Source of the DNA: Trichosphaerium sp. ATCC 40318
Lineage: Eukaryota; Protista; Tubulinea
NCBI GenBank assembly: GCA_038496445.1
Contig: JALMLS010000564.1
Location: 446,755-510,754 of the forward strand
Length of the DNA: 64,000 nt
Direction: 5' to 3'
Below are positions 1 through 64,000 of this stretch, piece after piece (position 1 is the first letter of the stretch; each line of letters starts with the position of its first letter). Made by a program: the position numbers and the translations under genes. The notes below the pieces were generated by a model. The model saw only the letters and a program-made list of their open reading frames with translations. It was not told the DNA's origin and ran no database searches.

Positions 1-160
1 TGTTTTTTTCTTATATTTTACGTACAATACTGCACTCAACGCAATAGGGTAGTAACTGTAGTAGACGCGATTACCACAAGTGTTATAACTCAAAATACTA
101 AAAGCGCTTGTCGAACCCAAAAAACATTGAAAGAGATAATTATTCCTTTTAATTTTTTAT

Positions 161-1072
161 TTACATGTTTTTTTTAATGGTTTTTAAAAACCTTGATGGT
201 GACTTGTGCGCCATTCTTATGAAAGGATGGTCTAAAAGTTCTTTTGCTTGTGTTCCGCGTACAGAACAGCATCGTACAAAATCGAGGAGTGTATCATCGG
301 TAGTTAGTGAGATCATTGTCTCACCTATTAACTTGTTGTTTATCCAAAGATCTTGAACGTTTTGTGGTGAGTCTACAAACCCTTTCGGTTTGTAGGTAAT
401 GCACCGTTGTATCATTAGATCCATTACCATACGCCCAATGGAGAATGTATCGTCTGTAGGAGAGTACCCTTCGTGTTGAGCTCTCGGGTCTACAAAACCT
501 GATGTACCTTCTAGTCCACATGCGAGTGTTTCTAGCTCTGGTACGCCAACAGCATGTCCAAAGTCGGCGAGTTTCGGTGTGCCACAAGGCATAATCATGA
601 CATTCTCGGCTTTTATGTCGTGGTGAACAATACCTTTTTCTTGTAGTTCGCAAACCGCGTGTAGGACAGCTTTGGTGATGTATGCTGCCGAAGCCATTTT
701 CAGCGGTTTGTTGGCTGTAAGAGAGGCTGCGTCGCATTTGGCAAGCGGTAGTATGACAGCAGGGCCGTTTGGACCTTTTTGTATAACTTCTACCGGCCGC
801 ATGATATTGTCGCAGGTCGTGAGGCGTTGTATCTTCGCTTCACGTACGAGACTGTTGCGTTCCATCTTGTTTTCGGCTTTGGAGAGGCCAGTTCTATTCA
901 CTACCTTCATCGCGTAGGTTTCGCACGTCTCGGTGTCGGTGCAAGTGTAGACAATGCCGCAGCCGCCTTTACCGAGGAGAACATCTTCGTCGATAACGTA
1001 CTTTGATTGCTGCTTGGTCTTCTTAAAGATGCTGCAGAAAGAGTCGAAGCCGTGTTTGAGGGAGGAAAACAT
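161..1072 (-). CDS. Intronless Ser/Thr protein kinase (303 aa)
   Basis: Uninterrupted ORF with LGKGGCGIV Gly loop, AMK, HHDIKAEN catalytic loop, DFG, GTSGFVDP and DTFSIG. Confidence 0.92.
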   Translation of the reverse strand: MFSSLKHGFDSFCSIFKKTKQQSKYVIDEDVLLGKGGCGIVYTCTDTETCETYAMKVVNRTGLSKAENKMERNSLVREAKIQRLTTCDNIMRPVEVIQKGPNGPAVILPLAKCDAASLTANKPLKMASAAYITKAVLHAVCELQEKGIVHHDIKAENVMIMPCGTPKLADFGHAVGVPELETLACGLEGTSGFVDPRAQHEGYSPTDDTFSIGRMVMDLMIQRCITYKPKGFVDSPQNVQDLWINNKLIGETMISLTTDDTLLDFVRCCSVRGTQAKELLDHPFIRMAHKSPSRFLKTIKKNM

Positions 1073-1881
1073 GATGATGTGCTTCGAGTATGGTGTATCT
1101 TTGGGATTTGTGCGTTTTACTCGTGTAGTTTCATAAAAAAGCTACACGAGTTTTCTTACTATCACGCTACAGATTCATTGATATTGTACAATGCGCGAGG
1201 GTCAATGGGACGAGTAGAGAAGTCGAAAGACTTTACTTGCAAAAAGTACCCGAAAACCTTGAGAAATTGTAACGTACAAAACCATTACAATTATACTTGT
1301 CTTGAGGTTCAAGCACGCTTTTCATGATATCACACCTGATAAAAATACAGTCTACAAAATCAAGAAAAAGTACTGCATACTAAAAACGAATCAGACAAAG
1401 TTCTAAGACAGCTTCTACGCGTGGGAAGGTGCTTTCACAATGTTACAACTACTTTGAAAATTACGCAGTTTTGTTTCTAAAATAACAACCCTTAACGCCA
1501 CCGAGCTAAACTGGTGTCCAATATCATGGCGTTTGCAGAGCCAAAAAAGAAACTGGAGCCGAACAAATATTTTTTCGAGATAAGCTAAATAAATAAAAAA
1601 GTTAATTAAAGAATTCTTGACCATGTCGAGAAACTCACAATTACCAACCTCAACAACACCAAAAAATTGTCTTCGTGTATGGTATTATCAAAAACACCAA
1701 GCTTCGCCCAACCACACAACGCAAGACTGGAATCAACCGTTTTTGCAATCAAAAATAAATTACAGTAAAAACCATTTACGTACGTACTTGAAATGCACGA
1801 TGAATTTTCAAAAAGTCAATGAGTATTTTACGTAGACATTCTTTTAACTCGTGATACAAAAAAGAGCAATGAGTGGACTTT

Positions 1882-2331
1882 TTAGATAATACAATTTTTA
1901 CTTTTATACAGTTTAACTATTTTTACACTTTTTTTTGTTTTGGTTTTTAGTTTGTGGATGCTTTGGCGCTCTAGTTGCGTACAAAACATACCCGTACGTT
2001 CAAATGCGTCAATTAGTCGCAGTAAATAATCTGCACCTGCTTCTAGGCCACCGTTTGAGAGGATTTCGCGTACTTGTACCTCTGGGTTGAAAGTAACCTT
2101 GTGTACAGTACTGGTTTTAGCCTTTCTCTGTGTTTCGACTTCCATTTCATCTAGAAGTTGCAGTATGTAATTCGCACCAGCTTCCAGACCACCATTTGAG
2201 AGGATCTCGAGTATTTGCACCTCTGGATCGACTGTGACTGTCTTCTCGGCACCTGGTCGTAGTGGTTTTCCAAAAAAGAGTCTGTACGTGCGTTGGGAGA
2301 AGGTTGCAATCGATTTGATAAGAGTAGACAT
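1882..2331 (-). CDS. Intronless hypothetical protein (149 aa) with an internal ~25-aa duplication
   Basis: ATG-initiated ORF. PEVQILEILSNGGLEAGANYILQL and PEVQVREILSNGGLEAGADYLLRL are repeated with mainly synonymous differences, which supports coding status. Confidence 0.65.
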   Translation of the reverse strand: MSTLIKSIATFSQRTYRLFFGKPLRPGAEKTVTVDPEVQILEILSNGGLEAGANYILQLLDEMEVETQRKAKTSTVHKVTFNPEVQVREILSNGGLEAGADYLLRLIDAFERTGMFCTQLERQSIHKLKTKTKKSVKIVKLYKSKNCII

Positions 2332-2845
2332 GATGAAGTGATGGCGCGTAGAGGGTAGTTAATTTATGAGCTTAAGGCACTAAACGGATTAAGTAATTTC
2401 ACTAAATAAGTGATACTTGCAACTTAAATACATGAGAAGGGTAGAGGTTACCTTCTCACCAAACATCCTTTCGAACAAATATGTAATAAATTCGCTGTTA
2501 GGATGGCAGTTTTCTGAAATCTACATCCACAATTCTTACTTGTTCTGTTGGACTTGCGATGAATTGATGGAAATGGTAGTGACCAAGTGCCATTCTTACA
2601 AACACGGAAACTGCGATATCTCTCTTGTATCAACTAGAACAACTAGAATTAAATAAAGCCCTCATCTCAACAATACTATTCGTTTAAGACCTCTGTGAGT
2701 AGTATTCTCGTTTATACAGTACAAGACAAACGCTTATGTGATGGTAAAATATGACAGAGTTACCATACTAAGTGAGGTGTTGCAAACGCTGTACTGTTGT
2801 CTTATTCATGTTTATTGAGTCGTGAATTTCTCGTATTGTTTTTGT

Positions 2846-3553
2846 TCAGCTCCTTGTCAAGTGAATGCGCATGAAGTAGCCAAATCCTGGTGTTGTGATA
2901 TACAAACAATCCCGTGCATAGAAAATTTCACTCAGTCCATAAAATTTTCCATCTTTGATTACCTTATAAAAATAACATAGCTTTGTGGCCACAAGCACAC
3001 AAATATTGTCATCCATCACAAAGTAAATAAGACCATATTGGCCTGCACATGCTGATTGTAATACAGACTTTTCATCACAGGTGAATAGTATCTCACTAGA
3101 GTGTTCTTCAATTATACTCCCTCTAGCAACTCGAACTGATTTCCATGTTGGCTCAAGAGGTTTTTTGTATGTAATTCTACTTAAACGGCCACGTTTGAAA
3201 TGAAGGCACATCCCTTGGTTGTAAATGTCGTTTACTGCCAACTAAGTTTTGTCAAATACAATACAAGTTAAAACATACTTTATGTGTATCTGGAGGATCA
3301 TAGAAATAGCCTACGAAGTTGAAGTGATAGTCTGACTTTAACTGATCATAAGACTTGAAAACAGTTAAAAAAATAATTGTTTAGTGAAATATCATACCTC
3401 TTTCTCTGGTACATCTGCTTGTACATATCGCAATAACAATGTACAAGAAGCACGGAGAGAACGTAAAATATCACGAGAGGCGAAATCTAGAATAGAAACA
3501 ACCATTTCAGGGGGTAAATCAGTTAACATGCTGTAATATGCTTCTTTGCTCAT
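2846..3553 (-). CDS. F-box protein (spliced)
   Basis: First exon reads MSKEAYYSMLTDLPPEMVVSILDFASRDILRSLRASC (F-box LP.E...I.dF motif); GT-AG introns lead to the 2846-3241 ORF. Confidence 0.65.
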
Positions 3554-3618
3554 ATTTACTTTACTTTACTTTTATACAGTCAAGATTCTGTTTGACGGTC
3601 TTTTATAAACGGACCCAC

Positions 3619-3791
3619 GTTTTTTCCGAATTTTTCGAAAGAAAAAAGGTCGGGTTCTAGTTCCGAGCACAGCGAGGACCCGACCGTAAGTGAACCAGGC
3701 GCTTTCTAGTTAAGTGGACTGCCCTAGCTATGCATCTTTCTGCATCTTTCTACACTTTCGAATTTTTGTTTTCGGAAAATTCGGAAACAAC
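3619..3791. repeat. Inverted-repeat (MITE-like) structure with internal hairpin
   Basis: 3619-3640 matches the reverse complement of 3770-3791 at 20/22 nt. Internal stem 3648-3658/3675-3685; TGCATCTTTC x2 at 3731-3750. Confidence 0.55.
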
Positions 3792-4881
3792 TATGGCCGC
3801 TAAACTTTACAAATATATTTTACAACTGTTTTGTTATCCCATCATCGTCCACTTGTCGCCAGGGCCCCAGATAGGGGTCTCACATAAAGTTAGCCCATGA
3901 TATCATCATCATCGACCAAGGTAAACCAGACTGTGTAGAATATCTGCCCAGCTCGGACAGCGCACTAGCTCCGTATGGAAGCGTTGCTAGTCCGTGTTAG
4001 TCATATTTGAGATCCAAACTGCAGTTATAGCACAAAACAAGCGTGACTTTACTATTTCAAGTTCCAATGAAATGCAGGGTGTTACTTTTGGAGTAAGAGT
4101 TGATAGAATCAAATTAAGCAGCAGGTAGTATGAACCTCACTGATACAAGGTAATGTTTAATGTCAAGTGTTCGTAACATGGCTAATGACACCAGACGAGA
4201 CTCACATTGAAATTACATACTGACAATCACGTGATTTCTTTGAGTGTGGCACGAAACGTTTTAATACGATTAGAGAACACTAAACGACTTGCGTTACTTC
4301 AGTTGAGATTGTCCAAAGAAAAAGGAAACAATTTAAACAGTTTTTGTGGAATTGCACTTGGTTTAGAATACACTGCTGACCTGCGCACATGTATTGTAAA
4401 GAGTCATTGACGTACTGCGATGTACTTTTGCGATCTTAAAGCAAAGAAGAACCTCATGCAAAGCTTCGAATGGCGTTGGTCACAACAGATAAGAGACAAA
4501 TCAACTAATCCTCGTACATGCACGCTACTTTTTCAATTGCACCTTCCAGGTAACTGTAATCTACAAATACAAATAGCCACGTCAGGCCTGTACCATTGTG
4601 CCATTGTGTAGCCTTTGTTGACAGGTTTAGTGAATCATACAACAGTCAACACCCTATCCAACGCTTGTTTATCACTATGCGATGCCCGCAGCAGCAACGT
4701 TCTCCAAAAAGCGCTTTGTACAACAAAACCCCAAAAAAAAAAACTGAATTGACATACGTATGTGCCTAGCTTCATTTGTACGTGTTGCTTACGCAAGGCA
4801 AGAATAAACAAGAAACTCACCCTAACTTTCAAGAGAAAAGTCCCACAAAAACCATTCTTTCAATAATAAATCAAATAAACG

Positions 4882-5198
4882 ATGCCTGCACTCGCTGGCC
4901 TAGCTCCTCTATGGATTGGATTTGTTGTAGCCATTATTGTTGGTACAGCGTTAGCGGTTTTCCCATGTGTGGCAGATAAAGCGTACGTGTAGGCACAACG
5001 GAGACTGTTTTAATTTTTTTCTGTAGGCTTTACCGTACTCTTGTCCTCACGGGTGTATTTTGCGTTTTTTACATGTGGTACGACCCATCGCCTAAGTTTC
5101 AACGCTAATCGCTGTTTGTTTTTAGGATTATAGTTTATTCATCACAAATTAGCCCACTCGGCACACCAGCAGTACCAATACACGACGGCGGATTATAA
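4882..5198 (+). CDS. ATP6V0E: V-type H+-ATPase subunit e (3 exons)
   Basis: Spliced product MPALAGLAPLWIGFVVAIIVGTALAVFPCVADKALYRTLVLTGVFCVFYMWIIVYSSQISPLGTP...; two TM helices and the C..MW...Y..Q..PL..P motif. Absent from the ORF track. Confidence 0.85.
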
Positions 5199-5470
5199 AA
5201 AGCCACCCAAGACCACCATTAACCTTACGAAACAGAAAGTTTGATTGTATGTAAAGCATTTTTCTACATCTTAGTGTCATTGGATAACCTTCGCCAAACG
5301 TCACACGTTTTCGCAAAAGAAATACCCCGACGAATGAATGCGTAGAGCTCTTTCGACTTTGGTTTTGAAATGAGTCTTTTATTCTTGTACATGACTTTTC
5401 TTCGCTTTGAAAACAATAGTTTTCTAAAATGTACATTATTGCTGTATTACAACAGCATAATAGTGAAAAC

Positions 5471-7638
5471 CTAAGGTTCCCAGTCTTCTTCGTCAGTCGT
5501 CCTAAAAAAGAAACGTAAATTAATTGTTTTTTTGGCGCTATTTCGGGGTTTTGCGTACCAATCGTCGTCATCGTCACTTTCATTGTCGACACCCATGTCC
5601 CCTCTGTGCTTTGATAAAGCATTGAGTAGCGATGACGCCAATCCTTGCTCTTGTGGTGGTGCTGCGACTGGAGCAGCTTTCTTTAGACCTTTAAGTCCCT
5701 ACAAATTACTTGTTAACATAGAAGATGTCTTAAACTGTATGTACCCCTGCTAGTGCAGCGGCTAGACCGCCTTGAGGTTTTGATTGAGTTGTAGCTGGTG
5801 CTGGCATTGGTGGAGGTGGTCCAGGAGGTGCACCGCCAGTATTCATTGGTGGTGGCGGTGGAGGTCCTGTTTGTGTATTTGCGGCTGGCGCTGGTGGTGG
5901 CATTGGTGGAGGGGCACCACCTCCCATGCGGCCACCGTTAGGTAGAGGTGGTGGGTTTGCAAGAGTTGGTGGCGGGCTAAATCTGGTAGGTGCCGGCGGA
6001 GGATTAAACTTGACAGGTGCTGGTGGTGGTGAGAACTTGACAGGCGCTGGTGGAGGAGAAAACTTGACAGGCGCTGGTGGAGGTGAGAACTTGACAGGTG
6101 CTGGTGGAGGATTGAATTTAGCCGCCATAGGTGCTGGAGGAGGAGGTAGAGCACCGCTGGTATTTAAAACAGGAGCAGGCCCATTGTTTGAAATCGGTGC
6201 AGGGGGTGGAGGTAATGGCGCTCCACCAGAAGTGGCAGGCTTAGCAGCACGTGGTGAAGGTGTAATGCTCACTGTTCCTGTAGCGATTTCGTCTTGATGG
6301 TTCATCATAATATCGAAGATATGGTTACGCATCTAAACAACAAAAGGTAAGAAATCAAAAAAAAGAAAAAAAAACGCGTGATAGGCTTAAAAAAGGAATT
6401 AGTTGTACCTCTGGGTTTTGTAAATCAGATTTCTTAACACCGACAGCTTTGAAAATCTTTTTCCACTCTTTTGGGATGTTTCTAATCTCAAAGTTGCCGT
6501 CTTTATTAAGACCGACATGACTTTCGTGTTTTACATTTGTTGGACCCTGTGATTGTCCTAATACATTAGTTAGCATCATACCAAGCCACCCAGTAAAGAA
6601 AAGAAACCGTACGAGAATCTACAAACTCGATATAAATGCGAACTTTACCACCATCAATACCAGGTCCAGTGAGTACATACCTTTGCGTTAAGTAAGCAAC
6701 AAAGTTTGTACTGACGCGTTTAATCGTCTGATATTTTTTTTCTGGTTTCTGTACCATTTGTATTTGAAATTTGGCGAATCAAAATCGCGGACTGAACCAC
6801 GCAAAGGAAAAGCCACTTCTCCTAAAAACTTCTTTCCATACTCGAATTTACTTCCAGAGCACAACCTAACTATAATTTTTTCTGCTTCTGCGTCTTGTAC
6901 GTTCCTTGGGTAGACTTTTAGGCGAAAAGTGGCGTATTTATGCGTACATTTCAATTAGTTCGTTCCAGCGAGGTTCTTTTGTGGATTTGTTGGTAGCTGT
7001 CTTGTGTAGCCGTGTGCCAAGAGCGTTTTTCTTCTTATCTGTCGCTACATTGGACATATAAATAAATGCTGTTGGGTTTGTTTTATTAACATCGCCACTA
7101 ATGAGCTTTGTAACGCGCGCTTCTACGACTAAACAACATTGTAAGTGGCAGTGTACAAAAATAACTTATAACTATTAACACGCTGAATTGCCCTGTTTAT
7201 GCAAAAGCGTTTAAGATAGAATGAGTTGATTCACGTACTTTGTAATTTAACGTAAGTAGGAGTCTGTTTTTTTGTAGGGCGTTGTATGTATTTGGCTGGA
7301 TCTGGTGGTCGTTTATTGTCTGTCTGAGTTGATCTGCGCTTCTGGGCTTCAGGAGTAGAAGCAGCAGAGCCAGCTGCAGCTGTTGGTTGTCGCGTGCTGT
7401 TAGATGTTCTTAGAGCAGGCGGTGGAGCTGCAGCTGCAGGTGGAGCTACTTTTTGCACATAAGAGGCAGGGAACCATCCAATGGCTCCATCTGCTCTTTT
7501 GGATTGCCACCACACTCCTTGGCCATCAGTTGCTAATACTACTAGCTTTTGTCCTGGCGTAAGAGTAATTTCGGTATTTGATTGAGCGGTATACGGAGCG
7601 ATCGCTTGTACGTGAAACGGTACCGAAGGAGCTGTCAT
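5471..7638 (-). CDS. WASP-like actin nucleation-promoting factor with SH3-C2-CRIB-polyPro-WH2/C/A architecture
   Basis: SH3 (AIAPY...WWQ...GWFPASYV); C2 (EPRWNE...KKFLGEVAFPL); CRIB (GPTNVKHESHVG...IPKEWKKIF); Pro-rich region; WH2 (LAAALAGGLKGLKKA); C region (LASSLLNALSKHR); acidic DDDDW...EEDWEP*. Confidence 0.88.
5995..6120 (-). repeat. Coding 27-bp tandem repeat (PPPAPVKFS/N, ~5 copies)
   Basis: TGGTGGAGGTGAGAACTTGACAGGTGC-type units repeated in tandem within the Pro-rich region. Confidence 0.9.
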
Positions 7639-7737
7639 TTTCGTTTAAATCAGTGTCATAAAAATTATGTCAAAAAAAACGCCATCAAAAAACCAAAAGT
7701 CATTCGCTTTCTTTGATTATTTTCCACTTGGCTCTCT

Positions 7738-8702
7738 ATGACGTTCTACCACTTCTTTAATTGCTGTATATTGGCCTTTGGTCCAGCTATAGTAGTATAC
7801 AGAGCTACAAAACTGTACCAGTCACTACAAAATCTTTTCCGCATTGTTTACTTTTATAGGTCTACCTATCGCTCATATGGCGCACTAATGTATGGAGTTG
7901 GTGGCTATTTAGCCACGCAATTATGTAAAGTAAGAAGTGGTTTTAGACTGTCTCTGACGCTCCTAGTTTATTATAATAGCCACGTTCATACCGAGTGGCA
8001 ACGTAATTGGGGCTTTAGACATTACTCAAGAATTATTCATTGGTTTTGCACGGATATTTGATGTCATCAGCTTATACATGCTACTTGGCCTTCTCAGGGA
8101 TCCGTTTATTAAAACGATGGGCCTTGGACTTGGTACGTGGCACATTTTTTTTTATATTTTCAGAAACACGGATTTTTAATCTCTGTAATCCACTTGACCA
8201 ACTCTTTATTAGGTTGGGCTAGTGCCGATATATTAGCGACACGTTTCGCGGCATTGTGGATCTCTGCAAGAGGCCTGGAGTTTTCATGGGACAACATTTT
8301 TTTGAGCATTGGTGCAAACGGAATGCTGTTGTACTGGATTTGTTTAACTGCCTTGACTTGGATATACAGCGAGAAGAGGACTACACCAGAGCAGAAAAGC
8401 CAAGCTAGGACTGGCATTGCATATGCAATTGCCCTTCACCCATGTTTAAGGTACTGTTAAGCGTTTTGAAATTACTCCAACGTTTTTAAAATGAAAACCT
8501 CTTCTGACGCGTTGCTAGTATTCTTGGGTATTTTGTGGTTCTTGGTTTACCAGTGACAACACTTTTACATGGTACGCATGACATTTTTTTCATTTTCACT
8601 AACAATTGCTTTGTAGTGCTTGGTTTGGTTATACTAGCGTACATATCTTATTCTATGTTTAAAGCCGCCAATAAGCAAGTGAGCGATCGTTCAAGAAGAT
8701 AG
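7738..8702 (+). CDS. TMEM147: TMEM147 / BOS complex subunit (multi-exon)
   Basis: MTFYHFFNCCILAFGP N-terminus, YLATQLCK, and GLGWASADILATRFAALWISARGLEFSWDNI are characteristic of the family. Confidence 0.9.
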
Positions 8703-8882
8703 TTGAGCGCTTGTAAAACAAAAAAAGAAGAAATAAACATAAAAATTTGCATAAGAAAAGAGCAAGTTTTTGCCATTAAAATCTTGACACATTCATTAAT
8801 TCCGTCTAAGGGCTTTGTTTAAACATAAAAGATTATCTATTTGACACTTGAGGAGTCATGATGCGTTTATAGTAACTCCCCG

Positions 8883-11319
8883 ATGGAAGTACGACATAAT
8901 CGCCTTTAATGACCTGGTGATATACTTATTATAGTTAGGAAACACCAAAAACGCGCTCAGGGGCGAATTCTATTAGTTTGCTATTTTTTGCCCGCTTGTA
9001 TCGTTTAACGAAGTTTTTGGCGCCCTCCTATTATTTCTGGATCTACGTGGCGTCACTACTTGTTATTGGCGGTAAGTTTAACCCATTAGCTCTCAATGTG
9101 GTGACACGATCAAAGGAGTTCACACATTGCTCTCTAAAGCGCTTGGTACCGTTGCTGGAGAGTTTATTGCAAATGTGCCAAAATGTGGTAAAGGAAATTT
9201 GCACGTACGTTACAACGTTAAAACTAAGGCTCACAACATCAAGCCACTATCATCCGTACTATGGCGAGCATTTGGCATCTATTTACTGCTTGCCTTGGAA
9301 AACGCTGTGGTAAGAACTAGGCCGTCCTTTTTTTCGTTTCTAATTACACTTAGGTCCCTGCTCTAAGACGTATGCTAGCGTTGGAGGTTAGAGAAAGGCT
9401 CGTAGCGTCGCTTCATAAGGCGTATTTTCACGACAGAAGTTTTTTTAAAGTAGGTTCTCATTTTTATTTGAAAAAATCAAGTCGAAATTACTTTTTGTGT
9501 GTTACTTAATTACGCCGTAGATAAGCTCAGAAGAAGTAGATAATCCTGATCAACGCTTGACACAAGATGTTGACAGGCTCGCTAAAGCCTTTTCAGAGCT
9601 ATTCTATGTCTTAAGTCAGACACCAATCTTGTTTTTTTATTTTTGGTACTTAACTAGCGTTGAAGTTCATTTTCTCGCTCCTTTGTCCATAATTGTATAT
9701 ACTATCATCGCCTTTTTATTGAGCCGAATTTTAATGCCTCCTGTGGTATCACGTGTCTATCGTCAAGAAAAACTTGAAGGTGCTAGGACGACGTTTCTCA
9801 TTTTATTCTTACTTTCTTATTTTAGGCGATTTTCGCTACAGGCATGTACAAACACGTGATTATGCTGAAAGTATTGCGTTAACCAATGGTGGCAATCGAG
9901 AGGAAGTACTACATAACAATTTATTTTCATTGGTTGTCGATAACATAGCAGCGCTTATTAAGTTCGAATTCTTGCTAAATGGTAGCTCAACAAAAGTGTT
10001 TTCTCTTCCTCTAACTCTCTTTTCTCAAAGCTGTTGCAATGTCCTTCACTTTTGCAGCTACTCCACTAAACTATGGTATCATTGGAATCGCAATATACGT
10101 GTGCGTTGTTGGACGAGATTATGTTTTTTTTCTCGAGTTGACTTCAGGCTGATAGTTAATTTCGTTTTTTGTAGGCGTGGTTCTATTACTGCTGCAATAG
10201 CAGCAACACAGTTGAATTATCTTGGAACTTTTTCTTTCGCATCAACACGTTTACTTCAACAAGCAAGTGCGTTATCAGAGCTAGTAGGGTATACAAACAG
10301 AGTAATGGCGTTCATGGAGCTATTGAATAATAACACACCAAATCAAGATGATATTAATTATGACTTTGACAAAGATGAGTTCATGATCAAGCTCTTAGAT
10401 GAAGGAAAGGGAGGCATTAGTAAAGATGATAAATCTGACGTTGATGGAGGAGATTCTATTGAACTTAGTGATGCTGATATTATTCTACCTGACGGCAAAG
10501 CTGTTTTGAAAGGTGATAGTGATAACCATGTTTACTTCAAAAAAAAGTTGACTAATTATTTTTATAGGAGTTACTTTCTCTTTAAAAAAGGGCGAGAGCA
10601 TGCTCATATTAGGTCCTCCTGGTGCAGGTATTAATTAATACGTTTATTATGTTATTGATGTTTTGGATAGGTAAAACTGCACTGGCAAGAACACTGGGAG
10701 GGTTGTGGGGAGCTGACTTTAAGCTTCCAAAAAACACCATGTTTTATTCACAATGTGTTTATTTGAGTGGTGGTGACTTGCTTGATGAATTATTATATCC
10801 TCTTGAACCATCACAAGTATCTGTAGATATGGACCGCATCGGGGGATTAACAATAACATACAGACTAGATAAGATTGCAGGTACATACTGATTACATGAG
10901 CAAACACTTCTTTTGTGTTTGGCAACATACGCAATTCTATTCATTCAAAACTGCTGGTTTTTTTCTTGTTCTAGCTTGTAGGTTGGTTTGTAATGTTCTC
11001 GCTCTTTTGCTGTAGATTCTAACAACAACTTTTGACTTACGAAAAACTACTAGGTTCTGATGGTAAATTCAACAATGCAGTTGTTTCTCCTGGTCAAAGG
11101 CAAACTATAGCATTAGCTCGTCTCCTTTACCATAAACCAGAGTTTGTAATATTAGATGAACCTACAAGTGCTATAGATGAAGAAACAGAACGTATTTTCT
11201 ATGAACATATAAAACAAGAAGGTGTTGCTTTTTTAACACTTGGACATAAGACCTCTTTAAGAAAATATCATGATAGAACATACCAGATTAAAGATCAAAA
11301 GTTAGTTTTATTGTCATAG
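8883..11319 (+). CDS. ABCD4: ABC transporter family D half-transporter, ABCD4-like
   Basis: DNPDQRLTQDV, QEKLEGDFRYRH...AESIA (EAA motif), spliced Walker A GPPGAG|KT, signature VSPGQRQ, Walker B VILDEPTSA. Confidence 0.8.
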
Positions 11320-11463
11320 TACAGTACAATAATAATGAAACTTGATCGATTCATTCTCTAGTATTTAATGTATTTACAAGTATAATAATATCCCTGGTAA
11401 CACACCAAGGAAATTGTTTGAATTAGATACAGTTGTAAATGTTACTTTTTTTTGTTCTTGTGT

Positions 11464-14400
11464 TCATTGTTGGTTTGATGATTGTTCCTCTAGTTCAATC
11501 ATGTCTAAAGAAAAACAAACTTGTCAGTTATCGCAAAAAAGCTCAGAAAAAAATATTGTAATTAGGCGCAAAGTGTAGTGTGTGTTTAAGGTCAAAATAA
11601 AAAAAAACAAAAAAAACAGTGAAAACGCCTATATCATACCAGTATCAGGGCCATCGGTCTCGGCACCATCACCACCACTTCCAGAGGCAGCAGGAGCAGG
11701 CTACATTACATCAGATAAGAGTTCCAAAAAACCAAAAGTTGATTGTACCTTCTTCCTTAGCATCCACACAATGATACCAGCGAAAATAAGAGCAACAGTA
11801 ACACCTACAATGACAAGCAAAACAATATACAATGTAGCTCCACAAGCAGTCTTAACAGTGCAAGCCCGGGTTGATGGATCTCTATCCCAACATCTATCAC
11901 ATTCACATACTCCGCTGACGCATTGACCATTACCACAACTTTGTGGACAAAGACGAAGCGCTTGAAGAGAGTACGATACATCATTAAAGGCAAACAATGC
12001 TAAAAATCCCGAAAGTTAGTATTTTGTTTTTAGTTTGTTTGACGTACAAAGTGAGTAAGTGCCTGCTACTGGTCTAGATAACGCAATCAATTGTTCTTTG
12101 GCTTCTGCACGAACCTCGCCAATGGATAGGCTAGAATCCTTTCTTGTAAGGCTTATTGTAAAGAAACCAGCACTGGATGTTCTACAAAGGGAAAGTGTTA
12201 AAGAGGAAGTGTTAAAGAAAATCAGGTTCAAGTGATTTACCTTTTGACTGTAATGGCCAACAAGAATACGTTGTCTGGAAGGTTGAATTCATGGGTTACA
12301 CTCTCAAATTGTTTCAGTGTTCCTAAGTCAGTATTATCCAACGCTAGCGCGTTAGGTGTAGCATCTCGGCTACAATCGAGTCCTGTTTTGCCTTTTACAA
12401 TCAGGTTAGAAAAAAGCAAGAAAAAAAAAGGAAAGAAAAACTGTTGTACCAGCATCACAGCGGCATACGTTGTCTACGCAAAATCCTTGATCAGAACACA
12501 AGTTAGGACATAATGCTATAGTCATTGTTAGTTATTATATACAAAAGATTAGAAGTGAAGTTACCGTTAGATGAGAACTTGACAATAAATCCTTCACCAC
12601 CGTTTGGAGATTCACCAGAAACAAAATTAATCTGTAGATTCTCAGCAGGTAATCTGAGTGGCTTTGGCGGGCTACGGCCTACAATTATATTAACAACAAT
12701 GGCGTTTTAATAATATCTCGTACCTGTGGCATTGATAACAGGTGTCACAGATGACCCTAAGAAAGTCCAAGTTAATACATAACCAAAGAAAGCCCAAGAA
12801 CATAAAACTAAAAACTACGGAACAACTAGACTCTTAAATAATAACACTCACCAGTAAATATTTCAACTGAATCACCATCATGGAGTGATAAAAAGTCGAA
12901 ACTAATTGTGATTGCTACACCAATAGTGTAAGTACAGTAAAATACAATAAAACAAAAAAAAAACAAAAGAGACATACGTGCTGAGCTTGGTGTAGTGATG
13001 AACCATCTACAATCTGAGTTTTGTCTATACAAAGCTGCTTGATCGAAATTATGACTTTCAACAGTTCCTGAGTTTGCAGAGGTAGCTGAAGTACCACTAC
13101 AAAAAGCTAAAGAAAAATGTGAGAAAAGAAGAGATGTCAAAATTTTTTTGTATCACTAACGTGAACTACAGGTTACGCCGCTCCAACCAGGCTCACAAAC
13201 GCCTATAAACTGTTAAAAACAATTAGGATACCAAATAAATTAATTACAGGTATTTTGTGTTGAGCATCTTCCATTGCCATTGCAATCACCGTTTGGAGTA
13301 GTACAGGATCCTATTGTGAAAAAGTAAATAATCGATCACACGCTCTCGAAAATACACAAGTTTAAAACGCACTATCTTGACAAGATGGACCAGTATATCC
13401 TTCATCACATACACACGTGCCCAATACACAATGTCCGCTGGAAAAGCTAGAAAAACAATTAAAAAAAATAAACAAACTAGGGCTATTAATAATCTACAAT
13501 CCTTACCATCCACTAGCACATGTATGAGTATCAAAAGTTGCTGTGAATCCAGTATCAACCTAATTTTATGTATGAGAACAAGAAAGCAAAAAAACGTAAT
13601 GAACACTGCACTGTGCGTACTATTGTGGAGATGCTGGAAGAGAACTCGACCTCCATTATACCATTCGACGACACAGTGATCTAGAGTGTTTTGTTAATAA
13701 AATTAAAAGCGCTGTTGATAAACGTGCAGGTGGGATAGCATATCCTGTGTACTCAGCGATGAGGTATCTGTCAGATATAGTATCAGCGTCGTAAACGCGA
13801 ACAAAAGCTTCTTCTGGAGTTAAAGCAAACTCTTCAAATCCTACGGAAGTATAGGTGAGCATGACGTCTAATTTTATATTCCTCTTGACGTACTCAATGT
13901 GATTGAAGAATGTCCTGTTGGTGGTTTGATTTGCCATAAACAAGTAGATGCAGGCTCATACTGACCAACACCTACAAAGGAGGACTATCAGGTAACCTGA
14001 CTAAAACACAAAAAAACTATTGTAAGCTACCGTGGTTAACAGAAAAAGTTCCATTTGTGGTATTGAGGACCTGTACGGATGAACATGCGCCTGTATTGTA
14101 TAAGATAACTATATCATTATTATAGAAGGTACTTACCAAGGGAGCAATCAGCAGACATGCAAATACCGCAATCTAAGCCACCCCAGCCCTCATTACAACC
14201 GCAAGTGTTGTTTGTCAAGCAATTACCGTTGCCATTACATCCCTTTGTACAAGCGCGAGTATTGCAATCAGTACCTGACCAACCAGGATTACAATGACAT
14301 CTAATTGTTAAACATTATAAGCTAATTAAAAACAAGAAAGAAACTCGAACTACGCACTGATTTCCAGCAACACAATAACCATTTCCAGAACATTTATTTG

Positions 14401-16062
14401 GGCATTTCAATATCTCAAAAGATGCTTGGAATCCTTGACGTACAAGACCTATGGAAGCAAATATGAGTAAATATAGTACTGAACAATTATGTATAATTAC
14501 CTGGATCAGTTTCAAATTTAACAAACATGTTTCCACTACGAGAGAACAAAGAGTTAGACCAAATATTGCAATGCTTATCCTAAAAACCTAAGCACTAAAC
14601 TTACCTGTATGCCATTGTTACAGGTGGTAAGCGATCACCAGAGTATACACCGAGTAGTACACCTACATATAAAGTCAATGAACACCATTAAAGGCGATTT
14701 TAAAGTATGTACCAGTATCATTCAAGCCATCATAAATGAAGACTTTATCATAATCAAATTCGAGATCAAATCGTTGAAAGGTGAATGCAACTGCATCTCC
14801 TTCTTCAAAACCAGTTGGACGTATCGACCTTAAGCACCCTGTTAATACAAATAAACCATTTTTAAAAATCACACTCTTACCATGAGCATGTCAGAGAGTT
14901 GATGTAATTGCCATAGCCTCTGTGATCTCCAAAAGTGCCTGAGTCATCCGTAATAATTTGTAACGGATCACAATACGTTTGATTACAGTCCACTAAAAAC
15001 AAGTATCAGCATTCTCTATCTTCCTGGTACTAAGCGTGTACCTCCGTAGAAACCAGGTGCGCATACGCACGTATCAGATACACATGAACCTTGACTAGGT
15101 GCGTTACAGCTATCTACACACTCTACAAGAAAAAAACACCGTTAGTATGAAAAGAATAACCACAAGCAATCATCCTAACCTTGCGTGCAGTCAGTAGACA
15201 TATCTGAACCACCAGTACAATACACTGCAGTATATTTTAAGCTAAATCCTCTTCCAACTACTTGTGCATCCTACAAAGGTGGTGAGGACTATAACAGGCG
15301 AATTTGCAGTACGCTGTTGAAACTAATCGTGGTTTCAGGTGTTCTTGACGAAAAAGAAGGATGCTCTAAGAAAAGCATATCAGAAGTATTGTTTTTACAG
15401 GTTATCATGCGAGCGCACCTAAGTTTCTACCAGCAAACCATATATATTGATCTCTTACCCAATCAGTAGGTGGTGCTTTGGGAGGAGTAAGCAAAATTAG
15501 AAGTTGTAACGTCCTTTTTTGTAAAAGAAGACAATTGTAAGAGGCGAAGAGTACCGGCTGAACCATCGAAGAAGATCAAAGCGTCGTTAGGCCTTTACTC
15601 TGTTAGTATAAAATGCCATAGAGCTGTTTCATACCATTCTGTGTCAAGCCATTCAAATTCGAAGTGAATACGCACTTTATCGGGCGTTAGTATGTACGTG
15701 AGATGAAGGTAGCGCACCTGGCGCAGGTTTTGGCGCAACAACGAACCAGCATAGTTGATTGATATCATAAGTGGTTTCTTTGTCTGGGTTATTCGTGATT
15801 GTGCCTATAGAGACGCTAAGGAGAAAAGCGGTAAAATTATAGTTATACCGTTTGGTGACGTGAATGTCAAAGGCGGCCATGAAGTGCATTCTCCTGCTGG
15901 TTGTTGTCGTTTGGACGTTGTCCTATTACACACAACGAATTAATCCTTTGGGGCGACGTTAAGATGCTAGCACGCGTACTCGTAGTCTATCAATGCCACT
16001 GATTTAGTTACAGCGTGTATACTGTAAATACACAACAAGATGATCGCTATGTGACGTAGCAT
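11464..16062 (-). CDS. Type I membrane protein with alternating CUB and EGF-like domains (about 20 or more exons)
   Basis: Signal peptide MLRHIAIILLC; repeated CUB motifs (CWFVV, FQRFDLEFDYDKVFIYDG, CRWFI); EGF motifs (CPNKCSGNGYCV, CPQSCGNGQCVSGVCEC); TM segment TLYIVLLVIVGVTVALIFAGIIVWML followed by RKK. Confidence 0.85.
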
Positions 16063-16249
16063 TTCTGAAGCAAGCGTAGCGTGTTATTTAAGGCTGCTCT
16101 TGTAAACAATTAAAATAGTGGACTAGAGCTACCAGAAAATCCACACTTTTCTTATCGGTTGAAATGCATCATAGCATCTTTGGTTAGTTGATAACGTACA
16201 CCGTCTCTTGGAACAAAATTATGTACATTGAACAGTGTTAACGCATAAA

Positions 16250-18035
16250 ATGCTGAGTGCAGGTCGCTTACGCGTTGCACTCAACGCAGAAAGAACAACA
16301 AGATGTATGTCACGTTTATTTAGCCTCAATACATTAATAAACATATTAAATAGCCCTGCAAGGTACTTGGAACAGTATAGAGAACCAACGAGCTAGATTT
16401 GATGAGGTTGGACGACATCTGCGGGTTATTACCCTAGATCAGTGGTATAACATCAGAGTAGCAGAAGTCCGCACTAATGGAGCTGCTGGAATACTTGACA
16501 GGCAAAACCACCACGTACAAACATTACTCATCTTTGTTAGATATGGAGATTCCCTCTCGTTCGCTCTAAGCACGATATACAACGACTACGATTGGATACC
16601 ATCGAACTTTAGGTTAGTAACACCGACCAACTAGCACGTGTTGACAAAAGACACTAAGGCACGCTCCTCATGGATATTGGGATAGCGTAGAGAATCAACG
16701 TATCCGTATGGAAGAAATAGGACAAACGTTAGGTGTCAAAATTTACAATGATTGGTGTTATATAACAGCAAAACAAATTGCAAAGTTTTCAACTGTATTA
16801 GTGAACATGTGAGTGCATAAGTAATAGGTTCATCCAATCCACCATTTACTTTTACGTCAGGTACAACGGATCTGTTTATAAACTAGTGCAGTCTTTATAC
16901 TCTAAGCATACATGGCATGAACATGATTTCAAGCACGTGGTACTTGTTAGTATTGCTTCTAAAACTACTTTAGTGTTTTACTTGATGACCAAGCTCGTTT
17001 GAATGAGCTTGGATACAAGTATGGAATATCTACATTGTATGATTGGTATAAAGTATCGTACCAAGATGTCATTAACGATGGAGGAAGGTCCATATTAAAA
17101 AAGTACAGCACTTAAATTGATCCACCAGCAGTGTTTATTCCTATATAGGTATGAGTCATTGGCACAAGCGCTCAAGTCCTCGTATCCAAATTACGAATGG
17201 GACACATGGAGATTCACTAGAGACTACAAAAGGTTATTGAGTATTTGGACAACCATTTATTGATCCCTACTAGATCTCATACAAAACCTCGTAAAGCACC
17301 AAAAGAACCTGTTTTTATAATTCCTACCAACAGGTATTATTTGTACTAGCGAGTATAGTAACTGACATTACTACAATAGAAAAGTCTTGTCACCAAAGCG
17401 ACTATCTCTTCTTTCTAAGTTTAACTTTATTGCAACGAGACTAGGTATCAAAGATATTGAGGGCTGGTATAAAGCAACATGCAAGGATTTACATAAATTT
17501 GGCTGCCGCAATATTACTCTACAGTAAGTACGACAGCACTACAGAGATTTGATTAACTCTGGTAAGGCATGGTATGGATATGTCAAGAATTATGAGCTAT
17601 GCGTATCCACACTATAACTGGCAAGAGTGGAAATTCAGGTGACACATAGCAATTTCAGTAATTTCACTAACGTTACCAAAGAAAAAATGATATTGCTCCA
17701 TCAGGCTACTGGCAAAATTATAACAACCAAGCCAAGTTTTTACGTAAAGTAGAAGGCTTTTTGGATATATCAGATCCTACACAGTGGTATAGAGTGTCAA
17801 AGGCGGATTTCCATAGATTTGGTGCTAGTGGCCTATCTGCTTATTTTCCAGAGATACTGGGAAATCACTTCCCTTCAGTACCTTGGAACTTCAAAACTTT
17901 TAAAACTATAACAACAAAAACAAAACAAAGGTGAGACCTTGTTAGCTCTTGTTGCCTTCTCACTTACTAATCATTTTACTAAGAGATCTTTTATCATGTG
18001 CCAAGCACTTGGTTACTGTTGAGTTAAATACATAG
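16250..18035 (+). CDS. Trp-rich ~70-aa repeat protein (5 repeats), probable mitochondrial presequence, no C-terminal nuclease
   Basis: Manual splicing through about 10 short introns gives five copies of G(Y/T)W...NQ...LG(I/V)...WY.(V/I)...GG...Y...L...YP.Y.W..W.F. N-terminus MLSAGRLRVALNAERTTRS. No ORF-track entry because the exons are short. Confidence 0.8.
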
Positions 18036-18102
18036 AAGTTCGGACGATGCTCTGGTATTTTATTGAAAGCAAAAATGTACAGTATAAAAAAAGATAAAAT
18101 AC

Positions 18103-19144
18103 TTAACCAGATTCTTCATCTGATGATTCATCGTCTTCAGATTCTTCGTCTGATGACTCACCATCCTCAAGTGCTTCATCTGAAGACTCTTCATCCTCGG
18201 AGGCTTCATCTGATGATTCTTCGTCCTCAGATTCGTCATCTTCAAGGTATTCACCGTGTACTCCAGCAGAAAAGTCAGTGTTTTCTGACAAAATATCATC
18301 TTTTTCGCTTTCGTCCTCTGGATCAGACTCAACGTCATCAGAAGAGGATTGTAGATTAACATTTGGTGCACCTACATATTAGTTAAAATCATTGAGGAAA
18401 GAATTCAAACAATACCCATGTCTTTCATCTCAGTGCCCTTTTCTTCTTTGGACTCTGCAGGGCTATCCTCATCATCACCTTTGTGCATACACAGGAGAAT
18501 AGCAATTGCTACAATAGCAGCTACACCAACAATACTGACGATAACTAACGTGCAAGTAGTAAATATTTACATCTCATTGTGTTGAAAGAATCAAATACCT
18601 ATGCCAGCTATTGCTCCATTGTTGACGTCTTTTTGAGGTGCCTCATTGGCTTCCACGCCTCGTTTACGCCCATTGATACTGGTAACGTATTGTGGATTTA
18701 GTTGTAAAGACTTTGAGCCTAATAAGTATGAAACGTCGTCCTTTGATGTAGCAATGGTTGTAACACTTGTTAATCGGTGTATTGCGATAACGTACCAAAA
18801 GCCGTTGAAACATCTATACATTTACCAGCCTTAGAAACTAGTTGAGGCGCCAAACAGCTCGTGCAATCTGTACTAGAGCTACAGTACGCTATGTTCATTT
18901 CCTAACGACAAACATTTAACAATAAAAGTGCTATTGTGCAACTAATCAACACCTCTGTTGTGCATGTAACTGCGAAAGATTCGTCCCTAAACATAGATTG
19001 CTTGCAAACGTCTTGGCAGCTTATCGTGTATGCAGCATTAGGCTCCCCTGTACAATCGGCGCTCGCGAAGGCTTGCAAAGTAAAGAGTTGTGCATATACT
19101 GTAGAATATGCCAGGCACAACAGTACAAAGGTAGTGGTGGGCAT
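18103..19144 (-). CDS. Single-pass membrane protein with a small Cys-rich ectodomain and a very acidic cytoplasmic tail
   Basis: Signal peptide MPTTTFVLLCLAYSTVYAQ; TM segment (GAIAGI-VIVSIVGVAAIVAIAILLC); tail with DEESSDEASEDEESSDE repeats. Confidence 0.7.
18110..18245 (-). repeat. Coding 15/30-bp acidic tandem repeat
   Basis: TCTTCATCTGATGAT-like units encoding D/E/S runs. Confidence 0.75.
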
Positions 19145-19369
19145 TTTTCGCGTTTAGACACCTTTTGCAAGCGTAGAAACTGTTTTAAATAGTCGGCTTC
19201 AGTAAACCCCGAAGTCATCAAACGGAAATTTAGCTAGTGAAGACATACAATGCTGGCGCGTGTGGAAGTGCGTTTAGGCCTGTTTTACGTAGTTATAGTT
19301 TTTGATTAAAAAAACAGCGAAATTTCCATCCGCCAAATCAAATATTTATCCGCAACATACCGTGTGGTC

Positions 19370-19746
19370 ATGAGTTACGATCGAAGAACCCGCAGTTCGC
19401 ACAACGGAAGTAACAGCGCTCAGCAAATGGACCCTATGGATATTTCGCCGGGTAACGTAGCTGTGCAGGTAGTACCAACGAGAAACATGAAAGATGTGCT
19501 GGTACGTTGCCGTCTACGCATTATCTCCTTGTAATCGCTTCCCAGAACGTAGATTTTGAGAAACTCGATATTACAGCCCTAAAACTATACAAGAAGAAGA
19601 ACCGCCTTACAAAAGTGCGAACTAACGCTAGCAAAAAAGACCTCGTCGAGGCTGCTACTGCACACTTTTTAAACTGGAAGACACCACCAGACTCTGTCGT
19701 TATAGAGAATTTCATATACAACTGCAAGTTTATGCAAGGTCAGTAA
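19370..19746 (+). CDS. SAP30: SAP30-like Sin3-binding domain protein (2 exons)
   Basis: VDFEKLDITALKLYKKKNRL...SKKDLVEAATAHF...VIENFIY matches the SAP30 C-terminal motif. Confidence 0.75.
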
Positions 19747-20243
19747 AACTACTATTCAAACCACAAATGGCTCTCCAAGCGATAGAGCCTTTGTAACCTG
19801 TAAATACATTGTAAAGAACGTTCTAACAAAGAAACAGCTTATTTTGGCTTTCCGTTTATTTTGGTGTTACCCTTGTAGCTTCCAGTACGCATTTCTCTCT
19901 ATGCTAGAAGTGCGCAAAATATTTAAACGTCGCGCTAAAACCCAATGCCTCTGAGTTATATCTTTACGCGCTGGCGGGCACGCGACATGTACCAGGGAGA
20001 TGACATTTTGTTTTTTACTTCGCAAAATGCGAATGTGTGACCAACTTTTTTTATTTTCAGTCACAACGCGTCTATCATCTAGTGTTAGGACCCATAGTTT
20101 GTGTACCGGTAACAAGAACCATTAACCCGCGAAAACACCTTTCTGGTGTGTCAAACTATGATACAACTGTACTAAACGCAACGCACATTGTATTAGCAAT
20201 ATTGCCAACCCTGCCAATTTAAAACAGAATTAATTGCATTTTA

Positions 20244-23200
20244 ATGGAGCCGTGGCTACAGGTACGACCATGTTATGGCTCACAAGGTTAACCAATACTG
20301 AAGAGACGAACCATCGAGCTTATACTCGACTTTGACTCGCCAGATACGCCATCAAACATACTATATGACCAACATGGTCGCATTAAGGCTATGACCTTTG
20401 CCAAACTGATAGAAAAATTGACAAGCCCCAAACTTCACGGTACGTATTATTTAGTACATACGCCACAACTACCACAGCAAGCCAAAAGCGGTCGTTTATT
20501 ACCGAAAGTAGAAAAACTCCTTAGCAGTGTTATGGAAAGTAATTTACGCCAAACGGTCATGTTGCACTTCTCTTTTGAGAATGCTGGCGCAGTTTTTAGC
20601 TAAACTTTTTTGTTCTTATATTTGTGTTAGATCCTAGCTTAGTACTCGAAGTCTTACTCACCTATCGTACATTTACTACGCCAAAGCAACTTCTTGGTGC
20701 ACTTATACAGCGCTGTGAAACGTTTTTGGTTTTGAATGTTGATCAAGGGGAAAAATCCCTAAAAGTGTCTCTCAAGTACGCTCAATGTACCACTAAGAAA
20801 AAACCGCCTGTCGATCTTTTTTTTTTTCTGTTGAGACATTTTAAATTAATCAACGAAAATAGGGTTTTGAATATTATCAATACGTGGATAACAAAGTTTT
20901 GGTTTGATTTCGCAAAAGAAGCAGACTTAGAGCACAATATTACAGAATGGATTTTTATTATTCGTTCTCATCCTAAGCTCTCAAAACCCGCAACAAGAGT
21001 TCATGGTTCTTTAACAAAGAGGGTACGAATACATAGCTTTTTTATGATAGTCATTTGTAACACCTCACGTGTTTCATTGTTGCATAAAATTACTGTTTAA
21101 ATTTCTGACTTATACCTTTTTTTTGATTAGCTTGGTGATCATCAAAAAAAGATGGTAGAGGTATTTGATGAGCCACCGCCTACGCCAATATTGCCGAAGA
21201 ACACAAGGTCATTCTTGCGCGGAAATTGGTGGGATTATGACTCTGAGGAGTTGTCAAGGCAATTCACTCTTATGGAATGGAATTTGTACAAGTAAGTTCT
21301 AAATGTCATACAAGTTTTGCGTCCGGTTTTGGTTTATCTAACTTTACTTCAAGAGCAATAGAGCCTTGGGAACTACTAGGACATGGTTGGACCGAGAGCG
21401 ACAAGGAACAACGCAGGTATGATGAAATAGCAGTGAAATTCCTCAGCTCACATTTTGTCAAGCCCAAATGTTCTAAAAGCTATTACTCGGTTTAATAATG
21501 TTTCAGAGTGGTGCAAATCTACAGTGTGCCTACTTGAAGATAAGAAACTTAGAACAAGGTATCTATGCTCTATGAAACTCCTGTTTGTCTCACATTTTTA
21601 GAATGATGTGCAAGTGGCTAGAGATTGCTTCTGTGCGTAAATTATACCTAACATAGTGAACTCTTTTTTAACTTTTGCTTTTTAGCACTGTGAAGCTTGT
21701 AATAACTTTAACTCTGCTATGCAAATATATGCTGCTTTATCTAGTGGACCGATACATAGACTACATCAAACGTATGGGGTACCTAAGTCTTGTTTTAGTA
21801 TTTTATTGTTTTCAAGCGCTAACTTTTGTCAAACAGTCCATTGGTAAAACACATGAACAAATGCTAGAAAAGCTGAAATATACTTGCTCTAGTAGCAAGA
21901 ACTATCAAAATCTTAGGCAGATATTAAGTCAAAGACAACCACCTATAATCCCCTACCTCGGTATAAACAAAACATAAAAAAACGAACACTTACAATTAAC
22001 ATTAAGGAATGTACTTGACAGATCTTATATTCACAGAACAAGGGAACAAAGATGAATTGAGTGGTTTAATTAATTTCTATAAGAGACGTTTAGTTTCTGA
22101 GACAATACGGGAGGTTCAACAGTTTCAACAACAAGCATATAATCTAGAACCAGTTGAGCACATACAAGCTAAAGTTTGTGAACAATTCACTTTTGATATG
22201 TTGACTGAGGATCAACATTATGCTTGCTCATATTATATGGAACCTAGAGAAGACCTAGGACCTCAAACACGTCCTGAAGTACTTGATACTCACGAGGTAA
22301 ATCGTTAGCATTATACAACGTTATGACAAAGAATTTAGGTTCTTATAAAACAATTCAAAACATCCTCTCTTAAAGCAAATTCTTCATGGTTATCATCAAA
22401 GCAATTTATACGTACAGTAAGTGGTGCCGAACGGGGATCTGGACATACTTCTCGAAAGACAACTGGTACCAAGCAAGAGTACGCCCTCTTTAAACAAAAA
22501 CATTAAGAATACTGTTATTGTTAATGCTGCTTTAATAGAAAATCGCCAAGAATCAGTGGCCCAATTTCAACTGAAGTTAATGTCAAAGTGGGTCAACTGA
22601 AGAATGTTAAACACATTGTTCATGTTGAATACGATCCTGTTACAGGCCTTAAAGGTTTACCAAAGGAGTGGTCTGACCATATGGAAGGCATAGCTGTAGA
22701 GCTTCATGATAACTACAAACCAGTACCTGGTTTCACAGATCCTGAACAAAAACTAAGTTGGCAGTATGATAGTGCTAATAAACGTATCACAAAACAGATA
22801 CGTAATCCTCACACAAACAGACTCGAAACTAGATCGAGTTGTATACTCACAGATCAGCCAGAGTTTGTAAAGTCTCGTATAAAGCAGTGGGAGACTTCTA
22901 GTGAGGTGTCAGAGAAGCCTATACCTCCACCTAAGCCTTTAAGAATGCATGGAAATAAGAACAAGGTTAGACAATCTACTGGTTCTGATCCAAATGTACA
23001 AAATATTGAAGTTACTCTTACTAATTTTGAGACAATGGTTCAACAAGAAAGGTAAGCTTCGTCTTTTGACTTTTTTCTTGTTTTTTTCTCCTTCTCTTGT
23101 TTTGTCTCTTTTGTTGATGGGTTTTTTCTAGAGAACTAGAAAGGGAATGTCAGACTTTGTCTGCAAACCATGTTGATATGCTTGAAAAGAAACAACAAGA

Positions 23201-24550
23201 GCTTATCCAAGCAGCTAAGGATAACAAGAGATATGGCAGAGGACAAACAGCTGTCATCGAAGAAGAACAAATAGACATTGAGTTTCAATTGTTACTTGAA
23301 GAGGAACGTAAATTGCGTGAAGAACAAGAGAGACTTGAACGCGCAAGTCAAAAGGTTAGAGATAAAGAAGAGCGTGAAAAAGCGAACTTAAATGCAAAGA
23401 AAGAGAAGGAAGAACGTGAAAGACAAGAAAAAGCGAATCTCAAGGCAAAACGTGATCAAGAAGAACGTGCTCGTTTACAGAAGCAGCAAGCTCGTCAAGA
23501 GGAGCGTAAGCACCAGAGAAAGAGAGAACAAGAAGAACGTGCAAGAGCACGTAAAGCGTCAAAGAGAAAGAAGGAACATGAGGAAGCACGTAGGAATAAA
23601 GCTGCTTCTAAGAAAGAAGAGGAGCAGAGAAGAAAGCGTGAAGCTGGAGATCGTAAACGTTTAAAGAGAGCTTCATCAATGAGAAAGAAACGTCCTCCTC
23701 CTGCTAGACCTAGAGCCCATGCTGCTTCTATATCTAATAGCAGATCAATGTCAGTGGCTAGCCGTACAAGACAATGGGAGAAAAACGGTGAGAATAATGT
23801 GAAGGGAAGTGCTTCTGTTGCTCTTGAACAGATTGAAAGAAGTGCAAGCACGTCTAGGAAGATAAGAAAAGTAAAGAGACAAAGCTCGAGGAGAAAGACT
23901 TCTCAGCGTGCTAAGACATCAGATGATTTACCTCGTAGAAGGATAGGAAGTCATAATAGATCAAAATCAGAAATTGGATTATCTGATAGAATAGCAAACT
24001 CTCCTTTTTTTCAAAGAGATGTACCAGCTTTGAACTTAAAGGCTACTGACTCTTCGTACTCAAAGTCTCCTAGTACCAGTCCTAAACCTCATACAACTAG
24101 GCCTAAAGCTAGGCCACCACCTAAGAGACAAGTATCAAGGTCTCAGACGTATGTAGATGAAACAGATTTTATTCAACTCCATTACTTTTGATTTAATTTT
24201 TTTGATAGGATGAGAGGTTTAAAGAGAAGAGCGAGTAAAAGGAAAAATGTGGGCAGTACGAGACAAATTACAGTATTGATAGATTACTGGAAAGGTAGTA
24301 CACGACTTAACATAGAAGTCAATACGCTGAAAGGTGTTGAAAGTCAGATAAAAGAGGGCTTAAGTACCAAGTACGATACACCTTTTTTTTTTCACAAAGT
24401 ATCATTTGTTTTGAGTCTAATTTCTTTGAAAGGCGTGTTAAGTTAGAGTTCTGGAATGAACAGAGTCGAGTATGGATACCTCTATCAAAAGTAGAGGTAT
24501 TACGTAATTTCACAAAATTACGTGCTAGTAAAAAAGGATCCTTCTTTTGA
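20244..24550 (+). CDS. RasGEF (REM + CDC25) with CRIB/PBD-like motif, coiled coil and basic low-complexity tail
   Basis: TFAKLIEKLT, LLTYRTFTTP..LL, RVLNII..W (REM); PPIIPYLGMYLTDLIFTEQGNKD...INFYKRR (CDC25); NVKHIVHVEYDPVTGLKGLPKEW (CRIB-like). Confidence 0.9.
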
Positions 24551-24766
24551 TCGGGTTTCTTTTTGTTTTTTCACATAGGACAAATTTTTTTTGTTGTAAG
24601 AGTAGTGTAAATAAACTTTGTAAAAAATCTTTGTTTTGTTTATCAAATTAACGAAAGGGTTGTACACTGAAAATACAGACCTTTTTTTGTTCAATGAGAA
24701 GTGTACTGGTCAACTTACGTAGGAGTTCTTGAGTTAATTTTAAATACACTTTTTTTTATTTTTTCT

Positions 24767-27700
24767 TTAGGTTAGGTGCCCATTCAACCAAACGATTGCC
24801 TTTGCTTTTGTTGTTGAACTCCACATAGCTCCTTGATTAACCAAACCAATCAATTGAAGTTTTGAGTATTTCTAAAACGAGAAAAAGTTAAAGACAAAAA
24901 AGTACTTGTTTGTCAACTAAATCGTACATTTGCTTTTTTAATCCATTCTAACATGTCATCATCAGGTAAATAGTACGCTTTGATGTAGTCATCAAGGAAC
25001 TTATAATGAGCTGAGACATCAATTGATATCGACTTTTTTAACTCTAGAGTAAGAGCAGTATAATCAAGAGCCATCACAGCTCGACCTTGTGTGCTGCACT
25101 ATCGGTACAAAGTCAGAACAAGTCAGAAAAAAATAAAATGCTTTTCTACGAGTGATCTTAAAAATACTCATTTTGCACGCACCTTTTTCGCTTTTGACCA
25201 TCCTTCTACTATACTATCACTCGCCATAAACACCATACTATTCAATAATATATTCACAACGTTCTTGGGAAGAGATGTGCCCATAGATTTTAATGACTTT
25301 AACCGTTTTGAAAACTTGGAAATTTTGGTTGTGATTGCTTCAACATAAGGGTTCGCATTTATAGGTATGTCCTCCATATTCCAGTTGCAAGCAATAACTT
25401 GTTGTATCACATCATCACGCTTCATAGATAATAAGAATAAAGAAATAGTACAGCAAAGAACAAAACTTCACATGCCTGAAGCATCGTCGCTGTGAAACCT
25501 TTGTAGATGTGGTCACGGAGTTCTGTGATGATACCAACGCTTTGATCTGAGTGGGGTGGTATTAGTAATACTATATAAAAGGAAATCTATTCATACCATA
25601 GAAGCTCTGAAGATGGGATTTTTGGTTCTTTGATACAAGCACAAAGGAAATAGGGACTTTTAATTGTTCCATCATTCTTTTAACAAATACCAATGATTCA
25701 GCGGCAGTAGCACGATGTTGTACACCAAGTAGTGAGTGCATATTGTTCAAGTCAACCATGGATGTTAATTCTACTGGTGCAATGCGTATACCAGTTTTAG
25801 AGTTTACTTGAATACCAGCGCTACCTGTACAAAGTTAACCTTTCACAATGTGGATCTCTAAAAAAGTGTAATCCAAGACGTACCAACAGAAGCGTTATTA
25901 GAGAGTATCAAGGTGTCTTGTATACGAGATAAAGAGCCGTCAAGTAGCCTAGAGCATCGCACAAAGTTCTTTGGAGGACCAAAGAAGTCAGATACAGTAT
26001 ATAACTTAGTAGTTAAGGATAAACTCTGAGGGTTTTATCAAAAAAAAAAGCACTTTGAAAAAGGTAGGATACGAAAAATTCTAGGACATTTGCAATGCCA
26101 CGTAAGACTTGTAACGATATTGGTTTGAGAATCTTCATCATGGAGCAATACTTGCCCAGAAATCGTGCTACATTTATGGTTGAGGTTGTAATTAGTGGTG
26201 CTTCTTTTACTTCCTAAAGCTTGTCAATTTAAGGTATCATCAAAGGATTGTACTTCATCTCCCTCGTCGACAGACTCGCTCAAACTTGAAGAAGATGTTC
26301 CTACATAGTGTGTCAATCAAGTATTGATGAACTGAAGCTAGCTACATTACCATTTGCGCCATTCTCAGGAGGTAATTCAGCAGAGAAAGGATTACCATTC
26401 TTAATAAAATTATCAAAAAAGCTCAACTTTTCATCAACTGGAGCTGGTAATAGGTGTGTATCCAAAATAAACCTCTTAATCTCAGGTACATCATTAACAC
26501 CAAAACCTGGAGACACAGGACATCCTGCCCACGTTTCATTCTCCAAAATTTGCCGTAAATTCTACAAAACGTCCAAAAATATTAGCACATTTTTTGATTG
26601 TTGGTTGCTGTTGGCAAATGTAAGCGTACTTCCATGGATTTGTGGTGAAAGGATTCATAGTATTTTTTACTATAAATCTTCAATGCATCTTTGAGCTTTG
26701 TTGGCGGCTTCTGAGTAAACTCTTCCCCAACAGCAATAAACTACAGATCAATAAACAATAAACACATAAAGCAGATAAAATATATCTCTTACTGTATTAA
26801 GAAGATCAAGGACTTCCAAGAACTTCTCAAGCTGAAATTGGCTGATATTTCCAGAGGCAACCTTGTATAAAGTAAGACTAAAGATTTCTACGTTCGAGGG
26901 GTTTCCTTTCAACAAGGTAAATAACAACATACCATAATAGACATGCGTTGCTCCATTTCATCCCACAATTGTCCTTTAGATGCCAGCATTGATTTTTTTG
27001 TACTAGCGTAGAACGCTCTTAGGCCTTTATCGACTTTCTCGTCACTTCAAAGTTAAGAACAAAAAAGAAAAAAGGGTAATGATTTTACATCAAAGAATTG
27101 AGAAGGTAGGATACACAGACTCGCTCTCTAGGAATCGTATCATGTTATAATGTCGGTAAATTAACTCTGCGAATTGTTCCATTATAAGTCGTATACAAGA
27201 AGCGTATTGATCTTCCGGTAATCGCCCGGCCAAGCGCTTAAACTTTTTTCTAAAAACGCCTAAGAAAAAAAGTCTGTATTGTGCTTAGATTACCGTTTTA
27301 ATGATTCTGCGTCGTCTGCCAGTTTTGGGTTCATCAGTACATGTGCGTATAATACGTTTTTAGATTGCACACGCACAGCCCTACCAAAATGAAGCATCAT
27401 AAGCTCCACAAGCCTGAAATTCTTTTCTTTTGACTTCACACAATGATACGCCAGTAGAACTTTACGGAACATATCTGCAGTAAAATGATCTGTACACATG
27501 ACAAAGAGCACACTATTTAACTTCGTTTTTACAACCCTATAAAACTTCTACAGGTCGTGTCAGATTTAATAAAAAAATAAAAAGTCTCAAGTAAAGAAAA
27601 TTGATAATTAACTATTGGCGTACGTCTAGGTTCTTTTCGTATCCTTGTATAGCCTTAATCCCACCAGTATTCTGTACTAAATGTTGTGCAGCATGGACGA

Positions 27701-28530
27701 GCTTCACAGCACCGACAAGGTCGCCATTCTGAAGAGTGACACGCAAGTCTTTTTTGAGCACAACAATCTTCTTAATGTCCAATAACACCTTGATTAGGGC
27801 TTTCAAAATTTCTCGTCTTCTGTAGAGTGCAGTAGGTACAATGCCCTCAGATGCTAATAGGGTTTTGGCCGATTTTAAACTATCTCTAGACATTTTGCAA
27901 TCGCGTGTTGTGACGCTTAGGGACAAGCTAATATGCTGTATTTTACGCATTGCCAATACTAACGGAGGATTATGGGCAACTGACAACAAAAGTAAAGTAG
28001 GCGTACCAAAATCGTCATAGCTGTTCATTACTTTATTGGTGAGCTGTGCTGAAACGATGTCAAGGTCCTAAACATTTTTTCAGCAACGCAGATCACTTTT
28101 TTGGGTGTTATGTTTTACATACCGCTTGACGTTCGATACATTTACGTTTTATGTGACCCTCAACGTCATCTTCAGGTAGATTTGCGAAAACGCTAGCAAT
28201 TGGGTCAAAGCCCGCTTCAAAGTAACCTCTTGGTAATCCTGGTAACAGATCTTTGGCAGGTGCCTCAGAAAAATCGTTAGCAAATTATATTTTCCTCTAT
28301 GTTGTGTGATTGTTCTCCATTACACTTACAGACGCCGCCATTTGACTTCGGGACCTCATTGGTCGTGTTTTAGGCATCTTGGTTACAATTTTCTTACTGT
28401 CACTACTTTTAACGCCATTACTTGCTACTTTGTTATCATTGTCGTCAAAAGGATTTTTGGACTCATCAAACGGATTACTGGGCTTCTCGTCATCAAATGG
28501 GTTCCCTTGGGGAACAGAATCATTCTGCAT
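24767..28530 (-). CDS. VPS50: Syndetin / VPS50 (EARP complex subunit)
   Basis: TTSTINVARFLGKYCSMMKILKPISLQV, AAESLVF, SIVEGWSKAKKCSTQGRAVMALDY and DDYIKAYYLP match the VPS50 motif order. Confidence 0.85.
26005..26072 (-). other. U12-type (minor spliceosome) GT-AG intron in VPS50
   Basis: Donor GTATCCTACCTT; branch TATCCTTAAC ends 7 nt before the exon. Removal restores ..VLEFF|LYTVSDFFG... Confidence 0.85.
27045..27114 (-). other. U12-type (minor spliceosome) GT-AG intron in VPS50
   Basis: Donor GTATCCTACCTT; branch GTTCTTAAC ends 7 nt before the exon. Removal restores ..LESESV|DEKVDK... Confidence 0.78.
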
Positions 28531-28721
28531 TTTTGTCAGAGCGAAAGCCGCTTTGACGTTTCGGTTACAACCCAAATTCTGGCAAAGACATATTCCTAAT
28601 GTCAACTTCTACAGTCACAATTTTTCAACTAATCTTGCAATAAAAAAATTGGTCATTAATTTAATTTTTTATACACGACGTCAAGAGCGACAGATGAGAT
28701 TACAGTATTATGGCGAAATCA

Positions 28722-29669
28722 TCAACAGCAAGTTTTCTTGGGTGGCTCCAGTTCTTCAACAGGAGCTTTCTGACAAATTGTTAAGTAAAGTTTATGTGCA
28801 TTTGTTACCTCGTCTGCAAGGCTTATACCACGTTCCCTACCGGGCCCATGTCGCTGTGCTAGAATAACATCTTTGCTAATTAGCGTGTGACGTTTTATCA
28901 CGTGGGTACCGTGTGCTAATTCTTCCATTACTTCATCTATATTTGTATTTTCTTTACATGATGTTGTCAAAAAATTAATGCCTAGTTCCTCAGCTAGGGC
29001 GGCACCCTGCTCGAATAACTCTTTGTAGCCATCAATAACATCAATTTTGTTAGCTAAGATACTCAATCAACAGAGTAGGGAACTTGGTTATTGTACCAAT
29101 GAGAAGGATTGGGATATTGGGATCATCTACCTTTAGTTTTAGGTCTGCTATCCACTTCTTTACGTTAAAAAACGTTTGTTGTCTCGTAATATCGAATACG
29201 ACAATAGCTCCTACAGAACCCCTGTAGTACAGTCTTGTCATTGAAGAAAATCGCTCTTGACCAGCCACTAGCTGATTTGTGAGCTACAAATTGTATCCCT
29301 AGTGAGTACTCACCATCCCACAGTTGAAGCGTTACAGTCTTGCCCTTAACAGTTACCACCTTAGATGCCAAGTCAACGCCTACAATGGTCAGTACAGCTA
29401 TAAAAATTTAAATCACGTACCAACAGTTGCTGTGTAACTGTCATCGTACTTTCCCTAACGGAATGTTAGTGACCTGGTATGTCACGTGTTCTATTTTTTT
29501 TTTTGTTTCTTACGTATATTAGGCGTTGAATCAACGCAGTCTTTCCACAACCGACGTCACCAATTACAATTACTACCAAAAGCATGATTTTCGAAACACT
29601 ACACTATTACATACCCTTAATAATATCAGTGTCTTCGGTACCGTAGTTGTTTGCGTTTGTGGCACTCAT
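28722..29669 (-). CDS. Rab GTPase, Rab32/38/29-like
   Basis: GDVGCGKT, YTATVGVDLASKV, WDVAGQERFSSMTRLYYRG, ANKID, TSCK and C-terminal CC prenylation motif. Confidence 0.9.
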
Positions 29670-29751
29670 TGTGGGTCAACGACAGAGCAACACTTTGCTG
29701 TATGTGAAGTATTTTGACTGGAGTAAATCGAGAGTTTACACCAGCTTCACA

Positions 29752-30897
29752 ATGAGACTCGTGACCTTTTGCAAAGGAGATAAAGTACTAAGAGTGGGTG
29801 CCCTACGCAACGAGAAGAAAGATGTAGTCGATTTATCATCAACGTGGTCCAGCATGCGCTCGTTTATCACAGAAGGCACGTTAAACGCTGTTTGTTTGAA
29901 ACGCCAACTGAAAAATTTTTGTAGGCGAACCAGCACTGGAAGCAGCCTCTAAGATGGTAAAGGAAGCCACTGATACCCACGCACTTGCTGATGTTGTGAT
30001 TAAAGCCCCAATTTACGACCCTGAAAAAATTGTGAGTTTTGAAATGTCACGCGAAAAATGACTTCTAACAATCACACAGGTATGTATTGGCCTAAACTAC
30101 AAAGATCACGCAGCAGAAAGCGGCATGACAATTCCAGAAACACCTGTATTCTTTGCTAAATATCCACCAAGTATTATTGGTCCTAACGAAACAATAATAC
30201 TCCCTCCTGTACAACTTAGAGCTTTCTATTTTTTGTTCTTTTTACTAACAGTAACCAGGAAAGTAAGGAGGTAGACTACGAAGTAGAGATGGTTATTGTT
30301 ATTGGTAAGAAGGGTAGAAGAATCAAGAAGGAAGACGCCATGAACCACGTGCTTGGATACACAGGTATCACGTTTGGTAATAGTTTCTTGTTACCTCACT
30401 GACCTTTTTAGTCGGGCACGACGTTTCTGCACGTGACCTACAGTTGGGTGGGGCGAAGCAATGGGTTAAAGGAAAGTGCTGGGAGACATTCGCACCAATT
30501 GGACCTGCGATTGTAACAAAGGATCTAATACCAGACATTCATAAATGTCGTATTTGGTGTAGCCTTAATGGTAAGATGATGCAAGACTCAAACACGGACC
30601 AACTAGCATTTAACGTCCCAGAACTGGTACTCCACAGCAAAAACATTACTAAGTGTTAACATTACCAAGGTCTCATACTTGTCCGGTGTAATGACGTTGA
30701 CTCCTGGAGATCTTATTTTCACAGGTACAATTTTCGCGTACTGAAACGTTATAAAACGTGATTTTTACTTAGGAACGCCGCCTGGTGTTGGTTTTGCGCG
30801 TAAGCCTCCTGTTTTCTTGAAAGAGGGCGACAGCGTTACTGTTGGTATTGAAGGTTTGGGTGAATTAACGAACAACGTTAAGGACGAACAATTGTAA
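29752..30897 (+). CDS. FAHD2: Fumarylacetoacetate hydrolase family protein, FAHD2-like (7 exons)
   Basis: [57 protein letters not shown]. Confidence 0.88.
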
Positions 30898-31033
30898 CGC
30901 GAGTTCAGAAAATGATTGTAATGAATGATGTGCTAGAGCGTTATTACGCACGTTAAAAAACGTGAAAAATTGTTTAAGTCTACTATTCAGTTTTAGTTTA
31001 CTCAATACCATTTAAACACCTCCGCAAACTAAA

Positions 31034-32382
31034 ATGAGCAACCAACTTGATGCATTGAAGGCTTTGACAACTGTTGTCGCCGACTCAGGTGATTTCGAGT
31101 CATTTAAAGACTTGAAGCCTCAAGATGCTACCACCAATCCATCCGTGCGTATAGACAGCAATTTATCTGTTTTCGGAAGTAGAGCTCACCTCAATTTTCT
31201 CCGTAACCTTACACGTACGCTTTAGCTCATTTTCAAAGCTGCCGCACAACCTGAATACCAAGCGCTCTTCGATAAGGCACTCGACACAGCTCGTGCTCAA
31301 AGCAAAGACTTGGAGGAGCAAGTAAAGATTTCACTCGATCAACTCGCTGTCAACTTCGGCGTTGAGATCCTAAAAATCATTCCTGGTCGCGTCAGCACTG
31401 AAATTGATGCTCGTCTTTCCTACAACACTCAAGGAAGCATTGATAAGGCTATGCAACTCTTCAAGATGTACGAAGGTACGCAATAATGAGTAACAGGACA
31501 GTTTGGTCTTAAATTCTCTAGCCGCTGGTGTAGACCCTAAGAAACGTGTTTTGTTCAAACTAGCCAGTACTTGGGAAGGTATCAAAGCCGCTGAGCACCT
31601 TGAGAAGCAGGTACAAACTTGGAAACATTATTTTTTATTTTGTTACATTTTGGTTATTTTCCTTACGCAGTACAGGGCATTCATACAAACATGACCCTCA
31701 TGTTCGGTTTCTGCCAAGCTGTTGCCTCCGCTGAAGTTGGCGCCACTTTGGTCAGCCCATTCGTAGGAAGGATCTTAGGTGCGTGTTACAATTAGTAGAT
31801 GTTTTCGCTCCTTGCGGACAAAGTACTATGTATTGAAAAAAACATCCGTTTGACTTACTTACTGCATTACTCACGCCTATCATAGATTTCTGGAAGAAGG
31901 AAACTGGTAAGACTTACACCGCTGAAGAGGATCCAGGTGTCTTATCCGTAAGATCAATCTACAACTACTACAAGAAATACGGCTACAAAACAATTGGTGC
32001 GAATTTTTTTTTTTCTATGTTGTTTACAATTTCTTGTAGTTATGGGTGCCTCTTTCAGATCTAAGGAAGAAATCCTCGCTCTTGCTGGCTGTGACTACCT
32101 CACAATTGGTACTGTGCACAGTCTGTACATCAATCTAATAATTTATTAGCACCAAAATGGTTGAAGGCTATGGCCGAGTGCACTGAGCCTGTCCCAAGAC
32201 ATTTGAGCGTTGAGGAAGCCAAAAAGACATCAGTTGAGAAAATGACATTTGATGAAGCTTCTTTCCGTTGGGCTCTTGGTGAGGACGCTTGCGCTACCAC
32301 CAAGCTTGCTGAAGGTATCCGTAACTTCGCTAAAGACACTGTAAAACTTGAAGCCATCATCAGAGAGCGCCTTCAAAAGTAA
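31034..32382 (+). CDS. TALDO1: Transaldolase
   Basis: [62 protein letters not shown]. Confidence 0.97.
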
Positions 32383-33112
32383 ATTGTTGTTATAAACAGG
32401 TAATAAACTGGTTACAGTTAAAATCACTGCACGTTTGTTTATTTCTCACGGGGTAACTACGCTAAAGCTAATTCAATAGTTGGCGTATATTAAGTCTACA
32501 GCGTTTAGAGTATAGTTTATACTTGCGTAGGGTTGTCAGAAACCGAATTCTCGCCAGCTGTCTTAGGTTTTTTACAACTTTCGCAACAAAATGTAGACAA
32601 TGTAATAGAGCTTTTTTATTGGACCAAACCAATATTATCAAGTATCAGTAAGTATAAGCACGTTTTTCTGACATTTGTGTACATTTTTTACTTTTCTTGA
32701 CGCTCTAGAGTAGAATCAAAAACTGCCAAAACACTCCTTACTGGTTAACAACGCGCCATATACACGTACCATATCATCAAATAGAAAATCAAATTTGTAA
32801 AGAAAGGGCAATTCGCCAAAACACGCCACAAAAGTTCTATTTATGTTTTAAATGCCTTTTCAAGCGTTATTTTTGATAGTCCGGCGCTATAAAGATTTGT
32901 AACATTTGACGCCTCAGTACTTACATCCTAGGTGTAGATAACGGACCACAGTGTACAGTAAACATAAAACAAGAATAAAGTGTGCGGTGTAAGGCATCTT
33001 AAGCATCACCGAGTTTATTGGTAAGTCAGAAAACAAGATAATCTCGGAGTCACCTCACAGCAATACTTCAATCTAGTTAAGCACATAGCATAAAAAAAAA
33101 TACCTGACACTC

Positions 33113-35086
33113 ATGGTACCCGCTACAGCTCCTCCGCCAGAAGCGCCAATGGACATAGGGCCTATTGTAGAGCTTCTAAAAGATTCAGACCCGGATGTTG
33201 TAATAGAGGGTCTACGTGAGATGAAAAGCCTGTATCACTCGTCCAGTACGTCTATGCAGTCCAAAGGACTAAAAAGTAAAAAAAAACCTTCTAAACGGCT
33301 AGTGACACTTGCCGAAAATTAGTTCACACGCACAAGTATAAAAGCGCTAAAGTATCTGTAGCTAGGTATCGTACTCTAATTCTACAAGGCAATTTAAAAA
33401 CCTTGGTCGTGCGGCATGCTTATAGCGTTCATGAAGACTTGGTGGCAAGTGCAGTGGGTGTATTGTGGAACTTTTCTGCTTGGGAGGAAAATAAAGGTTC
33501 GGCAGTAATGACTATTTGCAGTATCTTTCCTGTACCATTGTAACCATATTCCAGAGGCGTTGGTAGATGCTGGCGCTATACCTGCTGCGTTGAGGTACGC
33601 AAGTAGATGATACTACAAAACTCTGACCAATGGTAGAATCATTGGTGCGGAACACAATTATAATGACGAACATATAATGCAAGGTGCTGTGGCCATTCTT
33701 TCTAATCTATCCGAGTATCGGTTTGACTCAGGTGTGTTTGTTATTTGAATCTTTACCAACAAGCTTTTGTATTGCGTCTAATAAGAAAATTAGGTGCTTA
33801 CAACCAGAGACAAAAAAAAGTGCTAAAGCACAAGCCCTTACGCGTTCTTCAAACTGTGCTAGGAGCACGTAATCGCAAGAGTAGCACAGAATTTTTGTTG
33901 TGTCTTACAACAGTAAATCTACTCGCATCTCGTACGTTCCTGTGTTCTAACAATTATGTCAAAAAAAAAAAGTCCGAAAAAACCAACCTGATGTAGGCAA
34001 CACCATAAGGCGACGTACAGAAAAAAGATGTCTTGATAATGTAGAAAAGTTTAGAAAGAAGATGGAAGCCAATGGGGTGAGTCGAGCGTCAAGATTAATA
34101 ATCTTCCAATTTGTTGTTGTTTTTAGCTAATGTCCTCTTTCTCGAATAGGCTGGAGAACGTATTAGTTATAGTTGGGTACAAATAAATTTACTAATGGTT
34201 TCAGCTTCAAGAAAATGCCTAACATATTTTTGTAGATTACGTACATGCCCATGGTAGCATTACTGCATTCTAAAATTGTTGAAGTAATAAGATTTGGATT
34301 ATGCTCACTCGCATGGAATTTACGTACGTCCACGAGTAGTAACCTTTTTTGTAAAATGCTGACTTTATCGTCATAGAGGAGAGTCAAGCGTTTGAACGCA
34401 AAGTACATAAAAGTGTGGCACTTACGGGCTCATGGCAAAAGTTCTGTTCCCTTGCTAAGTGTGAAGATAAAATAATCAGCACTAAAGCTGCTGAGATTCT
34501 GAAGAGGTTTCATGGTACGTGTTTAGCGTTATTGCTACCTTACCAGCATGCAATCGTTCTGACGCATTGTAGTTAATGAATCCGTGCTACCATCGCCCGT
34601 AAATCACTTGGCTGTAGACATGGGCGGTCTACTTTGTAGCGACACTTTGGGTACTTCAGATCAAATGGTAAATTTGTTGGTTGATGGCAGTTCCATTCCT
34701 GTACACAAGGCGATCTTATGGGCGAGGTGCGGAACAGAGTATCTGCATCAACAAGACACTAACTTCCACTTATGTAGAGTGCCTCAGTTCCGCAGTGACA
34801 TACGTATACTATCCAGTGAAATTACCTTATCGCCTGATGTGTCTGCCACTGCAGCAGCTGCTGTTGTTCGCTATTTGTACACTAATGACATCCAGCTTAC
34901 ATGTTCGAATTTTAAAGACATTAGAGGTACGGCAATTGCCTGTTTTCGCTTGTGATGACCATCGTAGTTGCTGCTAAATGGTTTGACTTGAAAGGATTGG
35001 AGCGAGAGTGTGTTAACTGGCGCAAGCAATGTAAGAGTGTTTCTCAGTGTATGAGTGTAAATTTTGATGGTGTGTACCTCAAATAA
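33113..35086 (+). CDS. Armadillo-repeat + BTB/POZ domain protein
   Basis: ARM motifs (AVGVLWNFS, LVDAGAIPAAL, CCGHSF); BTB (SDQMVNLLVDGSSIPVHKAILWAR...VVRYLYTNDI). The 3' end is approximate. Confidence 0.75.
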
Positions 35087-35253
35087 TCCTAAAAGTGTTG
35101 TAATATGATTATATTTTATGTATACCAGCGTCTTTCACTGTTGTTTTGTTTGTTGGGCAAAGTTCAAGTCAAACTCAAACAAGTCATCGAAATTCAATTT
35201 TTTTCGTATTTTATCTTTAGCCTAACGTAACGGCCTTTTTTTATACCCACAAG

Positions 35254-36431
35254 ATGGGAAGCACGGAGAGCAAACCTACAGCAACCCCCACAGGTTCTCA
35301 CTTGCTTATTCAGCGAAAATAACTAGATGGTAGAGGGAGATGTATCAAACAAGGCTACAACGCAATTACACGTTACTGACATGCTAAAAACGACCAAATA
35401 TGAAATGAAGTATTTAGAAAACAATCCAAAGCCTACTGTTGTCAATATACCTCCAGAGGGTGCCTTTCTAATCGAGGGTTTGCTTGCTCCAGGTATAGTC
35501 AACGGATAAAAAACTCTACACCTCAATAACTGTATTTATAGAAGAGTGTGCTCAATACATAGAAATGGCTGAAGAGATGGGTTTCGAGGTGCACTAATAA
35601 CACGTGATTGGTAATTTCTTACGTGTTTTAGCCTTCTCCATTACGCAACTTGGGCACCCTGAATAGCGATGTTGCAACTAGAAATGCTGTAACAATGTCA
35701 ATCCGTAACAGTGAGAGGGTAATGCTAGATATCCCTGACTACATAGGTCACGAGCTTGTAAAGCGATTGTACGATGTACGACTATTTGTTCATTCGCAAT
35801 TTATTCCGTTATGCGTCATATTTGCATTAGATGCTTCCTCCAGTGCTGGAGTGCGAAGGAGACTCATGGGAACGCGTTGCATTAGGTGAAGGTATGGCAG
35901 GAGGGTGCTTAAATAAAAGATGGCGATTTGGAAGATACAAACAAGGCAATTACTTCAAACCTCATTTTGACGCTGGATACGTTGTATGTTATTCTAGTAT
36001 TGCTTCCAAACCACTGTGTACAGTTGCTAACAAATGAGATACAGTACAGCAAAGACGAAAAAACAATCTTGACATTTATTTTGTACTTGAATGATGGATT
36101 TACAGTACGTTGGACACCCTGGTAAATTACACTGAATTCTAATCCTCTAAGGGTGGTGAAACTATTTTTTTCCCTGGAAACCAGAAAAGTACATGGGAAC
36201 CAGGAGTTGAACATAAGGTTGTCCCGAAAGCTGGTAAGCACATTTAGCCAAAAATAAGTGAAATGACATTTTAGACATTTCATTTTGACACTTGACACTT
36301 TAGGAATGGCGTTATGTTTTTTTCAAGCAGGCAAACTTAATCATCGCCACGAAGGTGCCACGTTGACTGATCCTAAAAAATTCAAGTATATACTAAGATC
36401 AGATGTTGCGTATAAAAAGCAGAAGCAGTAG
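35254..36431 (+). CDS. 2OG-Fe(II) oxygenase (prolyl-4-hydroxylase-like) with possible N-myristoylation
   Basis: MGSTES start; RFGRY...YFKPHFD, LTFILYLNDGF.GGET, HRHEG, KYILRSDV (HxD...H...K/R). Confidence 0.85.
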
Positions 36432-36811
36432 AAAAAACAACCTTGTAGATAACGACCTGAAAAATAAAAAAGTTGAAAGTAAGTTTTCTTTAACTAGTTT
36501 GTTTTATCTATCTAACAAGCACACGTGTTTCTTTACTTTTTGATGTACATCATGATGGCCTTGTTTTCCAGGCCAGTATGAAAATGATGAAGAAAAGGTG
36601 TTTGCAAAGCACTTGAAGAACCAGTACAAAATAAAAAAAGAAAAGGTTCATCATGGTTTTTTTTTTTCAGACTTTCTGTGTTTAGGGTGGCGTAAACATT
36701 AAGTTGCTAGTGAAAGTAAATAAAGTAGGCACAGTCAACTAGAATTACATGGTTTATTTACAAGGTTTTTTTGTTGTTGGATTTCTGTTCCTTGGCGCCC
36801 ATCACATCATT

Positions 36812-37780
36812 CTAATAATGAGTCGAATACCTTGTGGAGGCATTGGGATCAAAGATTTCTTGATACAATCCATCTAAGGATCCCAAGTCCTCCGAGTAAG
36901 AATCTGGCGTACCTACTTCTTCCTCAACCTTGTGCGCGTTGAAAATCAATTCTCGTACAGCATCACCTTGGTCACCTCTCAGAAAAGTGCTAACTACTTT
37001 ACGCATTTTAACAGGACGAGAGGACACCGGGAGACGTTGATACGCCGCGAGTAAATTGGAAAAAGCAGACTCAAAAGAGTCAAAAGGCGTACTGCTAGAA
37101 GAATGGCTAGTAGCGGATTCAGGTGTATTTGGTGCGGTAGGAAAATCGCCCAAGGCAAACGAATTCAAATCAGGAAAATCTGCGAAGTAAGAAGAACTGC
37201 TAGTACTTGTGGTGGGCGTCTGCGTTGTTGGAGGTTTCTCTAATACTCTAGTGAGGAGTTGGGATTGGGAGTTTAACTGTTCTCTTATTTGTTGCAGTGC
37301 GTCAAAAATGTCTTCTCCGCGGGCACGTTTTAAGCCTCGCTGTGGTTTTGGCGTTGTTGCGGATATCTCTAGTTTTCGTCTTCTGATGACTTGTTGTTTA
37401 GATACGCTTTTAATAGGGCAAGTAGTGGTAGAAGTGGATGCGCCACTTGGGTCTGTGCATGTAACTCGTATTACGAAGTTGGTTTTGAACTGAGATGACA
37501 ATACGTTCAATTTAACGTTAACTATAGCTTCAGTGCGATCGTTTGTCAGCCTGGATGTGTATTGAAGTGGATTAGAGACCAACGGTATTTCGCGTAGATT
37601 TTCGTCGAATAGCTCAAGGTTTAGCGTCGAATGCGCCATACTTAACAAAGGCACAAAACAAACGTTTACAGAGAAAGCCGTATTTCGGACAACGTAAACT
37701 AATCGCTCCGACACGCCGTTCTTTGCGTATGTTTCAGTGTGGGGTGCGTGGTATGCTTTAATTTGTAGAGAAGGTGTCAT
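36812..37780 (-). CDS. CudA-like transcription factor (intronless, 322 aa)
   Basis: VYVVRNTAF...VKLNVLSSQ...F.IRV...PIKSVSK core followed by basic, coiled and Ser-rich segments, as in the amoebozoan CudA family. Confidence 0.7.
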   Translation of the reverse strand: MTPSLQIKAYHAPHTETYAKNGVSERLVYVVRNTAFSVNVCFVPLLSMAHSTLNLELFDENLREIPLVSNPLQYTSRLTNDRTEAIVNVKLNVLSSQFKTNFVIRVTCTDPSGASTSTTTCPIKSVSKQQVIRRRKLEISATTPKPQRGLKRARGEDIFDALQQIREQLNSQSQLLTRVLEKPPTTQTPTTSTSSSSYFADFPDLNSFALGDFPTAPNTPESATSHSSSSTPFDSFESAFSNLLAAYQRLPVSSRPVKMRKVVSTFLRGDQGDAVRELIFNAHKVEEEVGTPDSYSEDLGSLDGLYQEIFDPNASTRYSTHY

Positions 37781-37972
37781 GCTTGTGTAACTTATTGTTA
37801 TTTGAAAGTCAACGGCAGTACGCTGGAGTCAGTTTTTCATTGAAACTAACGAAAAATGTTATAAATTTCATAAAAATTTCGGACATTTCGTTGAAAGTTT
37901 TTACGCCAACTTGTAATTTTATTTCGACTTCTTGTTTTGTACTTATTACTTGTCTGGTAGAGAGTACACCTA

Positions 37973-39069
37973 TTACGCTACTTTGTATTCAGCGCTAATG
38001 CCTAGCTCTTCTATTCCAAAGGTCAATGTTTGCCCTGACGTCACTGGTGAAACGCCTGCAGGTGTTCCTACTCACTCGTAAACATACACAATCAAAGCGA
38101 TGCGGTACCTGTTAGTAAAAGATCGCCTTTTTCCAATGTCATAATGGAGCTGACAAAAGAAATCAACTTGGAAATTGGGAAAATCATATCTGAGGTATTT
38201 CCCTTTAAAAAGGTAAGAGGCGCTATCGCCTGACGTGAAGGTACGGTATGTGACGTACATGTTGTTTTGTTTCACCGTCTACTTTTAGCCAGAGCGTAAC
38301 ATTTTGAGGATCAGGTATCTTCTCTTTCTCTACGAACGGGCCCAAAGGGCAGAACGTATCGTAACTTTAAAGCCAAAAGTTAAAACAGTCTGAATGTCGG
38401 AAAAATTACATCCATAGTTTCCGTACCCTTTCGCTTCCGACCACGGCTTACCAGCCTTCTTCGCTATTGTTTGAACCTGTACAACGCTCAAAATTATGTT
38501 AAATTGCTGATTAGGCAAGCTACCTCACGTGCTGTCATGTCCAGCGCTACAGTGTATCCTGTAGCACGTTTTAAAAGGGTTTGCTAGTTCAGTGCGTACC
38601 TCCAATGTATTCTAGAGCCGAATCCTCTGTGACATGCTTTGCTGTCTTGCCTTTTTTAAAATTAATGCATGGAAGCGGCTGCTTGGTAAAGATGCACCTA
38701 TTACAACTCCAAGTTCCACCTACTTTTAGTTAGCGCACGTAAAACGCTTGATTTATTGTTGACACGTTACCTCGTGATGAAGACTAGTGCACCCCTACGT
38801 AAAGGAGCGAGTTAAATTACATGCAAATGTCAAAATGTTATCATTTTTGATGTTACCTTTGGAATGACTATTTTTTGATTATCCTCTGGGGTTAGATAGC
38901 TCGTTGTTGGTTTTAAGAAGAAAAATGGCTTTTTAGGTACAGCGTTTCCCAGTTCTACACGGTAAGCGTTGTGTTAACACAAAACAAACGAACCTTTAGC
39001 GTGGTCTGAATAGTTACGCCCAATCGCCACAATCTTCTTACCAAAAACGTTGAATGCCGCTAAACTCAT
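37973..39069 (-). CDS. FAHD1: FAHD1-like acylpyruvase / oxaloacetate tautomerase
   Basis: [71 protein letters not shown]. Confidence 0.88.
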
Positions 39070-39338
39070 CCTTCTCCTATCAGTTTAGTTTTGTACTGAC
39101 TATAAGTACAGTCGTCAGTATTAAATTTGGAGACAAGTCCGTTGCAATGTGTTGCCATTAGCACCTTGTATGCGCGTGGAGATAGCGCAGCGTTTTTGGT
39201 TGTAATTTTTCATTGAGAGAAGGCCTTGGATTTTGTTGTTAACGTTAACAACGCGCAAGTAAACACTTGGTTGTGCGTTGTCAAAAATTTAAACGCTTAT
39301 CCTGTTAAATTTGCTCATAATATTGCGATAGCGTTGCA

Positions 39339-41783
39339 ATGCTCAAAAAAAGCTCCAGTGGTGGTATTACAGGCAATAGTACGTTTGTGAAATTCAACGT
39401 AGCAAGCCCGTTGTCAAAAACTATACCAGACAGCAATCGACAATGCGTGTACGTGTACCGACAATGCTTTGCCGTAATTACTGTTAGTGGGCGCAAACGC
39501 AAAAGTAGCGCGTTTTCAGGTAGTAACAACCCGTTGATCGCCAATTACAGTTCCCCAACAAAGAAACGAGCAGTCATTCGAGAGGTCTCCGTCCCTACCA
39601 AGACAGCACAGAAACCACCTTCCAAAGACTTGATTCTTCCATTGGTAGGCGTTAAAACTGAGTCCAACGAAGCTCTTGACGATGAGCAAGCGAGGAAAAA
39701 TACAAATGCTGGAATAACCCGTATTCTCAAGGATCATAATCCGCTCGTTGATTCAACCTCCATCGTACGCTCTTGAGTCTGTAGTATCGCTAACTAAAAG
39801 GCAGGCTGTGGCCATTGAACGTGCCATTTATTCCCAATCAAAAACACAGCCTGGCTTGACGTACGTCAAATGCGCAGCCAAGGTAATAGAGCTTATCTAC
39901 GGTCCAACCAGACGCGCTTTGAGAGCGGCAGTGTTGGCAGGAAAGGTAAAAAATAATAGACCATACTTTCTAACTTAAATTTAAGGCAAGTGCCACCGAA
40001 CTTGTTGAGGCTGCGGTGCCTCTCAAAGAAATCAAGGAAGAAGACGATAAAAAACTACCAGAACCGCTGAAAGCTTTGGAAGAGCATGCAGTCGCAGCGA
40101 TAGACACTTATTTGCGTACAGTAGAAGATTGTATTGATCAGTTCCAATGTATCAAGCGAGAAGTAAATTGGGATGTGGCGTACAAACCCAAACTTGGTAT
40201 ATTTGTACACTTTGTTGGTAAACGAGATGAGTTTGTGGTTAAAGATTGGAGCTTACAGTTGAAGTCTCGACCAGTGGTAAGTCGTAAATCGTAATAGTTT
40301 CGTTGTATAATAATCAAGTTCTTCAATAGAAAGCTCCTTCGTGGTTGAAGCCCTTGGAAGATAAAAAGCAAGAAATCGCTCCACCTGCACCTGTCCCTCT
40401 TAAATCGCCGAAGATTGAATCACCGCGCACACTGATAATGACATTAGCCGCCCAGTCTGAGATTGAAGATGTAGAAATGGATACTTCTGATACTGTTGTT
40501 GAACACCACATACCACATTTCAACAAGCGCCCTCCCAAACGTACTCCCAAAGTGACTCAACGACCAAAACCTGTTCCAAAATCAAAACCTAAAACTCGAG
40601 CACCTAAGGCGCGAGACAGAACAACAAGGAAGCGTAAAGAGCACTACAACAAACCCAAAACTTTTAGAAAGAATCAGCGTATTCGGACTGTTCGTCCACC
40701 TAGTGAGCCAACAGGGTACTTTCAACCAGAGAGCCACGGAACATTTGTTAATACACCACAATCTGTACCTCCTAGAACGTTTACAACGCCACGGGAGCCA
40801 GTGCCACAAAACTTTTCACAACCAATATCAAATGCACCTCGACTCCATCACAATACATATCAACAACAGCCTGTACAACCGCTGGTTCCTCAACCAAATT
40901 TTAGTGCAGAAGAGATTGTAACAATCTTACAAAATCATATTGCTGCTGTTGTACGTACAGATCCAGTAGCAGCACTGGCAAATGCCATCACATCAGCCAG
41001 CCAACTACCTCAGCAAAATACGTATGGTGTATCACCACAACCTCCTCAAGCCCCGCCAGCATACCGAGCACACCATCCACCACAACCTGTTACAGGACCA
41101 GACCATTATGGAGTTTATCAACAGACGAATGTTCCTCAACCTGTGTTGCAACCTACCCAAATACCTTTTGTTCGAGCGCCTCCTGTCAATGCACTCTCTA
41201 GATTGGATAGTCGTGATAAGTACGGATACAGAGGCAGTACAGGCGCCCGAGCGCAGTGGTCTGGGATGTTAAAATGGTGGAATGAGTACGTTTTTCTATC
41301 CTTTTGGTTTTTATGTTTGTTGACCCTACCTTAATTGTTTTATAAGAAAGAATGGTTCGTGGCAAGTTATTTGTGAGGTCATGAGTCATACGTGTACCCT
41401 TCAACTACCTTTTGAACTATTGTGTAATGGTAAAGTAGCGTGAATATTATGTTTTAAATCTAATTTGTTTTCATAGCAAGAGTCAGCAATGATGAATTGG
41501 TAACCCTTAATCAATTACCCACATTCACTTTAATATGTGGTTCTAATGATCCTGTAAACATACAGGAATTTTGCGATTTCTTTGACTTCTTGGGTAGGCA
41601 GATTGAAGTTTTTGGTTTAGTTGCATGTCAACTTTTACTAAAATGTATTATATAGGTCGTGATAATATTGTAGCTACAACTGAAACTCCAAGTTACAAAC
41701 TGTATTTTATGCCACAACGTTCGTCAAGAGTAACTGCTTCAACACAAATAATATGTAGTTACAAAAAGACTGTTCTTGTGTAA
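39339..41783 (+). CDS. Pro/Gln-rich nuclear protein with possible C-terminal SPOC-like domain
   Basis: Multi-exon frame with basic NLS-like segments and a long Pro/Gln region; C-terminus WSGMLKW...LP.EL...ARV...F.DFFDFL...KLYFMP resembles SPOC. Confidence 0.5.
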
Positions 41784-41968
41784 AGAGTGTAAATAAATGA
41801 ATAAAAAAATTACAATGAAATATTATCTATTGTACATTCGGTTAATCATTCAGTCTGGATTTCCTTGGTTAGCAACTTATTGACAATGGCGCAGACATTG
41901 GTGCATGTTCTATATAGTTATTATTTTTTAAAGCATTGCCTACAGTTGCTCTTAGACTCATTCCTTTC

Positions 41969-43950
41969 TTATAATGACGCACCTTTGAAAGTGTGAACCA
42001 ACGGTTTTGCAGTAGACGATAGATCTGCAGCTAAATCAGGCCTACAGCGGTTAATTGAACAAACACATATGTTTCCTTAGTACACTAACCTGAAGTGAAT
42101 TATAGTGGCAATTATACTATCACGATCTCCAGTCCAATTGTACGGTATGGGAACAATAGTGATGCCTATTTTGCAAATTCAGAATAACAATGTTAGTTTT
42201 GAACATACCAATAGAATCACAAATTTGGGACTTTTCTGCGTCTCTGGATTGCTGTAAAAGAACAGGTTCAAACCTAGCATACGAAGAGTCGACATAGTGC
42301 TGTTCTCCTTGATACTCTAGAGCAATATCAATACCAGAAACAAATACATCCAAGATTATTTGTTGTGACTCTGTTGGCATGTACTCCTCGAACACACTGG
42401 CGCGTGGAAATATTGTTCTAACGCAAGTTGCCAACTTTCTATTGTTACAACAATTAATTATGTGATACTCACAAAATGGTAGTTAAAGAAAATCTGTTGT
42501 ACCTTTGCATGGCACGTTTATCACGATATAATAAATGTTTGTATTTCCAATGGTAGTCGGGATATGCTCTCTTTAATACGGAATGCCAATTTGTCAGAAG
42601 GCTTGCTCCTCCAAGCAACCTGATATCTCTCTTTGGGTAATACTTAGACAACGGGTGAGTAAGGTATTGGCACTTACTTGAGCAACCCTATACCAATCAG
42701 CGTATGATTGTATTCTAAGTTTTTTTGTTGCACTATTTAGGAAAGCACGTGCGTTGGAGAGAACGCTAAAGTTTTGTGCTTTGGCTAAAGACCAATAAGT
42801 TCAATGCACAAGACAATCTTGTGGTACTGAATTTCCATGGGATCCATTTATAATCTGCATACATATATTTTAAAAACCCTGCCACTGATCTAAATATTCT
42901 ACGACTACATTAGTATAAACAGTAACGTTGAATTATCATACGTTTGTATAGATGCACCGACTAGTTGGTTAACTTGTCTTATGCTTATTTTGTACCAGTC
43001 TTCTAGAGATGTGATATTCAATTGCTTCTCCAGCTATAGAATGTTTAACTTAAACAAACGATATTGTAATTACTTTTCGAGTAATAGTCTCTAGGTTGCC
43101 AGGCACGATCCAAAAGTTTCTGTGAACACGCTCTATTATGTTACAATCGAACTTAGGTGGAGTATGAAGTAGCGTACTAAATTTCCAGGGCTCCCAATCG
43201 AAATCAGGATAAAAGTATGACAAGACATTACGTAGGGAATAATCAAATGTTCTATTTTGAAAAATTTTAATCTTAGGCTATCAATGCATAACGTACTGCA
43301 CCAGTGTCCCTCCACCGGCCTTATTCATGTCGGTGACAATAACGTTATACCAATCACTCACTTTTCTTATATTCAACCGTGCTTCGAGCTTTAAAACAAA
43401 GTGAGTATTGCGTACTCTCTAAACTTTTTTTGGTAGTGTTTTATAAATTTTAGTACCATGCGCATGCAAGCAAATTGGTTGCTGAATGATTTGTAAAACT
43501 TGTGAGGCTTTTTGCCTAAGTAACGTTGTAAGACAACTGGAAAAACTTGGACATTGTGAAAATGTGTCATTTCATTATTGACATTTTGACACGTACGAAA
43601 TCTCCATATATCCCACTTGTGGTCTGGGTACACGAGTCCCAGGAACTGAACTAGAGAGTGATTGCATAATTTCATTGCTGTACCACCTATTTTTACTACA
43701 TCTTCAGCGATAAATTTGTACCAGTCATCAAGCTCTTTTATGCCGCGTTCGCGCTCAAACTAACTTGTTTTAATATGCCGCGCGTACACTTGACAAAATG
43801 AACCTGTATAGCGATTGAATTTCGGTTATCTGGAAGCGCCCAAAAGCCTTTAGGGTATCTTGGAACACTTTGGCTTGAGCCAGTAGCTACAAATTTATTT
43901 CGGCGTTGAATAGCCCGGTACTTGCTAGTGGACCAAGCTGCAACCTTCAT
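41969..43950 (-). CDS. Trp-rich ~70-aa repeat protein (4 repeats) with C-terminal RAP/DUF559-like PD-(D/E)xK nuclease domain; paralog of 16250-18035
   Basis: Repeats such as PKGFW..PDNR...GIKELDDWYK...GG...SLVQFL..VYPDHKWDIWRF; C-terminus LDVFV....ALEYQGEQHY...QQSRDAEKSQICDSIGITIVPIPYNW; Arg/Ser-rich N-terminus. Confidence 0.82.
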
Positions 43951-44119
43951 TCTCACTGTGTCATTGGGTTTTTTTGATTAACCCACCGTACTTCTTTAGA
44001 ATGCTACACAAGCGTTAATTTGCACTAATTATGTGATTGAGTGGTATTTGCGTTGAGTTATTCAATACATTTCAATTTTTGCACGTTTTATTTAAGCTAC
44101 TTTTTGTAAACTCAACGAC

Positions 44120-46214
44120 ATGACCACAAATGCGCTTGATTACTGGTCAAAATACCTATGGCCAAACTCTAAGGCGCAGCTTCATCGGTTTTTTGTTGGC
44201 AAAGTTGAGAACATCGCTTCCAAGCGTGTAAAGGTACCTTTGGTAGAGGTTAAGATAAATGAAGCTGTTGCTGCTCTGAAGGAGCTTATTACGTTTGATC
44301 TTGAGGAGCATCATCCTGTAGGCTCAATAAACGAGGCCCTTAGATACCTCACTGCGCATAGGAGGTACTTTGTTTGAAAATTACGCAACACATGCGCTAA
44401 TAGTCTCAGCTCCGGTGCAAGCCAATTATTGCACATTATCAAGCATGTCGATGACTCTGAGAATTCTGAAAGTGACTCCTTTCTTCTTATGGCGGCGATC
44501 TTGATGACAACTGCTCAGCGAAACATGTTATCAGCGGCAATCGAAGCCATTCCAACCAGTACGCTATAGACACTCTATTACGCACACGTTGACAAGTTGT
44601 CAAGTCGAGAGTCACATTGAGTACTGGGAACAGCAACAAGGAATGTGGCTTTATGTCCAAAAGAGCCCTTGGTACTGGGCAACTATGCTATATAACCACC
44701 GCGTTCACAAAAAGCGTGAGTTGCCTTTTTAGTACTTTTCTTTCTCACAACTTGCCAGCGTTCGTTAAACTAAGTCAACAACGTGCCACTCACTTGCAAC
44801 ATCTCCGATCCCTCTTACAGGTAACAATAGTCTCTGGACAGTGTCAAATTCAAGTGTCTAATATAAGTTCAGGCGTTGTACGAGCTCATAGGCAAGGCAT
44901 CGTATCTGATGGGTCTGTCTGAGTTCCAAACCATCGAGGGTGTTCGAAAATATCTAACGCAGCTGGTTGATACACACAACGACTTTTTCAATAGCATCCA
45001 AGATCTCACTGGAGAAACAATTGAAGAATCCGAAAGCTCTGATTTAAGAGCAGAAATCACGGTTTTCCTTAACCGCACTATCTCGTTACCCAAAGTACTA
45101 CGCATAGCTATACGAACACACGGCGCAGGTAGCTATATATCACGTCACTGGTACTATGTACCGATTCTCACAGTAGCGTCAGTCCTTACATGCAGGTACA
45201 TCACTAAGTTTTTGGGCGTGGTCTTATGCTGATTAGGTATATTTTCGGAAATTGGCAGAGCATCATTGATCAAGGCATTGAGTTGTATCATAATCTGGGA
45301 CACTTTTATAGATCACAAATAGAAGCACCAATAGTTCAGGTGTTACAAATTATAAGGTAATAATCGGTGTCGCGTGTCAGTTGCGCTAACTGTTTTGGTG
45401 ACAGATATGATAATGAGCACGCAAAGATCATAGGTGAACGTGCTCTTGAATCCAGCGTCAGTAGCTTAGGGAATATGGTTGTAGACTTTGAAACTGCTGT
45501 AGAGCCTGGTATAGGCCCACATCAGCTTCAAATACTCCGTGTTTCGGCAGAACAAGGTGACCTTGCTGCCATAATGACAGCATATGAATCAGAAATACAA
45601 GCTCCTCTTAAAAACGCATTACTCGGCAACTTGATCAGACTTATATTGATACAAGTACAGAAACAGGTTGTAGACGTAGAACGTGCCATGCTTCAACTTG
45701 ATAAATTGCTTGCCTGTACGTTTTTTTACCATCACTTCACTGGTGTCCTGTTAGCTAACTATCTGCGATAGCGAACGAACTTAACTTTCGTTTCTTGGCG
45801 GCCATCCCAGCAATTGGAATTCTGTATGTAATGTACAAATTTGGTCTTTATGTATCAGCTCCTTCAAAGAGAAAAGGTTCAGCAATGGAGAAACACGTCA
45901 AAGGAACATTCCGAGAAATATCGGTTCTTCTCAATTCAATTCAAGCTACAATTTCAAAAAGTGAGGAAGCAGCGCTCATCAAGGCATTCACTCATGTACG
46001 TCAGACAAATGACATGCCGCTGAAAGCAGAAGAATTCGGAAAGCTTACAATGCTTGTTCATAAACTCATGAGTTACATTCCTCATTGGCGTGGAGCAGAT
46101 AAGGAAATGACACATTGGCTATTGGAAGATTTGTCTCAAATTGCAAATCCAAAGTTTTTGAGGAAGCAGAAACTTGTAATTTTACAGCGCATACAGACAA
46201 CGTATTTCCTGTAG
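44120..46214 (+). CDS. NCA2: Nuclear control of ATPase protein 2 homolog
   Basis: YESEIQAPLKNALLGNLIRLILIQVQK..VDVERAMLQLDKLL.ANELNF.FLAAIPA is the NCA2 signature region. Confidence 0.85.
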
Positions 46215-46261
46215 ACAGTGTCACAATAGAGTACACAATTTTTGAATACAACATGGCTTAT

Positions 46262-51228
<4,967 letters not shown>

Positions 51229-51386
51229 GTTGTCAAGGCGGTTTGAATAGCGTGAAAGTGAGGTAAGCTGACGGCGGGTTTTTGGCTTAAACGTTTTGGC
51301 GCCCAAACTCTCTGTGAATTTGATCACCAAAAATTGTATGTTGTAGTTTCGGTGTTTTTCGTGGCTCTGATAGTTGATGATTAGGC

Positions 51387-54294
51387 ATGTCCATACTACG
51401 GAGTGCCTTCTCCGGCCAAAGAAGAGCGTTTATTCAATCGTGTACGCAAAATAAGGCAAATGCTTATTGTAGGGAAAGAATACGCATTCGTACCGTACAA
51501 CGATGCTATGCCACATCGTTTAAGCGCCCAAGAACGCGTGAACCCACTTTGAACGAATTTTCGAAAAGAATACTTCAATCATACAACCGAAGCCATTGGG
51601 TAGAAGTAAGGAACATAACTTTGACACTCCCGCATCTTACCAGTTTATTTAAGGTTAATGCAGCCTTCAAAGATATACAAGACTCTGCGAACACAGGTGA
51701 GTGCAAGGGCATCGCTAAGGTACGATAAACATTGACAATACGAGAAAATGAAGGTAATTCCTCATGATCTTCAAAGAACCTTGGTTACCTCTTGCAAAAT
51801 GGCGTTGATGCTGCCGACGTTATTATCTCGCGCATTTCAACTGGCATGGACAGTGTACGAGCCATTGAAGTAGTATCAGTAATGATCACTTCTGCCGTTT
51901 CAGGCACGTTTCTGATTGTTGTTTTTTTCTTTTTTTGTACTTGATAATTTTTGACTTCCTCACTAATGTGTGCGCACAGCTAAATTTCCTTGCGTGGCTC
52001 AACGCATCATTGACACAGTATTTGCCAAACAGCCAGAATTCATCAATAGTGGTCATTATGCCTCCTTGCTCATGGGTTTGACTGATGATGTCAAAAAGTG
52101 CGTAGCGTTGAACCATAGCAATAATCTCTAAGGAAATAAAAAGGTTGGAGGCGTGCGTACTTCAGATGATTGACCGTGGTATTATGCCGAACAAAAATTG
52201 TATGATAATTGCAACAGGAGCGCTTGCTAATGCTGGCGATCCATGGAAAGCTGCTAAGCTATACGACGTACTTAAAACTGAATTTAAGCACACTGAAGGT
52301 CAATGTGCACATGCAATAGCAAAAGGTAAAACTTTTGCTAACATTAAATACTCAACCAAATTAGCAATGGATGCCAGCGGCGCTGATTTTGAAGATTTTC
52401 GCCCATATCTGTCAGATTTACATGGAAGACTTGGTTCTTCTTCAAAGTTTGTGGCTATTGGCTTGGTGAACATACTACTTAAGCACGGACAGTATGGTGC
52501 AGCTACAAAAATCATCGCTGACAACCCACACATTGACATACAACCGGCCATATGTGATGCTATATTCGTACGCAATCCGAATCCTCAAGATTAGCAAGCA
52601 TAATAGTAACCCGGGTTTTTTTTTATAGCACTCACCTACAATTGCACAAGCAAGGCGTCTATTTGGTGACGCGTCTGAGCTAGTAAAGAATCTGATGCTC
52701 TTAATTGATGCATTGCTTGCTTGCGCATTAAACCTGGGCGAGGACGTTGAAAAACTATTTAAGGAGGTTGAAGCAGCGAAGCTTGAGGGGAAAAGAATGC
52801 TATCATTCATGCTTGGTACAAAAACACATTTGACAATATTTTTATACACGTTGTAGATAAGACATTAGCAACCTTGGTAAAACAAGAAGATGTTACAATC
52901 CTCAAATTTTTGATGAGTGTGTGTCATCACACAAAAAATCAGTTTTCCGTCGATGATCCGAGGTTCTACCGAATGGTGCTCACCAATGTACCAGCCGCGT
53001 GCGTTATGTTTGTACATACAATTGTTCACTAACAAGAAAAATACCAGTAGCACGAAAGTCATAAACTTCCTTCTTGAATCAGCTGTTGAACACAAAGTGA
53101 CACTGAATGACTTTACAGAAGACGAATTTAGGCGAGGCATAGCGAGTAGCGCTGTATACAACTTGCTACTCGCAGAGAATGTGTACGAGGTAAAGTAAAC
53201 AAAATGTTACGTTGCCACTCATATGTTTTTTAGGCTTGGATGCTCGCTAAACGTTTTTTAGATGATGACACTTACAAATTATGTACATGCCACATGTTTT
53301 TTTTGTGTAGGTCGTTAAAACTGACCCTTCAACTAGCTGAAGACACCAAAACAAATATTTTGGCTAATTTTTACTATCCTGTTAACAACAGCTTGCTGGA
53401 TGATCTTAGATCTGATGAAATACTATCTAAAGTCTTTGATGATAAAACTCAGATGAATACTCACCTATTGAGTCGCCTTGTAGATTGGTCTTTGCATGGT
53501 AAAATGGATAAGAAAGTTTTGAAAAGAGTGTGTACTTTTGATACAATTATGCCATATCGTCTGTGGGTTACTATACTATTTTATTACTACAAAACTGGAC
53601 TTGATCACCAAGAAATGCTTGAGTGGTTAAAACCAATTGAGCTACCAGATTCATCAAATGTACAACAACACTACGCATTAATTCATGGTACACAAACAAT
53701 ACCTTTTTTTTTTTTTAGTACTGATTTATTTCTAACTAAAACTCGCTTTAGCACGTGCTGGACAACTATCAACAGCTATTAGTATGGTTACAAGGCTTAG
53801 CAAATCAGGTGCAGTAGTAGCACCTGCAACTTGGGCAGTGCTATTGAAGTACTCACTAATGGTACGGTAATTGAAACTTTGAGAGCTTGAGCTAACAACT
53901 TTTCTTTTTTGTTCAGGAGCAAAAGAGGATACACTTGAAACAAATTCTTGAAGAACTGTCACGCAAAAGTTCTGAAAACGCAATGCATTCATTCTCCAGA
54001 CAATCTATAATCTTTGTTGATAAGTATGCTCGTGAGGCATTTACCGATTGGGATTGGAAAGCGCCAGACGCTTGGTTCCACATAGGAAAAGAGAAACTAG
54101 GTTTGGATGGTAATTTTTGGGAAGCGCTGGAAAAACAAGCAAACCGAACTTATGACATAGCATCCGTTGTAAAAGAACAACAAAAATGGCACATTGAAGA
54201 GTTACAGCTTGAGATACCTTTTGGAGCCATACAAGACTACAATCACGAACTAGACAAGATAAAACCATTGACGTGGCCTTCGGAAAAAATGTAA
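51387..54294 (+). CDS. Helical-repeat (PPR-like) protein with probable mitochondrial presequence
   Basis: Arg/Ser-rich N-terminus MSILRSAFSGQRRAF; degenerate PPR-like units (QMIDRGIMPNKNCMIIATGALANAGDPWKAAKLYDVLK; YALIH.LARAGQLSTAISMVTRL...GAVVAPATWAVLL). Confidence 0.6.
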
Positions 54295-54434
54295 CAAAAA
54301 CAAGAAAAAAAAGTTGAAAATTGTCTTTTCTGTTTCAAAGTTATTTACTTTCCCTGTTTTGAGTTCATTGCAATGTACATGCTGCGCTTAACTCTACATC
54401 ATATCACCCAGAGGGTGATTCTTTATCATCCCCG

Positions 54435-57415
54435 CTATGTTGACCTTTTTGGCTTCTTTGGTGCTTTTCTGTCCTTCTTTTTTTTCTTGTCCTTGCTTGA
54501 CGCAGATTCCGTTTCCTTTACTTTTTTAATGCGCTTTTTTGACTTGGCCCTCTTTGGTTTTGGTTTTGATGAACGCTCTCTCTTAATGGAAGGTGTCGCC
54601 TGCACCTCAACAGAAGCGCTCGCTTCCACTTCAACGCTCGGCGCATCAAATACTGCAAAAACATCGGTACCTGTTACACGTTAGAGTAACTCTTCTTACA
54701 AAAAGAGGACGTTGACTCAGGCAAAAAAAATAAAGGTCACAAATAGCTTTCATGAGAAAGCACAAACACCCACGGCCTTCGCCATTGTGCTCACACTTTT
54801 TCAAAAAAAAATTATTGTGTGGTTTGGAAATTGTTTAGGGTATTTGTAAAACATATTATAAGAGGAGTCGAATATTCTATACAATAAAATGCGATAATAA
54901 TAAGTTGATATAGAACATTGCCTGTATTAGCCACTGGAGTAGGATTAGAGGCTACTTGTTGTCCACCATCTTGGAACGCAGCTCCAAAAACATTACCTTG
55001 TCAATTGTTATTATTGAACAATCTTTTTTAGTAGTATATTTTAAATTATATTATTTTTGAGGGAAAAAAAAACAAATATCGGTGGTCTAGTAGTCCATGC
55101 TACCTCCTTGGGTTTGTTCTAGTTGTTGCTTTTCTAATCGCAAACTTTCAATTAGCTTCTGATTAGCGCTAAACTCTTGCTGCACTGAGACTTTTTCTGC
55201 CTCAAGTTCATTACGTTGATGTTGTAGGCGTTCTGTATCTGGTGCACCGTCTCCCTGAGAATGTTGCATGTTCTAATCGAATTTTTAGACCAGGAGGTAC
55301 CAAAGTAATGTATTTGTTACTCGTACCTCCAGTAGAGCATTCCTTTCAGCTTCAAGTTTATTTTCCTCAGCATTGTCTGCATTTCTGTCTTGTTCTAGCG
55401 CTGCAATTTCTTGCTCTAATTGGCCTTTTGTAGCTAGTAGGTTCCTTCCTTCTTCACGTTGTTCTTCAATGGCCACTGGTAGCGTAGTAACAAGTGCCTG
55501 TCAAAGTATCAGAGATAGTGACAAAAAGGAAAAAAAAAAAAAGTCAACAGCCGAACCTTTTGCTTTTCTATTTCTACCATCAGCGCTGCTATTTCGCTTG
55601 CTAAGGTATTTGATTGCTCCTGAAGAGCAGCAACATCACCACTACCACTTACAGCAACACTCGCACCGCCACTAAAACCAACGTCCAATGATGCAAAATC
55701 AGAAGAAAGTCCAGAAACGCTGGCGCTCATATTTGTGGGATTACTTGGCATAGATGCCGATACCTTAGCTTCTATGTTTTATGGGTTAATTTTTTACCTA
55801 TCAAATGGTAATTACAACATACCACTGCCAGATGCAGAGAACGAATTCTCTTCTGGTGCCTCGCCATTTGCTAGTGAAGTAGCAACACTCACTAACTCAT
55901 TTGGGACTGCCTGAGGTATGTCGTAACCGTTTAACTTCATAGTAATGAGGTGCATTGCAACCAAAAATTCCTTGTAGTTTAACTTTGAATCCTGATCCAT
56001 ATCGCTCAACGCCCTGTAAATAAAGTAAATAAGCCAAAGCAAAAAGGAAACTACAAAATAATAATAATAAACAAAAAAACCAAAAGGGGGTGATTGTTTG
56101 CGCACCAGATTTGACCAAGCTCAGGTCTTTCAAGCTGAGACTTTGAAAACAACTGAACCGATTTGGCACCTACAATGCATCGGTTAGTTTAATCTCATTC
56201 GACCAGTCTAAGCTGAAGCTAAAAAGAAATTATTTACCATCAATGTGACCTTCATCTTGGTAAGTTTCGAATACTTTCGTGTAGCGAGCAAACTGCTCTG
56301 ATGTGATAGCCCAAGGTGTCGATCCATTGCTTGCGGAGCTCTTGCTAGCCTTGCGTCCTGACTTGCGGCGCTCAACTTGTCTCTTTTTGTCTTTTTTATT
56401 TACGCGTATTGACGATTTTTTATCTTTCTTGCTCTTCGATCGTTTTGATCTTCCATCTTTGCTTTTTGATGCTAAAGGCAGGTCAAAGGGGAATTTTTTT
56501 TATTAATTGTTCTAGTGAACGTTTGCACCGTAGATTTTCCCTTTTCCGAAAAAAAAATAATAAAACTGATTGTACTCACACTTTTTGCCTTTCTCACTTT
56601 TCGCGGTGGTTGTAACGGAAACAGGAGGTGCTTCAATTGGGGCATCATCACCAGCTACAAAAAGAGAAGTCAATACTAAAGGCAGGCAGGTAGGTGTTTC
56701 TTTTTTTAGTTCGACCGTCAAACCAATTTTCTTTACACAAATAATAAAAAGGGTTAAAAATCCTTTAGCGTTACCATTGCTGGGTAATGTGATAGCGACC
56801 GTTTCTGGCAGAGTCGCAGGTATCTTCTGCCCAATTTTTACAGCATCTACAAGAAATCTGGCAATACAGTACTCATCCAAAGACAGCCTATTATCTTTAT
56901 CGATATCTGAGAGGTTCCTAAAGCGCAGGTGAGCTAAAAACCTAAGCAATAATAGCGAAAAAAAGAAAATAAAACGTTTTATGTGAGCAAGCTCCAATTA
57001 ATAATCGAACGCTGGATTTGTATTCGATTGTTTGTAGCGCGTAGTGTTGTGAACCGGCTTTTCATTCTATGGATAGGTAATTTGAAAAAAAAAAAAAATA
57101 GCTGCAAATTTAACGCAACCAAGAATCATGCGTTCTCTGGTAGTTCTACTCACCATATAGTAACTAGATCTTCAACAGCTACACCAGATCCGAGCAATAG
57201 CTCTTTTGTTCTTCCTCCGCTAACGTAGCCATCGTTTTCTACATCGTCACGGTATTTTTGAAACTCTACAATGTAAACTGCCCTTTGTTCTGTTGTTAAA
57301 GCCCAACCATCCCAAGGTGCACCCTCGCTTGATATCTACGCAACGGGTGATCGTTAGACAGGGTAAAACCGAAATAGTGGCGTGTCAACATAACACAAAC
57401 CTTAGCGACGCTCAT
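54435..57415 (-). CDS. EH-domain (Eps15-like) endocytic protein with coiled coil
   Basis: Two EH domains (WALTTEQRAVY...LSDIDKDNRLSLDEYCIARFL; WAITSEQFARY...LSDMDQDSKLNYKEFLVAMHLI), coiled coil and Lys-rich segments. Last exon is less certain. Confidence 0.82.
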
Positions 57416-57755
57416 CAAAGAGCTAATTTTATACGCTTCGTTTTTCTAGCTCTTCGGTTGTAAAAAAAGCACTGCAGTTGGCTCACCGGAGAAAACCAAA
57501 AAAAAAATCTGTTGTGGGAGCTGCAAATACCCAAAAGCGCGAGAACTGATTCGGTCTGGCACAACCAATTGTCTGCTATTTGAGGTTGTTGGTTTTTTTT
57601 TTCTTTTTTTTTGCCCCAAAGGCCATCAATAAAAGTCAAACATCAAAAGCTTGTACCAACGCAAAAGTCACCGTATATTGGCCTGCTCGTGTTTTTCGAC
57701 TCTCGAGGAGCTAATGGAATGATATTGGTGATTATTTTTGGCATTCACAGATCAA

Positions 57756-60209
57756 ATGAGCGACCTTCCTCCTAGAAAGCGACAAAAAAGTTCAGGCGAT
57801 GATTCTCCCATCGTACCTCATGAAAACGGCACTAGCGGTGCTGAACACTTCAGCGACAGCCGCGGAGCCATACAAAATATCGTGTCTGCTCTATTAACAG
57901 TGCCACGTCATGTACGGCGTAAAGTGGCTTTTATGGTGCATTTGAATAGGTTAGAGGTGCGAATAGAGACAATTTTTGTTTTTTCACTTTTTTTTTTTTG
58001 TTTTGTTCAAGAAACAGAGTCAGTACACTCCCACGTGGGCTGCAGTTATATTCCCAAACTCGGATGATGTTTTATCATGGCGCTGTAGGGAAAAAAAAAA
58101 AGCGTGGATGTATACAACGCTGACAGTGCATGAGAAACGTAGAATAACAAAGAATGCGCTGTCAGCAATAATAGCCATCACAAAACAAAAAAACCGTCTT
58201 CTTCTTTTTTTTTTTCTTTTCTCGCGCGAATCGACAGCACCTAACGTGATTAGGATTGGTCGAAGCACCCACGGGTAATAGAAAATATTCTCAACCCTTC
58301 TTATGTTTACGGACCTCCCGTGAACTTTCTACGAGTCCTACCAAATGAAATAGTGCATGAGATTTGCTCGTATCTATCGCGTCAAGACAGGTTGAATTTT
58401 GCTAGAGGCACGTGACTATTTTTGAAGTTTAAAAGCGCGTGGTTGATTATAGCCAAATAAGAAATTTCATTTTGACGTTTTGCAAACACCCGCGCTAAAA
58501 TCCCTTTAAACCCTAATATTGATTTTTTTTTGTAGGATGTCATTCTGCATGGGACTCTGTACCAACACATAGAACATCAGCGGTTCAAATATCAAATGCT
58601 AGCAAGTTCGCACATCATATACAAAAGGGCTTGTACCCTCTCATTGAACATGTTGTCATTGCCAAGATGCCCGAATACCCACCTATGCTTTGGGGAGCGT
58701 TGAAGAAATTGAAAAGGCTAACACAAATCAAGATAACTGGTGAGTTAGTGGAGCACTGGCCAACCGTTGCTGAAGGCGTGAAAGATTTCAGATGTATGAC
58801 AGCAAAACGTCTGCGCATAAAGGCAACATATCCAGTAAGTGTCAAACTACCTATTTTGTTTTTTTCTCATATTTTTTGGAACAAGAAAGAAATTATTTTT
58901 TGTCTGTTTTTTTAACAATTTACAGTTGCACGCTGTTAGTTTTTTTTTCAATTATTTCAAAGTACTTATTCGATGAATTTTATTTAGTTGCCCCTTGGTT
59001 TGTCGAATATAAGCTTATTGGATCACTTGGATATTGAGCCATATCAATTCAAGTTTGTAGAAAAATCTAGGTTAATCCCTCTTTCTGAGTATTTGCCACA
59101 CCTTCATAAGTTCCGGACGATGGAGCATCTTTATTTACACGAAATCAGTGAAGAGAGACTAAAAATGTATGGAGCAAATTTATATACGGATTTACCGAAA
59201 TGGCAGTTGACACGGAAATGGTTTGAGATTTTGTCGCAGTTTCCGCTACTACGTGCAGTTTCAATGCGCCTAAAGCCCTCACTTTTGATGCCTGCCGCTG
59301 CAATTATCCCGTTGACAAAAGTAACGTACTTATCACTGCAAACGGTACCGAATGTGGCAGATATGCACGTAATCTCTCAGACGTTCCCAAACTTGAGGTA
59401 AGCTTTTAGGGTGGTAGAGAATAGAATGACTGTTCATTTTTTTTTTTTTACCCTTTCTACTTTTGCGCAACAGTATAAAATTTAACGCCTGTGTAGATCT
59501 CTGAAGGTAAAGGAGTTCTTGGTAGATGACGTAAAACATATAAGCATGTTAACTAGGCTTAATGCACTCTCTGTTGAGGCGTTTGTTCCTCCGATAGACT
59601 CCAACACAAAGCAAAGCAACCAAATTGCATGTGCGCTGTCACAAATAACACAACTACACATCTTCAAAGGTAAGTAACAACAATATGTGTGATTTTTTAT
59701 TTGGTTTGTGATAGCGCTTATTAACCTTTAAGGAAATCTTCCGTATTTGCCGAGTATCTCTCAATTGCGTGTATTAAATATGGTGCAAGGTGAGCTTTTC
59801 TTTTTCCTTATACCCTATTGTGCTTATTTACACCGTCCGTTTGATGCTTATTATCATTGCAGCTTTTTTTGATATAGATGAATTGCGACCTCTTACAAGA
59901 CTGACTACTTTGCGATTATCGTATCAAATGATATCCGAAATACACACATTAACGTCACTTTGCAACCTGACTGAACTAACCTTGTACCGTACCCCGCCTA
60001 AAGAGCAATCGAATGGCAAAGATCAAGCACATATTTATAATGAGGCGATAAACATTTTCTTGTCATTGACATCCCTTCGCACATTGCGAATATGTCGCTT
60101 CTCAAAGACAATTGTACGAAAGTTGCGTGTGCTAGGCTCTGCGTTTGCTGTTGAAGTGATTGAAACATCTCAACCAAGTATACGCATACGTAATGCAGTG
60201 TACTCGTAA
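57756..60209 (+). CDS. F-box / leucine-rich repeat protein
   Basis: F-box FLRVLPNEIVHEICSYLSRQDRLNF followed by LRRs (FPLLRAVSM, FPNLR, LRPLTRLTTLRLS, LCNLTELTL, LTSLRTLRI). Confidence 0.82.
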
Positions 60210-60234
60210 TAACATAAAAAAAAAATTACTACAA

Positions 60235-60640
60235 ATTAGCCCTAATTTATGTTTGCCTGACTGTTGCTCAATAACTGTAATACCTTGGTTAAACAGTAAC
60301 TGAAAGTGTAAAAGGTGGTCAAATTGTTGTGGTGATAATATTAGTTTAACAAGTAAAAATAGAAAATAACATAACCCTAACCCTAGCCCTAGGGTCCATA
60401 TAAACCTCTAAGAACATACCCTAAACCCTAAGCCTCTTCATGCAAATAATTGCAATGGTTAGTGAGAGTAAAGTAAAGTGGTAATAATCATTAGGGTTGT
60501 AAACCTAACCCTAGCCCTAATTGGGAGTCTACGAATTAACCCTAACCCTAGTCAGGAATAACAATAATTAGGATTATACCCTAGTCTCTAATTAGGTTTA
60601 GAAACTATGTGGGGTAGGGTTAAGGTTACCTAAACCTCTA
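60235..60640. repeat. Degenerate telomere-like (CCCTAA/TTAGGG) repeat patch
   Basis: TAACCCTAACCCTAGCCCTAGGG, ACCCTAAACCCTAAG, AACCTAACCCTAGCCCTAA, TAACCCTAACCCTAG and GTAGGGTTAAGGTTA are interspersed with spacers, in both orientations. Confidence 0.7.
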
Positions 60641-61149
60641 CTTTTTCGATTTTATTAGATTTTGCTACTTTCATGGCTGTGCCGCTAAGCACAGGCATGT
60701 ATTATTATGATGTGCAGCATTGAAAATGATATTCATGCACTACATGGCCCGTGAGCGACACATGAACTTTTTTTTTTGACAAATTTTGAAATATTTTTAC
60801 CATGCAGTTGCGTTTGGAGGCTGCATTTACAAATGTATTTTTAATTACTTTATGTATATATGTATATGTTATTAGGCCATATAAACATGGTACAAGCAAT
60901 AATTGATTTGTAGGTATCCATAGTGATGAGTTATATAGATGTAAGCGATTTTGAGTTTGTAATTGGCTTGTTTTTCCCAAAAAAAAAAAGTATGCACACT
61001 TCTCATATACACAAAGTTTTTAGTATATCATGTGTAGCTAAACTGTAATTTAAATTCATATCTATACATACAGTGGTAAATTTAAATCGGGGTTTTTAAG
61101 GGATTCTGTCTTAAATCCTAAGGATTTATAAGCGGAAAATCTCTTCCTT

Positions 61150-61292
61150 TATTCCTATGGAATCCGAACGAAATTCCCTATGGAATCCGAATGGAATTCC
61201 CTATGGAATTCGGATGGAATTCCTTAAAGAATCCGGACGGAATTCCTTAAGGATTAACAATGGAATTCCCAATGGATTTTTTATGAAATTCC
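61150..61292. repeat. 23-bp tandem array, left subterminal (~6 units)
   Basis: CCCTATGGAATCCGAATGGAATT / CCCTATGGAATTCGGATGGAATT / CCTTAAAGAATCCGGACGGAATT and similar units. Confidence 0.85.
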
Positions 61293-61861
61293 AAACAAAT
61301 TACCTGAAATACTTTACAATATTTACATCAAGTCTTGTAGCACAAAATTCGTTTTATTTACCAATGATAATTTAGTTACAAAACGCAAATGTTCCACACG
61401 CTATCGTGTACAGGTCAAACTCATCAAATCTTTCCAATCTTGGCCAAGAATTTTATCGCACCTGGTATCGCAATCATAAATTGCTAATAACGCATTCGTA
61501 GAAGCTAAAATAAGAAAAGAGTAGTTTTTTGATAAATTAAATGGAAATAACCTTCAAAAACAACGTACTTGAGATTAATGCCCTAAATGCGTGTCCTAGT
61601 GGTGTGTAAAGGCCTTTGAAATGTTTTACAAGCCTCAAAACGGATTAGTAAGTGATATAGAAATATCACTGCTAACGAAAATCACCAAAATACTTATCTC
61701 GCTTACTTTTTGATTAAATGTCTTTTCGTTGTATCCATTGGTTTTCTACACCAATAAAAAGGTGACGATGTGGTTTACTAAAAAAAAACTTGGTTAGGTA
61801 AGGCTTTGATAGTTGTCGAAATAATGAATAATTTTGAATTTTCACCAAAATATTTTTCAAA

Positions 61862-61980
61862 GGAATTCTCACAAAATCCATACAGAATTTCGTTAAAAAT
61901 CCCTATGGAATTCCATTAAAAATCCCAAGGGAATTCCCTACAAAATCCATACGGAATTCCGTTAAAAATCCCTTCAATTA
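61862..61980. repeat. 23-bp tandem array, right subterminal (~5 units)
   Basis: GAATTTCGTTAAAAATCCCTATG / GAATTCCATTAAAAATCCCAAGG / GAATTCCCTACAAAATCCATACG / GAATTCCGTTAAAAATCCCTTCA. Confidence 0.85.
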
Positions 61981-64000
61981 TTCCCATTGATATGCTGCCA
62001 ACATTTGCCAATATTGTTGTTTGGGATTTTTTTACAAATCCCAAGGAATTCCTTATTTTAATGGAATATAGCAGAAATCCCATCAAAAATCCAATCGAAA
62101 ATTCAGATTGCTTAGGGATTTTTTCCACAATTCCGCTAAAATCCTTAAAAAACACGGAATTTAACAGGATTCCAGAGGAAAATCCCGTTTTTAATTTACT
62201 ACTGATACATGGCAACATAATGAGATATTATTTATTTTCATATTTATTCATGACTATGAGATATACAATAATTTTAGGAATTTAATTTGAACCATGCATT
62301 ACCACATACCTTATCATATCGCTTAAGCCAATTTCGTTTTTTGTACTTTATACATTGGCATAAATTACCCGATTGCTGGTGGTTTGTAGGATTTTATAGC
62401 AGTATACGTTGATTTGGTGAGCCATTCTTTGATTTTTGGATTTTTTTTGATTTTTCCAATGGGATTTTTTTAGCAAAAAATTGAACACATCTTTGTTTGG
62501 AGGCCGCAGTTACATGATCACCTATAGTTCATTTATGCATATACATGTATGCCATTTTGCTCAAGAAATCCAATGCATTCATCTATTTTGTCATACCTAT
62601 CCATCATGAATAGTTATTAATTCATTTATATGTTTTACCTTTATAGCATATGTTTTCGAAAATAGTCACGGCCAACAACATGATAGATCGATGGCGACTG
62701 AGGATATGTAATGCTTAGCATAGCAATAATAACAGGTATACAGTTTATTTGATGGGGTGGCATATATGCGATCCAAAATCAGAAAATATAGAAATTTCCT
62801 CCATTTTTTCATTTTTTAGTGGTCGTTCACCATACCCCCTATGAATATTTACTTTAAATGTTATGCCATCTAATATACTTTATATAAGCTTATATAAAAA
62901 CAAAAAAATGATGGTTGGATTTGAAGGCTTAGAAGCATTTTGAGTTTGTGCCCTTTTTGGCCAAAAATGATGACATTGTTCGTTGATGCACCAAGCCCCC
63001 CATATATTATCTATAGTGTGCGATTCTTCATTTTCCTATTAACAAACTTCATGGCATCATCTTGTAATTTATTATATATACATAGATAATCTTGATGAAG
63101 CTACCTACAATCATACTTTATGGTAAAAAAACCAAAAAAATGCCATTTTTGCCAAAAACAACTTTGCCTCCATGATACCTCTTGATGCCATATATCTTTG
63201 TTATTGGCTACTTTCTATCCATTTGGAGATGTTTTCATGGGTGTAAAATTATATTGGCATAGAGCTTTTTATAGTGCCAATAATTTTTTTGGTGTGTGTT
63301 TATGCAATTCATCTATTTTGTTGGACTTATATCATATATTTGCAATCTATTACACATACATGATCTCAAGCATGGTGGTCGATGATTGTGAAACATGAAT
63401 ACAATAGATGTTTTTAATGCAGCGACACAGATGTTTTATTGAGAATTATAGCTTTTTTATTTTTTTTTATGGTATATATGCCTATCAAGGCCACTTATGT
63501 TAAAATAACATACATAATTGTTTTTATATTTGATTATTAGATATATAACATACCTTTATAAAAGAATATATCATCTTAGTGCTAAAATAAAGGTTTTTTC
63601 TCAATGTCAACATGCAAAAATGCTATTTGTACTAAAAATGATGTAAATAACAGTTTTTAATATCATCTATGTTATCATACAATATATTTTTATAAAGTAT
63701 TATATTGTAGCTAATAGAAATAACAATGATTTGGTTCTAAATGATCATGGTATTTAGTAGTGATAGCAAATAAATATTTTTTTCATTTTTTATAGTTTTA
63801 TCCATTAGGGTTGCCTTGAATACTGCCATGTATATCATCATACATGTAGCGCTTGATGTATCTTATGTCAATATGCCTTAATTTATTGTGTATAAAGTAT
63901 GAGCATATATATTACCTTGGTGTATAGTTATGAGGTGTTTTTGTAAAAGTACTAAGTTTTAATATTATTAAGTGTTTTTTCGCTTAATGAGCAAGACTTG

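Follow-up and report, generated by a model that had tools for sequence, protein, structure and literature searches.

Organelle gene expression is run by helical-repeat proteins in which a catalytic tail is optional (PPR, OPR, HPR, FASTK/RAP and mTERF proteins), and PPR and TALE proteins have been turned into programmable tools. The general kind of protein described here, a helical-repeat family with an optional catalytic tail, is already known from PPR, OPR/HPR-RAP and FASTK proteins. Gene A, which occupies positions 16250–18035 on the plus strand of the window (the whole 64,000-nucleotide stretch of Trichosphaerium sp. ATCC 40318 DNA that was analysed), is verified as expressed and as carrying no effector, and it belongs to a separate and very large repeat family, whose clusters number in the thousands and come from amoebozoans, heteroloboseans, other protists, giant viruses, Bacillota and Planctomycetes. 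The family appears to be uncharacterised, its only named relative being a domain of unknown function: no qualifying match came from scanning gene A exon pieces and homologs with Pfam, NCBIfam and PADLOC, the repeat unit is without a solved structure, and a literature search returned no paper on the family, its motifs or DUF4046. Relative to the discovery of the repeat family itself, the finding on gene A is incremental.

Transcript and exon structure of gene A

The window has about 39% G+C and the appearance of a compact eukaryotic genome. Start-to-stop open reading frames overlapping 16250–18035 are at most 57 aa long, none reaching 60 aa, as had been noted in the original prediction, and the peptides quoted there are present in the frames given for them. 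Two public sequencing runs (X1 and X2) contain the stretch, and their contigs were aligned to 15900–18400. A 1,099-nt contig from run X2 ends at 16171 in a template-switch-oligo tail (GTATCAACGCAGAGTACGGG), which identifies the contig as cDNA and 16171 as the mRNA 5′ end; the same contig joins exons across nine GT/GC..AG introns of gene A. The tenth intron (17639–17681) was defined by a loose contig end, with 17638 continuing at 17682. All ten cDNA-supported introns are canonical (8 GT-AG and 2 GC-AG) and 39–52 nt long, within the stated positional ambiguity. The first splice (16304>16354) was seen independently in run X1 and also in X2, and a second X2 contig spans 17711–17889. Cover is interrupted at 17890–18048 in both runs, and the last intron and the tail exon are predictions. 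The original prediction had proposed that transcript structure be checked, and had named the lack of a transcript as an outcome that would speak against it; gene A contigs are present in the public runs, and the cDNA gives both a 5′ end at 16171 and ten introns. The repeats were scored with an HMM whose 99 input repeats all come from other proteins and which holds no window sequence, and all five scored 46–75 bits (E 2e-16 to 1.6e-25), in agreement with the five spliced repeats that had been predicted. The features of gene A and the layout of its protein are as follows.

16171–16249, plus strand: 5′ UTR, starting at the cDNA 5′ end (16171), with a 6-codon uORF (ATG 16222) read from the sequence.
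16250–16304, plus strand: coding part of exon 1, with the start codon (first in-frame ATG past an upstream stop) and a basic 18-residue N-terminus, MLSAGRLRVALNAERTTR.
16354–16612, plus strand: repeat 1 (exons 16354–16501 and 16541–16612, GC-AG intron 16502–16540; cDNA joints; 75.1 bits, E 1.6e-25).
16659–16932, plus strand: repeat 2 (exons 16659–16808 and 16861–16932; cDNA joints; 68.4 bits).
16974–17232, plus strand: repeat 3, without the N-terminal GYW..NQR part (exons 16974–17102 and 17149–17232, preceded by GC-AG intron 16933–16973; cDNA joints; 66.4 bits).
17274–17333, plus strand: linker exon SHTKPRKAPKEPVFIIPTN, basic, proline-rich and non-repeat (cDNA joints 17230>17272 and 17331>17378, each shifted by +2).
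17380–17638, plus strand: repeat 4 (exons 17380–17523 and 17567–17638; cDNA joints; 46.0 bits).
17682–17930, plus strand: repeat 5, in a single exon, followed by the K..QR motif (loose end 17638 to 17682; X2 contig 17711–17889; 54.1 bits).
17931–17983, plus strand: predicted last intron, 53 nt, GT..AG, phase 2 (donor AG/GTGAGA and acceptor CTAAG/, like the confirmed introns of gene A; no read cover).
17984–18035, plus strand: predicted terminal exon DLLSCAKHLVTVELNT with stop TAG at 18033–18035 (sequence prediction; no read cover).
Protein residues 1–18: basic N-terminus.
Protein residues 19–91, 92–165 and 166–236: repeats 1, 2 and 3.
Protein residues 237–256: linker.
Protein residues 257–328 and 329–402: repeats 4 and 5.
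Protein residues 403–428: tail, KTITTKTKQR followed by DLLSCAKHLVTVELNT.

With the last, predicted intron removed as well, splicing leaves an uninterrupted frame of 428 codons that starts at the ATG at 16250; at the base composition of gene A, equally long random frames would stay open with a probability of roughly 1e-13 (a rough estimate). Gene A is an intact, transcribed nuclear gene of 12 exons, and its 428-residue protein consists largely of five helical repeats of ~75 residues each. Every intron except the first is in phase 2. Repeats 1–4 are each made of one exon of 129–150 nt and one of 72–84 nt, and the internal intron lies at an identical place in all four, before the Y of the LL..Y motif; gene A is accordingly a series of frame-compatible exon modules. 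The protein has a pI of 9.6 (K+R 61, D+E 41), and its first 20 residues include 4 basic and 1 acidic.

The repeat family and the proposed role of its array

The module consensus is P.GYW....NQR.F...L...LGI....DWY.V......GG..LL..Y..S....L...YPE..W....F, and the family, which is unnamed and is referred to here as the 'DWY' or DUF4046-like repeat family, was defined by profiles A3 and A4, with per-position conservation measured on 445 repeats. A first alignment (A1), in which half-repeat exons were mixed, was mis-registered by MAFFT and discarded, and A2 was used. Members have at least three tandem units of ~75 residues carrying W8, N13-Q-R, D32-W-Y, G45-G, L49-L, Y65-P, W70 and F75, and gene A has such an array, in which repeat 2 is without GG and repeats 3 and 4 are without GYW..NQR. 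The whole gene A protein matches the 60-member profile A3 at E 1.7e-91, and blastp against family members gave ~28% identity over ~400 aa (E 1e-54). For the family search, a 49-position profile of window-derived repeats was run against 1.84 billion cluster representatives (50% identity clusters); 5,283 clusters were obtained at E<=1e-3, of which 408 reached E<=1e-30, with 3 to ~24 repeats per protein. Named sources include Cavostelium apophysatum, Nematostelium gracile and Echinamoeba exundans (Amoebozoa) and Heterolobosea sp. BB2; Dictyostelium, giant viruses, Planctomycetes and Bacillus DUF4046 proteins turned up in structure searches. A word-indexed search with an 82-residue exon returned no ortholog candidate of gene A.

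Among the best 150 representatives of the 5,283 clusters, 87 carry a C-terminal nuclease core (D...E-[YF]-[QHN]-G..H...RD..K...PYWWD) and 8 continue for at least 150 residues beyond the nuclease. In two family members, P0084 and P0047, an ATP-dependent DNA ligase domain (PF01068) follows the nuclease and scores above the Pfam cut-off. For the homolog P0051 (five repeats and nuclease, 60-sequence alignment) the AlphaFold2 model had a mean pLDDT of 91; each repeat is modelled as a bundle of four or five short helices, and residues 345–463 as an alpha-beta-beta-beta-alpha-beta unit whose first helix is the conserved K..QR.LF...L.FP segment. This last domain of the model matched Vsr (1cw0, Z 10.1), the homing endonuclease I-Bth0305I (3r3p, Z 9.6), a DUF559-like protein and the RAP domain of human FASTKD4 (both Z 9.2), and RAP proteins of the Toxoplasma (T. 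gondii) mitoribosome (Z 9.1), and a sequence search of the nuclease domain against the PDB gave no match. The usual C-terminal domain of the family is, as modelled, of the Vsr/I-Bth0305I/RAP-like PD-(D/E)XK fold. Over the full length, weak Foldseek matches were obtained to FASTKD and RAP proteins. The canonical architecture of the family is a repeat array, then a Vsr/I-Bth0305I/RAP-like nuclease and sometimes then an ATP-dependent DNA ligase domain.

Since the array stays constant while the effectors vary (none, nuclease, or nuclease and ligase), we infer that the array is the targeting part. On balance the probable reading of gene A is that of an intact, expressed, effector-less member which acts as a repeat-array binder of organellar nucleic acid without cutting. 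Its array would bind organellar, probably mitochondrial, nucleic acid and leave it uncleaved, and the bound protein could protect, mark or organise its target, or compete with cutting paralogs, as may be imagined by parallel with P-class PPR, mTERF and nuclease-dead RAP/FASTK proteins. Nucleic-acid binding by gene A, argued from architecture and charge, is given about an even chance, and a mitochondrial location of the protein is rated equally evenly balanced. By a heuristic call on its residues the N-terminus looks like a presequence. The N-termini of 84 homologs are basic-rich and acid-poor (0.86 acidic residues per 20 aa, against 2.3 expected), and basic-rich, acid-poor N-termini such as those of gene A and its homologs would suit a mitochondrial presequence.

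The nature of the target is pointed to from two sides. DNA is suggested by the nuclease relatives, which are DNA enzymes (Vsr, homing endonuclease and phage nucleases), and by the ligase fusions; organellar RNA is suggested by the overall architecture and by the nearly equal match to RAP domains. It is doubtful that each module of ~75 residues reads a short stretch of bases and that the array as a whole amounts to a modular, readable code for recognising organellar DNA or RNA. The most variable positions lie in the short helices after DWY (profile positions 35, 38, 39 and 42–44), and it is at these that specificity would sit under such a code. If true, the code would make of the family a natural toolkit, its targeting array combined with no effector (gene A), a nuclease, or a nuclease and a ligase; protists and bacteria would then have their own equivalent of PPR or TALE proteins, with the effectors for cutting and rejoining built in.

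It is unlikely that the repeats are not nucleic-acid-binding and that gene A has a protein–protein role instead, for instance as a scaffold, or by acting on nuclease-bearing paralogs as partner, decoy or inhibitor. Such a role would accord with a unit fold without significant match to known DNA- or RNA-binding folds: the AlphaFold2 model of the repeat-5 unit of gene A, made with 100 aligned repeats (pLDDT 84), had 0 Foldseek matches in the PDB and a best VIA-align Z of 4.4, which is within noise. Sub-threshold Pfam matches go only to small helical modules whose functions are mixed (SAM-like, CH and Myb_Rap1). However, most members have a nuclease fused to the array, and some have a DNA ligase as well, fusions in which the array is the obvious targeting part, and both the basic character of the gene A protein and an overall architecture that parallels the RNA-binding FASTK/RAP proteins argue against a purely protein-binding array.

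The C-terminal end of gene A and the nuclease-bearing paralog

A second member of the family lies in the same window.

42080–43950, minus strand: paralog with four repeats and a Vsr/RAP-like domain (approximate exon model of hand-checked in-frame pieces).
42123–42482, minus strand: nuclease exon of the paralog, with KLATCVRTIFP.., LDVF, ALEYQGEQHY and RDAEK (64.5 bits against family profile positions 352–434).

A model of the paralog from a fewest-introns dynamic program was biologically wrong and was discarded in favour of the hand-checked in-frame pieces. An HMM made from the five repeats of gene A only was run against the six-frame translation of the window; it matched all repeat pieces of the paralog (E 1.5e-12 to 5e-3) and gave no match besides. 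The repeat HMM, the family profile and 25–45% identity in matching pieces place gene A and the gene at 42.1–43.95 kb in the same family, as had been proposed, and this degree of identity makes them old paralogs and not a recent duplicate. The further suggestion in the original prediction, that two divergent members in one window point to an expansion across the genome, is conjectural. Atlas neighbours of the paralog nuclease exon are DUF559/DUF2726-like phage and giant-virus proteins.

The family profile aligns to gene A over positions 40–363 of 460, ending through TKTKQRDLLSCAKHLV, and the nuclease core (364–460) is absent; gene A does stop before the catalytic motif, as originally stated. 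The K..QR motif at the end of its repeat-5 exon is the motif that opens the nuclease domain in relatives. At 17930 this exon ends ..CAA AG/GT, which splits the R codon after Q in phase 2, and the repeat array of the paralog ends in the same ..CAA AG/GT split of the Q-R codons, at the same intron position and phase, so that the predicted sharing of a phase-2 intron at the array/nuclease boundary is borne out. The alignment proposed for the two ends was slightly overstated: the K..QR motif and the intron align, and the match of the 16-residue tail to nuclease helix 1 is not significant by an anchored position-specific score compared with shuffles (p=0.26). In the same test the segment of the paralog, KLATCVRTIFPRASVF, scored above all 5,000 shuffles (p<2e-4). 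An HMM test of the tail exon alone against a helix-1 profile also gave no significant match, and with both helix-1 tests not significant the idea that the tail exon is a remnant of the nuclease domain was dropped. Were the last intron (17931–17983) retained, translation would stop immediately (AGG TGA, ...KQR and stop), the TGA overlapping the donor; the catalytic motif is missing from the gene A protein whether this intron is spliced or retained. The C-terminal alpha-beta-beta-beta-alpha-beta domain with D ... E-[YF]-[QHN]-G..H ... D..K ... PYWWD, which marks the nuclease-bearing subgroup, is absent from gene A.

Nuclease-less and nuclease-bearing members were predicted to coexist in the family, and both kinds were found among the transcripts of Nematostelium gracile, in which three complete ORFs are without a nuclease (4–5 repeats, ending 6–16 residues past the last repeat) and a fourth has one. 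Among 150 database proteins, 9 looked as if they ended directly past nuclease helix 1; this 'helix-1-only' class was withdrawn as a parallel to gene A when both of the two DNAs that were checked showed the core in another frame after an unspliced intron. Gene-calling artefacts of this kind make raw database counts of nuclease-less members unreliable.

With the array/nuclease boundary at a shared phase-2 intron and phase-2 introns throughout the array, the nuclease effector of gene A was most likely lost, or never gained, through an exon-level change that would have spared the frame. A nuclease-less member and a nuclease-bearing paralog that part at a shared, phase-compatible intron would mark the array as a self-sufficient module whose effectors are swapped at the exon level, and the two genes form a clean experimental pair for asking what the ligand of the array is.

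Distinctly unlikely is the reading of gene A as a transcribed but functionless relic, which recently lost its nuclease exon and is drifting to decay. Several features could be taken that way, namely the tail exon, which looks degenerate and is not helix-1-like, the consensus features missing from repeats 2 (GG), 3 and 4 (GYW..NQR), and an ortholog search that returned no candidate. Against this stand a frame open for 428 codons over 10 correctly spliced introns, a score of 46 bits or above for every repeat against the independent HMM, an identity to the in-window paralog too low for a recent duplicate, and the recurrence of nuclease-less members in the transcriptome of another amoebozoan, Nematostelium gracile. 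Conserved repeats and an open frame across ten introns argue against a decayed pseudogene, and gene A, being transcribed, correctly spliced and open, with five well-conserved repeats, is not one.

Downstream of gene A lies a convergent gene on the minus strand, which encodes a membrane protein with an acidic tail; it is covered by X2 contigs, and its stop (18103–18105) is 68 nt from the predicted stop of gene A. That the gene model is incomplete and an undetected downstream or alternative exon supplies the nuclease is extremely improbable: the last 150 nt are without read cover, and proteins of other species that seemingly end after helix 1 do continue into the nuclease past an unspliced intron, but introns of 39–53 nt put a distant exon out of character for gene A, the next 300 nt and more belong to the convergent expressed gene, and the plus strand of the entire window holds no nuclease-core-like segment at E up to 200, so that a hidden nuclease exon, the second outcome that the original prediction had named as contrary to it, is very unlikely.

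Comparison with known systems

The PPR proteins (P-class versus PLS-DYW or PPR-SMR) likewise form a single repeat family, some members of which carry a C-terminal catalytic domain and others do not, and the comparison drawn with them in the original prediction is a fair analogy of architecture; it does not extend to homology. The PPR unit is a helical hairpin of 35 residues, whereas the unit of gene A has ~75 residues and 4–5 helices (as modelled), and the two are related neither in sequence nor in structure.

With FASTK and RAP-domain proteins (FASTKD1-5, plant RAP, apicomplexan RAP/HPR and algal OPR-RAP) the family shares an organelle-type N-terminus, a helical array and a C-terminal Vsr-like PD-(D/E)XK domain, and one close relative is named 'RAP domain-containing protein' in UniProt. 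The repeat units differ, being unrelated in sequence and not recognisably similar in fold. By sequence, the Pfam RAP domain is absent from the paralog nuclease exon and from all 60 family members examined, gene A being without any such domain, and no FAST_1/FAST_2, HPR or OPR-type repeats were found with Pfam in gene A pieces or family members; DUF559 was likewise not reached, as were neither RAP nor DUF4046. RAP and DUF559 domains have E.DG..H at the position where the nuclease of the family has E-[YF]-[QHN]-G..H, and the two motifs are unlike. In a published survey RAP was undetectable in Amoebozoa and Excavata (PMC8190603), and these are groups in which the repeat family occurs.

The closest structural matches of the modelled C-terminal domain are Vsr, the EDxHD homing endonuclease I-Bth0305I and the DUF559/DUF2726 phage nucleases. 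At the sequence level the nuclease matches are to Bacillus-phage genes, including one with the annotation 'homing nuclease' (37% identity, E 5e-11); the homologs in phage genomes correspond to the nuclease part only and are without the repeat array, and sub-threshold DUF2726 matches were seen in 12 of 60 family members. These enzymes differ from the family in having no array of 75-residue units, and gene A keeps only the K..QR that precedes their fold.

DUF4046 (PF13255), a Pfam domain of unknown function that occurs chiefly in Bacillota, shares a predicted unit fold with repeat 5 of gene A. By sequence, gene A exon pieces had no match to PF13255 at E<=1 and none of 60 family members had one at E<=0.05; faint precomputed PF13255 matches occur in a few family members. 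The repeat-5 model superposes on DUF4046 Atlas models with a TM of 0.66 over 75 residues (rmsd 2.6), and a homolog array matched AlphaFold models of DUF4046 proteins with a Foldseek probability of 1.0 (E ~1e-8), both sides being predicted in each comparison. The eukaryotic family differs from DUF4046 in its arrays, which are longer and usually fused to a nuclease.

Transcript structure of the nuclease-less gene

The 5' UTR of gene A, the expressed 12-exon family member without a nuclease core (window 16250-18035, forward strand), was 79 nt long. A uORF of six codons (MYIEQC*) was seen at window 16222-16242, shortly upstream of the main ATG at 16250. All ten introns confirmed by cDNA were tiny (39-52 nt), and two of these carried GC-AG instead of GT-AG borders:

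Window 16502-16540, forward strand: GC-AG intron of gene A, confirmed by cDNA
Window 16933-16973, forward strand: GC-AG intron of gene A, confirmed by cDNA

Intron phases followed a uniform phase-2 pattern in gene A and were mixed (0 and 2) in the approximate exon model of the nuclease-bearing paralog (window 42080-43950, reverse strand). Introns within the repeats of the paralog were also placed differently from those of gene A, and the intron in the QR codon was the only one common to both genes.

RNA differences and expressed neighbours

At window 16414, both public RNA data sets (X1 and X2) had A where the genome has G, which changes CGA (R) to CAA (Q) in repeat 1; at window 16218, in the 5' UTR, X2 had G and the genome A. 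These differences may represent strain polymorphism or editing. A 329-nt X1 contig was placed at window 16749-16781, where just 33 nt of repeat 2 were matched with three gaps and the flanks were unlike; it probably derives from another expressed family member, from a related organism. Contigs of X2 also covered a gene convergent to gene A:

Window 18103-18821, reverse strand: neighbour gene whose product is a membrane protein with one transmembrane pass and an extended tail rich in Asp, Glu and Ser (..DEESSDEESG*)

Since its stop lies just 68 nt from the predicted stop of gene A, the 3' UTRs of the two genes probably overlap.

Family architecture in other organisms

In a Logan contig of another organism (L001:321-3807), a repeat array was followed by an intron directly after helix 1 of the nuclease domain, the nuclease core and a DNA-ligase-like ORF, and then by a second array:

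L001:1559-1954: nuclease core
L001:1936-2541: DNA-ligase-like ORF
L001:2887-3807: second repeat-array ORF

The family is therefore found in tandem, with a nuclease-ligase fusion. P0105, a database protein seemingly ending after helix 1, runs on into the nuclease core in another frame (L002:2923-4435), the second case of this kind; family members are systematically truncated by splicing-blind gene callers. A 705-aa protein of Nematostelium gracile, P0164, had its nuclease domain near the N-terminal third (residues 161-254), and repeats extended to residue 668; the domain order may be permuted in this protein, or the transcript may be fused or mis-assembled. The intron site in L001 lies after helix 1, whereas that of the window genes lies at the QR codon.

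Follow-up and report, generated by a model that had tools for sequence, protein, structure and literature searches.

Helical-repeat proteins with a tail of the RAP/Vsr fold play a central part in how plants, algae, apicomplexans and animals express their organellar genes. They include the FASTK/FASTKD proteins, the OPR-RAP proteins of Chlamydomonas, the HPR-RAP proteins of apicomplexans and the RAP proteins of mitoribosomes, all of which place a leader and a helical array ahead of a Vsr-like domain and build the array from helical hairpins of 34–40 residues. PPR, PUF and TALE proteins, modular readers of one base per repeat, are also tandem arrays, in which every unit combines a conserved framework with a handful of hypervariable polar positions. 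The nucleases of the Vsr, DUF559 and DUF2726 groups and the EDxHD homing endonuclease I-Bth0305I have the signature D...E-x-(D/Q)-G-x-x-H in common and either stand alone or carry Zn-finger or HTH heads. A further domain of relevance here, DUF4046 (PF13255), is found mostly in Bacillota and has no known function.

The stretch of 64,000 nucleotides of DNA from Trichosphaerium sp. ATCC 40318 that we analysed (hereafter the window) contains a gene, gene A, with the same order of leader, helical array and Vsr-like tail as the RAP proteins. In place of helical hairpins, its array consists of ~70-aa, five-helix units predicted to adopt the DUF4046 fold. RAP domains are good fold matches of the tail (Z 9.3–9.4), and RAP proteins and the family of gene A both show large lineage-specific expansions; however, the RAP sequence profile fails on this family, in which some proteins are fusions with DNA ligase or Pol X domains. 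The best fold matches of the tail are Vsr/DUF559/DUF2726 enzymes and I-Bth0305I, with which it has the catalytic signature in common, but the head of gene A is a tandem repeat array. A single repeat has the same predicted fold as DUF4046, whereas the eukaryotic proteins contain it in long arrays, together with a leader and a nuclease, and their sequence matches to DUF4046 reach at most the Pfam cut-off. With PPR, PUF and TALE proteins the Trp-rich repeats have no homology, and unit size and fold are different. An array of helical repeats followed by a Vsr/RAP-fold tail is already known; here it is made from an unstudied repeat.

Gene A is a real, spliced and expressed gene, because spliced Logan contigs from three public RNA runs (X1, X2 and X3) align to window positions 41800–44100. 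A single 1,458-nt contig of run X3 covers 41820–43933, and five of the joints are independently backed by runs X1 and X2. The coding region runs on the minus strand from 43950 to 41869 and is divided into 14 exons by 13 introns of 40–81 nt, all of them GT..AG on the minus strand (joints of the CT..AC type on the plus strand). In minus-strand order, the exons span 43950–43804, 43759–43596, 43514–43457, 43388–43297, 43251–43178, 43132 (or 43130)–43074, 43033–42942, 42898–42828, 42784–42678, 42630–42503, 42438–42208, 42164–42089, 42040–41982 and 41938–41869. When joined and translated, they read from an ATG at 43950 to a stop codon at 41871–41869. The initial annotation had proposed a spliced gene ending at 41969; its splicing is borne out by the contigs of the three runs and its start codon is correct, whereas its end has to be moved, as an extra 3′ intron (41939–41981) shifts the stop 100 bases further. 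About 500 bases past the 3′ end of gene A lies a Pro/Gln-rich, low-complexity ORF of 329 aa (40345–41334, plus strand).

The region between exons 43251–43178 and 43132/43130–43074 is contested. This intron, intron 9, ends in tAGAG, and its tandem acceptor (AGAG at 43131–43134, minus strand) offers a proximal AG, which gives a 45-nt intron, and a distal AG, which gives a 47-nt intron (junction 43130>43178). The sole assembled contig that crosses the junction, from run X3 at a depth of ~10, uses the distal AG, which causes a frameshift and a stop after ~220 aa. The frame is kept by the proximal AG or by retention of the intron, and the full protein of 475 aa is made only with the proximal AG. 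The alignment of the in-frame product to the family repeat model is gap-free across this junction, and a single frame is maintained through all eight introns that follow intron 9; because of these two features we have taken the 475-aa protein as the intended product of gene A. Alternative splicing at the tandem AGAG could switch the product from a fragment with two repeats to the complete nuclease and back.

The 475-aa protein begins with a leader of 29 residues (43864–43950, minus strand, as are all further features of gene A), which has six K/R and no D/E and resembles a mitochondrial presequence, in line with the basic, acid-poor N-terminus noted in the initial annotation. Its domains were delineated with a repeat model to which only other organisms contributed sequences (~1,000 repeats) and a C-terminal model built from 80 other proteins. 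Repeat 1 comprises residues 30–105 (43511–43863, introns included; i-E 3.6e-21), repeat 2 residues 101–181 (43125–43606, introns included; i-E 2.4e-27) and repeat 3 residues 176–254 (42780–43187, introns and the contested junction included; i-E 5.2e-23), the last being gap-free only in the proximal-AG product. Repeat 4, a degenerate last copy, comprises residues 256–319 (42538–42776; i-E 2.4e-17). The C-terminal domain, of Vsr/DUF2726-type PD-(D/E)xK character, spans residues 324–441 (42017–42525, two introns included; i-E 1.4e-36). The four Trp-rich repeats and the C-terminal motif reported from the letters alone were therefore recovered by models to which this organism had not contributed. 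The two parts of the protein differ in charge, the repeat array being basic (pI 9.9) and the C-terminal tail acidic (pI 5.8).

A six-frame scan of the window with these independent models returned exactly nine repeats, the number counted in the initial annotation. Four belong to gene A and five, at 16350–17931 on the plus strand, to a paralog, gene B (16251–17931, plus strand), which has a presequence-like start (MLSAGRLRVALNAERTTRS...) and whose gene model was derived from the genomic sequence alone. The scan detected no second nuclease domain anywhere in the window, the region downstream of gene B included. Repeat 1 of gene B contains a 13-aa in-frame insert (~16501–16539) that a 39-nt GC..AG intron would remove, and its last repeat (17698–17901) is intronless. 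In both genes, introns recur at two places per repeat, behind the first helix and behind the GG..L segment. The use of the same two sites in successive repeats suggests exon-pair duplication as the way in which the arrays expanded.

For structural analysis we turned to the full-length protein that most closely parallels gene A: P0081 of Heterolobosea sp. BB2, which has 467 aa and is 32% identical to gene A over 424 aa. The AlphaFold2 model of P0081 (pLDDT 92.8, from an alignment of 70 sequences) shows the array followed by an alpha/beta domain of the Vsr-like type, which is the arrangement of helical repeats plus RAP/Vsr fold that had been expected. In this model each repeat of ~70–72 aa is composed of five helices of ~14, 6, 6, 6 and 8 residues; a lone repeat was modelled with a pLDDT of 87.8. 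Across 1,001 repeats the conserved framework comprises W, NQR, DWY, GG, LL, YPEH, W and KF, and the most variable positions are polar ones, at 37, 40–42 and 53–54, around the GG turn. Such variable polar positions are what a reading head would look like, although a resemblance of this kind is no proof.

The repeat is distinct from PPR, OPR, HPR, TALE and PUF units, as had been proposed: in addition to the size and five-helix composition of the unit, no Pfam match to PPR, OPR, HPR, PUF, TALE or FAST families was obtained in gene A, gene B or ten relatives. Searches of Pfam, NCBIfam and PDB sequences with single exons gave nothing meaningful, and no solved structure was matched by sequence with profiles built for either the repeat or the C-terminal domain. 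As a model, the lone repeat matched neither a solved structure (Foldseek E>9; the best VIA hit, a TetR HTH at Z 4.3, is at noise level) nor any Swiss-Prot model. Weak Myb_Rap1, SAM_TNK and CH matches, together with the GG turn, had prompted the idea of a SAM, HhH or Myb-like domain, which we dropped on the outcome of these lone-repeat structure searches (E>9, Z 4.3 and no Swiss-Prot model match).

In the ESM Atlas, the lone repeat superposes on a Bacillota cluster (TM 0.74 over 78 aa, rmsd 2.5), 98% of whose members carry DUF4046, and also on clusters from Tubulinea, Discosea and Nucleocytoviricota. The whole-protein model of P0081 matches DUF4046 proteins (Foldseek E 2.4e-8 and 2.2e-7) and, over the full length, bacterial proteins named “DUF559 domain-containing”; language-model features likewise group the repeats with DUF4046. 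By sequence, the Pfam DUF4046 profile (cut-off 22.8 bits) matched none of the repeat exons of the window, family member P0239 scored 21.7 bits, and other members flagged as DUF4046 in precomputed tables had no match when rescanned. The kinship with DUF4046 that the initial annotation had raised as a possibility is accordingly one of fold, and not of clean sequence membership, because the Pfam profile stays at or under its cut-off on proteins of this family.

The C-terminal domain of P0081 (residues 346–463) superposes best on Vsr (1cw0, VIA Z 10.2), I-Bth0305I (3r3p, 9.8) and NGO0050 (3hrl, 9.2). Close behind or among these are the RAP domain of human FASTKD4 (9.4) and a T. gondii mitoribosomal protein (9g6k_Li, 9.3), and further matches are an ATP synthase subunit of Polytomella (6rd4_2, 8.4), Tetrahymena mL104 (7.7) and a second T. 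gondii mitoribosomal protein (6.6). Judged from this homologue model, the C-terminal domain of gene A is predicted to belong to the Vsr/DUF559/RAP branch of PD-(D/E)xK folds, in agreement with the fold named in the initial annotation. In alignment A4 of the domain, columns G59, H62 and D81 are invariant and D45, E56 and K84 show conservation of at least 90%. All six residues are retained in gene A, as D361, E372, G375, H378, D397 and K400. The putative catalytic core (42297–42356) is formed by D361 in ILDVF and by E372-x-Q374-G-x-x-H378 in LEYQGEQH, and D397 and K400 form the RD..K helix motif SRDAEK (42231–42248). The third metal-site position is Q in gene A, unlike the D of the Vsr/DUF559/DUF2726 signature.

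At the level of sequence the picture is different from a RAP assignment, which was part of the initial annotation and does not hold. The DUF2726 profile (PF10881) matches 34 of 81 C-terminal domains of the family at E<=0.1, including that of P0081 (26.5–26.7 bits against a cut-off of 24.7), whereas Pfam RAP (PF08373) matches one of the 81 (E 0.031) and has no match to the C-terminal exon of gene A even at E<=10. The largest single exon of the intron-split domain of gene A had no DUF2726 match; the nuclease exon matches PHROG families of homing and HNH endonucleases (E 1.6e-6 to 4e-4). Based on these comparisons the domain appears DUF2726-like and not Pfam RAP.

The same EY[QH]Gx[QH]H domain is carried by more than 455 phage and giant-virus loci, the best 80 of which are 30–50% identical over the matched segment. 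The viral copies sit in ORFs of 120–450 aa without repeats, and the partners in ten scanned ORFs included treble-clef Zn fingers, DUF723 or HTH domains. None of the best 80 loci (L003–L082, IMG/VR viral contigs) has Trp-rich repeats beside the nuclease domain. By sequence comparison, then, repeat-less phage and giant-virus nucleases appear to be the closest relatives of the gene A nuclease domain. In a quick tree, one branch separates repeat-linked from viral domains (SH-like support 89, on a short alignment). With P0081 as the sole query, no viral relative was found, and a tblastn search of GenBank phages gave no match to the array and only four weak matches to the nuclease exon, all in Clostridium phages.

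Gene A is a member of a very large family of eukaryotic protists on which no published study was found. A profile of the nine repeats of the window, searched against 1.84 billion representative proteins, identified 8,313 proteins (50%-identity clusters) at E<=1e-3, of which 1,416 passed E<=1e-30; an HMM search from these copies, in Amoebozoa and beyond, had been suggested in the initial annotation. The family is spread over Amoebozoa, Heterolobosea and marine protists, with hosts that include Physarum polycephalum, Cavostelium apophysatum, Copromyxa protea, Echinamoeba exundans, Heterolobosea sp. BB2 and the sources of MMETSP transcriptomes. One protein has as many as 25 repeats, and 97 of 151 sequences fetched from the top matches end in the same C-terminal motif. 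The arrays are basic (median pI 9.05), and the N-terminus before the first repeat has at most one acidic residue in its first 20 aa in 99 of 135 members. At one locus (L001, 6001–8218 of GCA_025450795.1), four adjacent called ORFs each contain the Trp-rich repeats; they are probably one eukaryotic gene that contains introns and was broken up by a prokaryote-style gene caller, and split calls of this type would inflate member counts from such sources. We found no publication on DUF4046, on this family or on the combination of repeat array and nuclease, which accords with the view that the class is uncharacterised; the available portions of a RAP survey and of a recent Acanthamoeba mitochondrial proteome paper make no mention of the Trp-rich repeats.

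Several relatives carry an added ATP-dependent DNA ligase of the Lig E type (phmmer 8.8e-35 to 8u6x), and one carries a polymerase of the Pol lambda/beta type (5e-26); Physarum P0234 has its ligase joined to repeats without a nuclease. A Vsr-type nickase, a Pol X polymerase and a ligase together follow the logic of short-patch DNA repair. The explanation that we favour overall, with about an even chance of being correct, is that gene A combines a leader, a nucleic-acid-binding array and a nuclease to act on mitochondrial DNA. The leader would probably send the protein to the mitochondrion, where the basic array of four Trp-rich DUF4046-fold units would probably lie along nucleic acid and the acidic PD-(D/E)xK domain, assigned by fold from a homologue, would probably cut or nick what the array holds. 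Acid-poor leaders and basic arrays would fit mitochondrial import and nucleic-acid binding, respectively. Such a module could serve as a recognise-and-nick unit in the repair or recombination of mitochondrial DNA or in conflict with selfish elements; paralogs and orthologues that add DNA ligase or Pol X domains may nick, fill and seal in one chain, and repeat number and sequence may set what each paralog binds. DNA is somewhat more likely than RNA to be the substrate, because ligase domains of the Lig E type or Pol lambda/beta domains are present in relatives; the DUF2726 and PHROG matches and the viral loci lean the same way. Against this explanation, these fusions occur in other family proteins and not in gene A, the conserved NQR motif is mostly lost from the gene A repeats, the sole assembled contig across intron 9 is out of frame, and the RNA-associated RAP domains fit the fold about equally well.

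A tentative alternative, which we hold to be possible and by analogy draws on FASTK, OPR-RAP and HPR-RAP proteins and on the RAP proteins of fragmented-rRNA mitoribosomes, is an organellar RNA-processing factor whose array would read mitochondrial RNA and whose RAP-like domain would bind or trim RNA ends. The common layout of leader, helical repeats and C-terminal Vsr-like domain speaks for it, as do the superpositions on FASTKD4, on both T. gondii mitoribosomal proteins and on mL104 given above; T. gondii mitoribosomal proteins are also the best whole-chain Foldseek matches, and the nearest AFDB cluster bears the automatic UniProt name “RAP domain-containing”. Presequence-like leaders, basic arrays and a large, fast-diversifying family, as in PPR and OPR proteins, are consistent with such a role as well. 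However, the 34 DUF2726 matches against one for RAP, the viral DNA-type nucleases as nearest sequence relatives, and fusion partners that are DNA ligases and Pol X DNA polymerases and include no RNA enzymes all argue against it, and DUF4046-fold proteins in Bacillota and bacterial proteins with an array plus DUF559 (AFDB) occur where there is no organellar RNA. The emphasis that the initial annotation placed on organellar RNA processing is for this reason shifted here towards DNA, to which the ligase and Pol X fusions of relatives point.

Two further explanations are less probable still. Gene A may be a decaying or regulated-off paralog whose main mRNA encodes the ~220-aa two-repeat fragment without the nuclease, as the frame-shifting 47-nt intron in the only junction-crossing contig (X3, depth ~10) would imply. 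We regard this as unlikely: a single long open frame persists through the eight introns past the shift, the models give strong scores to repeats 3 and 4 and to the nuclease domain, none of the catalytic residues is lost, and tandem AGAG acceptors often yield both isoforms, of which an assembler reports a single path. Even more improbable is that the repeats form a protein–protein scaffold and that the PD-(D/E)xK domain is non-catalytic, for example in a structural subunit of a mitochondrial complex. The RAP-fold ATP synthase subunit of Polytomella (6rd4_2, Z 8.4) offers a precedent, and the lone repeat matched no nucleic-acid-binding fold above noise; set against these are active-site acidic and histidine residues that vary little or not at all among hundreds of diverged members, the basic arrays and the fusions to DNA enzymes.

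Returning to the explanation of a module acting on mitochondrial DNA, a more specific form of it would have the DUF4046-fold units as modular DNA-reading repeats, each unit making contact with a set number of bases by way of the variable polar positions near the GG turn. We consider this version improbable. If it were true, protist mitochondria would hold natural programmable nickases, ligases and polymerases that could be described as “TALEN-like”, and the expansion of paralogs would reflect many distinct targets in mitochondrial DNA or selfish elements; an array that reads sequence would also provide a new programmable nucleic-acid-binding scaffold. More generally, the layout of the RAP proteins is here rebuilt with a different repeat, one that lacks a solved structure and is present in thousands of protein clusters in protists, and the association with DNA ligase and Pol X domains suggests an undescribed route by which these organisms may maintain or police their mitochondrial DNA.
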